Shown: positions 1-64,000 of the stretch, piece after piece | Numbering within the stretch: the stretch's first letter is position 1 | How the letters are laid out: each line of letters starts with the position of its first letter | Origin: an uncultured delta proteobacterium | GTDB lineage: Bacteria; Myxococcota_A; Polyangia; Fen-1088 | Direction of reading: 5' to 3' | DNA length: 64,000 nt | Assembly (NCBI GenBank): GCA_963796685.1 | Contig: CAWCMR010000025.1 | Coordinates: 1,504,001-1,568,000 of the forward strand | Position numbers and translations under genes: made by a program | Notes under the pieces: generated by a model | The model's database searches: none | What the model was told of the DNA's origin: nothing | What the model saw: only the letters and a program-made list of their open reading frames with translations

Positions 1-378
1 GTCCAGGGCGTCCCGGTCGCCGTCCGCCGTCCCCAGGTAGGCGCGCACATGGTGAAGTGGCGGCTCGGCGAGCAGGGCATCGTCGTGCAAGAGTGCCAGC
101 AGGTGGCCCTCCACGTGCGCCGTCTGGGCGACCCTGGCGTCCGGTACGGCGCTGTCGACGATGCCGGTCAGGAACTTGCGCAGAAAGGTCGCTTCCAAGT
201 TGGCGGCGATTCCACAGCGTTCGGCCACCTTGAGGCGGAGGAAGGTCTCCACATTACGATTGGGCACCACCACGCGAACGGGAGCCAGCGGCCCCGACCG
301 CGCACGCTCGTCCGCGAGGTTCTGCACGAAGGCTTCCAGCAGCACCTCGGTGCGATGGGACGTGCATACACGGATCAC
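1..378 (-). CDS. recC: Exodeoxyribonuclease V gamma subunit, N-terminal part (runs off window)
   Basis: Manual translation from GTG at 378: MIRVCTSHRTEVLLEAFVQNL...PLAPVRVVVPNRNVETFLRLKVAERCGIAANLE. This resembles the RecC N-terminus (SNRLE...GIAAN). Not in the ORF track. Confidence 0.75.
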   Translation of the reverse strand, partial: MIRVCTSHRTEVLLEAFVQNLADERARSGPLAPVRVVVPNRNVETFLRLKVAERCGIAANLEATFLRKFLTGIVDSAVPDARVAQTAHVEGHLLALLHDDALLAEPPLHHVRAYLGTADGDRDALD

Positions 379-466
379 GGGGCGCAGAATACTCCGCACC
401 GCACACAGGCGATTCGCAGATCGCATAAGAAATCGAGCTTTATCCGATACAGGTTTCCAGTCTTCG

Positions 467-1804
467 ATGTTCGACACAGAAAGAGCTCCATCCGCCAGTC
501 GGCTTACGGCCTACTTCGTGCCCCTCGCGCTTCAGGCCGCATCGCAGAGCTTGAGCTACCCGCTCGTGGCCATGGTGGCCTCGCATGGAGAGGGCGGCGC
601 GTTGAATCTGGCCGGCGTGGCCCAGTCCAACATCGTGATGTTCATGGTCGGGACCCTGGGCTCGGGCTTGGTCACGGCGGGCATGGTGTTCGCCCGCAGC
701 CGACGGGGCTATGCCCGTTTCATCGCCATCAACAACCTGTTGTCGCTGGCCACGGCGCTGATTCAGGCCGCACTGTGCATTCCCGCGGTCGGGCACCTCC
801 TTTTCAGCACCCTGATCGGCTTGCCGGCCTCCATCGAAAGACCGGCCCAGCAGGCGTTTCCCTTCACCATCCTGCTCAACGTCTTGTTCTACGCGCGCAA
901 TCCCTACCAGGTTCTACTTTACAACAACGGCGCTTCCGGTCGCGCCAGTGCCGCGACCTTCGCCCGCATCGGCTTGACCCTGGCGCTCTCGCCGCTGTTC
1001 TGTTCCTGGGGCCTCGTCGGTTCGCGCTGGGCCATGGTGTGCCAGTCCATTCCCGTGGCCCTGGAAACCCTGGTTTCCTGGTGGTACAGCCGGCCGTTCG
1101 TTGCCACGCTGGCCGAGGACATCGTGCCCGCGGCCAGCCGGCGCAAGATTTTGCTCTTCACCCTGCCGCTGTCGCTCGGCGCGTTCTTGACGACCCTGTC
1201 GGGGATGATCCTGGGCGCCGTGATTGCGCGCGCCGGACAACCCGAGCACATGCTGCCCGCGTACTACCTCGCCGTGGGGCTGGCGGGCCCGGCCGCCTTC
1301 GCCGCCAGCCGAGTCGAGAATGTGGTCATTTCGTTCCCGCCGCGCACGCGCGAGGACACGAGCGTGTTGCGCTTTTCAGTGGCGGCCGGCGCCATCTTGT
1401 CGCTTATTCCGCTCGTCTTTCTTTTGCCAGGGCTCGCCCATTGGTACTACGTGGGGATGCAGCGCCTGCCGCCCGCCGACCTGCGGCTGGTCTACACCAC
1501 GTCGCTGCTCTTCATCGGGTTTCCCGTCACGGTCGCCCTGCGTTGCCACCGCGAGGGACTGGCCGCGCTCGAACGTCGCACACCTACCGTCCTGGCCGGC
1601 GACTTCGCATACATGGCTGCGCTGGCCACGACCGCCTCGGTCTGCCTGGCCCTCAAGGTTCCGGGCAACGTCCTCGGCCCGATCGTGGTCGCAAGCAGCA
1701 ACCTGGCCAGCCTGGGCATGCTCGTCCTGCTCTTGCGCGAGAAGCGGGCCGAGGCCGAATCTCCGGTGGTGCCGGTTGCCGGCCAAGAGGGGTACGAGGG
1801 CTGA
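467..1804 (+). CDS. Multi-pass membrane protein, MATE/MOP-like transporter
   Basis: About 12 hydrophobic segments; start taken at MFDTER (467) within ORF 161..1804. Confidence 0.55.
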   Translation: MFDTERAPSASRLTAYFVPLALQAASQSLSYPLVAMVASHGEGGALNLAGVAQSNIVMFMVGTLGSGLVTAGMVFARSRRGYARFIAINNLLSLATALIQAALCIPAVGHLLFSTLIGLPASIERPAQQAFPFTILLNVLFYARNPYQVLLYNNGASGRASAATFARIGLTLALSPLFCSWGLVGSRWAMVCQSIPVALETLVSWWYSRPFVATLAEDIVPAASRRKILLFTLPLSLGAFLTTLSGMILGAVIARAGQPEHMLPAYYLAVGLAGPAAFAASRVENVVISFPPRTREDTSVLRFSVAAGAILSLIPLVFLLPGLAHWYYVGMQRLPPADLRLVYTTSLLFIGFPVTVALRCHREGLAALERRTPTVLAGDFAYMAALATTASVCLALKVPGNVLGPIVVASSNLASLGMLVLLLREKRAEAESPVVPVAGQEGYEG

Positions 1805-1908
1805 CGCTTCAGCCCCTTCGTGGCGGAAGGCGTCCTGCGACCTAGACCACTCGCCAAAACGCGACCCAAGGCGTATTCTAATAGTCCCAATTATCTGAAG
1901 GAAGTCGC

Positions 1909-2415
1909 ATGCAGATCGCAGAAAGAACCGTCGTCACCATCCATTACACGCTGACCGATACCAAGGGCACCGTGCTCGACTCCTCGGAGGGGCCGGAGAG
2001 TGGCGAACCGCTTTCCTACGTGCACGGCTCGGGCATGATCGTTCCCGGTCTGGAAGAGGCGTTGCTCGGCAAGTCGGAAGGGGATCACGTCAAGGTCACC
2101 ATCGGGCCCGAGGGCGGCTACGGCCCGCGCGAGGAGAAGTTGGTGGAAAAGCTTTCGCGCGAGGAGTTCCCCTCGGGCGAGATCGAAGTCGGCATGCACT
2201 TCCGCTCCCACGGACCCCACGGGGCGCGCGTGCTGACGGTGGTGGCCACCGACGCAGACACGGTCACGGTGGACGGCAATCACCCCCTGGCGGGCGCCAC
2301 CCTCAACTTCGACGTCAAGGTCATCGGGGTGCGCGAAGCCACGGCCAAAGACATACACGGCGACGACCACGGCGACCACGACTGCAGCAGCTGCCACGGT
2401 TGCGGCAGCCACTAG
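1909..2415 (+). CDS. slyD: FKBP-type peptidyl-prolyl isomerase SlyD
   Basis: VDGNHPLAG motif, His/Cys-rich C-terminal tail, GAAGGA RBS. Confidence 0.92.
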   Translation: MQIAERTVVTIHYTLTDTKGTVLDSSEGPESGEPLSYVHGSGMIVPGLEEALLGKSEGDHVKVTIGPEGGYGPREEKLVEKLSREEFPSGEIEVGMHFRSHGPHGARVLTVVATDADTVTVDGNHPLAGATLNFDVKVIGVREATAKDIHGDDHGDHDCSSCHGCGSH

Positions 2416-2425
2416 CAATTCGGGT

Positions 2426-3919
<1,494 letters not shown>

Positions 3920-3976
3920 GCGGGCGCAGTCTAACGCCTTTTCGTCCAGCGCGCAGCGTCTGCTTGTCCGGTCGGT

Positions 3977-5098
3977 CTAGTCGTCCCCTTTGGACAGGGC
4001 CTTGCCCCCGCGCTGGTATTTGACCACGGCGGCCTCATGCTCGGCGATGGTAGCCGAGAAGTGGTGGGTGCCGTCGTTCTTGGCCACGAAGTAGAGGTAG
4101 TTGCTGCCGTCGGGCCGGAACACGGCGGCCAGGGCCGCGCGCCCGGGGTTGGCGATGGGGCCGGGCGGCAGGCCCTCGTGGGTGTACGTGTTGTACGGGT
4201 TGGCCGTGTCGTCGAGCTGGATGCGTCGGATGCGGCCATCCCACTTCTCGCAGGCTGGCGACTTCGTGCCGAGAAACAGCGGCGCCACGGTGCAGCCGTA
4301 GACGATGGTCGGATCGGTTTGCAGCAGCTTGGGCCGGAAGCTGGATTTGACCAGGCGGTTGATGAAGACCTGGGCGATGCGTGGCCGCTCCTCGGGCCGG
4401 CCGGTTTCCTTCTCTACGATGGAGGCCAAGGTCACGATGGCGGCATCGTCGAACTTCAGTTTCGTGCGAAGGTAAGTCGCGACCGTGGGATTGGCCGCGC
4501 GCAGCTCCTCGAAGACCTGGCGGTGACGCCTGACCATGGCGGTCAGCACGCGGCTGGCCTGCGAGTGCGGGCGCAGCTTGTAGGTATCCGGGAAGAGATA
4601 GCCTTCGAGGGATCGGCCGGGCAAGTCCAGGCTCTTGACGAAGATGGGATCCATGGCCAGGGCCAGGAGCTCGGCCTTGTTGGCGATCCCGGCGGCGTCG
4701 AGAATCTCGGCCACCTCGATCATGTTCTTGCCCTCGGGGATGGTGACCGCCACCAGCTCGTCGGCCACGCCCTTGACGATCAGGTCCACGAGCTGGCGCG
4801 GCGTGATGGGCGCCTGGATCTTGTAGTGGCCGGGACGGAAGCGGCTGGCGGCGCCGCGCTGGCCGGCGTAAAGCCGAAAGAACGCGGGCCGCTCGATGAG
4901 CCCGGCTTCGCCCAAGAGCTCGGACACCTTCTGCGCGCCGGCGCCGCGCGGGATCTCGACATCCACGGTGCCCCTGGCCGATCCCGTGGCCCGGTCGGGA
5001 TAGGTGGCGATCTTGTGCACCAGCCAGGCCCCGCACACAAGTCCCAGCCCGGTGGTGACGAGGAAAACCTGAAAGGCTCGGCGGCGGGGCGAGGTCAT
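3977..5098 (-). CDS. mltG: Endolytic transglycosylase MltG
   Basis: LEGYLFPDTY, LASIVEKE, LQTDPT, YNTY..GLPPGPIANPG, YLYFV. Confidence 0.95.
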   Translation of the reverse strand: MTSPRRRAFQVFLVTTGLGLVCGAWLVHKIATYPDRATGSARGTVDVEIPRGAGAQKVSELLGEAGLIERPAFFRLYAGQRGAASRFRPGHYKIQAPITPRQLVDLIVKGVADELVAVTIPEGKNMIEVAEILDAAGIANKAELLALAMDPIFVKSLDLPGRSLEGYLFPDTYKLRPHSQASRVLTAMVRRHRQVFEELRAANPTVATYLRTKLKFDDAAIVTLASIVEKETGRPEERPRIAQVFINRLVKSSFRPKLLQTDPTIVYGCTVAPLFLGTKSPACEKWDGRIRRIQLDDTANPYNTYTHEGLPPGPIANPGRAALAAVFRPDGSNYLYFVAKNDGTHHFSATIAEHEAAVVKYQRGGKALSKGDD

Positions 5099-5175
5099 GG
5101 ATTCCTTTCTAAGTAAGAACCCTCGAAGGGTTCTTACCAACTCCCGCGATGAGTGACGTCGGGCAAAGCCCGCCT

Positions 5176-5613
5176 TCACTCACGCGAGTCCTCTGTTTTA
5201 CCCCGATTGGCGTCGAGCCAGCGCTGCAAGATGACGGCGGCGGCCATTTTGTCGACCACCTGTTTGCGCCGCGCGCGCGACACGTCGGCGGCCAGCAGCA
5301 CCGCCTCGGCCTCGACGGTGCTGAAGCTTTCGTCGACCAGCTCGACGGGTACGTGCAAGGCCGCGCGCAACTTGTCGCCGAACACCCGCGCGCGCCCGGC
5401 GGCCGGCCCCTCCTGCCCTTCGCAGTCGAGCGGCAGGCCGAGCACGATGCGATCGGCCTCGGCATCCTTGACGGCCGCAGCGATGGCGTCGATGTCGCGC
5501 ACGCCCCCGTGGCGCGCGATGGTCGCGCGTGGTTGGGCGAAAAGTCCCAGTCCGTCCGACACCGCGACGCCGATGCGGCGCGAGCCGAGGTCGATGCCAA
5601 GCACTCTGGCCAT
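5176..5613 (-). CDS. ruvX: Holliday junction resolvase-like RuvX/YqgF
   Basis: LGIDLGSRRIGVAVSD, VDESFST, VDKMAAAVILQ; usual position upstream of mltG. Confidence 0.93.
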   Translation of the reverse strand: MARVLGIDLGSRRIGVAVSDGLGLFAQPRATIARHGGVRDIDAIAAAVKDAEADRIVLGLPLDCEGQEGPAAGRARVFGDKLRAALHVPVELVDESFSTVEAEAVLLAADVSRARRKQVVDKMAAAVILQRWLDANRGKTEDSRE

Positions 5614-5657
5614 GAAAGGTTCCTAGTCTATAACCGGACTTGCGGTACAACTTCCAC

Positions 5658-5961
5658 ATGTCCGACCAACCCAAAGTCCCGGCCAACGCCCCCCAGCTGC
5701 AGATTCGAGCTCGACGACGCCACGGCCCAGGGGGCCTATTGCAACCTGGTCTTCCTCAACCACAACGACGCCGAATTCACCTTCGACTTCGTCTACGTGC
5801 AGCCCGGCGGGCCGCGCGCGCGCGTTCGTTCGCGCATCATCCTTTCCCCGCGTCATGCCAAACGCTTCCTGCGCGCCCTCGAAAACAACGTCAGCCGCTA
5901 CGAGCAGGTCTTCGGCAAAATCGACGAAGGCGCGACCGTGGATCCGGCGACGGTCAGCTAG
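5658..5961 (+). CDS. DUF3467-like protein; apparent +1 frameshift near 5703
   Basis: MSDQPK..PQLQ joins ELDDATAQGAYCNLVFLNHNDAEFTFDF..RIILSPRHAKR in another frame. Confidence 0.7.
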
Positions 5962-5974
5962 CTACTCCTGGTTC

Positions 5975-6877
5975 CTAGTTATAGGTCGCCGAGAAGAGCA
6001 GCGATACGGCGGTGGCCGTCATTCTGGCGTCGACCTGCTTCATCTTCATGGAGGCGACGTGGAGCATGCCGGCGACCCCGAGCCCCCAGTTGCTGGACAC
6101 CCACCACTCCTTGCCGACCTTGAAGCTTGCCCCGACGCCCAGGTCGGTCAGGTCGACGCTGTTATTCGAGCTGTTCGAGCTGTTCGAATTGTTGTTGCTT
6201 TCCGTGACCTGGGACAGCGCCAGGGTTCCGGACAGGTACAGATTCGACGGCAAGAAATAGTAGGTGACCCCAGGCCCGATCCCGAACAAGGCCAGGTCAT
6301 ACCCGAGAGATTGGGATCCCTGGCCATAGTCGAGCGTCGGATTGGATGCCATGGTCATCAACATCTCGCCGTAAAACACCAGATTGGGGGTCACGGCCCC
6401 GCCGAAGGCGAAGGTCATGGTCAAGCCACCGCCTGAGATGGTCTCATCCTGGCCGGCGTAGCTGAACTTCGTGTTCAGGTAACCGAGGCCGCCAGTCAGA
6501 CGCATATAGAATCCGTCGTGAAGGTGGTATCCCGGCGGCGGCCCCAGGTCCTGTCGTGGGTAATAGCCAGGTGGAGGCAGGTAACCCGGTGGCGGATAGT
6601 AGCCGGGCGGCGGGTAGTAGCCGGGCGGCGAGTAGTAGCCGGGAGGGGAGCCATAGCCGGGCGGTGGGTAATAGGTAGGGGGCGGTGCGGTGGCTGGCGG
6701 TTGGGCTAACACCCCTGGCGGCGTGGCCGAGGGGACCGTGGCGGCTTGCGGCGCGGCCGTGGCGGACGCGGTGTTGGCGGGCTCGGGCAGGGGCTGAGCA
6801 AGGGCGGACGCGGTCGCCACGCACAGCCACGCCGTGGATATCCCGGCAATGCTCACAAATCTGGGCTTCGGGGTCAT
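5975..6877 (-). CDS. Secreted/outer-membrane beta-barrel protein with PPPGYY repeats
   Basis: Signal peptide, Pro/Tyr repeats, amphipathic beta strands ending FSATYN. Confidence 0.7.
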   Translation of the reverse strand: MTPKPRFVSIAGISTAWLCVATASALAQPLPEPANTASATAAPQAATVPSATPPGVLAQPPATAPPPTYYPPPGYGSPPGYYSPPGYYPPPGYYPPPGYLPPPGYYPRQDLGPPPGYHLHDGFYMRLTGGLGYLNTKFSYAGQDETISGGGLTMTFAFGGAVTPNLVFYGEMLMTMASNPTLDYGQGSQSLGYDLALFGIGPGVTYYFLPSNLYLSGTLALSQVTESNNNSNSSNSSNNSVDLTDLGVGASFKVGKEWWVSSNWGLGVAGMLHVASMKMKQVDARMTATAVSLLFSATYN

Positions 6878-7066
6878 CACTGCTCCAGTCGCGCGACCAA
6901 GGGTCGTCACCATCCTACTATGACGACGGCACGATCGCGCGTAAGCCGCGAGAGTCAGAATGTATACTACATATATTTTCGTTTGACAGCTTACTATTTA
7001 TATACGATAGTAAAATTCGTGTGCTGTCTTCTACGGGTGCCTGGGCAAGCAAGAGGAGCGGAGCCA

Positions 7067-8996
7067 ATGGAGCGCGAGAGGTTGTTTTCGAGGGGGGCGC
7101 TGGGCTGGCTTCTCATTCTTTCCAGCGCGGTAGGATGCGAGCCCGCTGGCTTGAACGCCGACGATTCCACTGCCTCGTCCGAGCTCGCCGGACCTCCTGA
7201 AGGCTGGACCAGGGTCGAGCCATCCATCGCCGCGGATGTGCAGGCCGGCCGGCCGCGCGAGGTCATCGTGATGTTGGCCGACGAGCCGGTGCGCCTGCGC
7301 CGGGCGGCTTTTCGCATGACCATCCCGAGCGATTCCTTCGACGCGTACCTGGGCAGCGTGAAGGCGGATCTCGACAGCGTGAAGGACGGCGTGTTAACGG
7401 CCGCGTCCGGCCGCCTGATAACGCTACACAGCTACGACCAGCTCCCGGTCATGCACGTGCGCGTCGACTCACCCGAGGCCTTGGCTGCCTTGGAGTCGAA
7501 CACCGACGTGGTGGCCGTGGTCGAGGATCGGGCCATGCAGGCCTTTGGCAATGTCCCCGCGGACCTTGTCCAGGTGGGGCAACCCGCGGCCGCCGCGGCC
7601 GGAAAGCTGGGGGCCGGCACCACGGTTGCCGTTCTCGACACGGGAACGGACTACAAGCGCGCCCCCTTCAAATGCACCGCCCCCGGCGTCCCTGCGGCCT
7701 GCCCGGTGATCTTCGCCAAGGACTTCGCCGTCGACGACAAGGCCCTCGACACCGGCAGCTTTCACGGCACGAACGTATCGGGCATCGTGTTGTCCATGGC
7801 CCCTGCCGCCAAAATCGCCGCCCTCGATGTCTTCGATGGCGATTGGGCCTATACCTCCAGCATCTTGGCGGCCATCAACTGGTGCGTGCAGAACAAAGCC
7901 AAATACCACATCGTTTCCATCAACATGAGCCTGGGCGGGGGGGCTTTTCTCCGCACCGTGCGGCTACGATCCGTTCGCCCCGTCCATCGCGGCGGCGCGT
8001 GCCGCCGGGATCTTGTCCGCCGTCGCCTCGGGAAACTCGGCCTCGTCCACGGGCATCGCCAGCCCGGCTTGTGCGCCAGCCGCGGTCTCGGTGGGCGCGG
8101 TCTACTCCGCGAACGTCGGCGCTCTGAGCACCTCGGTGTGCAGAGACGCCACGAGCGCAGCCGACCAGGTCGCGTGCTTTTCCAACTCGGCCTCGTTCCT
8201 GACCGTTCTTGCTCCGGGCGTGGGCATCACCGCTGCCGGCATCACCATGTCCGGGACCTCGCAAGCCACACCGCACGTGGCTGGCGCCATCGCCGTGCTG
8301 GCGTCGGCGCAACCCAGCGCCGGACCGGATGCGCTGGTGGCCCGCCTCACGACCTCGAACACCCCGATCCTGGATAGGCGCAACAGCGTCACCACGCCGC
8401 GCCTGGATCTTGGGGCTGCCCTCGCCCTTGCGCCCGCGCCCACCGGCCAAGTCGTCATCAACGGAGGCGCCAAGTACACCCAATCGACCGTCGTGACCGT
8501 CGACGTCACCACTACCACGGGCACAGCGGCCCAGGTTTGTCTGAGCGCGACCACGACTTGCAGCGCTTGGAAGACGTTCGCGACCTCCGTGGCGTGGACG
8601 CTGGCTTCCGGAAACGGCGTCAGGACTGTCTACGTCTGGTGGAAGAGCTCCGACGGTGCGGCCTCCGAGGCCCCGGTATCGGCCGCCATCACCCTCGACA
8701 CGACTGCGCCGACCAACGGAACCTTGACCGGCACGCTGTCGGGCAACGTGGCCACCCTGACCTGGAACGGAGCCAAGGACACCGGCTCGGGCCTGGCCTC
8801 CTACAAGCTCGTGGCTCTGACGGGCAGCGCACCCAAGAACTGTTCCTCGGGCACCCCGCTCTATGCCGGCACGGCGACCACCTTTACGACCGCCGCGTTG
8901 CCCGTGGGCACGACCTACTTCCGCCTGTGCGCCGTGGACAATGTGGGCAACCTCAGCGCCGGCATCCTGGCAGCGACCAAGATCACAGGCAAGTAG
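7067..8996 (+). CDS. S8 subtilase; frameshifted near 7940
   Basis: VAVLDTG, HGTNVSG and INMSLGG in one frame; ASGN and SGTSQATPHVAG in the next; the break lies in a G7/T4 run. Confidence 0.85.
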
Positions 8997-9013
8997 CCCT
9001 CCGGGCAAAACAA

Positions 9014-9046
9014 AAGGGCGTGCCGGCTCGTGGCCAACACGCCCTT
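9014..9046. terminator. Hairpin between convergent genes, probable terminator
   Basis: AAGGGCGTG...CACGCCCTT inverted repeat preceded by an A-rich run. Confidence 0.5.
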
Positions 9047-9067
9047 GGGCGTTTCGTTGCGAAACGA

Positions 9068-9757
9068 TTAGTCGGTGTAGAAGAAGAGCGAGCCGAGGTA
9101 GTTCACGTTGTTGACCGCAAAGTCCACGGTCCAGGGAGTTCCTTGCTTCTGGAAGTCGATGAAGCTGAAGCCTGCGGAAACACCCATCGAGAACCAGCGC
9201 GCAAAGAAGTGCTCCACGCCGACTTGGACGGGAACGAAGATCTCGATTTGCGTGGCAGTCTGATCTCCGCCCGGGAAGAGCGGCGTAGCCTGGTTCTTCG
9301 CAAAGCCCAAGCCAAGGCCGACGCCTGCGCTCAATCGAGTCGAGGCACCCTTGAGCAGAGTGAAATCGGCGAGCACCGAGGGCTTGAACCTCCAGGCCGT
9401 ATCCGCGCCCTTCGCCTTGAAGATGTTCAGGTCGAGGCGTGGGATGATCGCCATGGCATCGCTCATCCAGTACTTCATTGCAACGGTATCGTCGGTCTTG
9501 ACGACGCTGCTGCCGGCAACTACGCCGACGCCGAAGCCGACCGAGCCGGTCATGTCGTCAGAGGCCTTGGGGGCCATCACGGGAGCTGCCGGCATCACCG
9601 GCATCGCTTCCTGGGCCGGAGCTGGCGCCATCATGGGAGCCGGAGCCGGCGCATACATCGGGGCCGGGGCCGGGGCCTGCGCGAAGGCAGGGACCGCTGC
9701 GCCGAGAAGCGATGCAACTGCAGTCGAGGAGATGAGAAAGAGTCTCGTACGTGTCAT
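9068..9757 (-). CDS. Outer-membrane beta-barrel-like protein
   Basis: Signal peptide, APA-rich linker, beta strands ending FFYTD; AAGGA RBS. Confidence 0.65.
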   Translation of the reverse strand: MTRTRLFLISSTAVASLLGAAVPAFAQAPAPAPMYAPAPAPMMAPAPAQEAMPVMPAAPVMAPKASDDMTGSVGFGVGVVAGSSVVKTDDTVAMKYWMSDAMAIIPRLDLNIFKAKGADTAWRFKPSVLADFTLLKGASTRLSAGVGLGLGFAKNQATPLFPGGDQTATQIEIFVPVQVGVEHFFARWFSMGVSAGFSFIDFQKQGTPWTVDFAVNNVNYLGSLFFYTD

Positions 9758-9953
9758 TGATTTCCTTCTTTCGGTTGATGGGATGAGTTGAAGTCTTGCG
9801 ACCTGCTTTGACGCGTCCATGTGTCCTACATCAACACACATGCGTATTTTCTAGCCTGATTCCTGGTAACTGTCACGTTTCCAGAATGACGCCAGGTTTC
9901 TAGGGCCTGGGTGACCTGCGTCGGTCGGTCCAGGCTACGTCGGTCGGTCCGGG

Positions 9954-10568
9954 CTACGCGAAGTTGCCGAAGTAGCCGAGCAACTTGGCTCGGGCTTTCA
10001 CCTGCTCCGCGGCTTCGAGTAGCTCCGCGGTCGAATCCCAGCGACCCGTGAGGAACTGCTGGCGCATGCCATCGGCCATCTCGAACGAATAGGTCTTGCC
10101 CGCAGCCGCGATCGACTTGTCCGCCAGACTTACTTGGATAGCTGTCGCCGGATTGGATTCGACCGCGGCCATCAGCGCCTCGGCCACGTCCTGCGAGACC
10201 TTGCAGCAGGGCATGCCGATGGCCACGCAGTTGCCGATGAAGATCTCGGCGAAGCTCTCGCCGAGGACGACCTTGATGCCCCAGCGGTGGATGGCCTGTG
10301 GCGCGTGCTCGCGCGACGAACCGCAGCCGAAGTTCTTGTTCACCAGCAGCACGCTCGCCCCGTGGTAGGCCTTGTTGTCGAAGGCGTGGCAGCAGCCGCT
10401 GGCGGCGAGCTGGGCGCGGTCATCCTCGAAGGCGTGCTCGCCCAGACCGTCGAACACGACGGTGCGCAGGTAGCGCGCGGGGATGATGCGGTCGGTGTCG
10501 ATGTCGTTGCCGCGCAGGGGAATCGCCCGGCCGGTGAAGAGATTGCGTTTGACGTCTTCCATGATCAT
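9954..10568 (-). CDS. leuD: 3-isopropylmalate dehydratase small subunit
   Basis: [25 protein letters not shown]. Confidence 0.95.
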
Positions 10569-10572
10569 CTCC

Positions 10573-11988
10573 TTAGCGAATATCGAAAACCTTGCGCGCG
10601 TCCGCGACCTGGCCGGTGACGGCCGCGGCGGCCACCATGAGCGGGCTCATGAGCAGGGTGCGCCCCTGCGGCGAGCCCTGCCGGCCCTTGAAGTTGCGGT
10701 TCGACGACGAAGCACAAATTTCCCGGCCCTTGAGCTTGTCCGGGTTCATGGCCAGGCACATCGAGCAGCCGGCCTCGCGGAACGCGAAGCCGGCGTCGGC
10801 GAAGACCTTGTCCCAGCCACGCGCCAGCATGTCGTTGCGCACCTGCTCGGAACCCGGCACCACCAGGGCGCGCACGTTGGCCTGCACCTTGTGCTTGCCG
10901 GACCGAAGGACTTTGACCACCTCTTCGAAGTCGGACAGGCGGCCGTTGGTGCACGAGCCGATGAAGGCCACGTCGATCTTGGTGCCCGCGATGGGCTGGC
11001 CGGGCGAAAAGTCCATGTACGCGTAGGCCTCGCGTACGGATTCGCGCTCGTCTTCCTTGAAGGCGTCGACGGAGGGAATGGCCGCGTCCACGGCCACCGA
11101 TTGCGCGGGCTTGATGCCCCAGGTGACCACGGGCGGGATGTCCTCGGCCTGGATGCGAACCACGTCGTCGAACTTGGCGCCCGGATCGCTCTTGATGCTG
11201 TCCCAGTACGCAAGCGCGCGCTCCCACGCGGCGCCCTTGGGCGCGTACTCGCGGCCCTTCAAGTAGTCGTAGGTCGTCTGATCGGGATTCACGTACCCGC
11301 AGCGCGCGCCGCCCTCGATGCTCATGTTGCAGACGGTCATGCGCTCGTCCATGGTGAAGCGGTCGAACACCTCGCCGGCGTACTCGTAGGCGAAGCCCAC
11401 GCCGCCGTTCACGCCCAGCTTCTGGATGACGTAGAGGATCACGTCCTTGGCGTACACGCCGGGCCGCAGGTGTCCGTTCACCTCGATGCGCCGGACTTTG
11501 AGCTTTTCCATGGCCAAGGTTTGCGTCGCCAGCACGTCGCGGATCTGCGAGGTGCCGATGCCGAAGGCCAGGGCGCCGAACGCGCCGTGGGTGGCGGTGT
11601 GCGAATCGCCGCAGCAAATGGTCATGCCGGGCTGGGTGAGGCCACGCTCGGGGCCGACCACGTGCACGATGCCGTTCTCGTTCGCCGTGGGCGAGAAGAA
11701 GCGGATGCCGAAGTCCTTCACGGATTTCTCCAGGCTTTGCAGCATCTCTTCGGCGATGGTGTCCTGGTAGGGGCGCAGCTTGGTGTGCGTCGGCACGATG
11801 TGATCCACCGTGGCAAAGGTCCGCTCGGGGAACATGACCCGAAGCTTGCGCTCGCGGATCATGGCGAACGCCTGCGGCGAGGTGACCTCGTGCAGAAGGT
11901 GCAGGCCCATCAGCAACTGGGCTTGCCCCGACGGCAGCTGGCGGACGACGTGCTTGTCGAAGACCTTTTCGTACAGTGTTTGGGCCAT
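10573..11988 (-). CDS. leuC: 3-isopropylmalate dehydratase large subunit
   Basis: [40 protein letters not shown]. Confidence 0.96.
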
Positions 11989-11990
11989 GG

Positions 11991-12467
11991 TTACACTTCC
12001 TTCTTCTTCTCTCCGTACTGCTCCAGGTGATTGGAAAGCTGGGTGCCGAACGTCACGAAGCTCTCTACCAGGTGGGGGTCAAGTTTGAGCCAGATCTTTT
12101 CGATGGCCACCTCGCGCTCTTTGCGCAGGGTCTGCATGATGCGCTTGCCCTTGGCGGTCAAGACGTAGGCGCGCTGGCGGCCGTCGGATTTGGACAGCGT
12201 CACGCTGACCAAGTCCTTGTCGAGGAGCTGGCGCAGGGTCTTGGAGACCGCGGCGGCCGAGCTGTCGCGGGTCTTGGCGAACATGCTCGGCATGAAATGC
12301 TCGCGCGAGATCTCCTCGAGCACGCCCCACTGCCCGTCCGAAAGCCCCACCGACAGGGCCAGCTGCTCGCGGCGGCGGCGAAAGGCGTCGGCCAGACGGC
12401 CGAGACAAGCGATGGCCTGGTGGACCAGGACCACCTCCGGCGCGCCCGCGGGCTGCTTGCTTGCCAT
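11991..12467 (-). CDS. MarR family transcriptional regulator
   Basis: Winged-HTH pattern [23 protein letters not shown]; directly upstream of leuC. Confidence 0.85.
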
Positions 12468-12473
12468 GGGACA

Positions 12474-12503
12474 ATAGTTAACCATGGTTAACTATAAAGT
12501 CAA
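12474..12503 (-). promoter_or_regulatory. Perfect 22-bp palindrome (probable MarR operator) overlapping a promoter
   Basis: ATAGTTAACCATGGTTAACTAT at 12474-12495; TTGACT on minus strand at 12498-12503. Confidence 0.7.
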
Positions 12504-12559
12504 GCAGCAGACTGCTGATGAGGGCACGGAGGCAGAGGAGGTCGCAGAGGCCGCTGTTC

Positions 12560-14176
12560 TTACAGCGCGAGGGCGACGGGAGCCGATGCTTTGTCGTCCA
12601 CCAGCCACGATTCGGAGAGGCTCATCACCGCGACCACGCTCGGCAGGTGGCGAACGCGGGCCCGGGCGGCCAGCTCTCGGCGCTGCAGCACCGCCGCGCC
12701 GGTCAGCAGGGCGCGGGCCAGCGAGGGCGCATCTCGGTTCTCGCTGTCGGCCAGCGCCGTGCCCTGGGTCCAGCGGTTGAGGCCGCCGATGGCCGGACCG
12801 CACCAGACTTGATAGTCGGCTTGGCGGGACTCTTCGCCTATGCGCGCCCAGCGCGAGGACATGCCGAGATACCAGCGAAAACAGAGCGCCATCCGGTGCT
12901 TTTCGTCCACGCGCCCGCGCTCGGCCTCATCGGGCTGGCGCGACATCCAGTAGCGTTCGGTCTCTTGCCAAACCTCGGCGAAGGGACGCTTGAGGATTTG
13001 GGTTTCGACCTTCTTGCGTTCGGGCGCGGGAATGGCGTCGAACGAAGGATAGGTCTTGTACAGCTCGTATAGGCGCTGGGCGCGCTGCGGGTACATGGTG
13101 CCGCGCTTGAGGACTTGCACCTTGCCTCCCATTTCGAACATGTCGGAGGCCGGGCACATGGCTACATCGGCCATGCACGCCTCGGCCAGCATCTGGCGCA
13201 CGCGCGTCGCCGTACCCGATTGTCGGCAGGCCTGATTGATCGAGCCGGTCACGATGTAATCGGCGCCCATGGCGAAGGCGGCGTGAACCGAGAGCGGCTC
13301 ACCGATGCCACCCGCGGCGCCGAGGCGAATTTCGAGGCCGCGCTCCTCGTAGCCGTGTCTCGCCACGGCCTGCTCGCGCTCGTGCAGCATCATGGGCAAG
13401 AGCACGGACAGCGGGCGGCGGTCGGTGTGGCCGCCGCTGTCGGCTTCGCAGGTCAGCTCGCCCGCCATCGGGATCAGCGCGGCCAGGGCGGCCTCGTCTT
13501 CGCTGATCTTGCCGGCGGCGACGAGCTCGGCCAGAAGCGGCGCGGGCGGCGGCGCCAAAAACTGTATCGCCACCTCGGGCCGGCTGACCTTGGCGAAGAC
13601 GTGGTGGGGCACGACGATGCGTCCGTCGGCCGCGCGATGAATGCCCTTCACGCGGTAATGGACCAGCGGCGCGGTGATGGATACGAAGGCCGCGGCCTCC
13701 ACGCGGGTCACGCCGAGCGACAGGTAGAGCTCGACGGTCGCCCACTCGAGCTTTTCGTCATAGTAGTTGTGCAAGAGGTTGATGCCGTAGGACTCGCCGC
13801 CCGGCAGTCGCGCCTGGATCTGGCGGATGGCTTGCTCGATGGCGGGCAGGGGCAGGGCACCTGCGCCGAAGAAGGACAGGAAACCGGCCTGGGCCATGTC
13901 GACGACCAGGTCGACCGAGGCGATGCCGCCTGCCATGGCGCCAGCGACGTAGGCGCAGCGCAGGTTGTGCTCCTTGCGGAACGACGTCGAGCCGAAATGC
14001 TCGATGCGAACGGCCGGAATGACGCCAGCCAAGCCTTCCAAGGTCGACGGGGCACGATCGGTCAGGACGGTGCTGCGGCCCTCCGCCACCGCATAGAGCG
14101 GGCGCTCGATATTACGCAAGGACGCGAGCATGCGGGAAGTGTCATCCGCATGCGCCTGTGAGAATTCGCGTGCCAT
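12560..14176 (-). CDS. pfaD: PfaD-family enoyl reductase (PUFA/polyketide)
   Basis: YVAGAMAGGIAS, FAKVSRPEVA, EADSGGHTD, GAAGGIG, FEMGGKVQVLKRGT, DYQVWCGPAIG; start uncertain. Confidence 0.9.
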   Translation of the reverse strand: MAREFSQAHADDTSRMLASLRNIERPLYAVAEGRSTVLTDRAPSTLEGLAGVIPAVRIEHFGSTSFRKEHNLRCAYVAGAMAGGIASVDLVVDMAQAGFLSFFGAGALPLPAIEQAIRQIQARLPGGESYGINLLHNYYDEKLEWATVELYLSLGVTRVEAAAFVSITAPLVHYRVKGIHRAADGRIVVPHHVFAKVSRPEVAIQFLAPPPAPLLAELVAAGKISEDEAALAALIPMAGELTCEADSGGHTDRRPLSVLLPMMLHEREQAVARHGYEERGLEIRLGAAGGIGEPLSVHAAFAMGADYIVTGSINQACRQSGTATRVRQMLAEACMADVAMCPASDMFEMGGKVQVLKRGTMYPQRAQRLYELYKTYPSFDAIPAPERKKVETQILKRPFAEVWQETERYWMSRQPDEAERGRVDEKHRMALCFRWYLGMSSRWARIGEESRQADYQVWCGPAIGGLNRWTQGTALADSENRDAPSLARALLTGAAVLQRRELAARARVRHLPSVVAVMSLSESWLVDDKASAPVALAL

Positions 14177-14536
14177 CGGCGCGATGCCTGCCGGGACGTG
14201 GGGACTCGTCGAGCCTCGCTCGGCGCGAACCACCGCGGGACGGTTCGGAAACCCGCCCAGGGTTTCCACGTCAACAGAATGCAAACCCGCGACAGCCGGT
14301 TCGGGCTGCGCAGGGAACGTTGTGGATTGCAATGATTTGGCCTCGTGGGTTGTCTTCGATGCCGTGTTTCGGCGATGGCGCGCTGGTGTGCAAGAAGCCG
14401 GCCATGGCAAGGCGCGAAGGAGAAGCGCGGTATAGACCCCTAAACGTGACAGGAACAGTCCTGTATGTGCTGCCAACCGCATCAAGACCGCGTAAGCGGT
14501 TGCGCACTTGTGCGGACAAGGTGCGCAGACGGTTTC

Positions 14537-14935
14537 CTAGGAACGACGCTTCCAGTCGACGATGGCTTCCAACACTGGCAGCAGGCGAGCGCGGTCGGCC
14601 GCCGGGAAACCGCGCACGATTGCGACGGCGGGATCCTCATATCCCTTGGAGGGCGGATCCGGAAGAATCCTGCGCAACAGCTCCGACGGTGCGCAGGACA
14701 AGGCTCGGGCGAGCAGCGTGAAAAGCGCCAAGCTCGGGACTTGCTGCCCGCGCTCGATCTTGCCGATGGTCGTCGTGTGCACGCCCGCGCGCTCGGCAAG
14801 GTGTTCCTGGGTGAGGTGCTGGGCCTCTCGCTCCGCGACGACAATGGCGGCCAGCCGCTCTCGAATCTGGTCTTCGAGCGCGAGCTGATTGGGGCTGGGT
14901 TGAAAGCCACCCCGCGGGACCTTGGCACGAGCCAT
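14537..14935 (-). CDS. XRE-family HTH regulator
   Basis: LTQEHLAERAGVHTTTIGKIERG. Confidence 0.85.
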   Translation of the reverse strand: MARAKVPRGGFQPSPNQLALEDQIRERLAAIVVAEREAQHLTQEHLAERAGVHTTTIGKIERGQQVPSLALFTLLARALSCAPSELLRRILPDPPSKGYEDPAVAIVRGFPAADRARLLPVLEAIVDWKRRS

Positions 14936-15053
14936 GGAGATTTCAGACTAGGAAGCGGATCGGCTTGCCACCAGAGACGATTCGCTATAGGACAATGACG
15001 ATCGGGTAGACGAGGAAGACCAACGGCGAGGTTCGTCGCCGCGGGGGGCGGCC

Positions 15054-15258
15054 ATGCACATACGAGAAATTGTGGTTCCCTTCTCCGAGGAGGAGATCGA
15101 GCGGTTGACCGAGATTGCCGCGGCAGAGGGTGGAATCCATTGCCGACTTCATCCGGGCCTATGTCTTCGGCTCCTCGCGCAGCGACCTGGCGGCGATGGT
15201 CGCGCGCCTCGAAGGCGAGCGCATCCGGGCGCGCGGAAGAGGCTGGGAAGGGGAGTGA
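15054..15258 (+). CDS. Small ribbon-helix-helix-like protein; frameshift near 15130
   Basis: MHIREIVVPFSEEEIERLTEIAAAEG joins ESIADFIRAYVFG...GE* after adding one G in GAGGG. Confidence 0.5.
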
Positions 15259-16612
15259 GGCGGCTCAAGTGGCCGCTGCCCTGTCCTCGGTCTGGAGCTT
15301 CCGATTCGGCGCTTTGCCTACGGAAGGGCGCCAGCCACGCGATGACGACGGGTGGCACGGACGCCGCAAGGACGAACGCGAAGAACATCGGGTAGTGCAG
15401 CGCGGTCTGGATGCGGCCGCTGACCATTCCGGTCAACATCATGTTCAGGGCCATGATGCCCGTGGCAAAAGCATAGTGGGCCGTGCGGTAGCGGCCGGGC
15501 GACAGCTCTTGCATCATGTACAGCATCATGCCGACGGTGCCGAGGCCGTAACCGAATTTCTCGATGAGCACCACACCCCCTATCCAGGTCAGGTTCGTGG
15601 GCATGGCGTGGCTCAGGTAAAAATAGGTGATGTGCGGGATATTGAGCGCGAAGGCCAGGACCACGAAGATGCGGCGAAGGGTGAATTTGGCCGCCAGCAG
15701 TCCGCCCAGCAGGGTTCCGGCCACGAAGACCACGGTGCCGATGGCGTTGATGTGGCCAAGCACCATGTTGTCGAGCCCGAGCCCCCCGTCGCTGCGCCTG
15801 TCCATGAGGAAGAGCGGCCCGATCTTTTCGATGAAGCCCTCGGCGAAACGGTAGAAGAAGACCGCCGTGATCATCATCCAGATGCGCGGTTTCTTGAAGA
15901 AGCTGGCCCAAGCGTCGCCGGTGGTGCGCAAGGCCTCTGCCACGTTCGTCGCGGCGTCGGGCGCTTTCGCACCGGGCGGCAGCAGGTAGGAATGCCATAG
16001 AAAGGCCGCGCCCAGGATGGCCGCGATGAACAGCATCACGATCATCCACGCCGTGAACCAGGCGGGGTTCGGACCCGTGGCGGGCGCGGGCTTGCCCGCT
16101 GCGGCCCAGTCGAACAGGATTTTGGTCAGGCTGACGAGCGATCCGGAGACGAGCACGCGGCCGAGGTTCCACGCCGCGCCCTGTACGCCGATGTACAGCG
16201 CCTGCTCCTTGTCCGTCGAGGAGGTCAGGTAGACGCCGTCGCCAGCGATGTCCTGGGTCGCCGAGGCGAAGCCGACGATCCAGAACAGCGCGATGGTCAG
16301 CGGCAGGTAGGACGGCAACTTCAAGGCGAAGGCCAGGCACGCGAAGGTGACCACCATGACGGCCTCCATGGCGAGCACGAAGAACTTCTTGTTGCGAAAC
16401 AGCTCCACCAGGGGCGCCCACAGCGGTTTCACCACCCAGGGCAGGTACATCGCGCCCGTGTAGGCCGCGATGTCGGTGTTGCTGAGGCCAAGGTTCTTGT
16501 ACATGATGGCCGCCACCACCGAGACGGCGATCATGGGCGTGCCCATGGCAAAGTAGAGGCTGGGAACCCAGAGCAGCGGATGGGCGCGTTTTCCCTCGGG
16601 TGGCATGGGCAT
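15149..16612 (-). CDS. AmpG-like MFS transporter
   Basis: LPWVVKPLWAP, SATQDIAGDG, many TM helices; the low-complexity tail may be readthrough. Confidence 0.85.
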   Translation of the reverse strand: MPMPPEGKRAHPLLWVPSLYFAMGTPMIAVSVVAAIMYKNLGLSNTDIAAYTGAMYLPWVVKPLWAPLVELFRNKKFFVLAMEAVMVVTFACLAFALKLPSYLPLTIALFWIVGFASATQDIAGDGVYLTSSTDKEQALYIGVQGAAWNLGRVLVSGSLVSLTKILFDWAAAGKPAPATGPNPAWFTAWMIVMLFIAAILGAAFLWHSYLLPPGAKAPDAATNVAEALRTTGDAWASFFKKPRIWMMITAVFFYRFAEGFIEKIGPLFLMDRRSDGGLGLDNMVLGHINAIGTVVFVAGTLLGGLLAAKFTLRRIFVVLAFALNIPHITYFYLSHAMPTNLTWIGGVVLIEKFGYGLGTVGMMLYMMQELSPGRYRTAHYAFATGIMALNMMLTGMVSGRIQTALHYPMFFAFVLAASVPPVVIAWLAPFRRQSAESEAPDRGQGSGHLSRLTPLPSLFRAPGCARLRGARPSPPGRCARSRRHRPG

Positions 16613-16690
16613 GGTGTCGGATACGTCTATCAGAAGTCCGGCCACGGCGCGTATTCCATGGCGCGCGGCGATCGATTAGGCTCCAGCGCC

Positions 16691-17149
16691 ATGAGCAACG
16701 AGGATGCTGCCGCCGAGCTGTTCAAATCCTGCAACTGCGCCCAGGCGGTGCTTGGTGCCTTGGGACCGTCCGCCGGGTTGGACGCGAGCGAGTGCTTTCG
16801 CGTCGCCGCGGCTTTCGGTAGCGGCATGGCGCGCATGGGCGTCACGTGTGGAGCGGTGACCGGCGCCATGATGGTGCTGGGCCTGCGCCACGGCGACCGC
16901 CGCATCGAGGAGCCGGGAGCGCGTGCGGCGTTCTACGCCAAGGTGCAGGACTTTGCCGCGCGTTTCACGCGCCGACACGGATCCACCCTCTGTCGCGATC
17001 TGATCCGCTGCGATCTCTCGACGCCCGAGGGACAGAAGGCATTCCACGAGCAGGACATGCACCAGACGATCTGCACGGGCCTCGTGCGCAGCGCGGTGGA
17101 TATCCTGGACGCCATGGAAAGCGAAGCCTCACCCCCGCCCAGAGCCTGA
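16691..17149 (+). CDS. C_GCAxxG_C_C family putative redox protein
   Basis: NCAQAV, TCGAVTGA, LCRDL, C-terminal Cys. Confidence 0.85.
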   Translation: MSNEDAAAELFKSCNCAQAVLGALGPSAGLDASECFRVAAAFGSGMARMGVTCGAVTGAMMVLGLRHGDRRIEEPGARAAFYAKVQDFAARFTRRHGSTLCRDLIRCDLSTPEGQKAFHEQDMHQTICTGLVRSAVDILDAMESEASPPPRA

Positions 17150-17163
17150 TATAGAGACCTTTC

Positions 17164-17877
17164 ATGACTCAAAAGACGGTTGCGCTCATCACGGGTGCGA
17201 ACAAGGGACTTGGGCTCGAGATCGCCCGACAGCTCGGCCAGAAGGGATGGGTCGTGGTGCTCGGCGCGCGCGACGAGGCCAAGGGCGCGGCGGCCGCCAC
17301 CGAGCTGCGCACGCAGGGCATCGAGGCCCACGCTTTGAAGCTTGACGTGACCAAGAGCGAGGACGTGGCCAACCTCCCCGCATTCTTCCAAGAGAAGCTC
17401 GGTCGCCTCGACGTCTTGGTAAACAACGCCGGCGTGTCCGGGGGGCGCGCCGACGACCTGGATACCTTGCGCCGCACGTTCGAGACCAATCTCTTTGGCG
17501 CCGTGGCGGTGACCTACGCGCTCTTGCCGCTGCTCTTGGCCAGCCCGGCCGGCCGCATCGTCAACCATTCCAGTGTGCTCGGCTCGCTGACTTCGCTGCA
17601 GAAGAAGCCCGAAGCGTTCGGCAACTCCGTGACCGCATCGTACACGGCGTCCAAGGCCGCCCTGAACGGCTTCACCGTGGCGCTTGCCCACAAGACGCGC
17701 GGAACCGCGCTCAAGGTCAACTCCGCCCATCCCGGTTGGGTGCGCACCGACATGGGGGGACCCAAGGCCCCCATGAGCATCGTCGACGGCGCCCGGACCG
17801 CCGTTACCCTGGCGACGTTGCCCGCCGATGGGCCATCGGGGCAGTTCTTCCACCTGGGCGAACCGCTGCCCTGGTAG
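17164..17877 (+). CDS. Short-chain dehydrogenase/reductase
   Basis: TGANKGLG, NNAG, YTASK, HPGWVRTDMGG. Confidence 0.92.
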   Translation: MTQKTVALITGANKGLGLEIARQLGQKGWVVVLGARDEAKGAAAATELRTQGIEAHALKLDVTKSEDVANLPAFFQEKLGRLDVLVNNAGVSGGRADDLDTLRRTFETNLFGAVAVTYALLPLLLASPAGRIVNHSSVLGSLTSLQKKPEAFGNSVTASYTASKAALNGFTVALAHKTRGTALKVNSAHPGWVRTDMGGPKAPMSIVDGARTAVTLATLPADGPSGQFFHLGEPLPW

Positions 17878-17907
17878 CGGCGTCGCCGAAGACGCCATTC
17901 CTCGCGA

Positions 17908-18777
17908 TCAGGACCCGCAGATCAGGGCCAGAACCAGCGTGTCGAGGCCGTTTGATTGGCAGGTGTCGCTCGGGCAATTGCTCGATAGGCACATGTTCGC
18001 GGTCGTGCACGCGGCGCCGTTTTCGCCCTTGGCCGCGCACTGGTTGGTCCCTGCTGCGCAGTAGTTGCCGTCCAAACATTGCTCGTCATCACCGCTCGGG
18101 CAGGGGTTGCCGGCCGCGACCTTGGCGGCGCACTTGTCCGCGCCGGGGTCGCAGAAGGCCGACCTGACGCAGTCTGGTGTGTAACCGCAGCTCGCACCCA
18201 CCACGGCCAGCGCGGTGCAGGTATTGGACTTGCATTGGACGCCGTCGGACGTGTTGCACACCACGATGCGCGGGGCCACATCCGTGGCGTCGGTCGATGA
18301 CGAGGAAAGAAAGAGGTTGCCGTCTTGGGTACCATCACAGGCATCTCCAACCTTGCCCGGCACCTGAACCTGGCACTTTTGGATGAACGCGCTGTTTACG
18401 TACACGCTCGCGCACGCGACCTTGCCATCGCTCGACGGGGCGCAGTCGCTATCGGCGACGCAGACATCGCCAGGTTTCTTGCTGCCCACGCTGCCCGAGA
18501 CGGAATCGCAGGCCGGCGAGCCCAGATTGGTGCAGAAGGTGCCCCCGGCAACCTCGGATTTCATTTCCGCCAGGCACGCATCGCCAGCCTGGGAATTGTA
18601 GGACCCGCCCGACATCATCAGATGGCACATATTGCCATTGCTGGGCAGGCCGGCCTGGCCACAGCACTTGGCGATTTCTGCGCAGAAGCTGTCGGCGAAT
18701 TTCTCGGCGCCGCTCTTGCCACATCCTGGCGAGAACAGGGCGGCCAAGCCTACGAGCACAGGGAACGATGGTTTCAT
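17908..18777 (-). CDS. Cys-rich lipoprotein
   Basis: Lipobox-like SPGC, many regularly spaced Cys. Confidence 0.7.
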   Translation of the reverse strand: MKPSFPVLVGLAALFSPGCGKSGAEKFADSFCAEIAKCCGQAGLPSNGNMCHLMMSGGSYNSQAGDACLAEMKSEVAGGTFCTNLGSPACDSVSGSVGSKKPGDVCVADSDCAPSSDGKVACASVYVNSAFIQKCQVQVPGKVGDACDGTQDGNLFLSSSSTDATDVAPRIVVCNTSDGVQCKSNTCTALAVVGASCGYTPDCVRSAFCDPGADKCAAKVAAGNPCPSGDDEQCLDGNYCAAGTNQCAAKGENGAACTTANMCLSSNCPSDTCQSNGLDTLVLALICGS

Positions 18778-18807
18778 GGGATCCTTTCTGTACCGCGCGA
18801 CACTACA

Positions 18808-21552
18808 CTACTTTCTCTTGGCCAAATCCCCGGCGCGCACCTTGGCCAGCTTCTCGGGGTCGATGAATTGCCTGACCGCCGCGTTGACGTCGGCGACGGT
18901 CAGCTTCTCGATCTTGTCGTTGAGAGCCTTCCAGTAGGCGAACGTACGGCCAAGGTAGAGGCCCTGGTTGAGCTCGCCTATCACGAAGTCGTCCTCCGCG
19001 ATGCGACTTTGCCAAACCTTGGCGTAGCTCTTCTTGGCCTCGGCCAGCTCCTTCTCGCTTACGCCGGACTTCACCATGCCGTCGATCTCGGCGAGCAGTC
19101 CGGTCATCGCCCGGTCCATGTTGGCGGGCGCGGCGATGGCGCCGGCGAAGAAGAAACCGCTCTTGTCGATGGGGTGGGCCAGCATCTGCGAGAACGCGCC
19201 GTACGAGATCCCTTCCTTCTGGCGCAAGCGTAGGAACAGGCGCGAGGTCGGGCTGCCACCCAGCATGTAATTGAAGAGGGTAAGCGCCGGGTACGCCGGA
19301 TCGTCGTCGCGCGCCGCGAACGCCTGGCCAGCGGCGACGAAGGCCATTTCCTTGTCCGGTGTGTTGATGGTGTCGTCGGTGGGCTTGGTAGCGTGGAAGG
19401 GCAGCGGGATGCGCTGGTACGGCCTCGGCGACTTCCACGTGGCGATGGCCTTCGTGAGGTCGGCCTTCACCGCGGCCGGGTCGAAATCGCCGACCACCGA
19501 AAGCTGGGCCGCGCTCGAACCCCACAGGCGCCTGTGCAGCGATGCCAATTCCGTGGCGCTGACCTTGCGCAGCCGCTCGATGTCCTCCTTGACCGTGGGC
19601 GTGTAACGGACGTCGTCGGATGGGAAGGGCAAGAGCTGCTGCATGAGCGCGACGCTGGCGTTGGCGATGGGATCGGAGAGCTGCTCTTCCATCTTGGCCA
19701 GCATCTCGGCGCGCAGGGATTCGAAGTCCTTCTTGGCAAAGGCCGGCTCGCGCAGCATCTCGCCCAGCAGCGCGATGACGGCGGGCAGATTCTCGCGCAC
19801 CGTCTTGACGTGGACCTGGGCCACGTTGACGGTGCTCGGCGAGCCGTGACCGTGACCGAAAGTAACCTCGGCCTTGAGCAGGTCGAGCTTGTCCTTGAGC
19901 TGCTCGAAGCTGAGCTTGCGCGTCCCGCGCAGCAGCATTTCGGGCAGCATGTCGGCCGCCGCGACCTTGCCCTTGAGGTCGGCCGCGCCGCCGTAGCGCA
20001 CGGTCATGGCCAGCCGTACCTCGCCGCCCTTGGTCTTCTTGGGCAGCATCGCCAGCTGGAGACCGCCGGGAAGATCCTGGCGGGTTGTCCGCGCTTCGAT
20101 GTTGTCGACCGTGGCCACGAAGGCCTCGCCGGACTGCGACGGGGGCGCGCCTTTGTAGTCCTTGAGCATGGCAGCCACGTCGGGCACGGGCGGCAAGGGC
20201 GCCCGGTCCGGCTCCTTGGTCGGTTGGAAGAGGCCGAGGGTGCGGTTCGACGACTTGAGATAGGCCTTGGCCACGCGGGTGATGTCCTCGGCGGTGGTGG
20301 TTTTCACCCGGTCGCGCGTGAGGAAGAGCAGCCGCCAGTCGCCCATGGCCGCGAATTCGGACAGCACGACGCCGGCCTTGGCCGTTTCGGTCATGATGAG
20401 GTCGAACTCGCGGAAGAAGCCGGCGCGCCAGCGGTCTATTTCTTCCTTGGTGATGGTCGACGAGCCGAGCGACTCGGTGATGCCGGTCATGATGTCGCGA
20501 ACATCCTTGGCCGATGCGCCCTTGGCCACCTTGGCCGAGAACAGCATCACCCCCGGCTCGGCCATGGGATACGCGACGCCGCTGACCTCGCTGGCGATGC
20601 CCTTTTCGACGAGCGCCTTGTACAGGCGCCCGCTCGGTTTGTTGGTCAGGATGTCGACGATGGCATCTTCCGCCACCTTGTCGGGATCGGCCCCGGCCAC
20701 GCCATGGTAGGCCAGCTCGACGATGGCCACGTCGCCGTTTCTGCGCACGGTGACCTGTCGCTCGCCGTCCTGCACCGGCTCGACCGTCCAGGTCGGCGCC
20801 AGCTTGCGTGTCGGCCGCGGGATGGCGCCGAAGTACTTGGCCACCAGATCCAGGGCGTGCTTGTCGTCGAACTTGCCCGCGACGATCAGGATGGCGTTGT
20901 CGGGTTGGTAGTAGCGCTTGTAGAAGGCGCGCAGGTTCTCCGCAGGCACACGCTCGATGTCGCTGCGCGAGCCGATGGTGGCCTTGCCGTAGTTGTGCCA
21001 GCGGTAGGCCGTGGCCAAAACCTCGTCTTCCAGCACGATGTCGGGCTGGTTCTCGGACTTCTCGAGCTCGTTGCGCACGACCGAAAATTCCTTGGCCAGA
21101 TCCGAGGCCGCGATCTTGCTGTTGACCATGCGGTCCGCCTCCAGCCCCAGGGCGAAGTCCAGGTTCCCTGCGCTGGCGGGAAGCTCCTCGAAGTAGTTGG
21201 TGCGATCCCACCACGTCGTGCCGTTGAAGCTCGCGCCGTGATCCTGCAGCAGCTTCCACACGTCGGGATGGCTGGGCGTGCCCTTGAACATCATGTGCTC
21301 GAGAAGGTGCGCCATGCCGGTCTCGCCGTAGCCTTCGAGGCGCGAGCCGACGAGGTAGGTGATGTTGACGAGCACCGTGGGTTTGCTCTGATCCGGATAG
21401 AGGAGGACACGCAGTCCGTTGTCGAGGTGGTATTCGGTGATGCCTTCGACCGTGGTCACCTTGGTCAGGCGGGAGGGCGCGGACTCCGCCGCCAAGGCGG
21501 CCGTCGTGGAAAGGCAAAACGACAAGAGCGCGAGGCCAGGAAGTGAACGCAT
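18808..21552 (-). CDS. M16 (pitrilysin-family) zinc peptidase
   Basis: HLLEH inverted zinc motif, signal peptide, RQKEGISYG. Confidence 0.92.
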   Translation of the reverse strand: MRSLPGLALLSFCLSTTAALAAESAPSRLTKVTTVEGITEYHLDNGLRVLLYPDQSKPTVLVNITYLVGSRLEGYGETGMAHLLEHMMFKGTPSHPDVWKLLQDHGASFNGTTWWDRTNYFEELPASAGNLDFALGLEADRMVNSKIAASDLAKEFSVVRNELEKSENQPDIVLEDEVLATAYRWHNYGKATIGSRSDIERVPAENLRAFYKRYYQPDNAILIVAGKFDDKHALDLVAKYFGAIPRPTRKLAPTWTVEPVQDGERQVTVRRNGDVAIVELAYHGVAGADPDKVAEDAIVDILTNKPSGRLYKALVEKGIASEVSGVAYPMAEPGVMLFSAKVAKGASAKDVRDIMTGITESLGSSTITKEEIDRWRAGFFREFDLIMTETAKAGVVLSEFAAMGDWRLLFLTRDRVKTTTAEDITRVAKAYLKSSNRTLGLFQPTKEPDRAPLPPVPDVAAMLKDYKGAPPSQSGEAFVATVDNIEARTTRQDLPGGLQLAMLPKKTKGGEVRLAMTVRYGGAADLKGKVAAADMLPEMLLRGTRKLSFEQLKDKLDLLKAEVTFGHGHGSPSTVNVAQVHVKTVRENLPAVIALLGEMLREPAFAKKDFESLRAEMLAKMEEQLSDPIANASVALMQQLLPFPSDDVRYTPTVKEDIERLRKVSATELASLHRRLWGSSAAQLSVVGDFDPAAVKADLTKAIATWKSPRPYQRIPLPFHATKPTDDTINTPDKEMAFVAAGQAFAARDDDPAYPALTLFNYMLGGSPTSRLFLRLRQKEGISYGAFSQMLAHPIDKSGFFFAGAIAAPANMDRAMTGLLAEIDGMVKSGVSEKELAEAKKSYAKVWQSRIAEDDFVIGELNQGLYLGRTFAYWKALNDKIEKLTVADVNAAVRQFIDPEKLAKVRAGDLAKRK

Positions 21553-21641
21553 GCTTTTCTCCTGGCCGGGACCATAACCCGGGCCGAAAAAAAGCGCTCG
21601 GAAAGCGCTCGGCCAAGCCAGGAGCCGAGCTTGTGGTGCTG

Positions 21642-21821
21642 CTAGCCCGAGAAGAATCGTTCGGAAAGCAACCGGCCGGCACCCAGCATGGCGATGGCCA
21701 GGCCCGCCGCGGCGAGCAGCGCGCCCAAGAGATCCACCGGCCGGCGCATGCCGGTGGCCAGCAGCACGCCCCACACGCACGCGGCGAGACCTAGCACGAC
21801 GAGGAACACGGCAAGGACCAT
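21642..21821 (-). CDS. Small two-TM membrane protein
   Basis: MVLAVFLVVLGLAAC... hydrophobic, 59 aa. Confidence 0.5.
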   Translation of the reverse strand: MVLAVFLVVLGLAACVWGVLLATGMRRPVDLLGALLAAAGLAIAMLGAGRLLSERFFSG

Positions 21822-21857
21822 GGACTTGCGGCGGGATTCTTGATGTAAAGTCGCGCG

Positions 21858-22925
21858 ATGTCCACATCCGAAGCATTCGCTCTGATTCTCGCCGGCGGGG
21901 GCGGCACGCGCCTGTGGCCGTCCTCGCGGCGCAGCCGGCCCAAGCAGCTTCTGGCACTGGGGGGCAACGAGTCCCTGCTGGCCGGCACCTTCGGCCGGGT
22001 CAGCCGCGTCCTCGGCGTCGAACGTACGCTCATCGTCACGGCTGCGGATCAGGCCGAGGCGGTTCGCCGCGCCCTCCCCGAATTGCCCGCCGACAACCTG
22101 GTGGTCGAGCCGGCCGCGCGCAACACCGGACCGGCGGTCGGCCTGGGCGCGGTGACGGTGGCGCGCAGGGCGGGCGAGGGCGCGTGTCTGGCCATCTTGC
22201 CTTCGGACGCGTTCATCGCGAACGAGGCGGAGTTCGCGCGGGTCATGGGGACGGCGCTCGACCACGCTGGCGAAACCATCGTCACCATCGGCATCCAGCC
22301 AACCCGTCCCGAGACCGGCTACGGCTACCTCCAGCGCGGCGCCCTGGTGCGCGGCGGGGTCTTCGAGGTGGCCCGATTCGTGGAAAAGCCGGATCTGGCC
22401 ACGGCCGCGCGCTATCTCGGCGCCGGCGACTACCTGTGGAACTCGGGGATGTTCTTCTTCACCGCGGGACGCCTCTTCGACGAGGCCAAGCGGCACATGC
22501 CCGATCTGGCGGCCATCCTGGACGAGATTCGCCACAGCAGCGATCCGGCGGCCACCGCCGACGCTCGCTATCCGGCCGCCCCTAAGATCTCCATCGATTA
22601 CGGCATCATGGAGAAGGCCAGTGGCATTCGCGTGGTGCCCGGCAACTTCGGCTGGAACGACGTGGGCAGCTGGTCCGCCCTGTCGGACATTCGCGACAAA
22701 GACAAGGCTGGCAACGTGGTTTCCGGCGATGTAATCCTTAGCGCCGTGTCGGGCAGCGTGGTGGTGAGCGAACCGGGCGCACCGCTGGTGGGCGTCGTGG
22801 GCGTCGACGACCTGGTGGTCGTGGCGACCAAGGATGCCGTGCTGGTGGTGAGGAAGGATCGGGCACAGGAGGTGCGGGCCGTGGTGGACGCGCTTTCGGC
22901 AAGCAAACGCAACGAGCTTCTATAG
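21858..22925 (+). CDS. manC: Mannose-1-phosphate guanylyltransferase
   Basis: LAGGGGTRLWPSSR..PKQ, ETGYGY, FVEKP, WNSGMF, SIDYGIMEK, WNDVGSW. Confidence 0.9.
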   Translation: MSTSEAFALILAGGGGTRLWPSSRRSRPKQLLALGGNESLLAGTFGRVSRVLGVERTLIVTAADQAEAVRRALPELPADNLVVEPAARNTGPAVGLGAVTVARRAGEGACLAILPSDAFIANEAEFARVMGTALDHAGETIVTIGIQPTRPETGYGYLQRGALVRGGVFEVARFVEKPDLATAARYLGAGDYLWNSGMFFFTAGRLFDEAKRHMPDLAAILDEIRHSSDPAATADARYPAAPKISIDYGIMEKASGIRVVPGNFGWNDVGSWSALSDIRDKDKAGNVVSGDVILSAVSGSVVVSEPGAPLVGVVGVDDLVVVATKDAVLVVRKDRAQEVRAVVDALSASKRNELL

Positions 22926-22936
22926 GTGACAAGGAA

Positions 22937-24313
22937 ATGAATCCGAGAGTCTTTCGCGAGTACGACATCCGGGGCGTGGCAGAGCGGGATTTTCCGGACG
23001 ACTTCGTGGCCGAGCTGGGCGACGCCATCGGCGAGCATCTCTTCGAGGCCGGCGCCCGCCGCATCACCCTGGCGCGCGACTGCCGCGTGTCGTCGCCGCG
23101 CATCCACAAGATCATCCGGGCACGCCTCTTGTCCGCGGGGTTGGACGTGCAGGACATCGGCGAGGTGCACACGCCGGGCCTGTATTTTTCCGTCTTTCAC
23201 CTCGAGGCCGACGGGGGGGTGATGATCACCGCCAGCCACAATCCCGAGGAGGACAACGGGTTCAAGATCATGCGCGGCAAGGGCACCATCTTCGGCGCCG
23301 AGATCCAGAAGCTGCGCGAGCGCATCGAGCGCAGGGCCTTTGGCGCCACCTTGTTGCCCATCCCGCCCGGCAAGGCCGAGGATGTCGATGTGCTCACGCC
23401 GTACATCGCGCATGTCGTGAACAACGTCGCGCTCGGACCGCGCCGGTTCAAGGTCGTGGTCGACGGAGGAAACGGCATGGGCGGCATCGCTTGCGTGCCC
23501 ATCCTGAGAAAGCTCGGCTTCGAGGTCGATGCCCTGTTCTGCGACCCCGATGGTCGCTTTCCCAACCACCACCCCGATCCCACGGTGCCCGAGAACCTGG
23601 CCGCGCTGGTGGCGCGCATCCGGGAGACCGGCGCCGAGATCGGCATTGCCCTCGACGGTGACGCCGACCGCATCGGCGTGGTGGACCCGGCGGGGCGCAT
23701 CGTGTGGGGCGATCAACTCTTGATGTTGTTCGCCCGCGAGATCCTGCGCGAGCGCCCGGGCGCGACCTTCGTCAGCGAGGTGAAGTGCAGCCAGGTGATG
23801 TACGACGACATCGCCGCGCACGGCGGTCGCGCCATCATGTGGAAGGTCGGCCACTCGCTCATCAAGACCAAGATGAAGGAAGAGAAGGCCGTGCTGGCCG
23901 GCGAGATGTCGGGCCACATGTTCTTCGCCGACCGCTACTTCGGCTTCGACGATGCCGTGTACGCCGCGGCCCGCGTGGTCGAGCTGCTCAGTCGCAGCAA
24001 AGTGCCTTTGTCCGTCATCATCGACGGGCTTCCCGTGGTGCACAACACGCCCGAGATCCGCATGGATTGCCCCGATGACCTCAAGTTCGAGGTCGTCCGC
24101 CGCGCGCGCGAGCACTACCAGGCTCTCTATCCGGTCTCCGACGTGGACGGCGCGCGCATCAGTTTTCGTGGCGGCTGGGGTCTGGTTCGCGCCTCCAACA
24201 CGGGCCCCATTCTCGTGCTCCGCTGCGAGGCGGAGAGCGCGGTCCGGCTTGCGGAAATTCGTGCCGATATCGAGGGAACGCTGGGCAAGATCAAGGCCGC
24301 TCTCGGGGCCTAG
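22937..24313 (+). CDS. Phosphomannomutase/phosphoglucomutase
   Basis: FREYDIRG, TASHNP, DGDADR, GEMSGH, RASNT. Confidence 0.93.
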   Translation: MNPRVFREYDIRGVAERDFPDDFVAELGDAIGEHLFEAGARRITLARDCRVSSPRIHKIIRARLLSAGLDVQDIGEVHTPGLYFSVFHLEADGGVMITASHNPEEDNGFKIMRGKGTIFGAEIQKLRERIERRAFGATLLPIPPGKAEDVDVLTPYIAHVVNNVALGPRRFKVVVDGGNGMGGIACVPILRKLGFEVDALFCDPDGRFPNHHPDPTVPENLAALVARIRETGAEIGIALDGDADRIGVVDPAGRIVWGDQLLMLFAREILRERPGATFVSEVKCSQVMYDDIAAHGGRAIMWKVGHSLIKTKMKEEKAVLAGEMSGHMFFADRYFGFDDAVYAAARVVELLSRSKVPLSVIIDGLPVVHNTPEIRMDCPDDLKFEVVRRAREHYQALYPVSDVDGARISFRGGWGLVRASNTGPILVLRCEAESAVRLAEIRADIEGTLGKIKAALGA

Positions 24314-24526
24314 CTCTGGCCAGCACGATTTTGCCATGGGTGGCCAGGCGCCCGCGGGCTCGGGATTTTGGGCCGCACGTGCTTGCATTCTTCGGTGACA
24401 AGGCAGCACAATCGTGCTGGCCGTGACATACTTTCGACGCCTTGGGCTTGGCGACGGATCGCCCGGTCCTGTTTGGAGTTGAGCAGCTGGCGATAGGTCC
24501 ATCAATCTTCACCAGGAGATGCGGTC

Positions 24527-25231
24527 ATGAACACTCTGCGAGTATGCGCCACCGTCGGATTGGGACTGTCGCTTGTCCTTGGGATTGGCTGCAGCAGCAG
24601 CTCGAAGTCGGGCAATGCCGACGGTAGCACCCGAGACACGCGAAGATCGGACGGCCCCCAGAGCTACTTCGGCCCGGACACGACCACGACCTCGGCCCAA
24701 GCCTGCACCACCCTCGATGGCACCAAGGTGCAGCCTGGCAAATCCATCGTCATCGACTGCGTCACCTGGACTTGCGTGAGCGGCACGAACTTCAACGGAA
24801 CCGGAACGTCTTGCGCGGATGCCGGACGCACGACGGATGTGGCCGTGAAGCGCGACACCGCCTCGCCCGCCGATGCGCGTCCCGACGAGGCCGGTGTGGC
24901 CAGCGATGGCGGCGGCAAGGACACGCAGCCCGGTCTGGATGTCGGTGGCAAGGACACCAGCCTCCCCGAGGTGTCTATCCCCCTCGACACTGCTCCGCCA
25001 GAGCTGGACGTTGCAGTAGTCGAGGACACCGCGCAGCCAGAGCCCGATCTGCCTGTTCTGGTCGACGACACAGCGCCACCGGTCACGTGCACGTACGCCA
25101 CCGGGCAAACCTACGGCCTTGGCGTACAGTTTCCGTGCGGTTGCAAGACTTGTGAGTGCGACGTGAACGTGAGCTCCGGTAGCGGGATAATCAACATTGT
25201 CGCGGACAACTGCGCCGTAGACGCCCAGTAG
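24527..25231 (+). CDS. Hypothetical lipoprotein
   Basis: GGAG RBS, lipobox LGIGC, Asp/Pro-rich linker, two small Cys modules. Confidence 0.65.
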   Translation: MNTLRVCATVGLGLSLVLGIGCSSSSKSGNADGSTRDTRRSDGPQSYFGPDTTTTSAQACTTLDGTKVQPGKSIVIDCVTWTCVSGTNFNGTGTSCADAGRTTDVAVKRDTASPADARPDEAGVASDGGGKDTQPGLDVGGKDTSLPEVSIPLDTAPPELDVAVVEDTAQPEPDLPVLVDDTAPPVTCTYATGQTYGLGVQFPCGCKTCECDVNVSSGSGIINIVADNCAVDAQ

Positions 25232-25304
25232 ATCGGCTGGAGAATGGGGTTGCCCGATGGCCTGCTGATCAGGTGAGCAGGCTACGCGGAAGTCAGCGAC
25301 CCCG

Positions 25305-27411
25305 TCACGGCACCGGGCCGGAGGATGTGTAGATGAATCCGCCGAAGGTAGTGGCTACCAGCTTAGTGCCGTCCGCCGACGATGCGAGGCCAATCCAGTT
25401 CTGCGACGTTCCTCGCTGGGACCAGGTGGCTCCGGAGTCCGTCGAGGTGTAGATGTAGCCAGGGTCGACGGACGTGGCCAGCTTGGTGCCGTCAGCAGAG
25501 GAGGCGATCCCCTGCCCCCACTGTTGTGATGTGCCGTTTTGCGACCACGTCAGCCCCGAGTTGGTCGAGATATAGATGAAGTCGGCCGTAGCCACGGCGA
25601 TCAGCCTGGTGCCATCGCTAGACGATGCGACCCCTTTCCATTGTTGCGACGTTCCTCGCTGTGTCCATGTTGCACCAAAGTCTGTCGAAGTGTAGAGAAA
25701 TCCACCGTTGACTAGGGCGATGAGACTCTTGCCATCCGCGGACGACGCAACGCCGTACCACACTTGCGATGTGCCCCTTTGGGACCAGGTGGCTCCTGAG
25801 TCGGTTGAAGTGTAGATGAATCCACTATTGGCCACAGCGACGAGGTTGCTCCCGTCAGCGGACGACGCGACACCCTGCCATGAATGGGAGCTGGCCCGCT
25901 GGGACCAGGTGGCTCCTGAGTCCGTCGAGGTTAGGATGTAACTTCCTGCGCTCCCGGCTATCAGTTTGCTGCCATCGGCAGACGATGCGAGGCGATTCCA
26001 AAAGTTGGGTGCTACCTCTTGGCGACCACGTGCTGCCGGAGTCCGCCGACGTGTAGATGTCGCCACCCAGAACACCGGCAACAAGTTTGGTGCCGTCAGC
26101 GGACGATGCGACCCCTTCCCACATTTGGGAAGTTCCCTGTTGCGTCCAAGTGACTCCAGCCATTGCAACACAGGCGCCGACGTCGTTGGTCAACTGGTCC
26201 GTAGGGCATGGTGAATTCACAACACAGTTACCCGTCCCGCTGTTGTGGTAGCCAGTCGTGCAGGAGTAAGACGGTGTGCAGGTTCCTGTGCCACCGTTAT
26301 GGTAAGCACTGGAACACGTTCCGTTCGTAACACAGCCGCCAGCGCCGCCGTCATGGTAGCCGCTGGAGCACATTCCGCTGGCCACGCAAAGGCCAGTGCC
26401 ACCATCGTGGTAGCCGGTGGAGCAGGTACCGCTAGCCACGCAAACGCCAGCGCCACCGTCGTGATAGTCGGTGGAACACGTGCCGCTATTGACGCAAGCC
26501 CCAGCGCCGCCGTCGTGGTAGCCAGAGGCGCACGTACCGCTAGCGACGCAAATTCCATCCCCGCCGTCATGATAGCTGTCTGGGCAAGTCCCGACCGCAA
26601 CACAGACGCCAGCACCGCCCTCGTGGAAATTCGGCGAGCATTGCCCCATGGCCACGCAGACGCCGTTGCCGCCGTCATGGTAGTTGGTGGCGCAGCCGCT
26701 TTGCACGCACGTCCCCGCGCCGTTGTCGTGGTACTCAGGTGAACAGAGGCCATTCCCCACGCACGCGCCATCCCCGCCGTTGTGGTAGCCAAGGGCGCAA
26801 CCGCTGGGCACACATAGACCGGTTCCGTCGTCGTGCATGGACGATACACAGCCTGTCGGTACGTCAAGCACGGACGAATCGAGTACAACCGTAGTTGAAC
26901 CGTCAATTCCACCGGTCGTCGAGTCGGAGGTGTCGGTACTGGTTCCTTTGTCTGCATTCTCGTCGACAGGGCTGCCGCCTCCTGTATCACCACCGCCGCC
27001 ACTTTCTAGGCCTCCGGTCCCACCCGCTCCGCTGCCGTCCGCGCCACCGCTACCGCTCGTGGGGACGTCGATGGCAGCGCCAGCTTCCGGCAAGGTCGGG
27101 CCATGCGAATCGATGGTTGAACTGTCGATCTGCGGACCGCTCGTGTCATCCAAGGCCCTCGAATCGATTCCGCTCGCGGTTCCGGCCTCGGTACTCCCGG
27201 CATCAATGCCTAGCGCACACATCCAAGCTCCACTGGCTCGCGTGCATGCATAGCCGCTCGGGCAGGATGTCCTGTCTTCCGGTTGACATGGGATCTTCGA
27301 CGGCTCAAGACTATGAAAGCAACCGGCCACCAAGGCTCCCACCAACACGACGGCCGGTGAGTAACGGTGCCAGCGAACGGACGTGGATTGGGATAGACGT
27401 TTCAAATCCAT
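25305..27411 (-). CDS. Lipoprotein with 12 Cys/His repeats and an Asp-box (BNR) propeller; frameshift near 26003
   Basis: About 18-aa CxxxYHDGGxGxC repeats, six TSxD/NSGxTW-type boxes; start overlaps upstream stop (TGATG). Confidence 0.75.
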
Positions 27412-28220
27412 CAAAAGGCTCCGAGAAGGACAGCACCGGGGCTGCCAGCAACGGCCGCTGGCGCGACGGTCGCGGTGCCAGCATTCCAACCCAGAAAGTA
27501 GAGAACCGCACCGCCGGCTAGGCAGACAGCGCCTGCGCCATACCCGACCAGAACCAAGGACTTGGTGGTCTTGTTCGATGAGTCCCTATTTGGGTCGTAG
27601 TGGCGTTGCAAATCGTCGATCGTGTTGTTGTACTTGATGTTCAGAACGAGGCCAGCGATCAAAACCGCGGCACCGACAGACGCCGTCAGGATACCGGCCG
27701 TTCGCAGAGTGGAACCTTGCGCCTCTGTACTGGTAGTGCCCATGGGTTGAGCGACGACAACGCGGACTGGATTGGTGGGAGCAGGTCCCGGCGGCACGGC
27801 CAAGGACGGGTTCACTGGCACGGCTGGTTCCACTGCCCCAGGTCTTGCGCGCCCTGCCTCATCCTTGCCGAGCAGGGCTTGGCAATCGGCGATGTGTTTC
27901 TCCGCATCCGCGCGGTCCGTGGCGTCCGCATCCTTGGCCTTTCGTAGGTACTCGCGGAATCTCGCGACGGCGTCTGCGCAGCGGCTATTCTGCTCGAAGC
28001 AGCGCCCCTGATTGAAGATGTAGGTCGGGTCATTGGTGTCGAGATACAAGTCGACTAACAGCCCGACGCCCTTGACCGGATCGCCGGTGAGGCATGCTCG
28101 CTTGGCCGCGCGTTCTTTCGTTTCCCTGCTCCCCGCCGACGCATTAGGCAGCATCAGCACGAACGAAATCCAGAAGACCGAAAATCTCAGGCTACGCACA
28201 TTTCGCACTGTTCTTCCCAT
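27411..28220 (-). CDS. TPR-like secreted/membrane protein
   Basis: YIFNQGRCFEQ..AVARFREYLR helix pair, two C-terminal hydrophobic segments. Confidence 0.65.
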   Translation of the reverse strand: MGRTVRNVRSLRFSVFWISFVLMLPNASAGSRETKERAAKRACLTGDPVKGVGLLVDLYLDTNDPTYIFNQGRCFEQNSRCADAVARFREYLRKAKDADATDRADAEKHIADCQALLGKDEAGRARPGAVEPAVPVNPSLAVPPGPAPTNPVRVVVAQPMGTTSTEAQGSTLRTAGILTASVGAAVLIAGLVLNIKYNNTIDDLQRHYDPNRDSSNKTTKSLVLVGYGAGAVCLAGGAVLYFLGWNAGTATVAPAAVAGSPGAVLLGAF

Positions 28221-28629
28221 GACTTATGGCGCCATTACGCTTCCGCGATGCTGTCCCAAATCCGCTCGGCACGCAAGGGTGTGGATGGCACATACCCATG
28301 GGCACGGCACCGGCTCCCGCGGCCCTGTCGCTGCACGACTCCTCTCTTAAGCTCGTCTCCGGTCGATTGGATTCGCAAAGTGCAGTGTCCTGAGCACCTC
28401 CTTCACTAAGACGGTGATCGTTCCTTCGGGCCGCGGCAGTCCGAGTAACACCGTCTCGCTGGCGTCCCAAGCCGCTTAACGCAATCAGACTTTGCCCGCC
28501 GTGGTCAATCCCATCTCCCTTATCAGGCTCGGCGGCGAACGGATCGCGCGGGTACGACGTAGATCGCCAGGATGGCTCCTTTTCCGTGGGCTCTCGTTCA
28601 GCGCTATGGGATCATTCCGCCGCCCTGCG

Positions 28630-30156
28630 ATGCCCAGCAAGTCTTTGATCCGAAAATCCGGCTCGAGCGCCACGTCGCCACGCCACGAGCTGTACCACGA
28701 GATCTTCGGTTCGATCCTCGATCGGACCGAGATGACGCCGTACCTGTTGCTGCGCTCGGATGCCTACCGGGTCGCGCTTCTACAGGCAACGCGCATGATG
28801 GGCAATCGCGGGTTCGATACCCAGGGCACGGACGAGCTGCGCCCAGGGGAAAAGGCGCGTGCCCAGGCCTATGTCCGCCAGGTCCGGCGCTACTTCGTCG
28901 GCTGGTTGCTGCCCTTCATGAAAAAGCAACTGGTCGAGCTCGCGGCCTTGAAGTCGGGCAACCACGGCCGCTACCGGTCGTGCCAGCGGGCCATCGGCAA
29001 GCTGCACGCCACGCTGGCGGACCAGGGGTTTGGCCGCCTTGTCGACCGCGACCCGCGCCATCTCTTTCTGCTCGCTTCCTCGCGCAAGTACCCGGGGCTT
29101 TTTCACGGCTACCGCGGGCGGAACCTCGTCATCCCGGACGCTTGGCAGCGCATGGCGTGCGCCATGCTCAAGATGGGGCACATCATCAAGTCCATCGAGG
29201 AGGACAGCCAGGACATCCACGACTACGCCCAGCTCGGCATCTTCCTCGAAAGCCGATCGCGCCGCCTCGACGACCTCTTCAACTTCAACTGGGAAAGCCC
29301 CGACGTCTTGCCCGACGACGAGCCCGCCCGGCGCGCCTTCGTCAAGCTTTCGGTCTTCTTTCACAAGCTGAAGGAATCGATGACCTTCGACCGGGCCAAG
29401 GCCTGCCTGGTCTTCAACAGCGGCGATGGCGTCGAGGTCGACATCCTCGAGGTGAAGGCCCGGCTCAAGAGCCCGGAGAGCATGTTCACCAAGCTCGGCA
29501 AGAATGTGGAAGGCGAGGCCCACGACATTCGCGACATCCTGGCCATCACGTTTCTGCTCAAGAGCCGCGAGGACACGCTGACCTTGTTTCACGCCTTGCA
29601 GAAGCGCGGCGTGATCCTGCAAGAGAACACCGTCTCGCACTCGATCACGCAGACGCTCTTCGACACGCCGGCCGACATGATCGAGGCGGTGCGCCGCTTG
29701 ACCCTGGCCCTGGCGCGCAGCGAGGGCAGTGTGGCGCGCGCGCCGGTGGGGCAGCTGCGGGCCGAGGCCAGGGAGTTCTTCAGCGCCCTCAGTGTCAATG
29801 CCAGTCACAACGCGGACTCTGCCCTCGGGCACCGCAAGTTCCAGTGCAAGATCAACTACTCGCTGCCCATCCACCGCGACGCCGCCACCAACCAGATCCT
29901 GGTTCCCGGCACGGCGGACTACGCCGCGAGAGACGCTCATCCCATCACGACCCAGCAGCACACCTTGGGGGTCGAGTTGCGCATTTCGGATCGCCAGAGC
30001 TGGCATGTCTCGGAGCTGAAGGGCGAATCCCACCACGACGCGTACCGCTTTCGCCAGCTTCTCGCCCTGATGAATCGCCTCTTTCGCCCCACCTTCGATT
30101 TTCCGCGCGAAGGCGACGCGCAGCTGCGTAGGGATCAGGGCCGCATCTTCGGGTGA
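28630..30156 (+). CDS. RelA/SpoT-like nucleotidyltransferase-fold protein (TIGR04552-like)
   Basis: ARLKSPESMFTKL, IRDILAITF, VELRI, HDAYR. Confidence 0.6.
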   Translation: MPSKSLIRKSGSSATSPRHELYHEIFGSILDRTEMTPYLLLRSDAYRVALLQATRMMGNRGFDTQGTDELRPGEKARAQAYVRQVRRYFVGWLLPFMKKQLVELAALKSGNHGRYRSCQRAIGKLHATLADQGFGRLVDRDPRHLFLLASSRKYPGLFHGYRGRNLVIPDAWQRMACAMLKMGHIIKSIEEDSQDIHDYAQLGIFLESRSRRLDDLFNFNWESPDVLPDDEPARRAFVKLSVFFHKLKESMTFDRAKACLVFNSGDGVEVDILEVKARLKSPESMFTKLGKNVEGEAHDIRDILAITFLLKSREDTLTLFHALQKRGVILQENTVSHSITQTLFDTPADMIEAVRRLTLALARSEGSVARAPVGQLRAEAREFFSALSVNASHNADSALGHRKFQCKINYSLPIHRDAATNQILVPGTADYAARDAHPITTQQHTLGVELRISDRQSWHVSELKGESHHDAYRFRQLLALMNRLFRPTFDFPREGDAQLRRDQGRIFG

Positions 30157-30531
30157 ATGGCTACCGACTTCCAGCGTCGACACGCCCCATCCAACGCTGC
30201 GGCCCTCCATCCAGTGCGTCGACACACCAAGCTCTGCCGACCGCCGCAGACCGTTCGCATTTGAGGAATCTCGTCCCAGGCAAGTCGCCCACCGTGTGGC
30301 CTCGACCTGTGGAGCGGCCGGCGTGGGCGAGGCGTGTCCGCCGAACCGTCGGGCGTCGGCGTCGACTCGGATTCGCTCGAGGAACCGTCATCATATCCCT
30401 GCATTACGGTCCTTGAAAGTTGGCAAATGGTAACTGGGCGTGCGCCTGCCGTCGATTGTGGCCACAATTGAAGTGTGGGCCGGCGTCCTTGTTCGACGTG
30501 TCGGCATCTATACAACAGGAATCAAACATCC

Positions 30532-31632
30532 ATGTCTGTCTCGACCCTCTTCGAACCCTTCACACTCGGAAAGCTCGCGCTCAAGAACCGTATCGTCATG
30601 GCTCCCATGATGAGAAATCGAGCGGTGGAGTCCAATACTCCGAACCAACTCATGGCCGAGTACTACGCCCAGCGCGCGGCAGCCGGCCTCATCATCACGG
30701 AAGGCACCTCGCCGTCGCCGAATGGCACCGGGTACGCGCGCATTCCCGGGCTTTGGGCCGCGCGCCAGGTCGCGGGCTGGAAGAAGGTCACCGACGCCGT
30801 TCACGCCAAGAACGGGCGCATCTTCGTGCAGCTCATGCACACCGGGCGGGTGGGCCATCCCCTGAATTTGCCCGCTGGCGCGCAGCTTCTCGCGCCCAGT
30901 GCGGTGCCTGCCGAGGGCACCGTGCTCACCGATGCACAGGGCGCGCAACCCTACCCCGTGCCGCGCGCGATGAGCGAGGCCGAGGTGTGGGCCACGGTGG
31001 ACGAATACAAGTCGGCCGCGCTGAAAGCGGTGGCCGCGGGATTCGACGGCGTGGAGCTGGACGGCACGAACGGCACTCTCCTGGAACAGTTCCTGAGCCC
31101 GCACAGCAACCAGCGCGAGGATTCCTGGGGCGGCTCGGTCGACAAGCGCATCGGGTTCCTGGTCGAGGTGGCCAAGCAGGTGACCACGGTCATCGGTGGC
31201 GGGCGGGTCGGCATCCGCCTGTCTCCCTACGGCATGAGCCCCAATGCGAAGACCTATCCCGAGATCGACGAAACCTACAAGGCCTTGGTGGCGCGACTCG
31301 CCCCCTACGGCCTCGTGTACATCCACCTCGTCGATCGCTCCAGCACGGGCGCGCCCATGATACCTGACCGCCTCAAGCAGGTCTTGCGGCGGGCCTGGCC
31401 GCGCACCATCGTCCTTGCCGGGGGCCTCGACCGCTCTTTGGCAGAGGCTGCGTTCCGCGACGGCAAGGGAGATCTCTTCGCCTTCGGCCGCGCCTTTCTC
31501 GCCAACCCGGATTTGGTGCTGCGCCTCGAGGGCAATCTGCCGCTCAATCCGCCCGATCCCTCCACCTTCTACACACCGGGCCCCAAGGGGTACACCGACT
31601 ATCCCCTGGTCACCGCGCTCAACTTAGCGTGA
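30532..31632 (+). CDS. Old yellow enzyme family alkene reductase
   Basis: LKNRIVMAPM, QLMHTGR, GFDGVE, FLANPDL, GYTDYP; the usual H-x-x-N/H site reads DGTN. Confidence 0.9.
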   Translation: MSVSTLFEPFTLGKLALKNRIVMAPMMRNRAVESNTPNQLMAEYYAQRAAAGLIITEGTSPSPNGTGYARIPGLWAARQVAGWKKVTDAVHAKNGRIFVQLMHTGRVGHPLNLPAGAQLLAPSAVPAEGTVLTDAQGAQPYPVPRAMSEAEVWATVDEYKSAALKAVAAGFDGVELDGTNGTLLEQFLSPHSNQREDSWGGSVDKRIGFLVEVAKQVTTVIGGGRVGIRLSPYGMSPNAKTYPEIDETYKALVARLAPYGLVYIHLVDRSSTGAPMIPDRLKQVLRRAWPRTIVLAGGLDRSLAEAAFRDGKGDLFAFGRAFLANPDLVLRLEGNLPLNPPDPSTFYTPGPKGYTDYPLVTALNLA

Positions 31633-32228
31633 ACGGGTAGCTGACGATCTGGCTCGTGCCGGCGGCCGGGAAGCGGAGGCCGCCCATCACGCCCTTGATG
31701 CAACCGTAAAGGCCGTTTCGCTGGAGCACGGCGGGCCCTTCCACGCGCACGCCGCGCACGGTGCCTGCGCGCTGGATACGGAACTTGATGGTCACGCGGC
31801 CGGGCACGTAGGTCTCGGGATCCGGCCGCGCACGTGCGATGCAGTCCAAGATCGCCGATTCCCGGCTGCGAAAGTGCTCGTCGATCTCGATCTTGCGACA
31901 GCTCGGGCAGCTCCTTGTCGCTCGACATGTCCAGGCGAAGCACGTCGGGTTTGGACAGGTCGTCGCCCTGCGCGACGGGGCGGAGATCCGCGGCCGATAG
32001 ATGCACCGGCTCGGGCTCGGCGCTTGCCAACCCGTCGCTGGCCGCGAGCCCACGTGCGACGCGAGCCGCGCCGCGACCGTGCCTTCTCGTCTTCTTGGCG
32101 GTGGTCGGCGTGCCCGCATCCGCGGCGGGCAGTCGTGGTCCGGCCGTCCTTGGCTGCAGGTGCTGCCAGTAGAAATAGCCGCCGATGCCCAGGCCAGCGA
32201 CCAGCAGACCGAGGAAAAATCCCTTCAT
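31619..32228 (-). CDS. AgmX/PglI C-terminal (TonB-C-like) membrane protein; frameshift near 31890
   Basis: N-terminal TM; ELSQD joins EIDEHF..GRVTIKFRI..VSYPF. Confidence 0.65.
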
Positions 32229-32296
32229 GCCAGCGTGAGCCTACAACGAAGGGAGGCCTCCAGCGAGGTCGCGCTTCACGCGCCGCGAGCGGCCGA

Positions 32297-33208
32297 CTAT
32301 CCGCCGATCCACGCGTGCTCGATGAAGGCCCACACCTGCTGGTGCAAGAACAGGTAGCCGAGGGCGCTGGCGGCCAGAAATGGGCCGAAAGGAACCTCGC
32401 TGCGTCTGAGGGACGGCTGGGCGGGCGGCGCCTGCTCTGCGGGCTGCGGCGAATCCGACGCGCCTGGCACGGCTGCATGCTTCCGACGCTGCCCCAGCAA
32501 CACCGGGATGCTGACCAGCACGCCGAGGAACGAAGCCGAGAAGACAATCGGAGGCAGCGCCTTCCATCCGAGGAGCGCCCCCATGGCGGCCAGCAGCTTG
32601 CCGTCGCCCAGGCCCAGGCCCTCGCGACCCGTGGCGTAGTAATAGGCATCGGCGATGAGGCGCACCACCGCGTATCCGGCGACGGCACCGATGGCGCGCT
32701 CGATCCATCCGACTTCTCCGGTGGCGAAGCCGCCCAGGAAGAACACCACCACCGCGGGCAGGGTGATCCGGTCGGGCAAGCGCTTGGTGTCGAGATCGAT
32801 GAAGGTCAGCACGACCAGCACGGCCGAAAAGGAGAAGTACACCGTGTAGCGCGCGACGCGCAAGCCGAGCGGCAGTCCGTGTGCATCGAGCGCGAAACAC
32901 CACAGCACCAGGACCGAGAGCACGGCGGTCAGCGCTTCGACCAGGGCATGGCGGGCCGAGAACTTGGCCCCGCAGTGCCGGCACCGGCCGCGCAGCAAGA
33001 GGTAGGAGAGGATGGGGATGTTGTCGCGGGCGCGCACCCGGGCGCCGCAGGCGAAGCAGTGCGAGGGCGGCGTCACCACGGACATGCCGCGCGGGATGCG
33101 GGCGATGCAGACGTTGAGAAAGCTGCCCCAGATGGCGCCGAAGGCGGCGGCGGCGAAGAGCGCCGGAATCCTCCAGGCCGCCAGGTAGTCAGCAAGGGGT
33201 GGGTTCAC
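32297..33208 (-). CDS. pilD: Type IV prepilin peptidase/N-methyltransferase
   Basis: GSFLNVCIARIP, CxxC pairs, FIDLD, GLGDGKL, PFGPFL. Confidence 0.93.
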   Translation of the reverse strand: MNPPLADYLAAWRIPALFAAAAFGAIWGSFLNVCIARIPRGMSVVTPPSHCFACGARVRARDNIPILSYLLLRGRCRHCGAKFSARHALVEALTAVLSVLVLWCFALDAHGLPLGLRVARYTVYFSFSAVLVVLTFIDLDTKRLPDRITLPAVVVFFLGGFATGEVGWIERAIGAVAGYAVVRLIADAYYYATGREGLGLGDGKLLAAMGALLGWKALPPIVFSASFLGVLVSIPVLLGQRRKHAAVPGASDSPQPAEQAPPAQPSLRRSEVPFGPFLAASALGYLFLHQQVWAFIEHAWIGG

Positions 33209-33250
33209 GGCTAGACGGTATCATTTGGTGGTAGATTTCGCCGCACATCG

Positions 33251-34138
33251 ATGCGGGCTTTGCCGTCCTTCACGTTTTTCATGCTTCTGGTCGCGGCCTT
33301 GGTCGTCGCGCCCTCCGGCTGTGGCCGGAAAAAGGCAGCCGTCGCGAGCAGCGCACTCGAGACCTTGGATCGCGCCCTGGGACCGGGGGAATTCGCCGCG
33401 GCCTTGCGCAAGGCCGGGGGAGGTCACTACCACGCCACGGCGCTCTTCCACGTCGATGCCACGGGCAAGGCCGCCCCCGGCGACGCCGCGAAGCCGGCAT
33501 CGCCGTCGGCCATCACCACCACGACCGACCTGTGGATGGACAGGCAGGGCGATTTTCGCTTGGTGGAAAGCAACGACCAGGACGGGGGACGAGAAATCGT
33601 GCGCGTGGGTGGCGAGGTCGCCGTGGCTTTGCGCTACGGCAAGATGATCCGGCGGGCCGCGCAGGATGCCGAGGACACGCGCTTTCTCTCCGAGGCACTG
33701 GGCGCGCCGTGGGCCGCGTGGGAGCTCGTTCGCCGCCAGGTCGAGTCGGACGAAGCGGGCCAAGGTGCCTATCGCCTGCGGCTGGGCGGCCGTCTCGCCG
33801 AGCTGCCTTTGGGATTTCCACCCGCGCAGGGCTTGCGCAAGTGGCGCGACACGATCGTCGTGAAGACGCTCGAAGGTCAGGCGACGTTGGACGGTGGTAG
33901 CCACATGCCCCTTGCCTTCGCGTGCAAGACAACCTTTCAAGCCGTGCGCGATCAGGTCCCCGTCGCCGGCGAGGCGAGTGTCTCGGCCGTGCTCGACCAG
34001 GTGGGCAAGGTGGCGGACATCGCTCTGCCCGAGACCGAGCCCTTGCACGTTCGCCAGCGCACCATCCTCGAGGAGCGCGCCTTGCTGAGCGGTCTCGGCG
34101 CGGTGCTCGCGCCAACGGGCAAGAAACCGGTGCCATGA
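33251..34138 (+). CDS. Hypothetical lipoprotein
   Basis: Lipobox PSGC; coupled to next ORF by ATGA overlap. Confidence 0.65.
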   Translation: MRALPSFTFFMLLVAALVVAPSGCGRKKAAVASSALETLDRALGPGEFAAALRKAGGGHYHATALFHVDATGKAAPGDAAKPASPSAITTTTDLWMDRQGDFRLVESNDQDGGREIVRVGGEVAVALRYGKMIRRAAQDAEDTRFLSEALGAPWAAWELVRRQVESDEAGQGAYRLRLGGRLAELPLGFPPAQGLRKWRDTIVVKTLEGQATLDGGSHMPLAFACKTTFQAVRDQVPVAGEASVSAVLDQVGKVADIALPETEPLHVRQRTILEERALLSGLGAVLAPTGKKPVP

Positions 34139-34941
34139 ATCGTGACAGTCGCGTGACCGAGGTTCACGCCGAGCCCGTGGTCGCCCACGATCCGGAGCAG
34201 CTCGCCCACCTTTCGCTCCATCGCGGGCTTATCGTGCGGCGGGCGCTGCTGGCGAGTGCCATTCGCGGGTTTCTGCCCCTGCCCATGGTCGACGATCTGC
34301 TGGCCGGCCGCGTGCGCGCCGGGTTGTACGCCAAGGTGGCGGCGGGCCGCCAGGTGGATCTTCCGCCCGCCTCGGCCGCGGTCCTGGGCGAGGTCCAGGG
34401 TCGGGGCGCGGTCGCCAAACTGACGGTGACGGCTGCGGCGGCCGTGATCGCCCGGTTCGCGGGGCGGAAATTTCTGGCGCTGCTCGCCGCAGGCCGCAGC
34501 GCCGACGACATGGCGCACACCTACTACAGCGCCATGCTCTTCGATCACTACTGCGCCAAGCTGCACGTGGGCGGCGAAATCAGCACAACTCAAGCGGAAC
34601 GCCTGCGGGCGTGCCTGGACGTGAAGGACTCCGACATCTCGCTCGGTCCGGCGCGCGCCGCGTTCGGCGAGGGAAGCCGCATCCTGGGGCGCTCGTTGCT
34701 GGAAGCCCCGCGCTGGGTTTCCCGGCGAATCGCCGTCTTGGGCGAGCGCTTCGTCCACAGCGGGGGCAATCCCGACGTGCTCGATGCGTTTCCCGAAGAG
34801 CAGGGCGGGGAAACCGCCTGGCTGGACCGCGCCGCCCGTGCCGTCGAGGAGGCCTTGACCCGGGCGGGCAACGAGCACCTGACCCGTCTCGTGCACGCCT
34901 TCGAGGAGCGATGGAAGGCAAAAAGAACGAGCGCCGATTGA
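34135..34941 (+). CDS. Hypothetical protein
   Basis: ATGA overlap with upstream gene; LPLPMVDD motif. Confidence 0.6.
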   Translation: MNRDSRVTEVHAEPVVAHDPEQLAHLSLHRGLIVRRALLASAIRGFLPLPMVDDLLAGRVRAGLYAKVAAGRQVDLPPASAAVLGEVQGRGAVAKLTVTAAAAVIARFAGRKFLALLAAGRSADDMAHTYYSAMLFDHYCAKLHVGGEISTTQAERLRACLDVKDSDISLGPARAAFGEGSRILGRSLLEAPRWVSRRIAVLGERFVHSGGNPDVLDAFPEEQGGETAWLDRAARAVEEALTRAGNEHLTRLVHAFEERWKAKRTSAD

Positions 34942-34975
34942 GGAGCGCCTTACGCTTTGGTACCATGGAGCCTAC

Positions 34976-35566
34976 GTGACGAAAAAGAAGATCCCCCAGC
35001 CCACCGCCAAACGCCGTAAGACCATCAAGCCAATTGCCGCAGGCAAGAAGAAGATCGCGGGCAAGGGAGCGAAGGTCAAAGGGGGAGCCAAGGGCAAGAA
35101 ACCCGTTGCCCGGCGGGCACGCGAGGTGGTCTCGCCTTTGCCGACCATGCGACCGGCCGACGAACGCGAGCGACGCGAGTCCCTGGCCTCGGCCAAGGCC
35201 GTCATCACGGCGGCGCTGGAGAAGAAGGCCGTCGAGCCCGTGCTCATCGACGTGTGCGGCCGTTCCAGCTACGCGGACTTCATCGCGGTGGTCAGCGGGC
35301 GCAGCGATCGCCAGGTCGATGCCATCGCGGATGGTATCTGCGACGCCATGTCCGCGCGTGGACGCCGTCCCATCGGGCGCGAGGGCGCGCGCAACGGGCG
35401 TTGGGTGCTCATCGATTTCGCCGACGTGGTGGTCCACGTCTTCTACCATCCGCTGCGCGAGGTCTTCGACATCGAGAGCCTGTGGATCGACGCGCCTCGG
35501 ATCAAGTTGCAGATCCCCGCAGAGGCGCGCGCCGACGCGGCGCCGAGCCGCGACAGCCCGACGTGA
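34976..35566 (+). CDS. rsfS: Ribosome silencing factor with Lys-rich N-terminal extension
   Basis: EKKA, SGRSDRQVDAIAD, WVLIDFADVVVHVF, DIESLW. Confidence 0.93.
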   Translation: MTKKKIPQPTAKRRKTIKPIAAGKKKIAGKGAKVKGGAKGKKPVARRAREVVSPLPTMRPADERERRESLASAKAVITAALEKKAVEPVLIDVCGRSSYADFIAVVSGRSDRQVDAIADGICDAMSARGRRPIGREGARNGRWVLIDFADVVVHVFYHPLREVFDIESLWIDAPRIKLQIPAEARADAAPSRDSPT

Positions 35567-35985
35567 AGATCCTGATCCGCGCCGTCGGCAAGATGCGGGA
35601 CCGGCGGCTCGAGTCCGTGTGCGAGGAGTACTGCGCGCGCATTCGCCGTCACTTGCCGATCGAGATTGGCGAGGTCGAGGGGGACGAGGCGCTCTTGCGC
35701 GGCTTGCCGGCGGGGGCCGAGATCGTCGCGCTGGAGCCAGGCGGCGACGCCTGGACGACGAGCGCCTTTTCCCAGTACCTCGAAAAGCGCATGGTGCAGG
35801 GAACGCGGGCCATCGCGTTTCTCATCGGCGGCGCCGACGGCCTGGCCGCAGGCACCGTCGGCAAGTGCCAGCGCCGGCTCTCGCTTTCGCCGCTGACCCT
35901 GCCGCACCGACTGGCGCGCGTGCTCTTGTGCGAGCAGATCTACCGCGCCATCTCGATCATTCGCGGCGAACCGTATAGTCGTTGA
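35563..35985 (+). CDS. rlmH: 23S rRNA (pseudouridine1915-N3)-methyltransferase
   Basis: AVGK, FLIGGADG, SLSPLTLPH, EQIYRA, GEPY; follows rsfS. Confidence 0.93.
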   Translation: MKILIRAVGKMRDRRLESVCEEYCARIRRHLPIEIGEVEGDEALLRGLPAGAEIVALEPGGDAWTTSAFSQYLEKRMVQGTRAIAFLIGGADGLAAGTVGKCQRRLSLSPLTLPHRLARVLLCEQIYRAISIIRGEPYSR

Positions 35986-36778
35986 GATGGGAACCCTCAA
36001 AGGGTTCCCAAACCCTCCCGCGCTCTGGCGGAGCCAGGCGAGGGCGAGGGCGAAGCCCGAGGTGGAGGTAGGGTGGGCAGGCGGGTCCCGAGGCCCGGCT
36101 CCGCCAACGCGGAAGATGGGAACTCCCCCTGAAACCACCTCTGAAACACCTCGCCCCGCGCAGCGGGGAGAGGTCGCCGAGCGCAGCGAGGCGGGTGAGG
36201 GGTAGTCACCTTTCACGCCAGAAGGATCCGGTTCTCGCTCCTCACCTTGTGGTGCCCCTCACCCTGTCCCTCTCCCCGGCTGACGCCGGGGCGAGGGGAC
36301 CTGCCTGTTGGATCCCTCCACGAGGACGCGATCTTGTGGAACCGCCCGAACGCCGTCTCGTGCCGAGCGCAGCGAGGCGGGTGAGGGGTAGTCACCTTTC
36401 ACGCCAGAAGGATCCGGTTCTCGCTCCTCACCTTGTGGTGCCCCTCACCCTGTCCCTCTCCCCGGCTGACGCCGGGGCGAGGGGACCTGCCTGTTGGATC
36501 CCTCCACGAGGACGCGATCTTGTGGAACCGCCCGAACGCCGTCTCGTGCCGAGCGCAGCGAGGCGGGTGAGGGGTAGTCACCTTTCACGCCAGAAGGATC
36601 CGGTTCTCGCTCCTCACCTTGTGGTGCCCCTCACCCTGTCCCTCTCCCCGGCTGACGCCGGGGCGAGGGGACCTGCCTGTTGGATTCCTCCACGAGGACG
36701 CGATCTTGTGGAACCGCCCGAACGCCGTCTCGTGCCGAGCGCAGCGAGGCGGGTGAGCATCTGTGTTCCTAGTCAAGG

Positions 36779-38023
<1,245 letters not shown>

Positions 38024-39396
38024 TCACGCCAGAAGGATCCGGTTCTCGCTCCTCACCTTGTGGTGCCCCTCACCCTGTCCCTCTCCCCGGCTGACGCCGG
38101 GGCGAGGGGACCTGCCTGTTGGATTCCTCCACGAGGACGCGATCTTGTGGAACCGCCCGAACGCCGTCTCGTGCCGAGCGCAGCGAGGCGGGTGAGGGGT
38201 AGTCACCTTTCACGCCAGAAGGATCCGGTTCTCGCTCCTCACCTTGTGGTGCCCCTCACCCTGTCCCTCTCCCCGGCTGACGCCGGGGCGAGGGGACCTG
38301 CCTGTTGGATCCCTCCACGAGGACGCGATCTTGTGGAACCGCCCGAACGCCGTCTCGTGCCGAGCGCAGCGAGGCGGGTGAGGGGTAGTCACCTTTCACG
38401 CCAGAAGGATCCGGTTCTCGCTCCTCACCTTGTGGTGCCCCTCACCCTGTCCCTCTCCCCGGCTGACGCCGGGGCGAGGGGACCTGCCTGTTGGATTCCT
38501 CCACGAGGACGCGATCTTGTGGAACCGCCCGAACGCCGTCTCGTGCCGAGCGCAGCGAGGCGGGTGAGGGGTAGTCACCTTTCACGCCAGAAGGATCCGG
38601 TTCTCGCTCCTCACCTTGTGGTGCCCCTCACCCTGTCCCTCTCCCCGGCTGACGCCGGGGCGAGGGGACCTGCCTGTTGGATTCCTCCACGAGGACGCGA
38701 TCTTGTGGAACCGCCCGAACGCCGTCTCGTGCCGAGCGCAGCGAGGCGGGTGAGGGGTAGTCACCTTTCACGCCAGAAGGATCCGGTTCTCGCTCCTCAC
38801 CTTGTGGTGCCCCTCACCCTGTCCCTCTCCCCGGCTGACGCCGGGGCGAGGGGACCTGCCTGTTGGATTCCTCCACGAGGACGCAATCTTGTGGAACCGC
38901 CCGAACGCCGTCTCGTGCCGAGCGCAGCGAGGCGGGTGAGGGGTAGTCACCTTTCACGCCAGAAGGATCCGGTTCTCGCTCCTCACCTTGTGGTGCCCCT
39001 CACCCTGTCCCTCTCCCCGGCTGACGCCGGGGCGAGGGGACCTGCCTGTTGGATCCCTCCACGAGGACGCGATTTTGTGGAACCGCCCGAACGCCGTCTC
39101 GTGCCGAGCGCAGCGAGGCGGGTGAGGGGTAGTCACCTTTCACGCCAGAAGGCTCCGGTTCTCGCTCCTCACCTGAAGCACCTCGCGCTGCGAAGCGGGG
39201 AATGTCCCGGCTGACGCCGGGGCGAGGGGACCTGCCTGTTGGATCCCTCCACGAGGACGCGATCTTGTGGAATCGTTCGAACGCCCCTCGCGCCGAGCGC
39301 AGCGAGGCGGGCAAGGGCACGGTCTGTCGTGCCGTCGAATCTTGTCGTGCTCCTTCGCCTTTGGGGGCGAGCGTAGCCCAGCTTTGCTGGGCGAAG

Positions 39397-41471
39397 GTGC
39401 GTCCGGCATGGACGCAGAACAAGAGGTGAAGCCATGAAATAGCCAAGTCCTCTGGGGACCCTGACGGAGGGAACCTCCCACCTACGAGACAAGGGCGCCG
39501 GTCTGGAGCACCAGGCCAGACGGGCCGCAAGGCCCGTCTCCCGCGAGGAGGTGTCTGGTGGAAGTCTATGGTGCAGCGCCGAACCGAACGAAAGTGAAGC
39601 GCCGTAAGGCGTGGGTACCGCTGGGCAAGCTGGCCTTCGGCGGCAAAGCCCAATATTCGTCGGGCGGCCCGCGTAGTGGCGACGGAGTCGGTGCGAAGTT
39701 CTGCGTTCTTACCCGGAGAGACCTCTTGGCCTCCGCGGCGAGGAATCGCAAGCGGAATTCATCGAGAACGAAAGGACGAGATGAAGAAGGGACAAGAGGA
39801 GTCGGATGGTCGCGTAATACCGGAAGGCCGGCGAAAGCCGGTTCCAACCGCCAGAAGGCGGGGAGGGAAGGCGACCACGGCCAGCAAAGAGGCAAGGCAG
39901 CTCGGACTGTTTCCCGAGACAGCCGACAACCCGAAAGGGACCACCGCCCAAGCGGATCCGGGCCAACCCGTGCCTGCGCGGAGCGAGGTGCCGAAGTCGG
40001 GGAACGAGGAAGAGAGGACCTTGCCGCCCATGACGATGGAGGAGGTAGCGAGCGAAGGAAACCTGAAAAGAGCGTTCGAGCAAGTGAAGGCCAACAAAGG
40101 CGCACCTGGACCGGACCGGCAAAGCGTGGGGGAAGTGGCGAAGGGGTTGGGGACGCTGATACCGGCGCTGTCGCGGTCGCTGCTCGACGGGACATACCGA
40201 GTCGGAGACATCCGGCGGGTATGGATACCGAAGAGCGGTGGCGGGCGGCGGGGCCTTGGCATACCGAACGTGGTGGACCGCGTGGTTCAGCAGGCCGTGC
40301 ACCAAGTGCTCGGTCCGCATTATGAGCCGACGTTTCACCCGTCGAGCCACGGTTTCCGACCTGGGCGCAGCTGTCACACGGCCATCGCCGAGGCCAAGCA
40401 GTATCTGGAGGAAGGGTACGAATGGGTGGTCGACCTCGACCTGGAAAAGTTCTTTGACTGGGTCCACTGGCAACGGCTGGTGGCGCGGCTAGAACAGAGG
40501 GTTAAGGACCGGCGGCTCATCGAGCTCATCTGGCAGATGCTGAAAGCCAAGGTGGTGATGCCCGACGGAGTGGTGGTGGCGACGGAAGAAGGAGTGCCAC
40601 AAGGTGGTCCGCTTTCGCCGTTACTGAGCAATATCGTGCTGGACGAGCTCGACCGCGAGCTTGCCCAACGCGGTCACCGCTTCGTGCGCTATGCGGACGA
40701 CTGCAACATCTACGTCGGAAGCGAGCGCTCGGGTCAGCGTGTGATGGCCAGCGTGGTCAAGTTCATCGAAGGCCGGATGCGGTTGAAGGTGAACTTGGCC
40801 AAGAGCGCGGTGGCCCGACCGGAAGAGCGGCACTTTCTGGGATTCCGGCTGCGGCGCGAGCCGCTGACGGGGGAAGCGGAGGTGCTGCTGTCGGCGCGGA
40901 GCAAAAGCCGCATTGACGAGAAGGTCCGAGAGCTGACGCCGCGAAACCTTGGGCAGTCCCTCAAGGGCTGCATCAAACAGGTCAACGCGTATTTGCTCGG
41001 ATGGATCGGCTTCTTCTGTATCTGCACGGCCGCGGAAGAGCGGACGCTGCAGGCACTCGACGCACACATCAGGCGGCGGCTGCGAGCGATAGTGCTACGG
41101 CACTGGAAACGCAGACGCTTCATCGCACGACACCTCATCAGCCTGGGGGTGAGACCGAAAACCGCGTGGCAAGGGGTCTACAAGGGGCATCGCTCCTGGT
41201 GGGCGCTGAGCCACACATCGGTAGTTGAACGAGGACTGCGCAACGCATATTTTGCCGAACGCGGGCTTGTCAGCCTGGCCGAGCGGTGGAAGGACCATCA
41301 CGCCTTGGACTTCATGGACCCGGCCCTGGAGCCAGGATAGCTGCGGGCAGCAATGCCGGCGCTGGACTACGGGTCGCTCCCGAACGCCAGCGTCCCGAAG
41401 AGCCGGATGTGAGGCCCACAAGTCCGGTTCTGTGAGAGCTGGGGGAGGGTAACCTCCCCTGGCTACTCGAC
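39397..41471 (+). mobile_element. Group II intron, class C-like, apparently full length
   Basis: 5' GTGCGTCCGGCATGG; domain V GAGCCGGATGTG..GTCCGGTTC; domain VI ending CTACTCGAC; ends confirmed by the uninterrupted homolog at 37953/37954. Confidence 0.93.
39781..41340 (+). CDS. ltrA: Group II intron reverse transcriptase/maturase, no endonuclease domain (start may be 40030)
   Basis: NKGAPGPD, RGLGIP..DRVVQQA, GFRPGRS, DLEKFFD, PQGGPLSPLL, RYADD. Confidence 0.95.
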   Translation: MKKGQEESDGRVIPEGRRKPVPTARRRGGKATTASKEARQLGLFPETADNPKGTTAQADPGQPVPARSEVPKSGNEEERTLPPMTMEEVASEGNLKRAFEQVKANKGAPGPDRQSVGEVAKGLGTLIPALSRSLLDGTYRVGDIRRVWIPKSGGGRRGLGIPNVVDRVVQQAVHQVLGPHYEPTFHPSSHGFRPGRSCHTAIAEAKQYLEEGYEWVVDLDLEKFFDWVHWQRLVARLEQRVKDRRLIELIWQMLKAKVVMPDGVVVATEEGVPQGGPLSPLLSNIVLDELDRELAQRGHRFVRYADDCNIYVGSERSGQRVMASVVKFIEGRMRLKVNLAKSAVARPEERHFLGFRLRREPLTGEAEVLLSARSKSRIDEKVRELTPRNLGQSLKGCIKQVNAYLLGWIGFFCICTAAEERTLQALDAHIRRRLRAIVLRHWKRRRFIARHLISLGVRPKTAWQGVYKGHRSWWALSHTSVVERGLRNAYFAERGLVSLAERWKDHHALDFMDPALEPG

Positions 41472-41574
41472 CGAGGGGGGACCGGGGGACTGCGAGCGAG
41501 AGCGAGCCAGTCCCCCGTAAGATACAAGGGGTTCCCGTCAACCGCCGGGGGAACCTGCGCTAGACTGACATCCG

Positions 41575-42099
41575 ATGAGCATCGGCAAGCGACTTTTCAA
41601 TCTGGCGAAATCGGAGCTGAATTCGCTTCTCGATCGCGCCGTCGAGGCGGAGCAGGTGGTGGCCCCTGGCCGCGATCCCGACGAGGATCTGTACCGCCGC
41701 TTCAGCCTGGACGAGCTCACCGACAAAGAGCTGGAGGCCGAAATCGAACGGCGCCATCGCGAGCGGGCGAAGGCCGCTGCGAGCCGCTCCCGTCCCGCTG
41801 GCAAGCCGGCGGCCGGGGCACCAGCCTCGGACAAGCCCGGGCCGGACAACGCCCGCGCGTCCAATGGCACTCAGGCGCGCAAGCCCTCGCCTGACGACGA
41901 GCTTCGGCGTGCCTACGCGGCCCTTGAAGTCCCGTTCGGCTCCGACTTCGCGACGGTTCGCAAGTCGTACCGGGTGCTCATGCGCAAGTACCACCCCGAC
42001 CGGCACGCCAGCTCGCCCGAGAAACAGAAGGCCGCCACCGAGCTGGCGCAGAAACTCTCGGCGGCCTACCAGCTCATCGAGCAGCACGCGCGCAAGTGA
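41575..42099 (+). CDS. DnaJ-domain protein (C-terminal J domain)
   Basis: YRVLMRKYHPD. Confidence 0.85.
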   Translation: MSIGKRLFNLAKSELNSLLDRAVEAEQVVAPGRDPDEDLYRRFSLDELTDKELEAEIERRHRERAKAAASRSRPAGKPAAGAPASDKPGPDNARASNGTQARKPSPDDELRRAYAALEVPFGSDFATVRKSYRVLMRKYHPDRHASSPEKQKAATELAQKLSAAYQLIEQHARK

Positions 42100-42165
42100 C
42101 CGGCAGGGCGGAAATCCGCCTTACCCCTATCGAGGGGCCGGGGCTATGATGCAGGCGGGGCATGG

Positions 42166-43206
42166 GTGAAGAACATTTCGACTTGGACGAGTAACGCCGA
42201 CATGCTGACAAGACGACACCTGCCGCGCAACGTCTACACCATTGCGATTTGCGTGTGCGTGGGCTGCATGGGCTATCGCACCCCGATGAACGCTTCCAAG
42301 GGGAAAGCGACACCCGGAGCTTCACCAACCGATGCAGGTGCCAATGTTGCCTCCCCGGATTCGTCTCTCGACCTCGCCGCCGACGCGTCACCTGATCGAG
42401 GTCGGGACACGTCGCGTGACCTGGCTGCGGATCTTCCACCTGATCGTGTCCCGGACTCGCCCCGCAACGACACGCGGGTTTTCACCGGTTGCACCTCCGG
42501 CGACCCGTACATCTTGGTTCTTGGCTCGGATGACGTCTTGTACCGATTCGCTCCCGACACGATCGCGCTCACTCGCATTGCCAGTGTGTCTTGCGGCACC
42601 CAGGCTCTGAACTCGCTGACAGTTTCTCCACGCGGGCCAGCGTACATCTCGAGCCATTCCGGGCAGCTGTGCGTGGTCGATTTGGCGACCTTCACGGCCG
42701 CGCTCACCAGTTTCGATCCGTCGGTGATCCAGAATAGCCGCTACGGCATGGCGCTCTTGCCAGACAACGTACCGGCGGGACAAACGCTTTACATCGTTAC
42801 CAACACGAGCAGCGGTCAGGCCAACAACCTTTCCCACATCGACTTGTCGAATTTCTGGCTGACGACCGTTGGTCCCATAATGCCCGCTCTGCCCGCCATC
42901 GAGCTGACCGCCGGTCCGAATGGCGAGCTGTACGCCTTTTCCCCCGGTACCGTGACCTCCCAGCTCCTCACCATCGACCCCAGCACCGCCATGGCCATCG
43001 ACGTGACCGACGTTCCCGCAGGCTATAGCCACCCGTCCTTCGCCCTGGTCAACTGGCAGGGGGACTTCTATCTGTTCCTTGGCGATGGCTCCAACATCCT
43101 CGGCAACGCCAATGTCTTCCACTACCACAAGGGCGACACGCAGGTCACCCTGGTGGGCGGCCTCGACCGGACCATCATCGGCGCGGGCGTGGCCCTTTGC
43201 CAGTAG
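42166..43206 (+). CDS. Hypothetical secreted beta-propeller-like protein
   Basis: Asp/Pro linker then beta-rich repeats, ending IIGAGV; start uncertain. Confidence 0.6.
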   Translation: MKNISTWTSNADMLTRRHLPRNVYTIAICVCVGCMGYRTPMNASKGKATPGASPTDAGANVASPDSSLDLAADASPDRGRDTSRDLAADLPPDRVPDSPRNDTRVFTGCTSGDPYILVLGSDDVLYRFAPDTIALTRIASVSCGTQALNSLTVSPRGPAYISSHSGQLCVVDLATFTAALTSFDPSVIQNSRYGMALLPDNVPAGQTLYIVTNTSSGQANNLSHIDLSNFWLTTVGPIMPALPAIELTAGPNGELYAFSPGTVTSQLLTIDPSTAMAIDVTDVPAGYSHPSFALVNWQGDFYLFLGDGSNILGNANVFHYHKGDTQVTLVGGLDRTIIGAGVALCQ

Positions 43207-43318
43207 GCGCTTGGACGAGAAGGCCATGGTAGCTTCCGCGCATGGACTTCGACAATCAGGTGGGCCCATTCCCGCGCGGATCGCGGACGAGTTGTGAGAC
43301 CTTCGACAGGCATTGCCG

Positions 43319-43792
43319 ATGCTAGGGACAGGCTTGAAGGAATTGATTCCGCTGCTGCAGGTGGCGGTCGGACCGGTGATCTTGATCTCCGGCGTCGGGC
43401 TCTTGCTGCTCTCGCTCACCAACCGATTCGGACGCGCGGTGGATCGTTCGCGCCAGCTCATCCACGAGATGCGCGAGGTAGGCGAGCCCGACCGACGACA
43501 CCTGCGAAGCCAAGTCGAGATTCTCTATCGCAGAGCGCGCCTCATCCAGATCTCCATCATTCTCGGCGCCACCAGCGTGCTGTTCGCGGCCCTGCTCATC
43601 GTTACGCTCTTCTTCACCGCGCTGATGAAATGGGAATCGGCCGTCATTCTCGGCCTCCTGGTCAGCCTGTTCTTCATAGCCTGCCTGCTCACGCTCATCG
43701 GATCCATCGTGACCTTCATCGTGGACATCCACCTGTCCCTGAAAGCCCTCAAGTTGGAAATGGGCCACGAGAAGCCCGGCGCGGCGGCGTAG
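43319..43792 (+). CDS. DUF2721-like membrane protein
   Basis: AVGPVILISGVGLLLLSLTNRFGRAVDR. Confidence 0.8.
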   Translation: MLGTGLKELIPLLQVAVGPVILISGVGLLLLSLTNRFGRAVDRSRQLIHEMREVGEPDRRHLRSQVEILYRRARLIQISIILGATSVLFAALLIVTLFFTALMKWESAVILGLLVSLFFIACLLTLIGSIVTFIVDIHLSLKALKLEMGHEKPGAAA

Positions 43793-43893
43793 CACCCGCT
43801 GCAGGCGAAGAAGGGGAGGTCAGCCGGACCTGCTGCCACGGCTACGACGAGGATCTTCGCTGCTTGACTACCTGAGGTACACTCTTTCGGCAG

Positions 43894-44508
43894 GTGCCGC
43901 TCATGGCTGCGACAACGGAGCTGATTCTCAGGTTCTCTGAAGCCGCGGAATGGGATGCTTGGCTCGCGAGCAACCACGATCGCTCGGGAGCCGTGTTGCT
44001 GCGCATCCCGAAACGGAAAGGGAGCGATCTGACCTACGCCCGCGCTCTCGACACAGCACTTGCGTGGGGCTGGATCGATAGCCAGAAACGCGCGCTGGAC
44101 GCCTCGGCCTGGCTTCAGCGATTTTCTCCCCGCGTCGCGAAAAGCCCGTGGTCGAAGATCAACCGCGCGCGAGCCGAGGCGCTGATTGCGTCGGGTGTGA
44201 TGAAGCCTCCGGGGCTCGTCGAGGTAGAGCGTGCGCGCGCCGACGGCCGCTGGGCGCGCGCCTATGACAGCGCTCGTGCAGCCCAGGTCCCCTCGGACCT
44301 TGCCAGCGCTCTGGCGCGCAACCCACGGGCGCGGACCTTCTTCGATGCGCTCGACCGCGCCAATCGCTATGCGATCCTCTGGCGCGTGCAGACGGCGAAG
44401 AAACCCGAAACCCGCGCGCGCCGCATCGAACGATTCGTCGCCATGTGCGCGTCTGGTCAGACCCTTCACCCCGTCTCCCGCGAGAGCTTGCGCAGCAAGA
44501 AAAGGTGA
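43894..44508 (+). CDS. YdeI/OmpD-associated family protein
   Basis: GWIDS, RFSPR..SPWSKIN, AKKPETRARRI. Confidence 0.88.
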   Translation: MPLMAATTELILRFSEAAEWDAWLASNHDRSGAVLLRIPKRKGSDLTYARALDTALAWGWIDSQKRALDASAWLQRFSPRVAKSPWSKINRARAEALIASGVMKPPGLVEVERARADGRWARAYDSARAAQVPSDLASALARNPRARTFFDALDRANRYAILWRVQTAKKPETRARRIERFVAMCASGQTLHPVSRESLRSKKR

Positions 44509-44610
44509 ACGAGGTCTGCCGACCGGCTGCTCGTCGTCCAACGCCTTCGACCGAGAGCTGACGGCCTTCGTCTTCATCGGCTTGTTCGGTGGCTCACCTA
44601 CTGCACCGGT

Positions 44611-45192
44611 TCACCCGCGATCGGGCGCAGGGGACCGATCGTTGGGTGCAACGCCTTGTTGGGCAGCCTCGGCAAGGTGAAGCAGCATTACCCACACCGA
44701 GCTCGATAGTTTTCCTACCGTCAGCACGGTCTCCTTTTCAACATTGAATCCGTGCTTCTCCCAGAATCGTCGGGCGGCAGGGTTTTGCTTCTGGACCACC
44801 AGGCGAACAAGCTTACCTCCCTGCCGAGAGATCCAGCTGCCAGCTCCAAGCCAAGTGTCCGTTCCCAGCCCTGTGCCGCGAACGCGAGGCGATATCAGAA
44901 GAAGACCGATCTGCCACTCGTTTGGTCCGGGAAATCCTTCAAGGATCTCGACTACGCCGACCAGACGCTGCTCGCGCTCAACCCCGACGACTCGCTTGGT
45001 CCCGGTGGCAACATGGGAGGGGAGCGGACCCAGTATCTCGTCCGCCGTCGTCGTTCCGCCCGGCTGACCCTCGACCAACTCGAAGAAGTCCGTGCATTCC
45101 CGACACAGCTCAGCCAGACGTGGCTGGTCAGCAGCGTGAAGATCCACTGCAAGGTCGCGAGGAAGTACAGAAAACGTATCGATGGGCTTCAT
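44611..45192 (-). CDS. GNAT family acetyltransferase (cassette)
   Basis: RVRGTGLGT, NPAARRFWEKHGF. Confidence 0.85.
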   Translation of the reverse strand: MKPIDTFSVLPRDLAVDLHAADQPRLAELCRECTDFFELVEGQPGGTTTADEILGPLPSHVATGTKRVVGVEREQRLVGVVEILEGFPGPNEWQIGLLLISPRVRGTGLGTDTWLGAGSWISRQGGKLVRLVVQKQNPAARRFWEKHGFNVEKETVLTVGKLSSSVWVMLLHLAEAAQQGVAPNDRSPAPDRG

Positions 45193-45208
45193 CTGGTTGG
45201 AGAATGCA

Positions 45209-45538
45209 CTACGCCGCGAGCCCAAACCACAGAGCTATGGCCCGGTTGACTCGCACCATGGTTCCGTTATCCAAACGACCGACGGCCTTCCCGATCTTGT
45301 CACGCCGGACGGCAGTGACTTTGTCGACCATGATCTGCGAGACGGAACGCAGCCCGTTTGACTTTGTTGGATCAATTGTTAATCGAAACAACGGGGCGTC
45401 GACGATGGTGCTGGTCACAGGAGCCACCGCAACGCTGGAATGGGTGTCGTTGAATAGGTCTGATTGAATCACGAGGGCTGGCCGAGGCTTGCCGTAGTCG
45501 CCCTGCATAGCGATGATGACGACATCTCCTCGCCTCAC
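45209..45538 (-). CDS. PemK/MazF family toxin
   Basis: MRRGDVV, GKPRPALVIQSD, SQIMVDK. Confidence 0.9.
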   Translation of the reverse strand: MRRGDVVIIAMQGDYGKPRPALVIQSDLFNDTHSSVAVAPVTSTIVDAPLFRLTIDPTKSNGLRSVSQIMVDKVTAVRRDKIGKAVGRLDNGTMVRVNRAIALWFGLAA

Positions 45539-45783
45539 GATGTCCAGCCTTCAGTGTCGCCAAGGGCCTCCACCCACTCCATCGCGTCACGTTCAGATCG
45601 AACATTCTTCTTCGCCGCGAGGCTCTGACGACGGCACTCGTCAGCGAAGCCCCGAGCACGCGTGTCGGGCAGCCAAACCTGCACCAAACGCAGGCCCGAG
45701 TCTCTCATCCGCTCGCGGTAACGCTGAACGGTCTTTCTAGCTGCTGAGGCCTTCGACACGACATGCAGTATAACATGCCACAA
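45535..45783 (-). CDS. MazE-like (DUF3018) antitoxin
   Basis: YRERMRDSGLRLVQVWLPDTR..ECRRQS; 4-bp overlap with toxin. Confidence 0.85.
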   Translation of the reverse strand: MWHVILHVVSKASAARKTVQRYRERMRDSGLRLVQVWLPDTRARGFADECRRQSLAAKKNVRSERDAMEWVEALGDTEGWTS

Positions 45784-45787
45784 GCCA

Positions 45788-46238
45788 TGTCGCCGGACCC
45801 GAAGAACCCCATTTCGTAGGGTTCAGCCTGCGCCGAGAGGCGAAGGACGGACACGTCGAGGTGGTTCGGGCGGGGCTGCACGGAAGCCATCGTGCGAACG
45901 CCACACGGATTCGATGCGCACATCAGTCGGCGACTGCGCGCTCTGGTGCTCAAACAGTGGAAGCGCAAGCGCTTCATTGCTCGTCGGCTCATCCGGATGG
46001 GACGCTCGACCGAGCATACTTCACGGGGTGCGGCTTGCTGTCCTTGGAGCAGTACTACCGCGACATGCATCGGCTCGTCGTTCCGGCCCAGCCCTGTCTG
46101 GACCTGGGATAGCTGCGGGCGGAAACGCCGGCGCTGGACTACGGGCTTGTCCCGGACGCCAGCGTCCCGAAGAGCCGGATGTAAGGCCCACAAGTTCTGT
46201 GAGAGCTGGGGGAGGGCAACCTCCCCTGGCTACTCGAC
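45788..46238 (+). pseudogene. Deleted 3' remnant of a related group IIC intron
   Basis: Fragments PEEPHFVGFSLRR and DAHISRRLRALVLKQWKRKRFI; domain V/VI nearly identical to 41398-41471. Confidence 0.85.
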
Positions 46239-46659
46239 CGCCTGATTCGACGGCCCTTCCGGGTTCCGACTTCCAATTCTCCAGGGCGAGGCCCGGCACC
46301 TTCGAGAAATGCCGGACGTTGTTCGTCACCAACGTGCAGCGGAGGGAAGCGGCATGTGCCGCGATCAGAACATCGAAGTCTCCGATAGGCGTACCACGCT
46401 CGGCGAGAATGGTCCCGATTCGCCCGAACTCAAGGGCGGCATCCCCTCCGAAGTCGACGACATCGACAGCGGCCGCGAAGGTATCGATGAGACCATGCAG
46501 TCTGCGCGAGCCTTTGCGGTCGGCGCCAAATCGCAACTCGGCGAGGGTGATGGCGCTGATGCACAGGTCCGACGGTTTGTGGGCAGTGATGCGTCCCGCG
46601 ACTTGGCCCTGGCCGCGCAAAGCGTAGCTAACTGTGTCCGTATCGAGGAGGTACTTCAT
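46021..46659 (-). CDS. vapC: VapC PIN toxin (C-terminus reads into intron remnant)
   Basis: MKYLLDTD, ITLAEL, GTPIGDFDVLIAAHA, LVTNNVRHF..LENW. Confidence 0.88.
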   Translation of the reverse strand: MKYLLDTDTVSYALRGQGQVAGRITAHKPSDLCISAITLAELRFGADRKGSRRLHGLIDTFAAAVDVVDFGGDAALEFGRIGTILAERGTPIGDFDVLIAAHAASLRCTLVTNNVRHFSKVPGLALENWKSEPGRAVESGGRVARGGCPPPALTELVGLTSGSSGRWRPGQARSPAPAFPPAAIPGPDRAGPERRADACRGSTAPRTASRTP

Positions 46660-46898
46660 CGCCCCTCGAGAGGATTCTTGCGGGTAGCGATCGAACGCGC
46701 TTGAGGCCGGGGAATATCGTCCTTCCAAGCGCCGAGGCAGGCCAGGAATTCCGGCGACCAATCGTCCGCAGGCTCGAGGATCACCTTCCTTCCAACTCTT
46801 CGGACAACCAACTCGTCCTGGCCTTCGAACCGACATGACTTCGGCAGTCGTACGGCTTGACTGCCGCCATTCTGAAAGATCTTTGCACGCTCAGCCAT
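46656..46898 (-). CDS. vapB: AbrB/VapB antitoxin
   Basis: AKIFQNGGSQAVRLPK. Confidence 0.9.
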   Translation of the reverse strand: MAERAKIFQNGGSQAVRLPKSCRFEGQDELVVRRVGRKVILEPADDWSPEFLACLGAWKDDIPRPQARSIATRKNPLEGR

Positions 46899-46932
46899 AC
46901 TGCAAGTATATATGTGCGTATATACTTGTCAA
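46899..46932 (-). promoter_or_regulatory. vapBC promoter and operator
   Basis: TTGACA-16-TATACT 6 nt before ATG; inverted repeat CAAGTATATA-N6-TATATACTTG at 46903-46928. Confidence 0.75.
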
Positions 46933-46970
46933 GGGTGCGAAAGTCCTTGTGTGCGAAAGTTCTTGGGTCC

Positions 46971-47075
46971 GTCGAACGATTTGCCGTTCAGCGGTCTGCG
47001 AGCCGCCAAGCCAGCGCTGCGATTCTACGCCCATGCCTCTGCGGCGACCAGATCCGCGGCAACGGCTTGTTCGGC
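46971..47075 (-). other. attC site
   Basis: GCCGAAC...GTTCGAC imperfect palindrome. Confidence 0.8.
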
Positions 47076-47080
47076 AGCGG

Positions 47081-47311
47081 TCACTCCCGACTATCTCGAC
47101 GATTCTTCCATCCGGAGACGATGCCGAGCCCGAGCAGACCGCTGCCCACGATTATGGTGAGGACGACGGCAGCAACCTGTTCGGACTTGATGAAGGCACA
47201 GCCGAGAGAGATCAGCGCAGTCCCTACAATCTCCTCAGCGACTACGGCGACTACGAAGAGTGCTGATTTGCGCAACGGCCTCTCGTTACCAGGTTGGGGG
47301 TCGGGGTTCAC
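47081..47311 (-). CDS. Small two-TM protein (cassette)
   Basis: Hydrophobic 76-aa ORF ending just before an attC. Confidence 0.5.
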   Translation of the reverse strand: MNPDPQPGNERPLRKSALFVVAVVAEEIVGTALISLGCAFIKSEQVAAVVLTIIVGSGLLGLGIVSGWKNRRDSRE

Positions 47312-47542
47312 TTGTGCTTCCGCTTCGCTGTGAGATTCTTCATCGGCTTGTTCGGCAGCGGACCCCGTTCAAGACGTAACGTCCAGGGTTTGTCCGCTCA
47401 GGCCAAGCGCCTGAAGAAAATCGAGGTCGGAGGGATCCTCAAACGTGAATGCGAGACCTTGACCGTCGTGGCTTGCCATGTGGCTTTTGCACATCTCCAG
47501 TTCTTCACGGATCATTCCTTGCCCGAAATTTCCGGCGGATTC

Positions 47543-47649
47543 GGCGAACGCCTTGCCGTTCAGCCTGCAAGCCCGCCGCCCGAACGGTCCGTTGATGTTA
47601 CACCAATGCCCCTGCGGCGGGGTCGCCAGACTGCAACGGCTTGTTCGGC
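47543..47649 (-). other. attC site
   Basis: GCCGAAC...GTTCGCC. Confidence 0.8.
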
Positions 47650-47655
47650 GGCACA

Positions 47656-47949
47656 TTACCGCCGATGCTTCCAAACCTCGGGATCGCGATGAAGATGGAC
47701 GACGCCGAAGAGTACGATCTTGTCGAATTCATCGACGAAGTACAAACCGTAGGGGAAGCGCCCGACCTTTGCCATTCGCATCCCGACTTCTCTCTCCTGA
47801 AACATGAGCGGATTCTCAGCAACTCAAGCCACCGCCCTCTCGACCTCAAGTGAAAACTCCGCGCCGAACCCTTCGCGCTCGTTCTCGTACCAGAGCGCGG
47901 CCTCGATGATATCGAGTTCGGCTTCCGCCCGAATCTCGATGGGCTTCAT
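47656..47949 (-). pseudogene. RelE/ParE toxin with in-frame TGA at 47824-47826
   Basis: MKPIEIRAEAELDIIEAALWYE...AVA*VAENP...RFPYGLYF...HLHRDP (manual translation). Confidence 0.8.
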
Positions 47950-48190
47950 CTGGTTGGAGCACGCAGCAGTGACCGCATCTCATCGCGGAACTCGTTCCAC
48001 GGGCGAGAGCTACCCTTGCCCGCGCGATACGATGCAAGGCGTTCTGCCAGGATCTTCGGTGCCAGTCCGGCCCCGGAATTTGCTCGGGCTTCGACACGAC
48101 GCGAGCCCAAAGAGCCTCAAGGTAGTCGAGCTTCTCCTCGACGGAAAGCTCGTCGAATCCGGGAGGGGCAGTGATCGGTGCCGATGCCAT
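47950..48190 (-). CDS. Addiction-module antitoxin (TIGR02574-like), 3' part probably frameshifted
   Basis: LSVEEKLDYLEALW..PDWHR. Confidence 0.7.
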
Positions 48191-48258
48191 GGAGAAAGTA
48201 TACCCCCGAAGCGGCCTTTGAACAGCCGCTTGTAGGCCTCGTCACCACGCGCGTGTCC

Positions 48259-48365
48259 GCCGAACGCTTTGCCGTTCAGCGGCGAGCCCGCCGCCGAGCC
48301 GGCGTCTCGATTCTATACCGATGTCCCTGCGGCGCGATTGTCAGCGCTGCAACGGCATGTTAGCC
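48259..48365 (-). other. attC site
   Basis: GGCTAAC...GTTCGGC. Confidence 0.8.
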
Positions 48366-48554
48366 AGCCTTTCCACTGAGATCACACGACAGCGAGGCGC
48401 ATTCCGATCCGTCCAATGATGGCCTTTTCGGGTGGCGCGTATGGTCAGGGTTGGGCTGACGATTTGCATGCAGGAAAGACCCGATCAAGGGGACGTGCCA
48501 GCACTGCGGAGGAGGGCCCAACCAGCTTCGAACCCTGGAGTAGTCCTCTTTACT

Positions 48555-49965
48555 GGCTCTCCTGACATCTTCGTAAAGGGAGATCTCGTAGGTGCGACGC
48601 ACGTCGCCGACGGAGATGTGGGCGGCATGAGTTCCGGGTGAGGTGGAGACGAAGTGCGCACGGGCACCTGGGGTATCGTGTGGCTTGTCTGGAACCCACA
48701 AGCCCAGGAGCCCATGCGCGCAACCACCCTATTCCGAAACCTACTCCAATTTCCACATACCCGTGTCCTGGCGGTCGAATTCGATCTGCTTGGCATATTG
48801 GTGCACGTGGCGCCAACGACGACCGTTCCCTACTGCTCAGGCTGCGGATGTCGGGTCCATGACGTGTTCGATGCTCGGGCTCGGAACTGGCGGCATCTGG
48901 ACGCGTGCGGGATGGAGGTTCTTCTGCGCTACACCCTGCGCAGGGTTGACTGTCCTCGGTGCGGCGTGGTCATCGAGATGGTCCCTTGGGCCGAGCCGAA
49001 GGTCGGCTTCACGCGTGACTTCGAGGACCACGTGGCCTATCTGGCCCAACAAGCAAGCCAGACGATGGTGGCCGAAACCATGCGCATCGCGTGGCGCACC
49101 GTCGGCGCCATCATCCAGCGGGTGGTGCCGCGGCACCGAGATCCTAGCCTTCTCCTCGAGGACCTCGAACACATCGGCGTCGACGAGTTGTCGTACCGGC
49201 GGCACCATGAGTACGTCACCGTCGTTGTCGACCACGTCTCGCAGCGGGTCGTCTGGGCACACGAGGGCAAGAACGCTGCGACGCTCGGCTGCTTCTTCGA
49301 CGCTCTCGGCCCGGAACGAACTAGCAAGCTCAAGACCGTCACCATCGACATGTCCGCGGCCTACATCGACGCGGTCACCTCGCGAGCGCCACAAGCGCAA
49401 ATCGTCTTCGACCGCTTCCACGTTCAGAGACTCGTGCAGGAAGCACTCGACGAGCTCCGGCGTGCGGAGGTCCGACTCCTGGAGGACACCGACGAACGCG
49501 GGCAACTGAAGAAGACCAAGTACCTTCTGCTCAAGAATCCGTGGAACCTATCCAGGGCCGAGTCTGAGAGGCTGTCGACCCTCCCGAAGACCAATGCCCG
49601 ACTCTATCGCGGCTACCTGCTCAAGATCGCCATCTGCGACATCCTCGGTCGTCGCCAGGTCAACGTCGTCAAACAGAAGCTCGAAGAATGGATCAGTTGG
49701 GCCAGGCGATCCAGACTACCTTCCTTCAAGAAGGTCGCCGCGACCATCAAGAAATACCTGGACGGCATCGTGGCCATTGTCGCCACAGGGCTCAATAACG
49801 GAAGAACCGAGGGCCTTAATGGCAAGATCAGGGTCATCACCCGCAGGGCCTATGGCTTCCACAACGCTCAAGCCCTCATTGGCTTCATCTTCCTCTGCTG
49901 CTCAGGCGTTGTCCTTCATCCCGTCTTCAAGGTGCCCGCGCTTCCATGAAGATGTCAGGAGAGCC
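48555..49965 (+). mobile_element. ISL3 family insertion sequence
   Basis: TIR GGCTCTCCTGACATCTTC at both ends; 8-bp TSD TCTTTACT. Confidence 0.95.
48714..49949 (+). CDS. ISL3 transposase
   Basis: Zn finger, VPWA, IGVDE, IDMS, FDRFH, EGLNGKI..RRAYGF. Confidence 0.95.
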   Translation: MRATTLFRNLLQFPHTRVLAVEFDLLGILVHVAPTTTVPYCSGCGCRVHDVFDARARNWRHLDACGMEVLLRYTLRRVDCPRCGVVIEMVPWAEPKVGFTRDFEDHVAYLAQQASQTMVAETMRIAWRTVGAIIQRVVPRHRDPSLLLEDLEHIGVDELSYRRHHEYVTVVVDHVSQRVVWAHEGKNAATLGCFFDALGPERTSKLKTVTIDMSAAYIDAVTSRAPQAQIVFDRFHVQRLVQEALDELRRAEVRLLEDTDERGQLKKTKYLLLKNPWNLSRAESERLSTLPKTNARLYRGYLLKIAICDILGRRQVNVVKQKLEEWISWARRSRLPSFKKVAATIKKYLDGIVAIVATGLNNGRTEGLNGKIRVITRRAYGFHNAQALIGFIFLCCSGVVLHPVFKVPALP

Positions 49966-50764
49966 TCTTTACTTCCCCTTCGCAGCCTTTGTAGCGGCAG
50001 TCAAACACTACAACCTTCTCGGAGATACCAAGATGGTCTGGCACTAGCTCAGTTGCGAGATATTCTCTCCATGTACCATTTAGAGCGCTAATTTCAATGA
50101 CATAGAATCTCCTTGTTGAGGATTGCAAGTCTATTCCTATGGGTTTTTCGATGACGTTTAGTCCCTTGGACATGTCGCCCAAATCCACCATCGGGGCGAC
50201 GTCGCCCCCCCAAATGTCCCCGAGGGTAATATTGCGAGAACGAGATACGTTTTGATACCGCTCTTGATCTATTACTCTGACCTTGACGTGCCTCAATGAG
50301 CAACATCCCTCGACGACCAATTGTAGCGCGAACCCCCCAAAATGACCGTCCACATCTCCTGTCATGACTTCCAAATGTGGCCAACTATCACCACCTGTCA
50401 TATTTGAGATTGCGTCCTTGGCACGTTCCAAAAGCGCCGAAAACGAATTGTTCAACTCCTTCTGCGCATTCTTTGACCTGTCATCGCTAATTTTCAGAGA
50501 ACGGAATTCCAAGAGCGAAAGTCCCCCGAGCAGGACGAAATAAATCGCCTTTTCCCATGGGAAAAGTTTCCTCGCCATCAATGCCACGCCCGCTGCCACC
50601 AATGTGATTGCGATGACGAAAGTACCGATCCATGGAGCTTTCCACCACTCGACGATTGAACTCCATTTGGCACCAACCCAGAGCATTGATGCTGGGATGG
50701 CCAGCGTAAGGAGAGCTGGAATCCATCTGCCGAAGCGTGTGTCGAAGAAACTCGGCCCTTCCAT
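49955..50764 (-). CDS. Hypothetical membrane protein (cassette) truncated by ISL3; original tail at 48485-48546
   Basis: Three N-terminal TM segments; frame continues RTTPGFEAGW...SP* beyond the IS. Confidence 0.7.
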   Translation of the reverse strand: MEGPSFFDTRFGRWIPALLTLAIPASMLWVGAKWSSIVEWWKAPWIGTFVIAITLVAAGVALMARKLFPWEKAIYFVLLGGLSLLEFRSLKISDDRSKNAQKELNNSFSALLERAKDAISNMTGGDSWPHLEVMTGDVDGHFGGFALQLVVEGCCSLRHVKVRVIDQERYQNVSRSRNITLGDIWGGDVAPMVDLGDMSKGLNVIEKPIGIDLQSSTRRFYVIEISALNGTWREYLATELVPDHLGISEKVVVFDCRYKGCEGEVKRLS

Positions 50765-50991
50765 GGCACCGGCCTACTGCGTTGGGATGCGTCTTGTAAA
50801 CCGAGCTAAACCACGCTCTCGGGCACCCACGGCGCCGCGCCGTGTCCTCGGTGACCGTACTGGTGCCCGGTTCGAACGACGACTTCGCGACGCCCGCACT
50901 TCCGCAGGCGGAAGCGAAGGCGTCGACTCTCGGTCCTGGTAAAAAGCGAGTTCGGTCTCCACACCGATCGAAACCAAGATGTTCCAAGTCT

Positions 50992-51095
50992 GGCTAACGC
51001 CTTGCCGATAAGCTGCGCGGTCGCCGCCGAGTCGGCGTCTCGATTCTACACGATGTCCCTGCGGCGAACGCGTCAGCTTCATCGGCATGTTCGAC
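50992..51095 (-). other. attC site
   Basis: GTCGAAC...GTTAGCC. Confidence 0.8.
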
Positions 51096-51588
51096 GGCTC
51101 TCCGACCACCGACCGAACTTCTTCTCGATGACACCTTCATTGCCTGCGCCACATCCAACTCCGATCGTCCCGTCCTCCTTCCCACGAGCATCGAACTGAA
51201 TTCCGCCCAGCCCTGCCGAAAACCAAACTTTGTCCGGAGCAAATCGGGTCAGACCGATCCCGACGAAGAGGACCGCTTCGCCCTTCTTGCGGCGGAACTG
51301 CTGATAACGCCCGCAGGTTTCCCCCTGAAGGAGGGGCTTGGTCTCTTTGCCGTCGACGGATACGATGGAAACATCAATCAGCAGGTGTTCCCCCTCCGTT
51401 GTATTCCTCTGCACACAGGAATATTCGGCCAGCCCTTCTGACTCAGAGCCGAATGGCGTAGCCATGGCAGCCTCGACCAGTTCGCAGATCTCTACTCGGG
51501 TGAACGGCATGCTCTTTCTTTCGCCGGCCGACGAGACCGGAGAGAGCATGGTCAGGAACAAGATGGTTGGTGTCACCAATTTCCGCAT
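51079..51588 (-). CDS. Hypothetical secreted protein (cassette)
   Basis: Signal peptide; fills the space between two attC sites. Confidence 0.65.
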   Translation of the reverse strand: MRKLVTPTILFLTMLSPVSSAGERKSMPFTRVEICELVEAAMATPFGSESEGLAEYSCVQRNTTEGEHLLIDVSIVSVDGKETKPLLQGETCGRYQQFRRKKGEAVLFVGIGLTRFAPDKVWFSAGLGGIQFDARGKEDGTIGVGCGAGNEGVIEKKFGRWSESRRTCR

Positions 51589-51601
51589 GTTCGTCGAGTC
51601 C

Positions 51602-51707
51602 TTCGAACGCCTTGCCGTTCAGCTGCAAGACCGCCGCCGAGCCAGCACATCGATTCTACACGATATCCCTGCGGCGGGATTGTCTGCAACGGCTTTATGG
51701 GTTCGAT
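51602..51707 (-). other. attC site (slightly degenerate)
   Basis: ATCGAAC...GTTCGAA. Confidence 0.7.
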
Positions 51708-51730
51708 GGCACTATCGGAAATGGACGATA

Positions 51731-52516
51731 TCATGACAAGACACCTTTAAGCTGAACGAGAAGCGCATACATCCAGAAGACTAATTGGGTCGATCGTGGT
51801 CGCACAGCGAATTGGATGTCGCTCCCATGCAGGACGGAGTTCCGCGACTTGGATATCGTGCTTTGAGGATTGGAACGCGCCAGCACGGCTGTCATGAGTT
51901 CAGCGAAGATGTCGCTGGAGTCAGCCAGTTTCTCTCTCGCAATCTCCAACTTGGCTTCAAGGCCAGGTAAGCGCTTGCCGGCTTCTGAGCGAACTGAGTG
52001 CTCGACCATTCTGGCGTGGCCGAGCCGAAGAAGTGAGTCCGTCAGTATTCCCTCAAGCTGCGAATAGAGAAGGGTTATCGCGCCGGCGAAGCGGCAGTCC
52101 CGATGGAGTTCTAGTGCCTCTTGGAGCAGGATGGCGCGTTCTGACGGAAGGCCAAGCTCCTTGTACAAACTCAGCATTTCGGATTTGAACTCGTCCTTCG
52201 AGCTTTCGGTAAACAGGCGGGACTCCAACTCGCCTGGCTCGCTGGCGCTCATTTCCAGGACATCGCTCGCAGAGAGGATATGTAGGACACCTCCGTAGCC
52301 TCCCTCCCTCATGGACTCCATGCCCCGCTGAAGCAGAAGGGTATTCGCCTCAAGATTCGCCGACCATTCGGGTAGCTTCGCGAGGAACGCCGAAACAACC
52401 TGACCAAAGCGTTTGATGGCCGGCTGGTTTTCCCTAATCCAGTCGGCCCATTTGCCGATGAGCGCCGCAACATCAATTTGAGGCGCCTGTTCTTCTATCT
52501 TTGGGTCGTCGGTCAT
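51731..52516 (-). CDS. Hypothetical protein with HEPN-like RxxxxH motif (cassette)
   Basis: Helical; LEG then RNSVLHG near the C-terminus. Confidence 0.6.
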   Translation of the reverse strand: MTDDPKIEEQAPQIDVAALIGKWADWIRENQPAIKRFGQVVSAFLAKLPEWSANLEANTLLLQRGMESMREGGYGGVLHILSASDVLEMSASEPGELESRLFTESSKDEFKSEMLSLYKELGLPSERAILLQEALELHRDCRFAGAITLLYSQLEGILTDSLLRLGHARMVEHSVRSEAGKRLPGLEAKLEIAREKLADSSDIFAELMTAVLARSNPQSTISKSRNSVLHGSDIQFAVRPRSTQLVFWMYALLVQLKGVLS

Positions 52517-52556
52517 GGGGACCCGCTGTGTCGGTCGAACGCCATGTTCGACGACG

Positions 52557-53177
52557 CTACGCGAACTCCACTTGGACCGATTCGCATAGACGCCAACTTG
52601 ACTCCTCGTCTCGAATGCAACCCAGCTTGAGAAGCAAGGCAATCGCATCCCCGAATTCGTTTGCGGAAAGAGCTCCGCGGCCGTACTCAAGCCGCTCGTC
52701 GTTCACGACGGCGAGTAGCGCCTCTTTCGAAATTCGATCGTTCGCATCGCGATTCAACCAAATTGCCCATAGGACCGTCGCCTCGCGATATTGAATCTGC
52801 AATTCCATCTTCGACAAGATCGCCCCCAGTAGACTCAGCGCTATGGACGCCGCGGCCCATGGATGATCCTGCAACCAAAGCGAGGAGATCATGGCAGGCA
52901 ACGTCATCAATAGCTTGCGCGGACTCACGGCGATATTGCCAAGCTTCCGCGACTGCGCGCCGCTGCCTCCGCCGGGAGTCATCGAGACAGAATCTGTCAC
53001 AAAGATCCGGAGAAACTCCGGCGGCGTCACCTGGCAGCATTCGTCAATCAGATGCGACGCTAGGTCGTGGGCTGGTGAACCCAGGGCCGACACGAAGGAC
53101 TTCTCGCCAAGACGGGCGGACACGAGCGTCACCAGCTCGTCTCTCCTCGCCTTGCCTCTCGCAACGTTGAGTCCCAT
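52557..53177 (-). CDS. Hypothetical protein with central hydrophobic hairpin (cassette)
   Basis: AAAGGA RBS; bounded by attC-like sites. Confidence 0.65.
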   Translation of the reverse strand: MGLNVARGKARRDELVTLVSARLGEKSFVSALGSPAHDLASHLIDECCQVTPPEFLRIFVTDSVSMTPGGGSGAQSRKLGNIAVSPRKLLMTLPAMISSLWLQDHPWAAASIALSLLGAILSKMELQIQYREATVLWAIWLNRDANDRISKEALLAVVNDERLEYGRGALSANEFGDAIALLLKLGCIRDEESSWRLCESVQVEFA

Positions 53178-53258
53178 GGCTTTCCTTTCGTCCGTCAACG
53201 TTATGGCGTTGACCTGCGGCGCGCAAGCGCCGTCCAACACCTGGCTCGGCGGCAACGC

Positions 53259-53570
53259 CTACGAAGCAATCCATCGGTCATTGAAACGCTCACGAAAGTC
53301 GGGGATGGTGTCCTCGAACCTCGTAAATCCTTCAGAGCGCATCTGGCGGGCAAACTCTACACTACGATCAGTCCCTACGATCGCGGACCAGTAGTAGCTC
53401 ACGATGCCAGCGGGATCTCGCTCTTCGAGTCGCATGATCATGTACCGAACGCCCTGCTTGAGAGCTTTCGACGCTCTCGACGAGGAAAGGATCGGATCGA
53501 ACACCTGCTCGTGCAAGAACGCTAGCACCTCGGCTTTCTTCTTCTGGTCTTTGTCGGATAGTGTCTTCAT
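53259..53570 (-). CDS. Hypothetical protein (cassette)
   Basis: AAGGA RBS right after an attC; 103 aa. Confidence 0.7.
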   Translation of the reverse strand: MKTLSDKDQKKKAEVLAFLHEQVFDPILSSSRASKALKQGVRYMIMRLEERDPAGIVSYYWSAIVGTDRSVEFARQMRSEGFTRFEDTIPDFRERFNDRWIAS

Positions 53571-53587
53571 GATGGTGGTCCTTGTCC

Positions 53588-53658
53588 GTCGAACGCCTTG
53601 GCGTTCACCCGCGAGCGGCCGTCCGCGGCCGATCGTCGGGTGCAACGCCATGTTGGAC
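53588..53658 (-). other. attC site (71 bp class)
   Basis: GTCCAAC...GTTCGAC. Confidence 0.85.
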
Positions 53659-53664
53659 GGCATC

Positions 53665-54105
53665 CTACTTCGTGGCGAGCCAGTGGGCATCTGTACATAC
53701 GTCGTCTTCATCCAGACGAATGATCAAGTTGGGGCCACCACCGATACTGCTCGGGGAAAGATAGAAGAGGGCGTAGGCAATAACTCGGCCCGGAACCAGA
53801 CAGGCCCTGCCATCTCTTCGTGGGCAAACGTCGGGTGGGCCCAACGCCTCTACAAGGCTGCTCTTGGTCATCCCGACCAAGCTGGAGAGTTCGTGCTTCC
53901 TCCAATCCTCGGGCCGGTACGACTCGTCTTCCGGGAGCCGACGAAGGTGTTCCCTCTCGCTTCGCAGCCACTCGATCGTTCGGCCCCGATCGCTGGTAGC
54001 CATCGGCCCTTGGCCATTCGGTAGACTCGCTGCTCGACTGCCACCGCACCCCAAAAGCAGTAATGCCAGCAGCGGAACTCCAAAGAAATTCAACCTCATG
54101 AGCAT
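53665..54105 (-). CDS. Hypothetical lipoprotein (cassette)
   Basis: Lipobox LLGC; LGPPD motif. Confidence 0.7.
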   Translation of the reverse strand: MLMRLNFFGVPLLALLLLGCGGSRAASLPNGQGPMATSDRGRTIEWLRSEREHLRRLPEDESYRPEDWRKHELSSLVGMTKSSLVEALGPPDVCPRRDGRACLVPGRVIAYALFYLSPSSIGGGPNLIIRLDEDDVCTDAHWLATK

Positions 54106-54287
54106 GTCCGTCCAACGCTTTGCCGTTCAGCGGCGAGGGCCGTAGGTGAAGGTCGATAGTAGCACTGCCGGGGCAGCGCGGCGGCGTTCGATCATTTGTC
54201 GAGCCGCGCGGCCCCGGCTCGTTGACCGTCGACCGAGAGTTGACAGGCCCTCGTCCGCTGCAACGGCCCCGAGCTGACCATGGATCG

Positions 54288-54392
54288 GTCGAACGCCTTG
54301 CCGTTCAGCGGTGTGGGCGCCGCCAAGCCGACGCCACGATTCTACACCGATGTCCCTGCGGCGACCACATCCGCTGCAACGGCTTGTTCGGC
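54288..54392 (-). other. attC site
   Basis: GCCGAAC...GTTCGAC. Confidence 0.85.
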
Positions 54393-54397
54393 GGCGC

Positions 54398-55066
54398 TTA
54401 CTCGCAAACATCGTAGCGACTCTCGTCCACGATCCGCTTGATCCGTCGCCCCTCCGCAAGAGCCAGCCTTGCATAGACGCGCATCTTGTCAGCGTCTCCT
54501 ATCTCGCGGGCGAGCAAAGCCGCGGTATCGAATTTTGTGAAGCAGTCCCTCTCAGCCTCCACTTCCTTCAGCGTTCTCGACAAGTCAGAGTTATCTCGAA
54601 GCCAAGGCAAGCCTTCCTCCGCCAGGGCGGCCGCAATGTTGGTCGAGGCCGACACAGAGCTTTCACCTTGTGGATCGATCCACCAGATATCGGTGCGACG
54701 GCGCTCGGCCGGGTTGAGGAGCGACGCCACACGGGCACTCTGGTCCAGGGTGCAATCCAGGTGCGTTCGCGTGTGGCACATATGCTCGGCCGGGAGAAGT
54801 CGGCCATGCTTGTCTGCCTTTATGTGTGGCTCCCTGGGAAAGAAGGGGTAGTAGACACCGAGCCATACGCCAACGGAGCCTGGTGGCCATCCAGTCACAG
54901 ACGAGAAGTAGTTTCCAACCGCACGAATGTTGAAGACCCAGATCGTCTTTTCCTGCCATCGCCATGCGTTCCGCGCATCCATTTGCATGAAGTCGGCATT
55001 TCGAAGAACCGGAAGGACGTGGGCTCGAAGGGCCCGATTCATTATCGCGGAAGTAGATGGCATCAA
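54398..55066 (-). CDS. Hypothetical protein, DUF4304-like (cassette)
   Basis: VLPVLRNADF N-terminus, GLPWL; fills the cassette. Confidence 0.6.
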   Translation of the reverse strand: MMPSTSAIMNRALRAHVLPVLRNADFMQMDARNAWRWQEKTIWVFNIRAVGNYFSSVTGWPPGSVGVWLGVYYPFFPREPHIKADKHGRLLPAEHMCHTRTHLDCTLDQSARVASLLNPAERRRTDIWWIDPQGESSVSASTNIAAALAEEGLPWLRDNSDLSRTLKEVEAERDCFTKFDTAALLAREIGDADKMRVYARLALAEGRRIKRIVDESRYDVCE

Positions 55067-55076
55067 TGGTTCGTCC

Positions 55077-55180
55077 GCCGAACGCTTTGCCGTTCAGCTG
55101 CAAGCCCGCCGCCGAGTCGGCGCCTCGATTCTACACGATGTCTCTGCGGCGGGATTGTCAGCTGCAACGGCTTGTTCGGC
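55077..55180 (-). other. attC site
   Basis: GCCGAAC...GTTCGGC. Confidence 0.85.
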
Positions 55181-55339
55181 GGCACACTTCCGAAAGATGG
55201 CATCGAGATCCGGGGATCCGATCGCCCCGGGGCAGTGTGCTGACGACGTGGCCTCCGCGATGTCCCCTATGCCACCATCCCCGATCACCGACGGAGGCAG
55301 TCGTTTTTGAATCAGTAGTGCCAAATCCCATACCCAGGT

Positions 55340-56257
55340 CTACTTCACCAGTTGGACCTTAAAGTACACCGCCTTGGCAAGGATACCGGCGCCAACCCGA
55401 AGGGTAATTTGCTTCGGAGATTTTTCAAAGCTGTAGGTCAACTTGCATTTGAAGACGCCATTGGGCGGTAGCGTGCCGTCGCACTTCGACTTCATCAAAT
55501 CCAGCTCGCCCTGGTCGCCTTCCTCGGAAAGCGCCTCGAAGAATGCGAGCGACGAAATCGTCTCCTCCTTTTCGGCCTGATTCTGTACCAGCAAACCGAG
55601 GCTAGCCGTCTTGTTCTTGAGCGACGCTTCCTTGAGGGTCACCAACGTTTTCGCCCAGCGCTTCTGTGTACCGATTGGGTCGAATGCGGCTTGAACCGCT
55701 GGCGACACAGGCACAGAAGGCTCTTCGATGTGGGCCGTAGCCGTGCATGCCTTCACCGAGGAGAAGACGATCTCGTACACAGGCGCGGTAATGGCGCCCT
55801 TCTCCGTGAGGCTTCGTTCCCGCCCATTAACCTTTCCGGAAAAGAGGACACAGCCGCCTTCCTGGAGGCTGCTTGCGGCTTGGTAGACTTCACTACCGGA
55901 CTTGATCTTGTCGAATAGCCCATAGCCCTGTTCGAACGTGATCTTGCCAGCGCCCCGGCCGATTGCCACGCGCAGCTTCAGTTTCGTTCCACCGTGGTTG
56001 GTCTCCAGTCTATCGACCCAGCCCTCCCAGTTCGTCACACGATGTTGCAAATCGGCGAAGAAGCGGTCTTCGAATGCACGCGCCTCATTGAACACTTGGG
56101 ACTTCTTGATTTCATTTGGCGCTGCATTGTAGCTGTCCCTGAACTTCGCCATCTCGGACGCGAAGTCTTGTGGGCGGCCGGTTGATGGCTCAGGCGTGAC
56201 GGCGGCCGTGAAGAATGCCAGGAAGAACCCGGCCGCAGTCGATAAGGTTGTTTCCAT
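55340..56257 (-). CDS. Hypothetical secreted protein
   Basis: AGGAG RBS, signal peptide, beta-rich C-terminal domain. Confidence 0.65.
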   Translation of the reverse strand: METTLSTAAGFFLAFFTAAVTPEPSTGRPQDFASEMAKFRDSYNAAPNEIKKSQVFNEARAFEDRFFADLQHRVTNWEGWVDRLETNHGGTKLKLRVAIGRGAGKITFEQGYGLFDKIKSGSEVYQAASSLQEGGCVLFSGKVNGRERSLTEKGAITAPVYEIVFSSVKACTATAHIEEPSVPVSPAVQAAFDPIGTQKRWAKTLVTLKEASLKNKTASLGLLVQNQAEKEETISSLAFFEALSEEGDQGELDLMKSKCDGTLPPNGVFKCKLTYSFEKSPKQITLRVGAGILAKAVYFKVQLVK

Positions 56258-56270
56258 ATTGCCGCTCCTT

Positions 56271-57254
56271 CTAATGCCTGATGTTCTGCAGGAACTCCGG
56301 GTCGGCACGAACTCTGGCAATCCAGGCCCGATGCGCGGTTCCGAAGGATGGGATGGTCCTGACCGCGGCAGGATGAGCAAGAGGGAGCCACACGACAGAA
56401 CGACCGCCGAGACGTAGGCTCACGGCCTTTCCATAATCGTGACCCGCTGACAGGGCGGTAGGTGCAACCGAGCCGCCGTCCTTCGCCAGAAGCGTACGCA
56501 GCACACGAAGGGCGGCATTCCCCAAGGTTACGATGACCTTGGGCTGAGCCTTCTCGAGCTCAGCCATCAACCGACGGCGCTGCGGTTGTTCCAGACCTTC
56601 TTGCACGATCGCATCCTCAGAAGGGTGGTGGGCAAGGGCTGCTGGCGGCGCCTTCGCGGCTGTAGCAAAGTGAGCGTAGGTATCTGCGATACGTTCTTCA
56701 GCACCCTCGCTGGCACGGTAGGTGTCCAGCACATCGGTGATCCAGACATCGCTGCGGACAACCCCCAGCGGTGCTAGGAAATCGTGTGCTAGCTCGACTC
56801 CCGAGGAGCCGTTCAGTTTGCCGGTTGGCTCGACCCTGCCCCATTGGTTCTCATCGAACCTGACCTTGCGCTTCCACTCAGCGACTACTGCTACTTCGTC
56901 CGATCCCTCCCAAAAGGGCTCAGGTTCATTGTCCACGGGGAGCGCGCGCACGGTCTTGCCTGGCCTCGGCGGCGTCCATTGAACGTGAACGGCACTTGGG
57001 TAGGCACCTAGCACGAAGAGCAAACGAGGCGTGGATACAGATGGCGGCCGCCGAAGAACATGCGCTCCGAAGGGAAACCTATATTCCGGGAAATGGTCAC
57101 CGGTGGTGTCCGTCGAACTGGCGGCGATTCGGGTTGAGTTCATTCGCTCTGCTCCACCGTCTCCTGCCAAAGTCAGTTTGCCCGCGACCAGAACTGTCAG
57201 CGCTGCGCCCAGCGAGCAAAGCGTACTGCCAGTATGGGGCACAGACAGCATCAT
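56271..57254 (-). CDS. Uracil-DNA glycosylase superfamily protein (cassette; start uncertain)
   Basis: LFVLGAYP, WITD, IVTLGNAA, PLAHPA. Confidence 0.7.
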   Translation of the reverse strand: MMLSVPHTGSTLCSLGAALTVLVAGKLTLAGDGGAERMNSTRIAASSTDTTGDHFPEYRFPFGAHVLRRPPSVSTPRLLFVLGAYPSAVHVQWTPPRPGKTVRALPVDNEPEPFWEGSDEVAVVAEWKRKVRFDENQWGRVEPTGKLNGSSGVELAHDFLAPLGVVRSDVWITDVLDTYRASEGAEERIADTYAHFATAAKAPPAALAHHPSEDAIVQEGLEQPQRRRLMAELEKAQPKVIVTLGNAALRVLRTLLAKDGGSVAPTALSAGHDYGKAVSLRLGGRSVVWLPLAHPAAVRTIPSFGTAHRAWIARVRADPEFLQNIRH

Positions 57255-57291
57255 CTCACTTTTTCGAACGCAAATACATCGAGGATTGTCC

Positions 57292-57459
57292 GTCGAACGG
57301 TTTGCCGTTCAGCGGCGAGGGCCGTAGGTGAAGGTCGATAGTAGCACTGCCGGGGCCGCGCGGCGGCCTTCCGATCATCGGATGAGCCGCGCGGCCCCGG
57401 CTCGTAGGACATCGACCGAGAGTTGACAGGCCCTCGTCCGCTGCAACGGCATGTTGGAC
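57292..57459 (-). other. Long attC site (168 bp)
   Basis: GTCCAAC...GTTCGAC with internal GC hairpin; near copy at 54110-54268. Confidence 0.75.
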
Positions 57460-57823
57460 ATCGGGACCGCGCACCTGGCCTTCGCGGCCCTTCGAGGCCC
57501 AGGCTGAGTCTTGCGTCCTCGCGATTTTCGGAAGACTCCGATGGTGTTTGTCGTGAGGTCGGGATCGCGGCGCTGACTGCGTGCGAGGACGGGTCGCTGC
57601 CGTCTCGCTGAGCGTGTTCCCGAGATCAGCCGCCCGAGAAGAGATGCCGGCGCCGAGGCCGAGCTGGCCGTGTTCGCGGCAACTGCATGCACCACCGCGA
57701 CGGTCGTGATCAAGCCGGTCGCCGCAGTCATCGACATCGTCGCCAGTAACATCGCATCGCCGACCAAGAGCTGCCGTTTCGTGGCCGCCAGAACTCCTTC
57801 GCCCGCCTCAAGCGGTCCTGCAT

Positions 57824-57894
57824 GTCCAACGCCTTGCCGTTCAGCTGCGGGCGGCCGTCTGCGGCCGACCGTCAGCTGCAACGGCTTGTTGGGC
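57824..57894 (-). other. attC site (71 bp class)
   Basis: GCCCAAC...GTTGGAC. Confidence 0.85.
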
Positions 57895-57897
57895 AGC

Positions 57898-58974
57898 CTA
57901 TTTGTGGAAGTGAGTCTTCACGGCAGCCAATACTTCATCTGCACTCGGCTGCTCACCCCCATGTTTTGCGAACAGAAGGTCCAAAGCCGCGATGTAAGCT
58001 TCCCCGAGAGCCGTCGTCAATGCAGAAGCAGTCGCCGCGCTTATCACACCGCCCAACGCGGTGCCGGCCCCCGGGATCAGCTTGAGCAGGCCGGCGACGA
58101 TAGCTCTTCCACCAAGTGTTGCGGCACCGCTGCCCACAGTGGCGCCAAGTAAGGTACTCAGAAATCCGTCGGAAAAATCGAGGCCGTAGGTGGCAGTTAT
58201 CCCGGCGAGCATACCAATCTGAATCGGGACAAGCGCGAGCGCGTCGGCGAACGGCAGCGGGATAAAGGCCACGCCAGTTGCTGCTACCACAGCTCCGGCC
58301 ACAATGAATTGAGACTTCTTGCGCTTGAGCGCTAGATCAGCCTTCTGAGCGGCAACGAAGGCCCGCCTTTGTCCCTCCGGGATTAGGTCCACCGTGGCGC
58401 GGACGAGTTCAACTAGACCCATCGGCGGAAGGCTGTGACCATCGTCAAGCTGTTCTGCGATGGAGCGAACACGAAGCGTATTTGTGGTGCGCGGAAGAAG
58501 GCGCTGAACCTCAGCGCGAAAGCCGTTGTCGGCCCGAGCCTTGGTGATCACCCCCAGCACTGGCATGAAGTCTGCCAGCATTTCAACCAAGGCTGACTCG
58601 GCATTCTCCACTCGGCGGAGATCCTCGGCGATGCAGACCCAGGCAACGTGAATGTGTCGGCGCGGATCGTGTTCCGCACGACGCTCGGCAAGGAAGGACT
58701 TTAGGTTGGCGATAGTCGCGGCGAACTCGGCCATCTCCAGCCCACGAGTATCGAAGATGGTAAGAGGTGTCCCGGGCTTGTTGATTTCCCTCGTCCCAGT
58801 CGTCACCGGACGACCCTGCCCAGTTGTGGCGAATTCTCCCTGGAACACACTGTTGACGAGTGTGCTCTTACCCACACCTGTCCGCCCAGCAAGGAGGATG
58901 TTCGCATGGCCGCGCTCGCGCATGGCTTCTTCAAATGCCTTTCGCACTTCTTCGCCGATGTTGATGTCGCCCAT
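57898..58974 (-). CDS. P-loop GTPase with DUF697/YcjF-like membrane domain (cassette)
   Basis: GRTGVGKS, DTRG, TKAR, IPLPFADALALVPIQ. Confidence 0.85.
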   Translation of the reverse strand: MGDINIGEEVRKAFEEAMRERGHANILLAGRTGVGKSTLVNSVFQGEFATTGQGRPVTTGTREINKPGTPLTIFDTRGLEMAEFAATIANLKSFLAERRAEHDPRRHIHVAWVCIAEDLRRVENAESALVEMLADFMPVLGVITKARADNGFRAEVQRLLPRTTNTLRVRSIAEQLDDGHSLPPMGLVELVRATVDLIPEGQRRAFVAAQKADLALKRKKSQFIVAGAVVAATGVAFIPLPFADALALVPIQIGMLAGITATYGLDFSDGFLSTLLGATVGSGAATLGGRAIVAGLLKLIPGAGTALGGVISAATASALTTALGEAYIAALDLLFAKHGGEQPSADEVLAAVKTHFHK

Positions 58975-59066
58975 CGTTCTCCTGTTCTAGCTGCTGTTCG
59001 CTCCTACACATTAGCGGAATTGCTCTGTTTGCGCCACCAAGTCAAGATGCGCTGGCGCGGCGGTCT

Positions 59067-59137
59067 GCCCAACGCGCTGGCGTTAACCCGCGGGCGGCCG
59101 TCTGCGGCCGACCGTCGGGTTCAACGCCTTGTTGGGC
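59067..59137 (-). other. attC site (71 bp class)
   Basis: GCCCAAC...GTTGGGC. Confidence 0.85.
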
Positions 59138-59172
59138 GGCCGGCCGTCAATCATCTACCAGTTCGTCGGTAA

Positions 59173-60500
59173 GGTCTCGCGCGTAAATAAAAGAGCGCAT
59201 ATAGGGAAGATTGCGTATACTGTGCACTCAAAGGGAAGAGTGTCGCAATATGGACGAAGTGGAACGGGTTCGGAAGCTCTTTTGTGATCTGACGCCCATT
59301 TTGAATGAGCGCCAGATTCGACTGTGGGCCGCAGCGGAAGCAGAATCACTGGGTCGCGGCGGCGTCACCATCGTCACTCGCGCGACCGGCCTGCGCCACA
59401 AGAGAATCGTTGCAGGGAAAAGAGATTTGCAGGTGCAGCGGGAGACGCCGCCCTTGGAAGCACCGTGCGAACAGAGGGTGCGCCGCCCCGGTGCTGGGCG
59501 CAAACGTATTGAGGATCAGGACCCAGAACTGGTCAAAGCCCTTGAACGTCTGATCGACCCCGCTACACGAGGAGATCCGGAATCGCCGCTTCGTTGGACA
59601 AGCAAAGGCACGCGGCGCCTCGCTGAAGAACTGACAATACAGGGGCACCCGGTCAGCGCAACCAAGGTGCGAGAGCTACTGGTGGACCTGGACTACAGTC
59701 TGCAAGCAAACCACAAGACCAGAGAGGGCAAGCAGGATCCGGACCGAGATGCCCAGTTCGAGTACATCAACCGCCGGGCGAAGGAGTTCCAGTCGAAGGG
59801 GCTGCCTGTAATCTCTGTCGACACCAAAAAGAAGGAGAACCTGGGCGATTTCAAGAACGGAGGCCGCGAATGGGAGCCGAAGGGTTCGCCGGTTCCCGTC
59901 CGGGTTCATGACTTCATTGACAAGGAACTCGGCAAGGCGATTCCGTATGGCGTGTACGACCTCGCAAGGAACGAGGGTTGGGTGAGCGTGGGGATTGACC
60001 ACGACACCGCCGAGTTTGCAGTGGAAACCATCCGTCGTTGGTGGAAGAGGATGGGCAAGGCAGTGTATCCGGAAGCGGAGGAGCTGCTCATCACTGCGGA
60101 CGGAGGTGGCAGCAACGGGGCACGAGTGCGTCTTTGGAAGACAGAACTTCAGGAATTCGCGGACGAGAGCGGATTGCGGATACAAGTAGCGCACTACCCG
60201 CCTGGGACGAGCAAGTGGAACAAGATCGAACACCGGATGTTCTGCCACATCACCGCGAACTGGAGGGGGAGGCCGCTTGAGACTCTCGAAACCGTCGTCA
60301 ATCTGATTGGAGCCACAACGACAAAGCGGGGCCTCCACATCCGCGCCGCCGCCGACCGGAACTCGTACAAAAAGGGAATCAAGGTCGCACACGAGGAGAT
60401 GGAAGCCGTCAATCTTCGCCCCGCCCGTTTCAGAGGTGACTGGAACTACACAGTCACGCCGCAATCAGACTAATGCGATCAGTTATTTTCGCGCGAGACC
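59173..60500 (+). mobile_element. ISAzo13 family insertion sequence
   Basis: TIR GGTCTCGCGCG(T/A)AAATAA; 3-bp TSD TAA. Confidence 0.92.
59250..60473 (+). CDS. ISAzo13 transposase
   Basis: RGDPESPLRWTSK, ISVDTKKKE, TADGGGSN, PPGTSKWNKIEHR. Confidence 0.95.
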   Translation: MDEVERVRKLFCDLTPILNERQIRLWAAAEAESLGRGGVTIVTRATGLRHKRIVAGKRDLQVQRETPPLEAPCEQRVRRPGAGRKRIEDQDPELVKALERLIDPATRGDPESPLRWTSKGTRRLAEELTIQGHPVSATKVRELLVDLDYSLQANHKTREGKQDPDRDAQFEYINRRAKEFQSKGLPVISVDTKKKENLGDFKNGGREWEPKGSPVPVRVHDFIDKELGKAIPYGVYDLARNEGWVSVGIDHDTAEFAVETIRRWWKRMGKAVYPEAEELLITADGGGSNGARVRLWKTELQEFADESGLRIQVAHYPPGTSKWNKIEHRMFCHITANWRGRPLETLETVVNLIGATTTKRGLHIRAAADRNSYKKGIKVAHEEMEAVNLRPARFRGDWNYTVTPQSD

Positions 60501-61251
60501 TAAGGATGAAATGGAACCATCCCCGCGGGTCCGAATGGTTCGCGGTCAGCTTCCCGATTCTTGCGGCGACTCGGTCACAGCGACCCATTGCGAAGTTGCC
60601 GACGTATTCCGTTGTTCCACGATCTGCGGCTGCATAGAGGAGCTGGTAGGTCGGCGGCAAGATGAAGTCGTCGATGATTGGTTCCTTGCGTGCGTTGATG
60701 GCCGGAAGCTTGCCTAGATCCGAATCGACAAATACGGCCACGCGTCCCCCGAACTCGGGAGAAGTGGTGATCATCTGGATCGCGGCGCGCCATCCATGCC
60801 TTTCCGGAGACGGACGTGCCGAGCACCAAACTATCGCCGGCAGGAAGGCAATCGCGAAGGTTCGAGTGGTCCCTTCCCCGAAAGTTAGGTTGCTAATCCG
60901 CGCAGCGACAGTTACGGATCGCCCGGCTTCGGGATCGGTGTTCGTGTCGACCGCAAACACGTGATCGAATTCAAGGAGCCGACGATCGGGATCAGTCTCA
61001 ATCTGGCTTCGTGCCTCGCTGAGGTTGAGAAACTTCGGGCCGTTGTCGCTGCGCGAGTACGAAACCCCACTCTGCAGAATTCCCTCGGCAATCTGCCGTC
61101 CCTTTCCATCCAGAAGCGGGACTACGCCATTGACGGGGACACCAAGAACCAGCGTTGTGTCCTCTTTGAGTGAGTCAGGGTTTAGGACGAGCGTGGGGAT
61201 TCTGGGCTTACGCTCATCCGCTGTGCCGGCGTTCGGTTTTCGCTTGGTCAT
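60454..61251 (-). CDS. Hypothetical protein (cassette); last 7 codons displaced by ISAzo13
   Basis: Frame continues TDELVDD* at 59147-59169. Confidence 0.7.
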   Translation of the reverse strand: MTKRKPNAGTADERKPRIPTLVLNPDSLKEDTTLVLGVPVNGVVPLLDGKGRQIAEGILQSGVSYSRSDNGPKFLNLSEARSQIETDPDRRLLEFDHVFAVDTNTDPEAGRSVTVAARISNLTFGEGTTRTFAIAFLPAIVWCSARPSPERHGWRAAIQMITTSPEFGGRVAVFVDSDLGKLPAINARKEPIIDDFILPPTYQLLYAAADRGTTEYVGNFAMGRCDRVAARIGKLTANHSDPRGWFHFILRSRAKITDRISLIAA

Positions 61252-61306
61252 GATGCTTGATATTGTAGGTCGGGAGGCCTCTTCGGCATTTCGGATGATG
61301 TTGTCC

Positions 61307-61377
61307 GCCCAACGCCTTGGCGTTCACCCGCGAGCGGCCGTCCGCGGCCGATCGTCGGGTGCAACGCCTTGTTCGGC
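61307..61377 (-). other. attC site (71 bp class)
   Basis: GCCGAAC...GTTGGGC; near-identical to 53588-53658. Confidence 0.85.
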
Positions 61378-61387
61378 AGCCGACACG

Positions 61388-62189
61388 CTACTTCAACTCT
61401 TCAATCTTGCCTCTCAAGTGCTCCTCGTTCGGTCGATTCAAGGGTTGCGGGTAGAACCACGTGTCGGCAGGGAAGTGCCGAGCGTTGGCCTTGCAGTACC
61501 GCAGTCCATCATCGCTAAGAAGCACCTGGCCGTCAGGGGATTGCGCGATCAGCCCATCGCGAAGCAGCGATGCAGCCGCTTCCGAGAAGACAGACTGCCT
61601 CAGCAGGCGGACCATCGACCCGAAAGGTCCATCTCGAATTCAGGTTTGGGTATCGTTCGACCTGGAAGTGCCAGAGGGTATTTAGGAGCTTCAGCTCGGC
61701 AGCGGAGCGCGGAGCAGCGGCCGGTTGGGATGGGAGTCCTGAAGCGGTCTTGGCACCAGCCACGGGCGGAGCTGTGACGGGTGGCACGGCACCGCCCATG
61801 GGTGGCGGCGTTGGGGGCGCCTTCGTGGGGTCCCACGCGCCCTGCTGAACGACGACGGTCGCCCGAGCCGTTGACGTTGCGGACAGTCCTGTAACAACCA
61901 TGGTTGTCACTTGGCGCACGTCATCCCGCACTTCGCGGACCGTTTCTTTTGCCCTCTCAACCTCACGCTCGAGTTCCAGCAACTTTCCGATCTTCACGGA
62001 GCGAACAAAGGGCAGCAGGAAGAATCCAACGCTCATCCATAAAAAGGTTCCATCCAGGACAGAGGTCGGTGGCACCACGACTGTCCCCTTGTGCAGCCAG
62101 TACAAGACAAAGCTGCCAACGGCCGGCGGCCACAACACTGCGCGGAGTAGCCAAGGCGACTGCACCTTCTGCTCTTTACTCGTATCCAT
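61388..62189 (-). CDS. Hypothetical membrane protein (cassette), probable frameshift near 61600
   Basis: GGAGGA RBS, two TM segments plus coiled coil; second frame 61388-61615 ends at the attC. Confidence 0.6.
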
Positions 62190-62224
62190 GGTTCCTCCTG
62201 TCTGAGCCTTCTACCTGCTGGTCT

Positions 62225-62328
62225 GCCGAACTCCTTGCCGTTCAGCGGTGTGGGCGCCGCCAAGCTGGCGCCGCGATTCTACACGATGTCCCCGCGGCGA
62301 CCACATCCGCTGCAACGGCTTGTTCGAC
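62225..62328 (-). other. attC site
   Basis: GTCGAAC...GTTCGGC; similar to 54288-54392. Confidence 0.85.
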
Positions 62329-62423
62329 AGCACACCTCTCCTCGACGAGCGTTCCTCACGGTTCGTCCACAATCAGCGATATCGGTCCTTCTACAACGCC
62401 GATTGATGGGCTAGGGTCGTGTC

Positions 62424-62903
62424 ATGGAAATTACAATCGCTGGCTTTCAAGCCACACTTGCGCGCCTGCTGGCGCTGTTCGAGTCCGTGCCCGAGTCGCT
62501 GGTCGACCTCAAGCCTTCCGCCGAGGACTGGAGTATCAAGCAGATCGCCTGCCATCTCGTTGATTCGGCCAGCAACAACCACCAGCGCTTCACGCACCTG
62601 CAGCGCACCCAGCGTCTGGTTTTCCCTCCCTACGAGGCGGAGCCTTGGGTCGCCATCGAAAAGCCCGAGGGCCTGGCTTGGAAGACCATGCTCGACCTCC
62701 TGCGGTCCTACAACGCCTTTGTGCTGCACCTGGTTTCCAACTTGGATCCCGCGCGCCTTGGCAACGTCTGGATCGTCGGTGACAAGGAACTGAGCCTGGA
62801 GTACCTGGCGCACGACTATTACCGCCACCTCGACTGGCACATCAGCCACCTGGAAGCGAGAATCCGCCAGGTAAGAGCGACGCAGACACCCGGCGGCCGC
62901 TGA
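62424..62903 (+). CDS. DinB family protein (inverted within its cassette)
   Basis: WSIKQIACHLVDSASNNHQRF, DYYRHLDWH. Confidence 0.85.
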   Translation: MEITIAGFQATLARLLALFESVPESLVDLKPSAEDWSIKQIACHLVDSASNNHQRFTHLQRTQRLVFPPYEAEPWVAIEKPEGLAWKTMLDLLRSYNAFVLHLVSNLDPARLGNVWIVGDKELSLEYLAHDYYRHLDWHISHLEARIRQVRATQTPGGR

Positions 62904-62960
62904 TGTTTGCTAGAGCTGCCGGGAGCCAAGCCAGACCTCTACCCACCCGGATGCGTGACT

Positions 62961-63065
62961 GTCGAACGCCTTGCCGTTCAGCAGCAAGCCCGCCGCCGAG
63001 CCGGCGTCTCGATTCTATACCGATGTCCCTGCGGCGGGATTGTCTGCTGCAACGGCATGTTCGAC
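62961..63065 (-). other. attC site
   Basis: GTCGAAC...GTTCGAC. Confidence 0.85.
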
Positions 63066-63109
63066 GGCGCGAGTTCAGTCGGAACGCGCCTTCAAGACCT
63101 CCTGTCGGG

Positions 63110-63541
63110 CTAATGAAGCCGGCCGTTGAGATCTATCCGGCATTCCGTCGTACAACAGACCAGACCGAAAACGTCGTCCGGCGCCGTGCACTGCTCGTTG
63201 AGCTTAACGCCGTTCAGCTGTCCGAGATCACATTCCTCTTCGCCTGACAAGGTTCCATCGCCACAGAGAGGCAACCCACCCTGAGCATCCAATCCTCCGT
63301 CCACGCTCGAAACTGGCATGCAGGTTTCCGCTGAGCAGTCCCATCCTGGTCCTGTCTGGTTCTTGATCGAGTAGGCGTCACTTTCTACCCTATTGCCATC
63401 TTCCGCCCCGCCCTCCTGCTCGCCCGAGTCAGGAGGAACCTTCGGGCTTCTATGACCGCAAGCGGCAAGGAGTGCACACAGAAGGATGCCGAGAGAGGGA
63501 GCGAGGGTGCGACTTTCTGCCTGGGAACGTTGGGAGATCAT
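63110..63541 (-). CDS. Lipoprotein with myxobacterial Cys-rich repeat (first cassette)
   Basis: Lipobox LAAC; CGDGTLSGEEECDLG. Confidence 0.7.
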   Translation of the reverse strand: MISQRSQAESRTLAPSLGILLCALLAACGHRSPKVPPDSGEQEGGAEDGNRVESDAYSIKNQTGPGWDCSAETCMPVSSVDGGLDAQGGLPLCGDGTLSGEEECDLGQLNGVKLNEQCTAPDDVFGLVCCTTECRIDLNGRLH

Positions 63542-63842
63542 CCCTATTTTTCCTTTCGATCGGTTTTCGTCCGTCGAACGCCTATTCTACACCGAAAGAT
63601 ATCCGATATTTTTTCGATGCTCTCGGGCTCTGGTGGCGGAGGGCAGGCCACGGGCTCTCCTGATTTCAGGGTGTTGGCCAGCGGGGCTGGCCAGCGCGGG
63701 GTGGCAGTGGAGATCAGAACGGTCGGAATAAAATAGGATGGCAGGCGAATAAACCGATAAGGCTTCGCGCCGTGGGGGACCGGTCAGGGGCCCTGGGGAC
63801 TGCGGAGGCCGCCAGGGCCGCGGGGTCGAGAGCGTGGATGGA

Positions 63843-64000
63843 CTACTTGGCCTTGCCCTGGTTGGCGACCGCGTTCATGGCGGCGGCGATGGCGGCCTGG
63901 TCGCCGAGGTAGTAGTGCTTGATGGGCTTGAGGCTGGCGTCGAGCTCGTAGACCAGCGGGATGCCGGTGGGGATGTTCAGCTCGACGATCTCCTTTTCAG
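63843..64000 (-). CDS. gpmA: 2,3-bisphosphoglycerate-dependent phosphoglycerate mutase, 3' end
   Basis: [29 protein letters not shown]. Confidence 0.93.

Follow-up and report, generated by a model that had tools for sequence, protein, structure and literature searches.

A group IIC intron at a hairpin in the predicted bridge-RNA leader of an IS110 left end, one of several repeat families that it occupies in the same genome

Insertion next to DNA hairpins is textbook behavior of group IIC introns. The abstract of PMC1702495 places these introns after terminator motifs "or other inverted repeats", and part of the text of PMC4424553 reports them at attC sites. The targeting of IS elements is called a widely used intron strategy in a section of PMC3522654. 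Two further observations concern the IS110 family: its bridge RNA can act in trans (PMC11208160, in part), and ISPpu9, a member of the family, has a sub-module, ssr9, that is also present on its own at other places in the genome (PMC12288879, in part). A literature search that stopped short of subscription journals and supplementary files turned up no published case of an IS110 leader hosting a IIC intron.

Here, we describe such an insertion in a 64,000-nucleotide stretch of genomic DNA (hereafter, the window), with the features collected in Table 1. By direct reading, the intron begins with GTGCG at 39397 and ends with ...CTACTCGAC at 41471; the 5' exon ends with ...GCCCAGCTTTGCTGGGCGAAG at 39396, and the 3' exon begins with CGAGGGGGGACC at 41472. 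Four nucleotides, GAAG, lie between the last paired base of a perfect hairpin and the intron. An intact IS110 element 1.4 kb away carries the same 136 nt uninterrupted, and alignment places the corresponding site at 37953/37954, with 96% identity over 83 nt on the 5' side and 100% identity over 59 nt on the 3' side. The intron splits a repeated sequence exactly, and the resemblance between the two loci is not due to chance. An earlier, sequence-only reading of this DNA had reported both the 4-nt distance to a perfect hairpin and the uninterrupted site nearby, and both are borne out. Its placement of the intron in an IS110 left end is right as to the left-end sequence and wrong as to the host, which is a 136-nt solo module without a transposase rather than an IS110 element. 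This module stands at the end of a 186-bp tandem array, three further units of which lie at 36176-36757. A CT core marks each of its ends: the inner one abuts the last unit of the array, and the outer one abuts unique DNA, where the core is next to CCC as at other insertion sites. The flanking AG/CT core dinucleotides are at 39314-39315 and 41527-41528.

Table 1. Coordinates of the features discussed, as positions in the window.
Feature	Position	Strand	Basis or remark
Intact IS110-family element	36758..38008	-	CT cores 36756-36757 and 38009-38010; at unit junction of tandem array
IS110 recombinase gene, 316 aa	36779..37729	-	Pfam DEDD_Tnp_IS110 and Transposase_20
Predicted bridge RNA	37757..37888	-	Fold and guide matches
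Target-binding loop guides	LTG 37869-37877, RTG 37844-37851	-	Guide matches
Donor-binding loop guides	LDG 37802-37808, candidate RDG 37757-37765	-	Guide matches
Conserved two-hairpin leader module of the left end	37921..38006		Present in many same-family genomes
Same hairpin in the intact IS	37933..37949	+	Empty intron site 37953/37954, left-end nt 57/56
186-bp tandem array, 7 units	38009..39311		Each unit junction bears the IS110 target
Solo IS110 left-end module, inner part (5' exon)	39316..39396	-	96% identical to 37871-37953
Target hairpin GCCCAGC-TTT-GCTGGGC in the 5' exon	39376..39392	+	7-bp stem, 3-nt loop
IBS1, GAAG	39393..39396	+	Pairs with CUUC 39635-39638; NRRG at this position in other intron copies
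Complete group IIC intron, 2,075 nt, GTGCG...CGAC	39397..41471	+	Sequence; Rfam RF02001 and RF00029
Candidate EBS1, CUUC	39635..39638	+	Sole CUUC within 39397-39790; pairs with IBS1 GAAG
Intron-encoded reverse transcriptase/maturase	40030..41340	+	Pfam RVT_1 and GIIM only; YADD motif present
Intron domains V and VI	41398..41471	+	RF00029, 46.6 bits (gathering 40), model positions 1-77
Solo left-end module, outer part (3' exon)	41472..41526	-	100% identical to 37954-38008

The assignment to group IIC, also made from sequence earlier, is upheld by the ribozyme and by the protein. Rfam recognizes domains I to VI, including catalytic domain V, in the intron at 39397-41471: the D1-D4 match (RF02001, 79.7 bits against a gathering threshold of 32) covers 39537-39707, and the D5/D6 match stops at the final intron base. 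The reverse transcriptase (RT) frame opens at 39676, with ATG codons at 39781 and 40030, and a Pfam scan of its product returned RVT_1 and GIIM and nothing else, with no endonuclease domain. Among solved structures, the GsI-IIC RT is the best match (E 7e-109); 7uim, 5hhj, and 5hhl, which we take to be IIC proteins, are among the nearest RTs, while LtrA (IIA, 4e-37) and 6me0 (2e-22), presumably a IIB protein, match more weakly. Ranked by similarity rather than placed in a tree, the RT belongs to the class C lineage, which lacks the endonuclease domain. In the Rfam D1-D4 alignment, the candidate EBS1 occupies the 8-nt loop of a hairpin belonging to domain 1, and its pairing with the GAAG of the 5' exon answers an earlier suggestion to check EBS1 against IBS1; IBS3 is the C at 41472.

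The intact element has the hallmarks of the IS110 family. Seven full copies in the assembly share the same ends and differ in their flanks, and all seven read ...CC-CT/IS/CT-CACCC... inside repeat elements, with insertion at a CT core and no terminal inverted repeats. The recombinase has both the DEDD RuvC-like domain (PF01548, 5e-23) and Transposase_20 (PF02371, 1.5e-16). Because the transposase is on the minus strand and the intron on the plus strand, the intron is antisense to the transposase. We considered whether the outer left end might be a pre-existing repeat beside the IS and rejected this, as all seven copies are 100% identical through the outer left end while their flanks differ, and the same sequence is present in IS relatives that are only 65-68% identical.

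Within the left end, the predicted bridge RNA has its guides at nt 133-208, and its loops match both target and donor: the left target guide (LTG), right target guide (RTG), and left donor guide (LDG) match target-left, target-right, and the right end of the IS, respectively, while the right donor guide (RDG) candidate is discontinuous. Across three IS relatives, the guides covary with the flanking target and donor sequences, with LTG, RTG, and LDG changing together with their matched sequences in two of them (genomes G015 and G010) and LTG doing so in the third (G042). The intron site falls between the two hairpins of the leader module, in whose alignment 98.1% of cells are paired and six pairs have changed on both sides; G-T cells in the conserved hairpins number four on the plus strand versus two on the minus strand, too small a difference to assign the hairpins to a strand. 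The site itself, GRAG/CGAGGGG (the slash marking the insertion point), is conserved in an alignment of 23 leader modules, taken from the present genome and 12 others related to it, as well as in three IS relatives of 65-68% identity. A promoter scan of the integrated IS found none, but a model that joins both IS ends contains a predicted circle-junction promoter with a spacer of 17 and its -10 at left-end nt 5-10, and the target hairpin lies between this promoter and the target-binding loop (compare PMC11208160, in part). On this model, "leader hairpin" seems a reasonable label. Two earlier statements, that the hairpin belongs to the bridge-RNA leader and that the intron is antisense to the predicted bridge RNA, agree with this layout and with the covarying guides.

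The assembly, a 26-contig draft (88.6% complete, 6.5% contamination), holds 11 full copies of the intron that are 99.85-100% identical, one of them at a contig edge; since the assembly is a draft, copy numbers are lower bounds. The RT frame is intact in seven copies and broken by single-base insertions in the other four, which could be real or sequencing errors. Near-identity (at least 99.85%) at different sites, together with seven intact frames, hints indirectly that the intron may splice and be retromobile. In all 10 copies with a readable 5' flank, a folded hairpin ends 0-4 nt before the intron (4 nt in six of them). IBS1 varies among GAAG, GGAG, GAGG, AGAG, ATAG, and TAGG, IBS3 is C in eight of the 10, and all that the site families have in common is the last 3-4 nt (NRRG) before the intron, so that each readable site lies just past a hairpin with a short IBS1 and no IBS2. 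None of the hairpins is followed by a T run, and all belong to dispersed or tandem repeats or to the IS leader rather than to gene terminators. The 10 readable copies fall into six different repeat families. Counting sites at up to four substitutions in 30 nt, the intron occupies 2 of 12 sites in the IS110 leader, 2 of 48, 2 of 31, 1 of 30, 2 of 8, and 1 of 2 in the others (families b to f in that order). One of the two IS110-hairpin insertions is in the solo module in the window and the other is in a full IS at 74.6-78.0 kb of contig C11.

The sequence-only reading had gone further and proposed that the bridge-RNA leader hairpin of IS110 is a target class of its own, a claim that the distribution of copies does not sustain. 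Two of the 10 placed copies are in IS110, somewhat more than its 12 of about 131 counted sites would give (rough binomial P = 0.23), and the families were defined from occupied sites, which makes this test weak either way. The proposed check, enrichment of IS110 left ends beside homologs of the RT, came out negative: we saw no intron inside an IS110 left end at any of the 80 related-RT loci examined, the best 80 of at least 592 confirmed relatives. This survey addressed IS110 recombinase frames, and solo left-end pieces escape it. Flanking frames of 240 aa or longer lying no more than 1.5 kb from the estimated intron ends, 215 in number and drawn from 68 of the 80 loci, were run against Pfam together with one frame from outside that range (L053:461-1666), giving five IS110 matches. 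When an iterated HMM was applied to every frame of 70 aa or longer, this rose to eight frames in seven of the 80 loci; a single-sequence phmmer search, too insensitive for the purpose, found just two IS110 genes. The nearest case to a left-end insertion is L049, where the intron lies 55 nt outside the IS. At L099 the order is reversed, with the IS inserted inside the intron, and L100 probably has the same arrangement; L068, L032, L053, and L089 were judged from the recombinase frame, which at these loci lies 1.2-1.7 kb away from where the intron is estimated to end. Searches with the intron ends in nhmmer aligned the closest relatives alone (15 and 10 hits). The 5' exons of 10 related-RT loci, when folded, contained inverted repeats in every case. 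The picture largely matches the outcome that the earlier reading had itself named as evidence against its proposal, homologous introns at assorted hairpins without recurrence in IS110 ends, and we did not find the repeated left-end insertion across introns or genomes that IS110-specific homing would leave. A metagenome scan with a loose pattern for the leader-hairpin/intron junction has no bearing on absence; it listed 81 matches in the 80 loci examined, with a leader module or intron-like continuation in none.

These data point to opportunistic hairpin targeting at the IS110 site, as the many other hairpins used in the same genome indicate ordinary IIC behavior. We think it very likely that the copies in this genome stem from the recent acquisition of a class C (IIC) intron that then multiplied by the hairpin route usual for its class. 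As we infer the mechanism of retromobility, the intron ribonucleoprotein would recognize a DNA hairpin together with a 3-4-nt IBS1 (NRRG, pairing with EBS1 CUUC) and one 3'-exon base, and would reverse-splice just downstream of the hairpin. The hairpins used are all those of multi-copy repeats, one of them the two-hairpin leader at the IS110 left end, which presents hairpin and GAAG/C on the strand antisense to the bridge RNA. It is highly improbable that the intron is instead specialized on the IS110 leader as a dedicated homing site and rides IS110, with its insertions at other hairpins being ectopic. Such a specialist would account for the occupation of two leader sites, of which one belongs to a full IS that is 100% identical to the other copies apart from the intron, and for the conservation of GRAG/CGAGGGG in the 23 modules and the three distant IS relatives, and a trans-acting bridge RNA (PMC11208160, in part) might still allow an intron-bearing IS to move. 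Yet eight of the 10 placed copies lie elsewhere in five other repeat families, 10 of the 12 leader sites are empty, and the full IS with an intron was found once, quite apart from the related-RT loci with L049 as their nearest case. Neither the six 99%-identical IS copies in the same-genus genome G002 nor the full-length copy in G001 carries an intron, and a full-length relative of the intron was found in one of 40 related genomes searched (78% identity) and in none of 12 same-genus genomes. Some preference for the conserved leader site is nevertheless conceivable.

The two left-end insertions were probably separate events, because they carry different intron haplotypes. We regard as quite unlikely the alternative of a single event, in which an intron-bearing full IS transposed and one copy then lost its recombinase part. 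Loss of this kind, mediated by the recombinase, would give modules that stop where the solo modules do, precisely at the CT that lies within the predicted left target guide, and in a same-genus genome a left-end module and a full IS are joined at that guide CT. The introns, however, differ at positions 845 and 1064, and each haplotype is common to further copies; moreover, the module in the window diverges at its inner junction and differs by three private substitutions over 83 nt, while the intron-bearing full IS is identical to the other six apart from the intron. An assembly artefact, with contigs misjoined across the repeated 2-kb intron, is the reading to which we give least credence. In its favor, the draft assembly is metagenome-style, it holds both intron and IS as repeats in many near-identical copies, and one contig ends in an intron copy. 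Against it, the two halves of the host module belong together at a single locus, with CT cores at the inner and outer joins, and even a chimera would require, at every junction, a leader hairpin holding an intron.

The favored account, spread by the usual hairpin route, leaves a natural IIC intron burst in which filled and empty sites can be compared cleanly across six repeat families in one genome. The insertion also shows that a bridge-RNA IS can be struck in its non-coding leader by another retroelement. With 2 kb of antisense DNA separating the circle-junction promoter from the bridge RNA, a copy would be expected to express less of its own bridge RNA and recombinase, and if it does express less bridge RNA, one mobile element would here be naturally switching off another. 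A bolder extension, which we hold to be unlikely as a whole, is that the two-hairpin leader is a mobile structured module that spreads solo through recombination at the guide-encoded CT and carries a conserved GRAG/C landing site for IIC introns. The antisense intron would then silence its copy in cis by uncoupling the junction promoter from bridge RNA and recombinase, sister copies could still mobilize it with theirs, and the intron would both tame and ride IS110. More useful are two by-products: an annotation of the bridge RNA, backed by covariation, in a GC-rich clade of IS110, and solo copies of the left-end module that end at a guide-encoded CT.

E.c.I4 (IS629/IS911) and c-Ha.de.I1 (ISPlu15-like) home by long sequence-specific recognition, whereas the intron described here recognizes a hairpin, and its site is on the antisense strand of a non-coding leader, so that it cannot be spliced from the IS transcript. 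What they have in common is the use of IS copies as multi-copy, non-essential, partly occupied homing sites (PMC3522654, in part), here 2 of 12. Like the ssr9 module of ISPpu9, the 136-146-nt left-end module is found alone; it differs in being at the left end and in having its inner boundary at the CT of the predicted left target guide. The IIC-attC introns of the S.ma.I2 lineage offer a parallel in that structured, recombination-related DNA of another mobile system is the landing site (PMC4424553, in part), although here there is no integron, the host is an IS110 bridge-RNA leader, and the lineage is not confined there. The closest likeness is to IIC introns such as B.h.I1 and GsI-IIC. The hairpins used here lack a T run and belong to repeats or an IS leader instead of gene terminators, but the intron shares with that group an RT without an endonuclease domain (closest to that of GsI-IIC), a compact ribozyme, insertion directly downstream of an inverted repeat, a short IBS1, an IBS3 of one base, and many near-identical copies per genome.

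The intron-encoded open frame has RVT_1 and group II maturase domains and no other Pfam domain, and its reverse transcriptase (RT) retains the YADD motif. Among all solved structures, the RT best matches the GsI-IIC RT (7e-109), followed by 7uim (5.6e-87) and the 5hhj and 5hhl RTs (~1e-69), which we take to be IIC proteins; LtrA (IIA; 4e-37) and 6me0, presumably a IIB RT (2e-22), match far more weakly. Because the GsI-IIC RT scores far above LtrA and 6me0, this similarity ranking supports placing the RT in class C. The Rfam alignment places the sole CUUC within the first 394 nt of the intron (39635-39638) in a domain 1 hairpin, inside its 8-nt loop, and this CUUC is complementary to the GAAG at the 5' exon end. 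These are taken as putative EBS1 and IBS1, a pairing that the sequence-only reading had marked for checking.

Coordinates of the intron, the IS110 element and the surrounding repeats in the window
Feature	Position	Strand	Details
186-bp tandem array	36176-36757 and 38009-39311		ten units, 96-99% identity
IS110-family element	36758-38008	-	CT core on each side
IS110 recombinase gene	36779-37729	-	DEDD_Tnp_IS110 and Transposase_20
Solo left-end module hosting the intron	39316-39396 and 41472-41526		at array end; CT cores on both sides
5' exon/intron junction	39396/39397	+	reads ...GCCCAGCTTTGCTGGGCGAAG / GTGCGTCCGG...
Intron D1-D4	39537-39707	+	Rfam group II model, 79.7 bits
Intron-encoded open frame	39676-41340	+	ATG codons at 39781 and 40030
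Intron D5/D6	41398-41471	+	Rfam group II model, 46.6 bits; match stops at final intron base
Intron/3' exon junction	41471/41472	+	reads ...GGCTACTCGAC / CGAGGGGGGACC...

The 2,075-nt intron had been described from the sequence as lying in an IS110 left end with an empty allele nearby. The insertion site and the uninterrupted copy both stand: the exons match the outer 136 nt of the IS110 left end, and the alignment breaks precisely at 37953/37954. The host, however, is a solo module without a recombinase. The intact element sits at a unit junction of the 186-bp array, every junction of which presents the IS110 target (CCC-CT-CACCC); one junction is occupied by the full IS and the last by the solo module. 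Each unit also gives weak 'Antizyme_FSE' matches below the Rfam threshold, which look spurious. A DnaJ-domain gene (41575-42099) begins ~47 nt past the intron-hosting module's outer end, which puts both the module and its intron upstream of the gene and on the same strand.

Solo copies of the left-end module, 136-146 nt long, occur in the window (39314-39396 plus 41472-41528), elsewhere in this genome (C25:1109417-1109562, C25:234099-234240 and C8:212939-213085) and in a same-genus genome (L137, G002:C21). Their inner boundary is the CT that falls within the predicted left target guide (GATGCCC-CT), fused straight to a normal right target half, and in the same-genus genome one solo module is followed by a full IS at that CT (target-CT-module-CT-IS-CT-target). 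The arrangement suggests that solo modules may arise from recombination at the guide-encoded target copy, or that the module may move on its own, as has been reported for ISPpu9 (PMC12288879).

The 280-nt left end, counted inward on the minus strand, has a predicted stem (nt 122-132/169-179) around an internal loop. The 5' side of this loop (GATGCCCCT, nt 133-141) equals the left target half plus core, its 3' side (GGGTGAGC, nt 159-166) is the reverse complement of the core plus right target half, and ACAGATG at nt 202-208 is the IS right end sequence. The guide segments covary with their partners in three IS relatives (65-68% identity): the left target guide is CAACC with target TAACC or AAACC, and TTGCC with TAGCC; the right target guide is GGGAGAG with CTCTCCC, and GCGGGAG with CTCCCGC; and the left donor guide is ACAGCTT with right end ACAGCTT. 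This covariation with target and donor places the predicted bridge RNA at nt ~119-260 on the minus strand. The intron is on the plus strand and is therefore antisense to it, as the sequence-only reading had held. The intron site (nt 56/57) lies upstream of the bridge RNA, between hairpins at nt 12-44 and 61-77. A modelled circle that joins the two IS ends contains TTGACT-17-TATCTT, with the -10 at nt 5-10; a circle-junction promoter of this kind has been described for IS110 elements (PMC11208160), and both hairpins would be transcribed leader if it is used.

The outer ~85 nt of the left end (window 37921-38006), a two-hairpin leader module with no match in Rfam, is found in many genomes and many genera of the same family (loci L117-L136), often without a recombinase match nearby and sometimes in tandem. 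Some part of the IS was matched in 23 of the 36 same-family genomes searched, most of the matches listed covering only query ~1160-1256. When 23 leader copies, taken from this genome and 12 related ones, are aligned, pairing holds in 98.1% of the cells of both stems, versus 41-49% with slid partners; six stem pairs have changed on both sides, and the GRAG/CGAGGGG site is kept throughout. Because the stems covary and the site is conserved, the leader hairpin is, judging from these alignments, a structure kept by selection and a landing site that is widely available. Among the genomes surveyed, the intron occupies it only in its own.

That genome's assembly (26 contigs, 7.3 Mb, 88.6% complete, 6.5% contamination) holds 11 full-length intron copies (99.85-100% identity), 12 copies of the leader hairpin site and seven full IS copies, one of which, on contig C11, is interrupted by the intron at the same site. 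The insertion after a hairpin seen in the window recurs at all 10 copies with a readable 5' flank, each preceded by a predicted hairpin; the eleventh begins a contig and was excluded from this count. Six of these copies start 4 nt after the hairpin, two start 2 nt after it, one starts 1 nt after it and one abuts it (0 nt). The final four 5'-exon bases are GAAG, GGAG, GAGG, AGAG, ATAG or TAGG, and the 3' exon opens with C in eight copies and with A in the other two. Each site type is part of a multi-copy repeat, with occupancies of 2/12 (IS110 leader), 2/48 (type b), 2/31 (type c, within a repeat family that also supplies the IS110 target), 1/30 (type d), 2/8 (type e) and 1/2 (type f). A rough binomial for at least two of 10 copies falling in 12 of ~131 sites gives 0.23, a guide only, as the families were defined from occupied sites. 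We think that the two leader insertions were separate events, since the introns differ at intron positions 845 and 1064 (the variants of each being common to other copies) and the window module carries three private substitutions.

Elsewhere in the genome, two intron copies separated by 79 nt occupy neighboring units of a tandem repeat whose 79-bp unit bears a hairpin (C8:379444-383672), and another pair lies 368 nt apart (C25 481403-485921). The window also contains what is left of a related IIC intron truncated at its 5' side (45880-46238), namely the C-terminal part of the RT frame and domains V/VI, domain V bearing a deletion; its 146-nt 3' piece (46098-46238) matches the final 146 nt of the full intron at 87.7% identity.

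Searching 40 related genomes with the intron DNA recovered one full-length relative, 78% identical and from a different family within the class, and one 197-nt 5' fragment, each after a different hairpin than the IS110 leader. No intron-split IS was present among six 99% copies in one same-genus genome or in the one full-length copy in another. Given the scarcity of relatives and these uninterrupted copies, the intron appears to have entered this genome recently, when the IS was already there.

The sequence-only reading had proposed the bridge-RNA leader hairpin as a distinct target class. Eight of the 10 placed copies lie in five other repeat types, and the flanks of RT homologs likewise lend the proposal no support: among the best 80 of at least 592 RT-relative loci (43-71% identity), IS110-family frames occurred inside the fetched flanks of seven, and none of the 80 had the intron inside an IS110 left end. 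At locus L049, an IS end lies ~55 nt past the intron 3' end, as placed from ~20 other copies in that genome. The reverse nesting occurs in a distant relative, at L099 (2040-3745; probably also L100), where an IS110-family element has inserted in antisense orientation into a IIC intron and separates domain 1-3 from the RT gene. The 215 open frames that flank the RT relatives (L021-L100) include 14 Phage_integrase tyrosine-recombinase, eight Y2_Tnp IS91-type and five IS110 frames; IIC relatives thus often adjoin other mobile elements.

The intron most likely spread by generic IIC retromobility, using a single-stranded DNA hairpin, EBS1-IBS1 pairing and one IBS3 base. Its orientation would be fixed because GAAG follows the stem only on the plus strand, the minus strand giving TACG. 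In the occupied full IS, the intron would form a 2 kb antisense, unspliceable insert that separates the bridge RNA and recombinase from the junction promoter, and should lower that element's own expression. The six intact sister copies could provide bridge RNA and recombinase in trans; the bridge RNA of IS621 functions in trans (PMC11208160). The occupied full IS is present once and therefore gives no sign of movement since the intron inserted. That the intron hitchhikes on or disables IS110, as had also been proposed, would seem improbable.

We found no description of a IIC intron in an IS110 leader in the literature searched. The intron in the IS110 leader is a fresh instance of a familiar IIC behavior. 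Its insertion agrees with published accounts of IIC introns located after terminators 'or other inverted repeats' (PMC1702495) and also at attC sites (PMC4424553), and the partial occupancy seen here is like that of group II introns that use IS elements as homing sites (PMC3522654).
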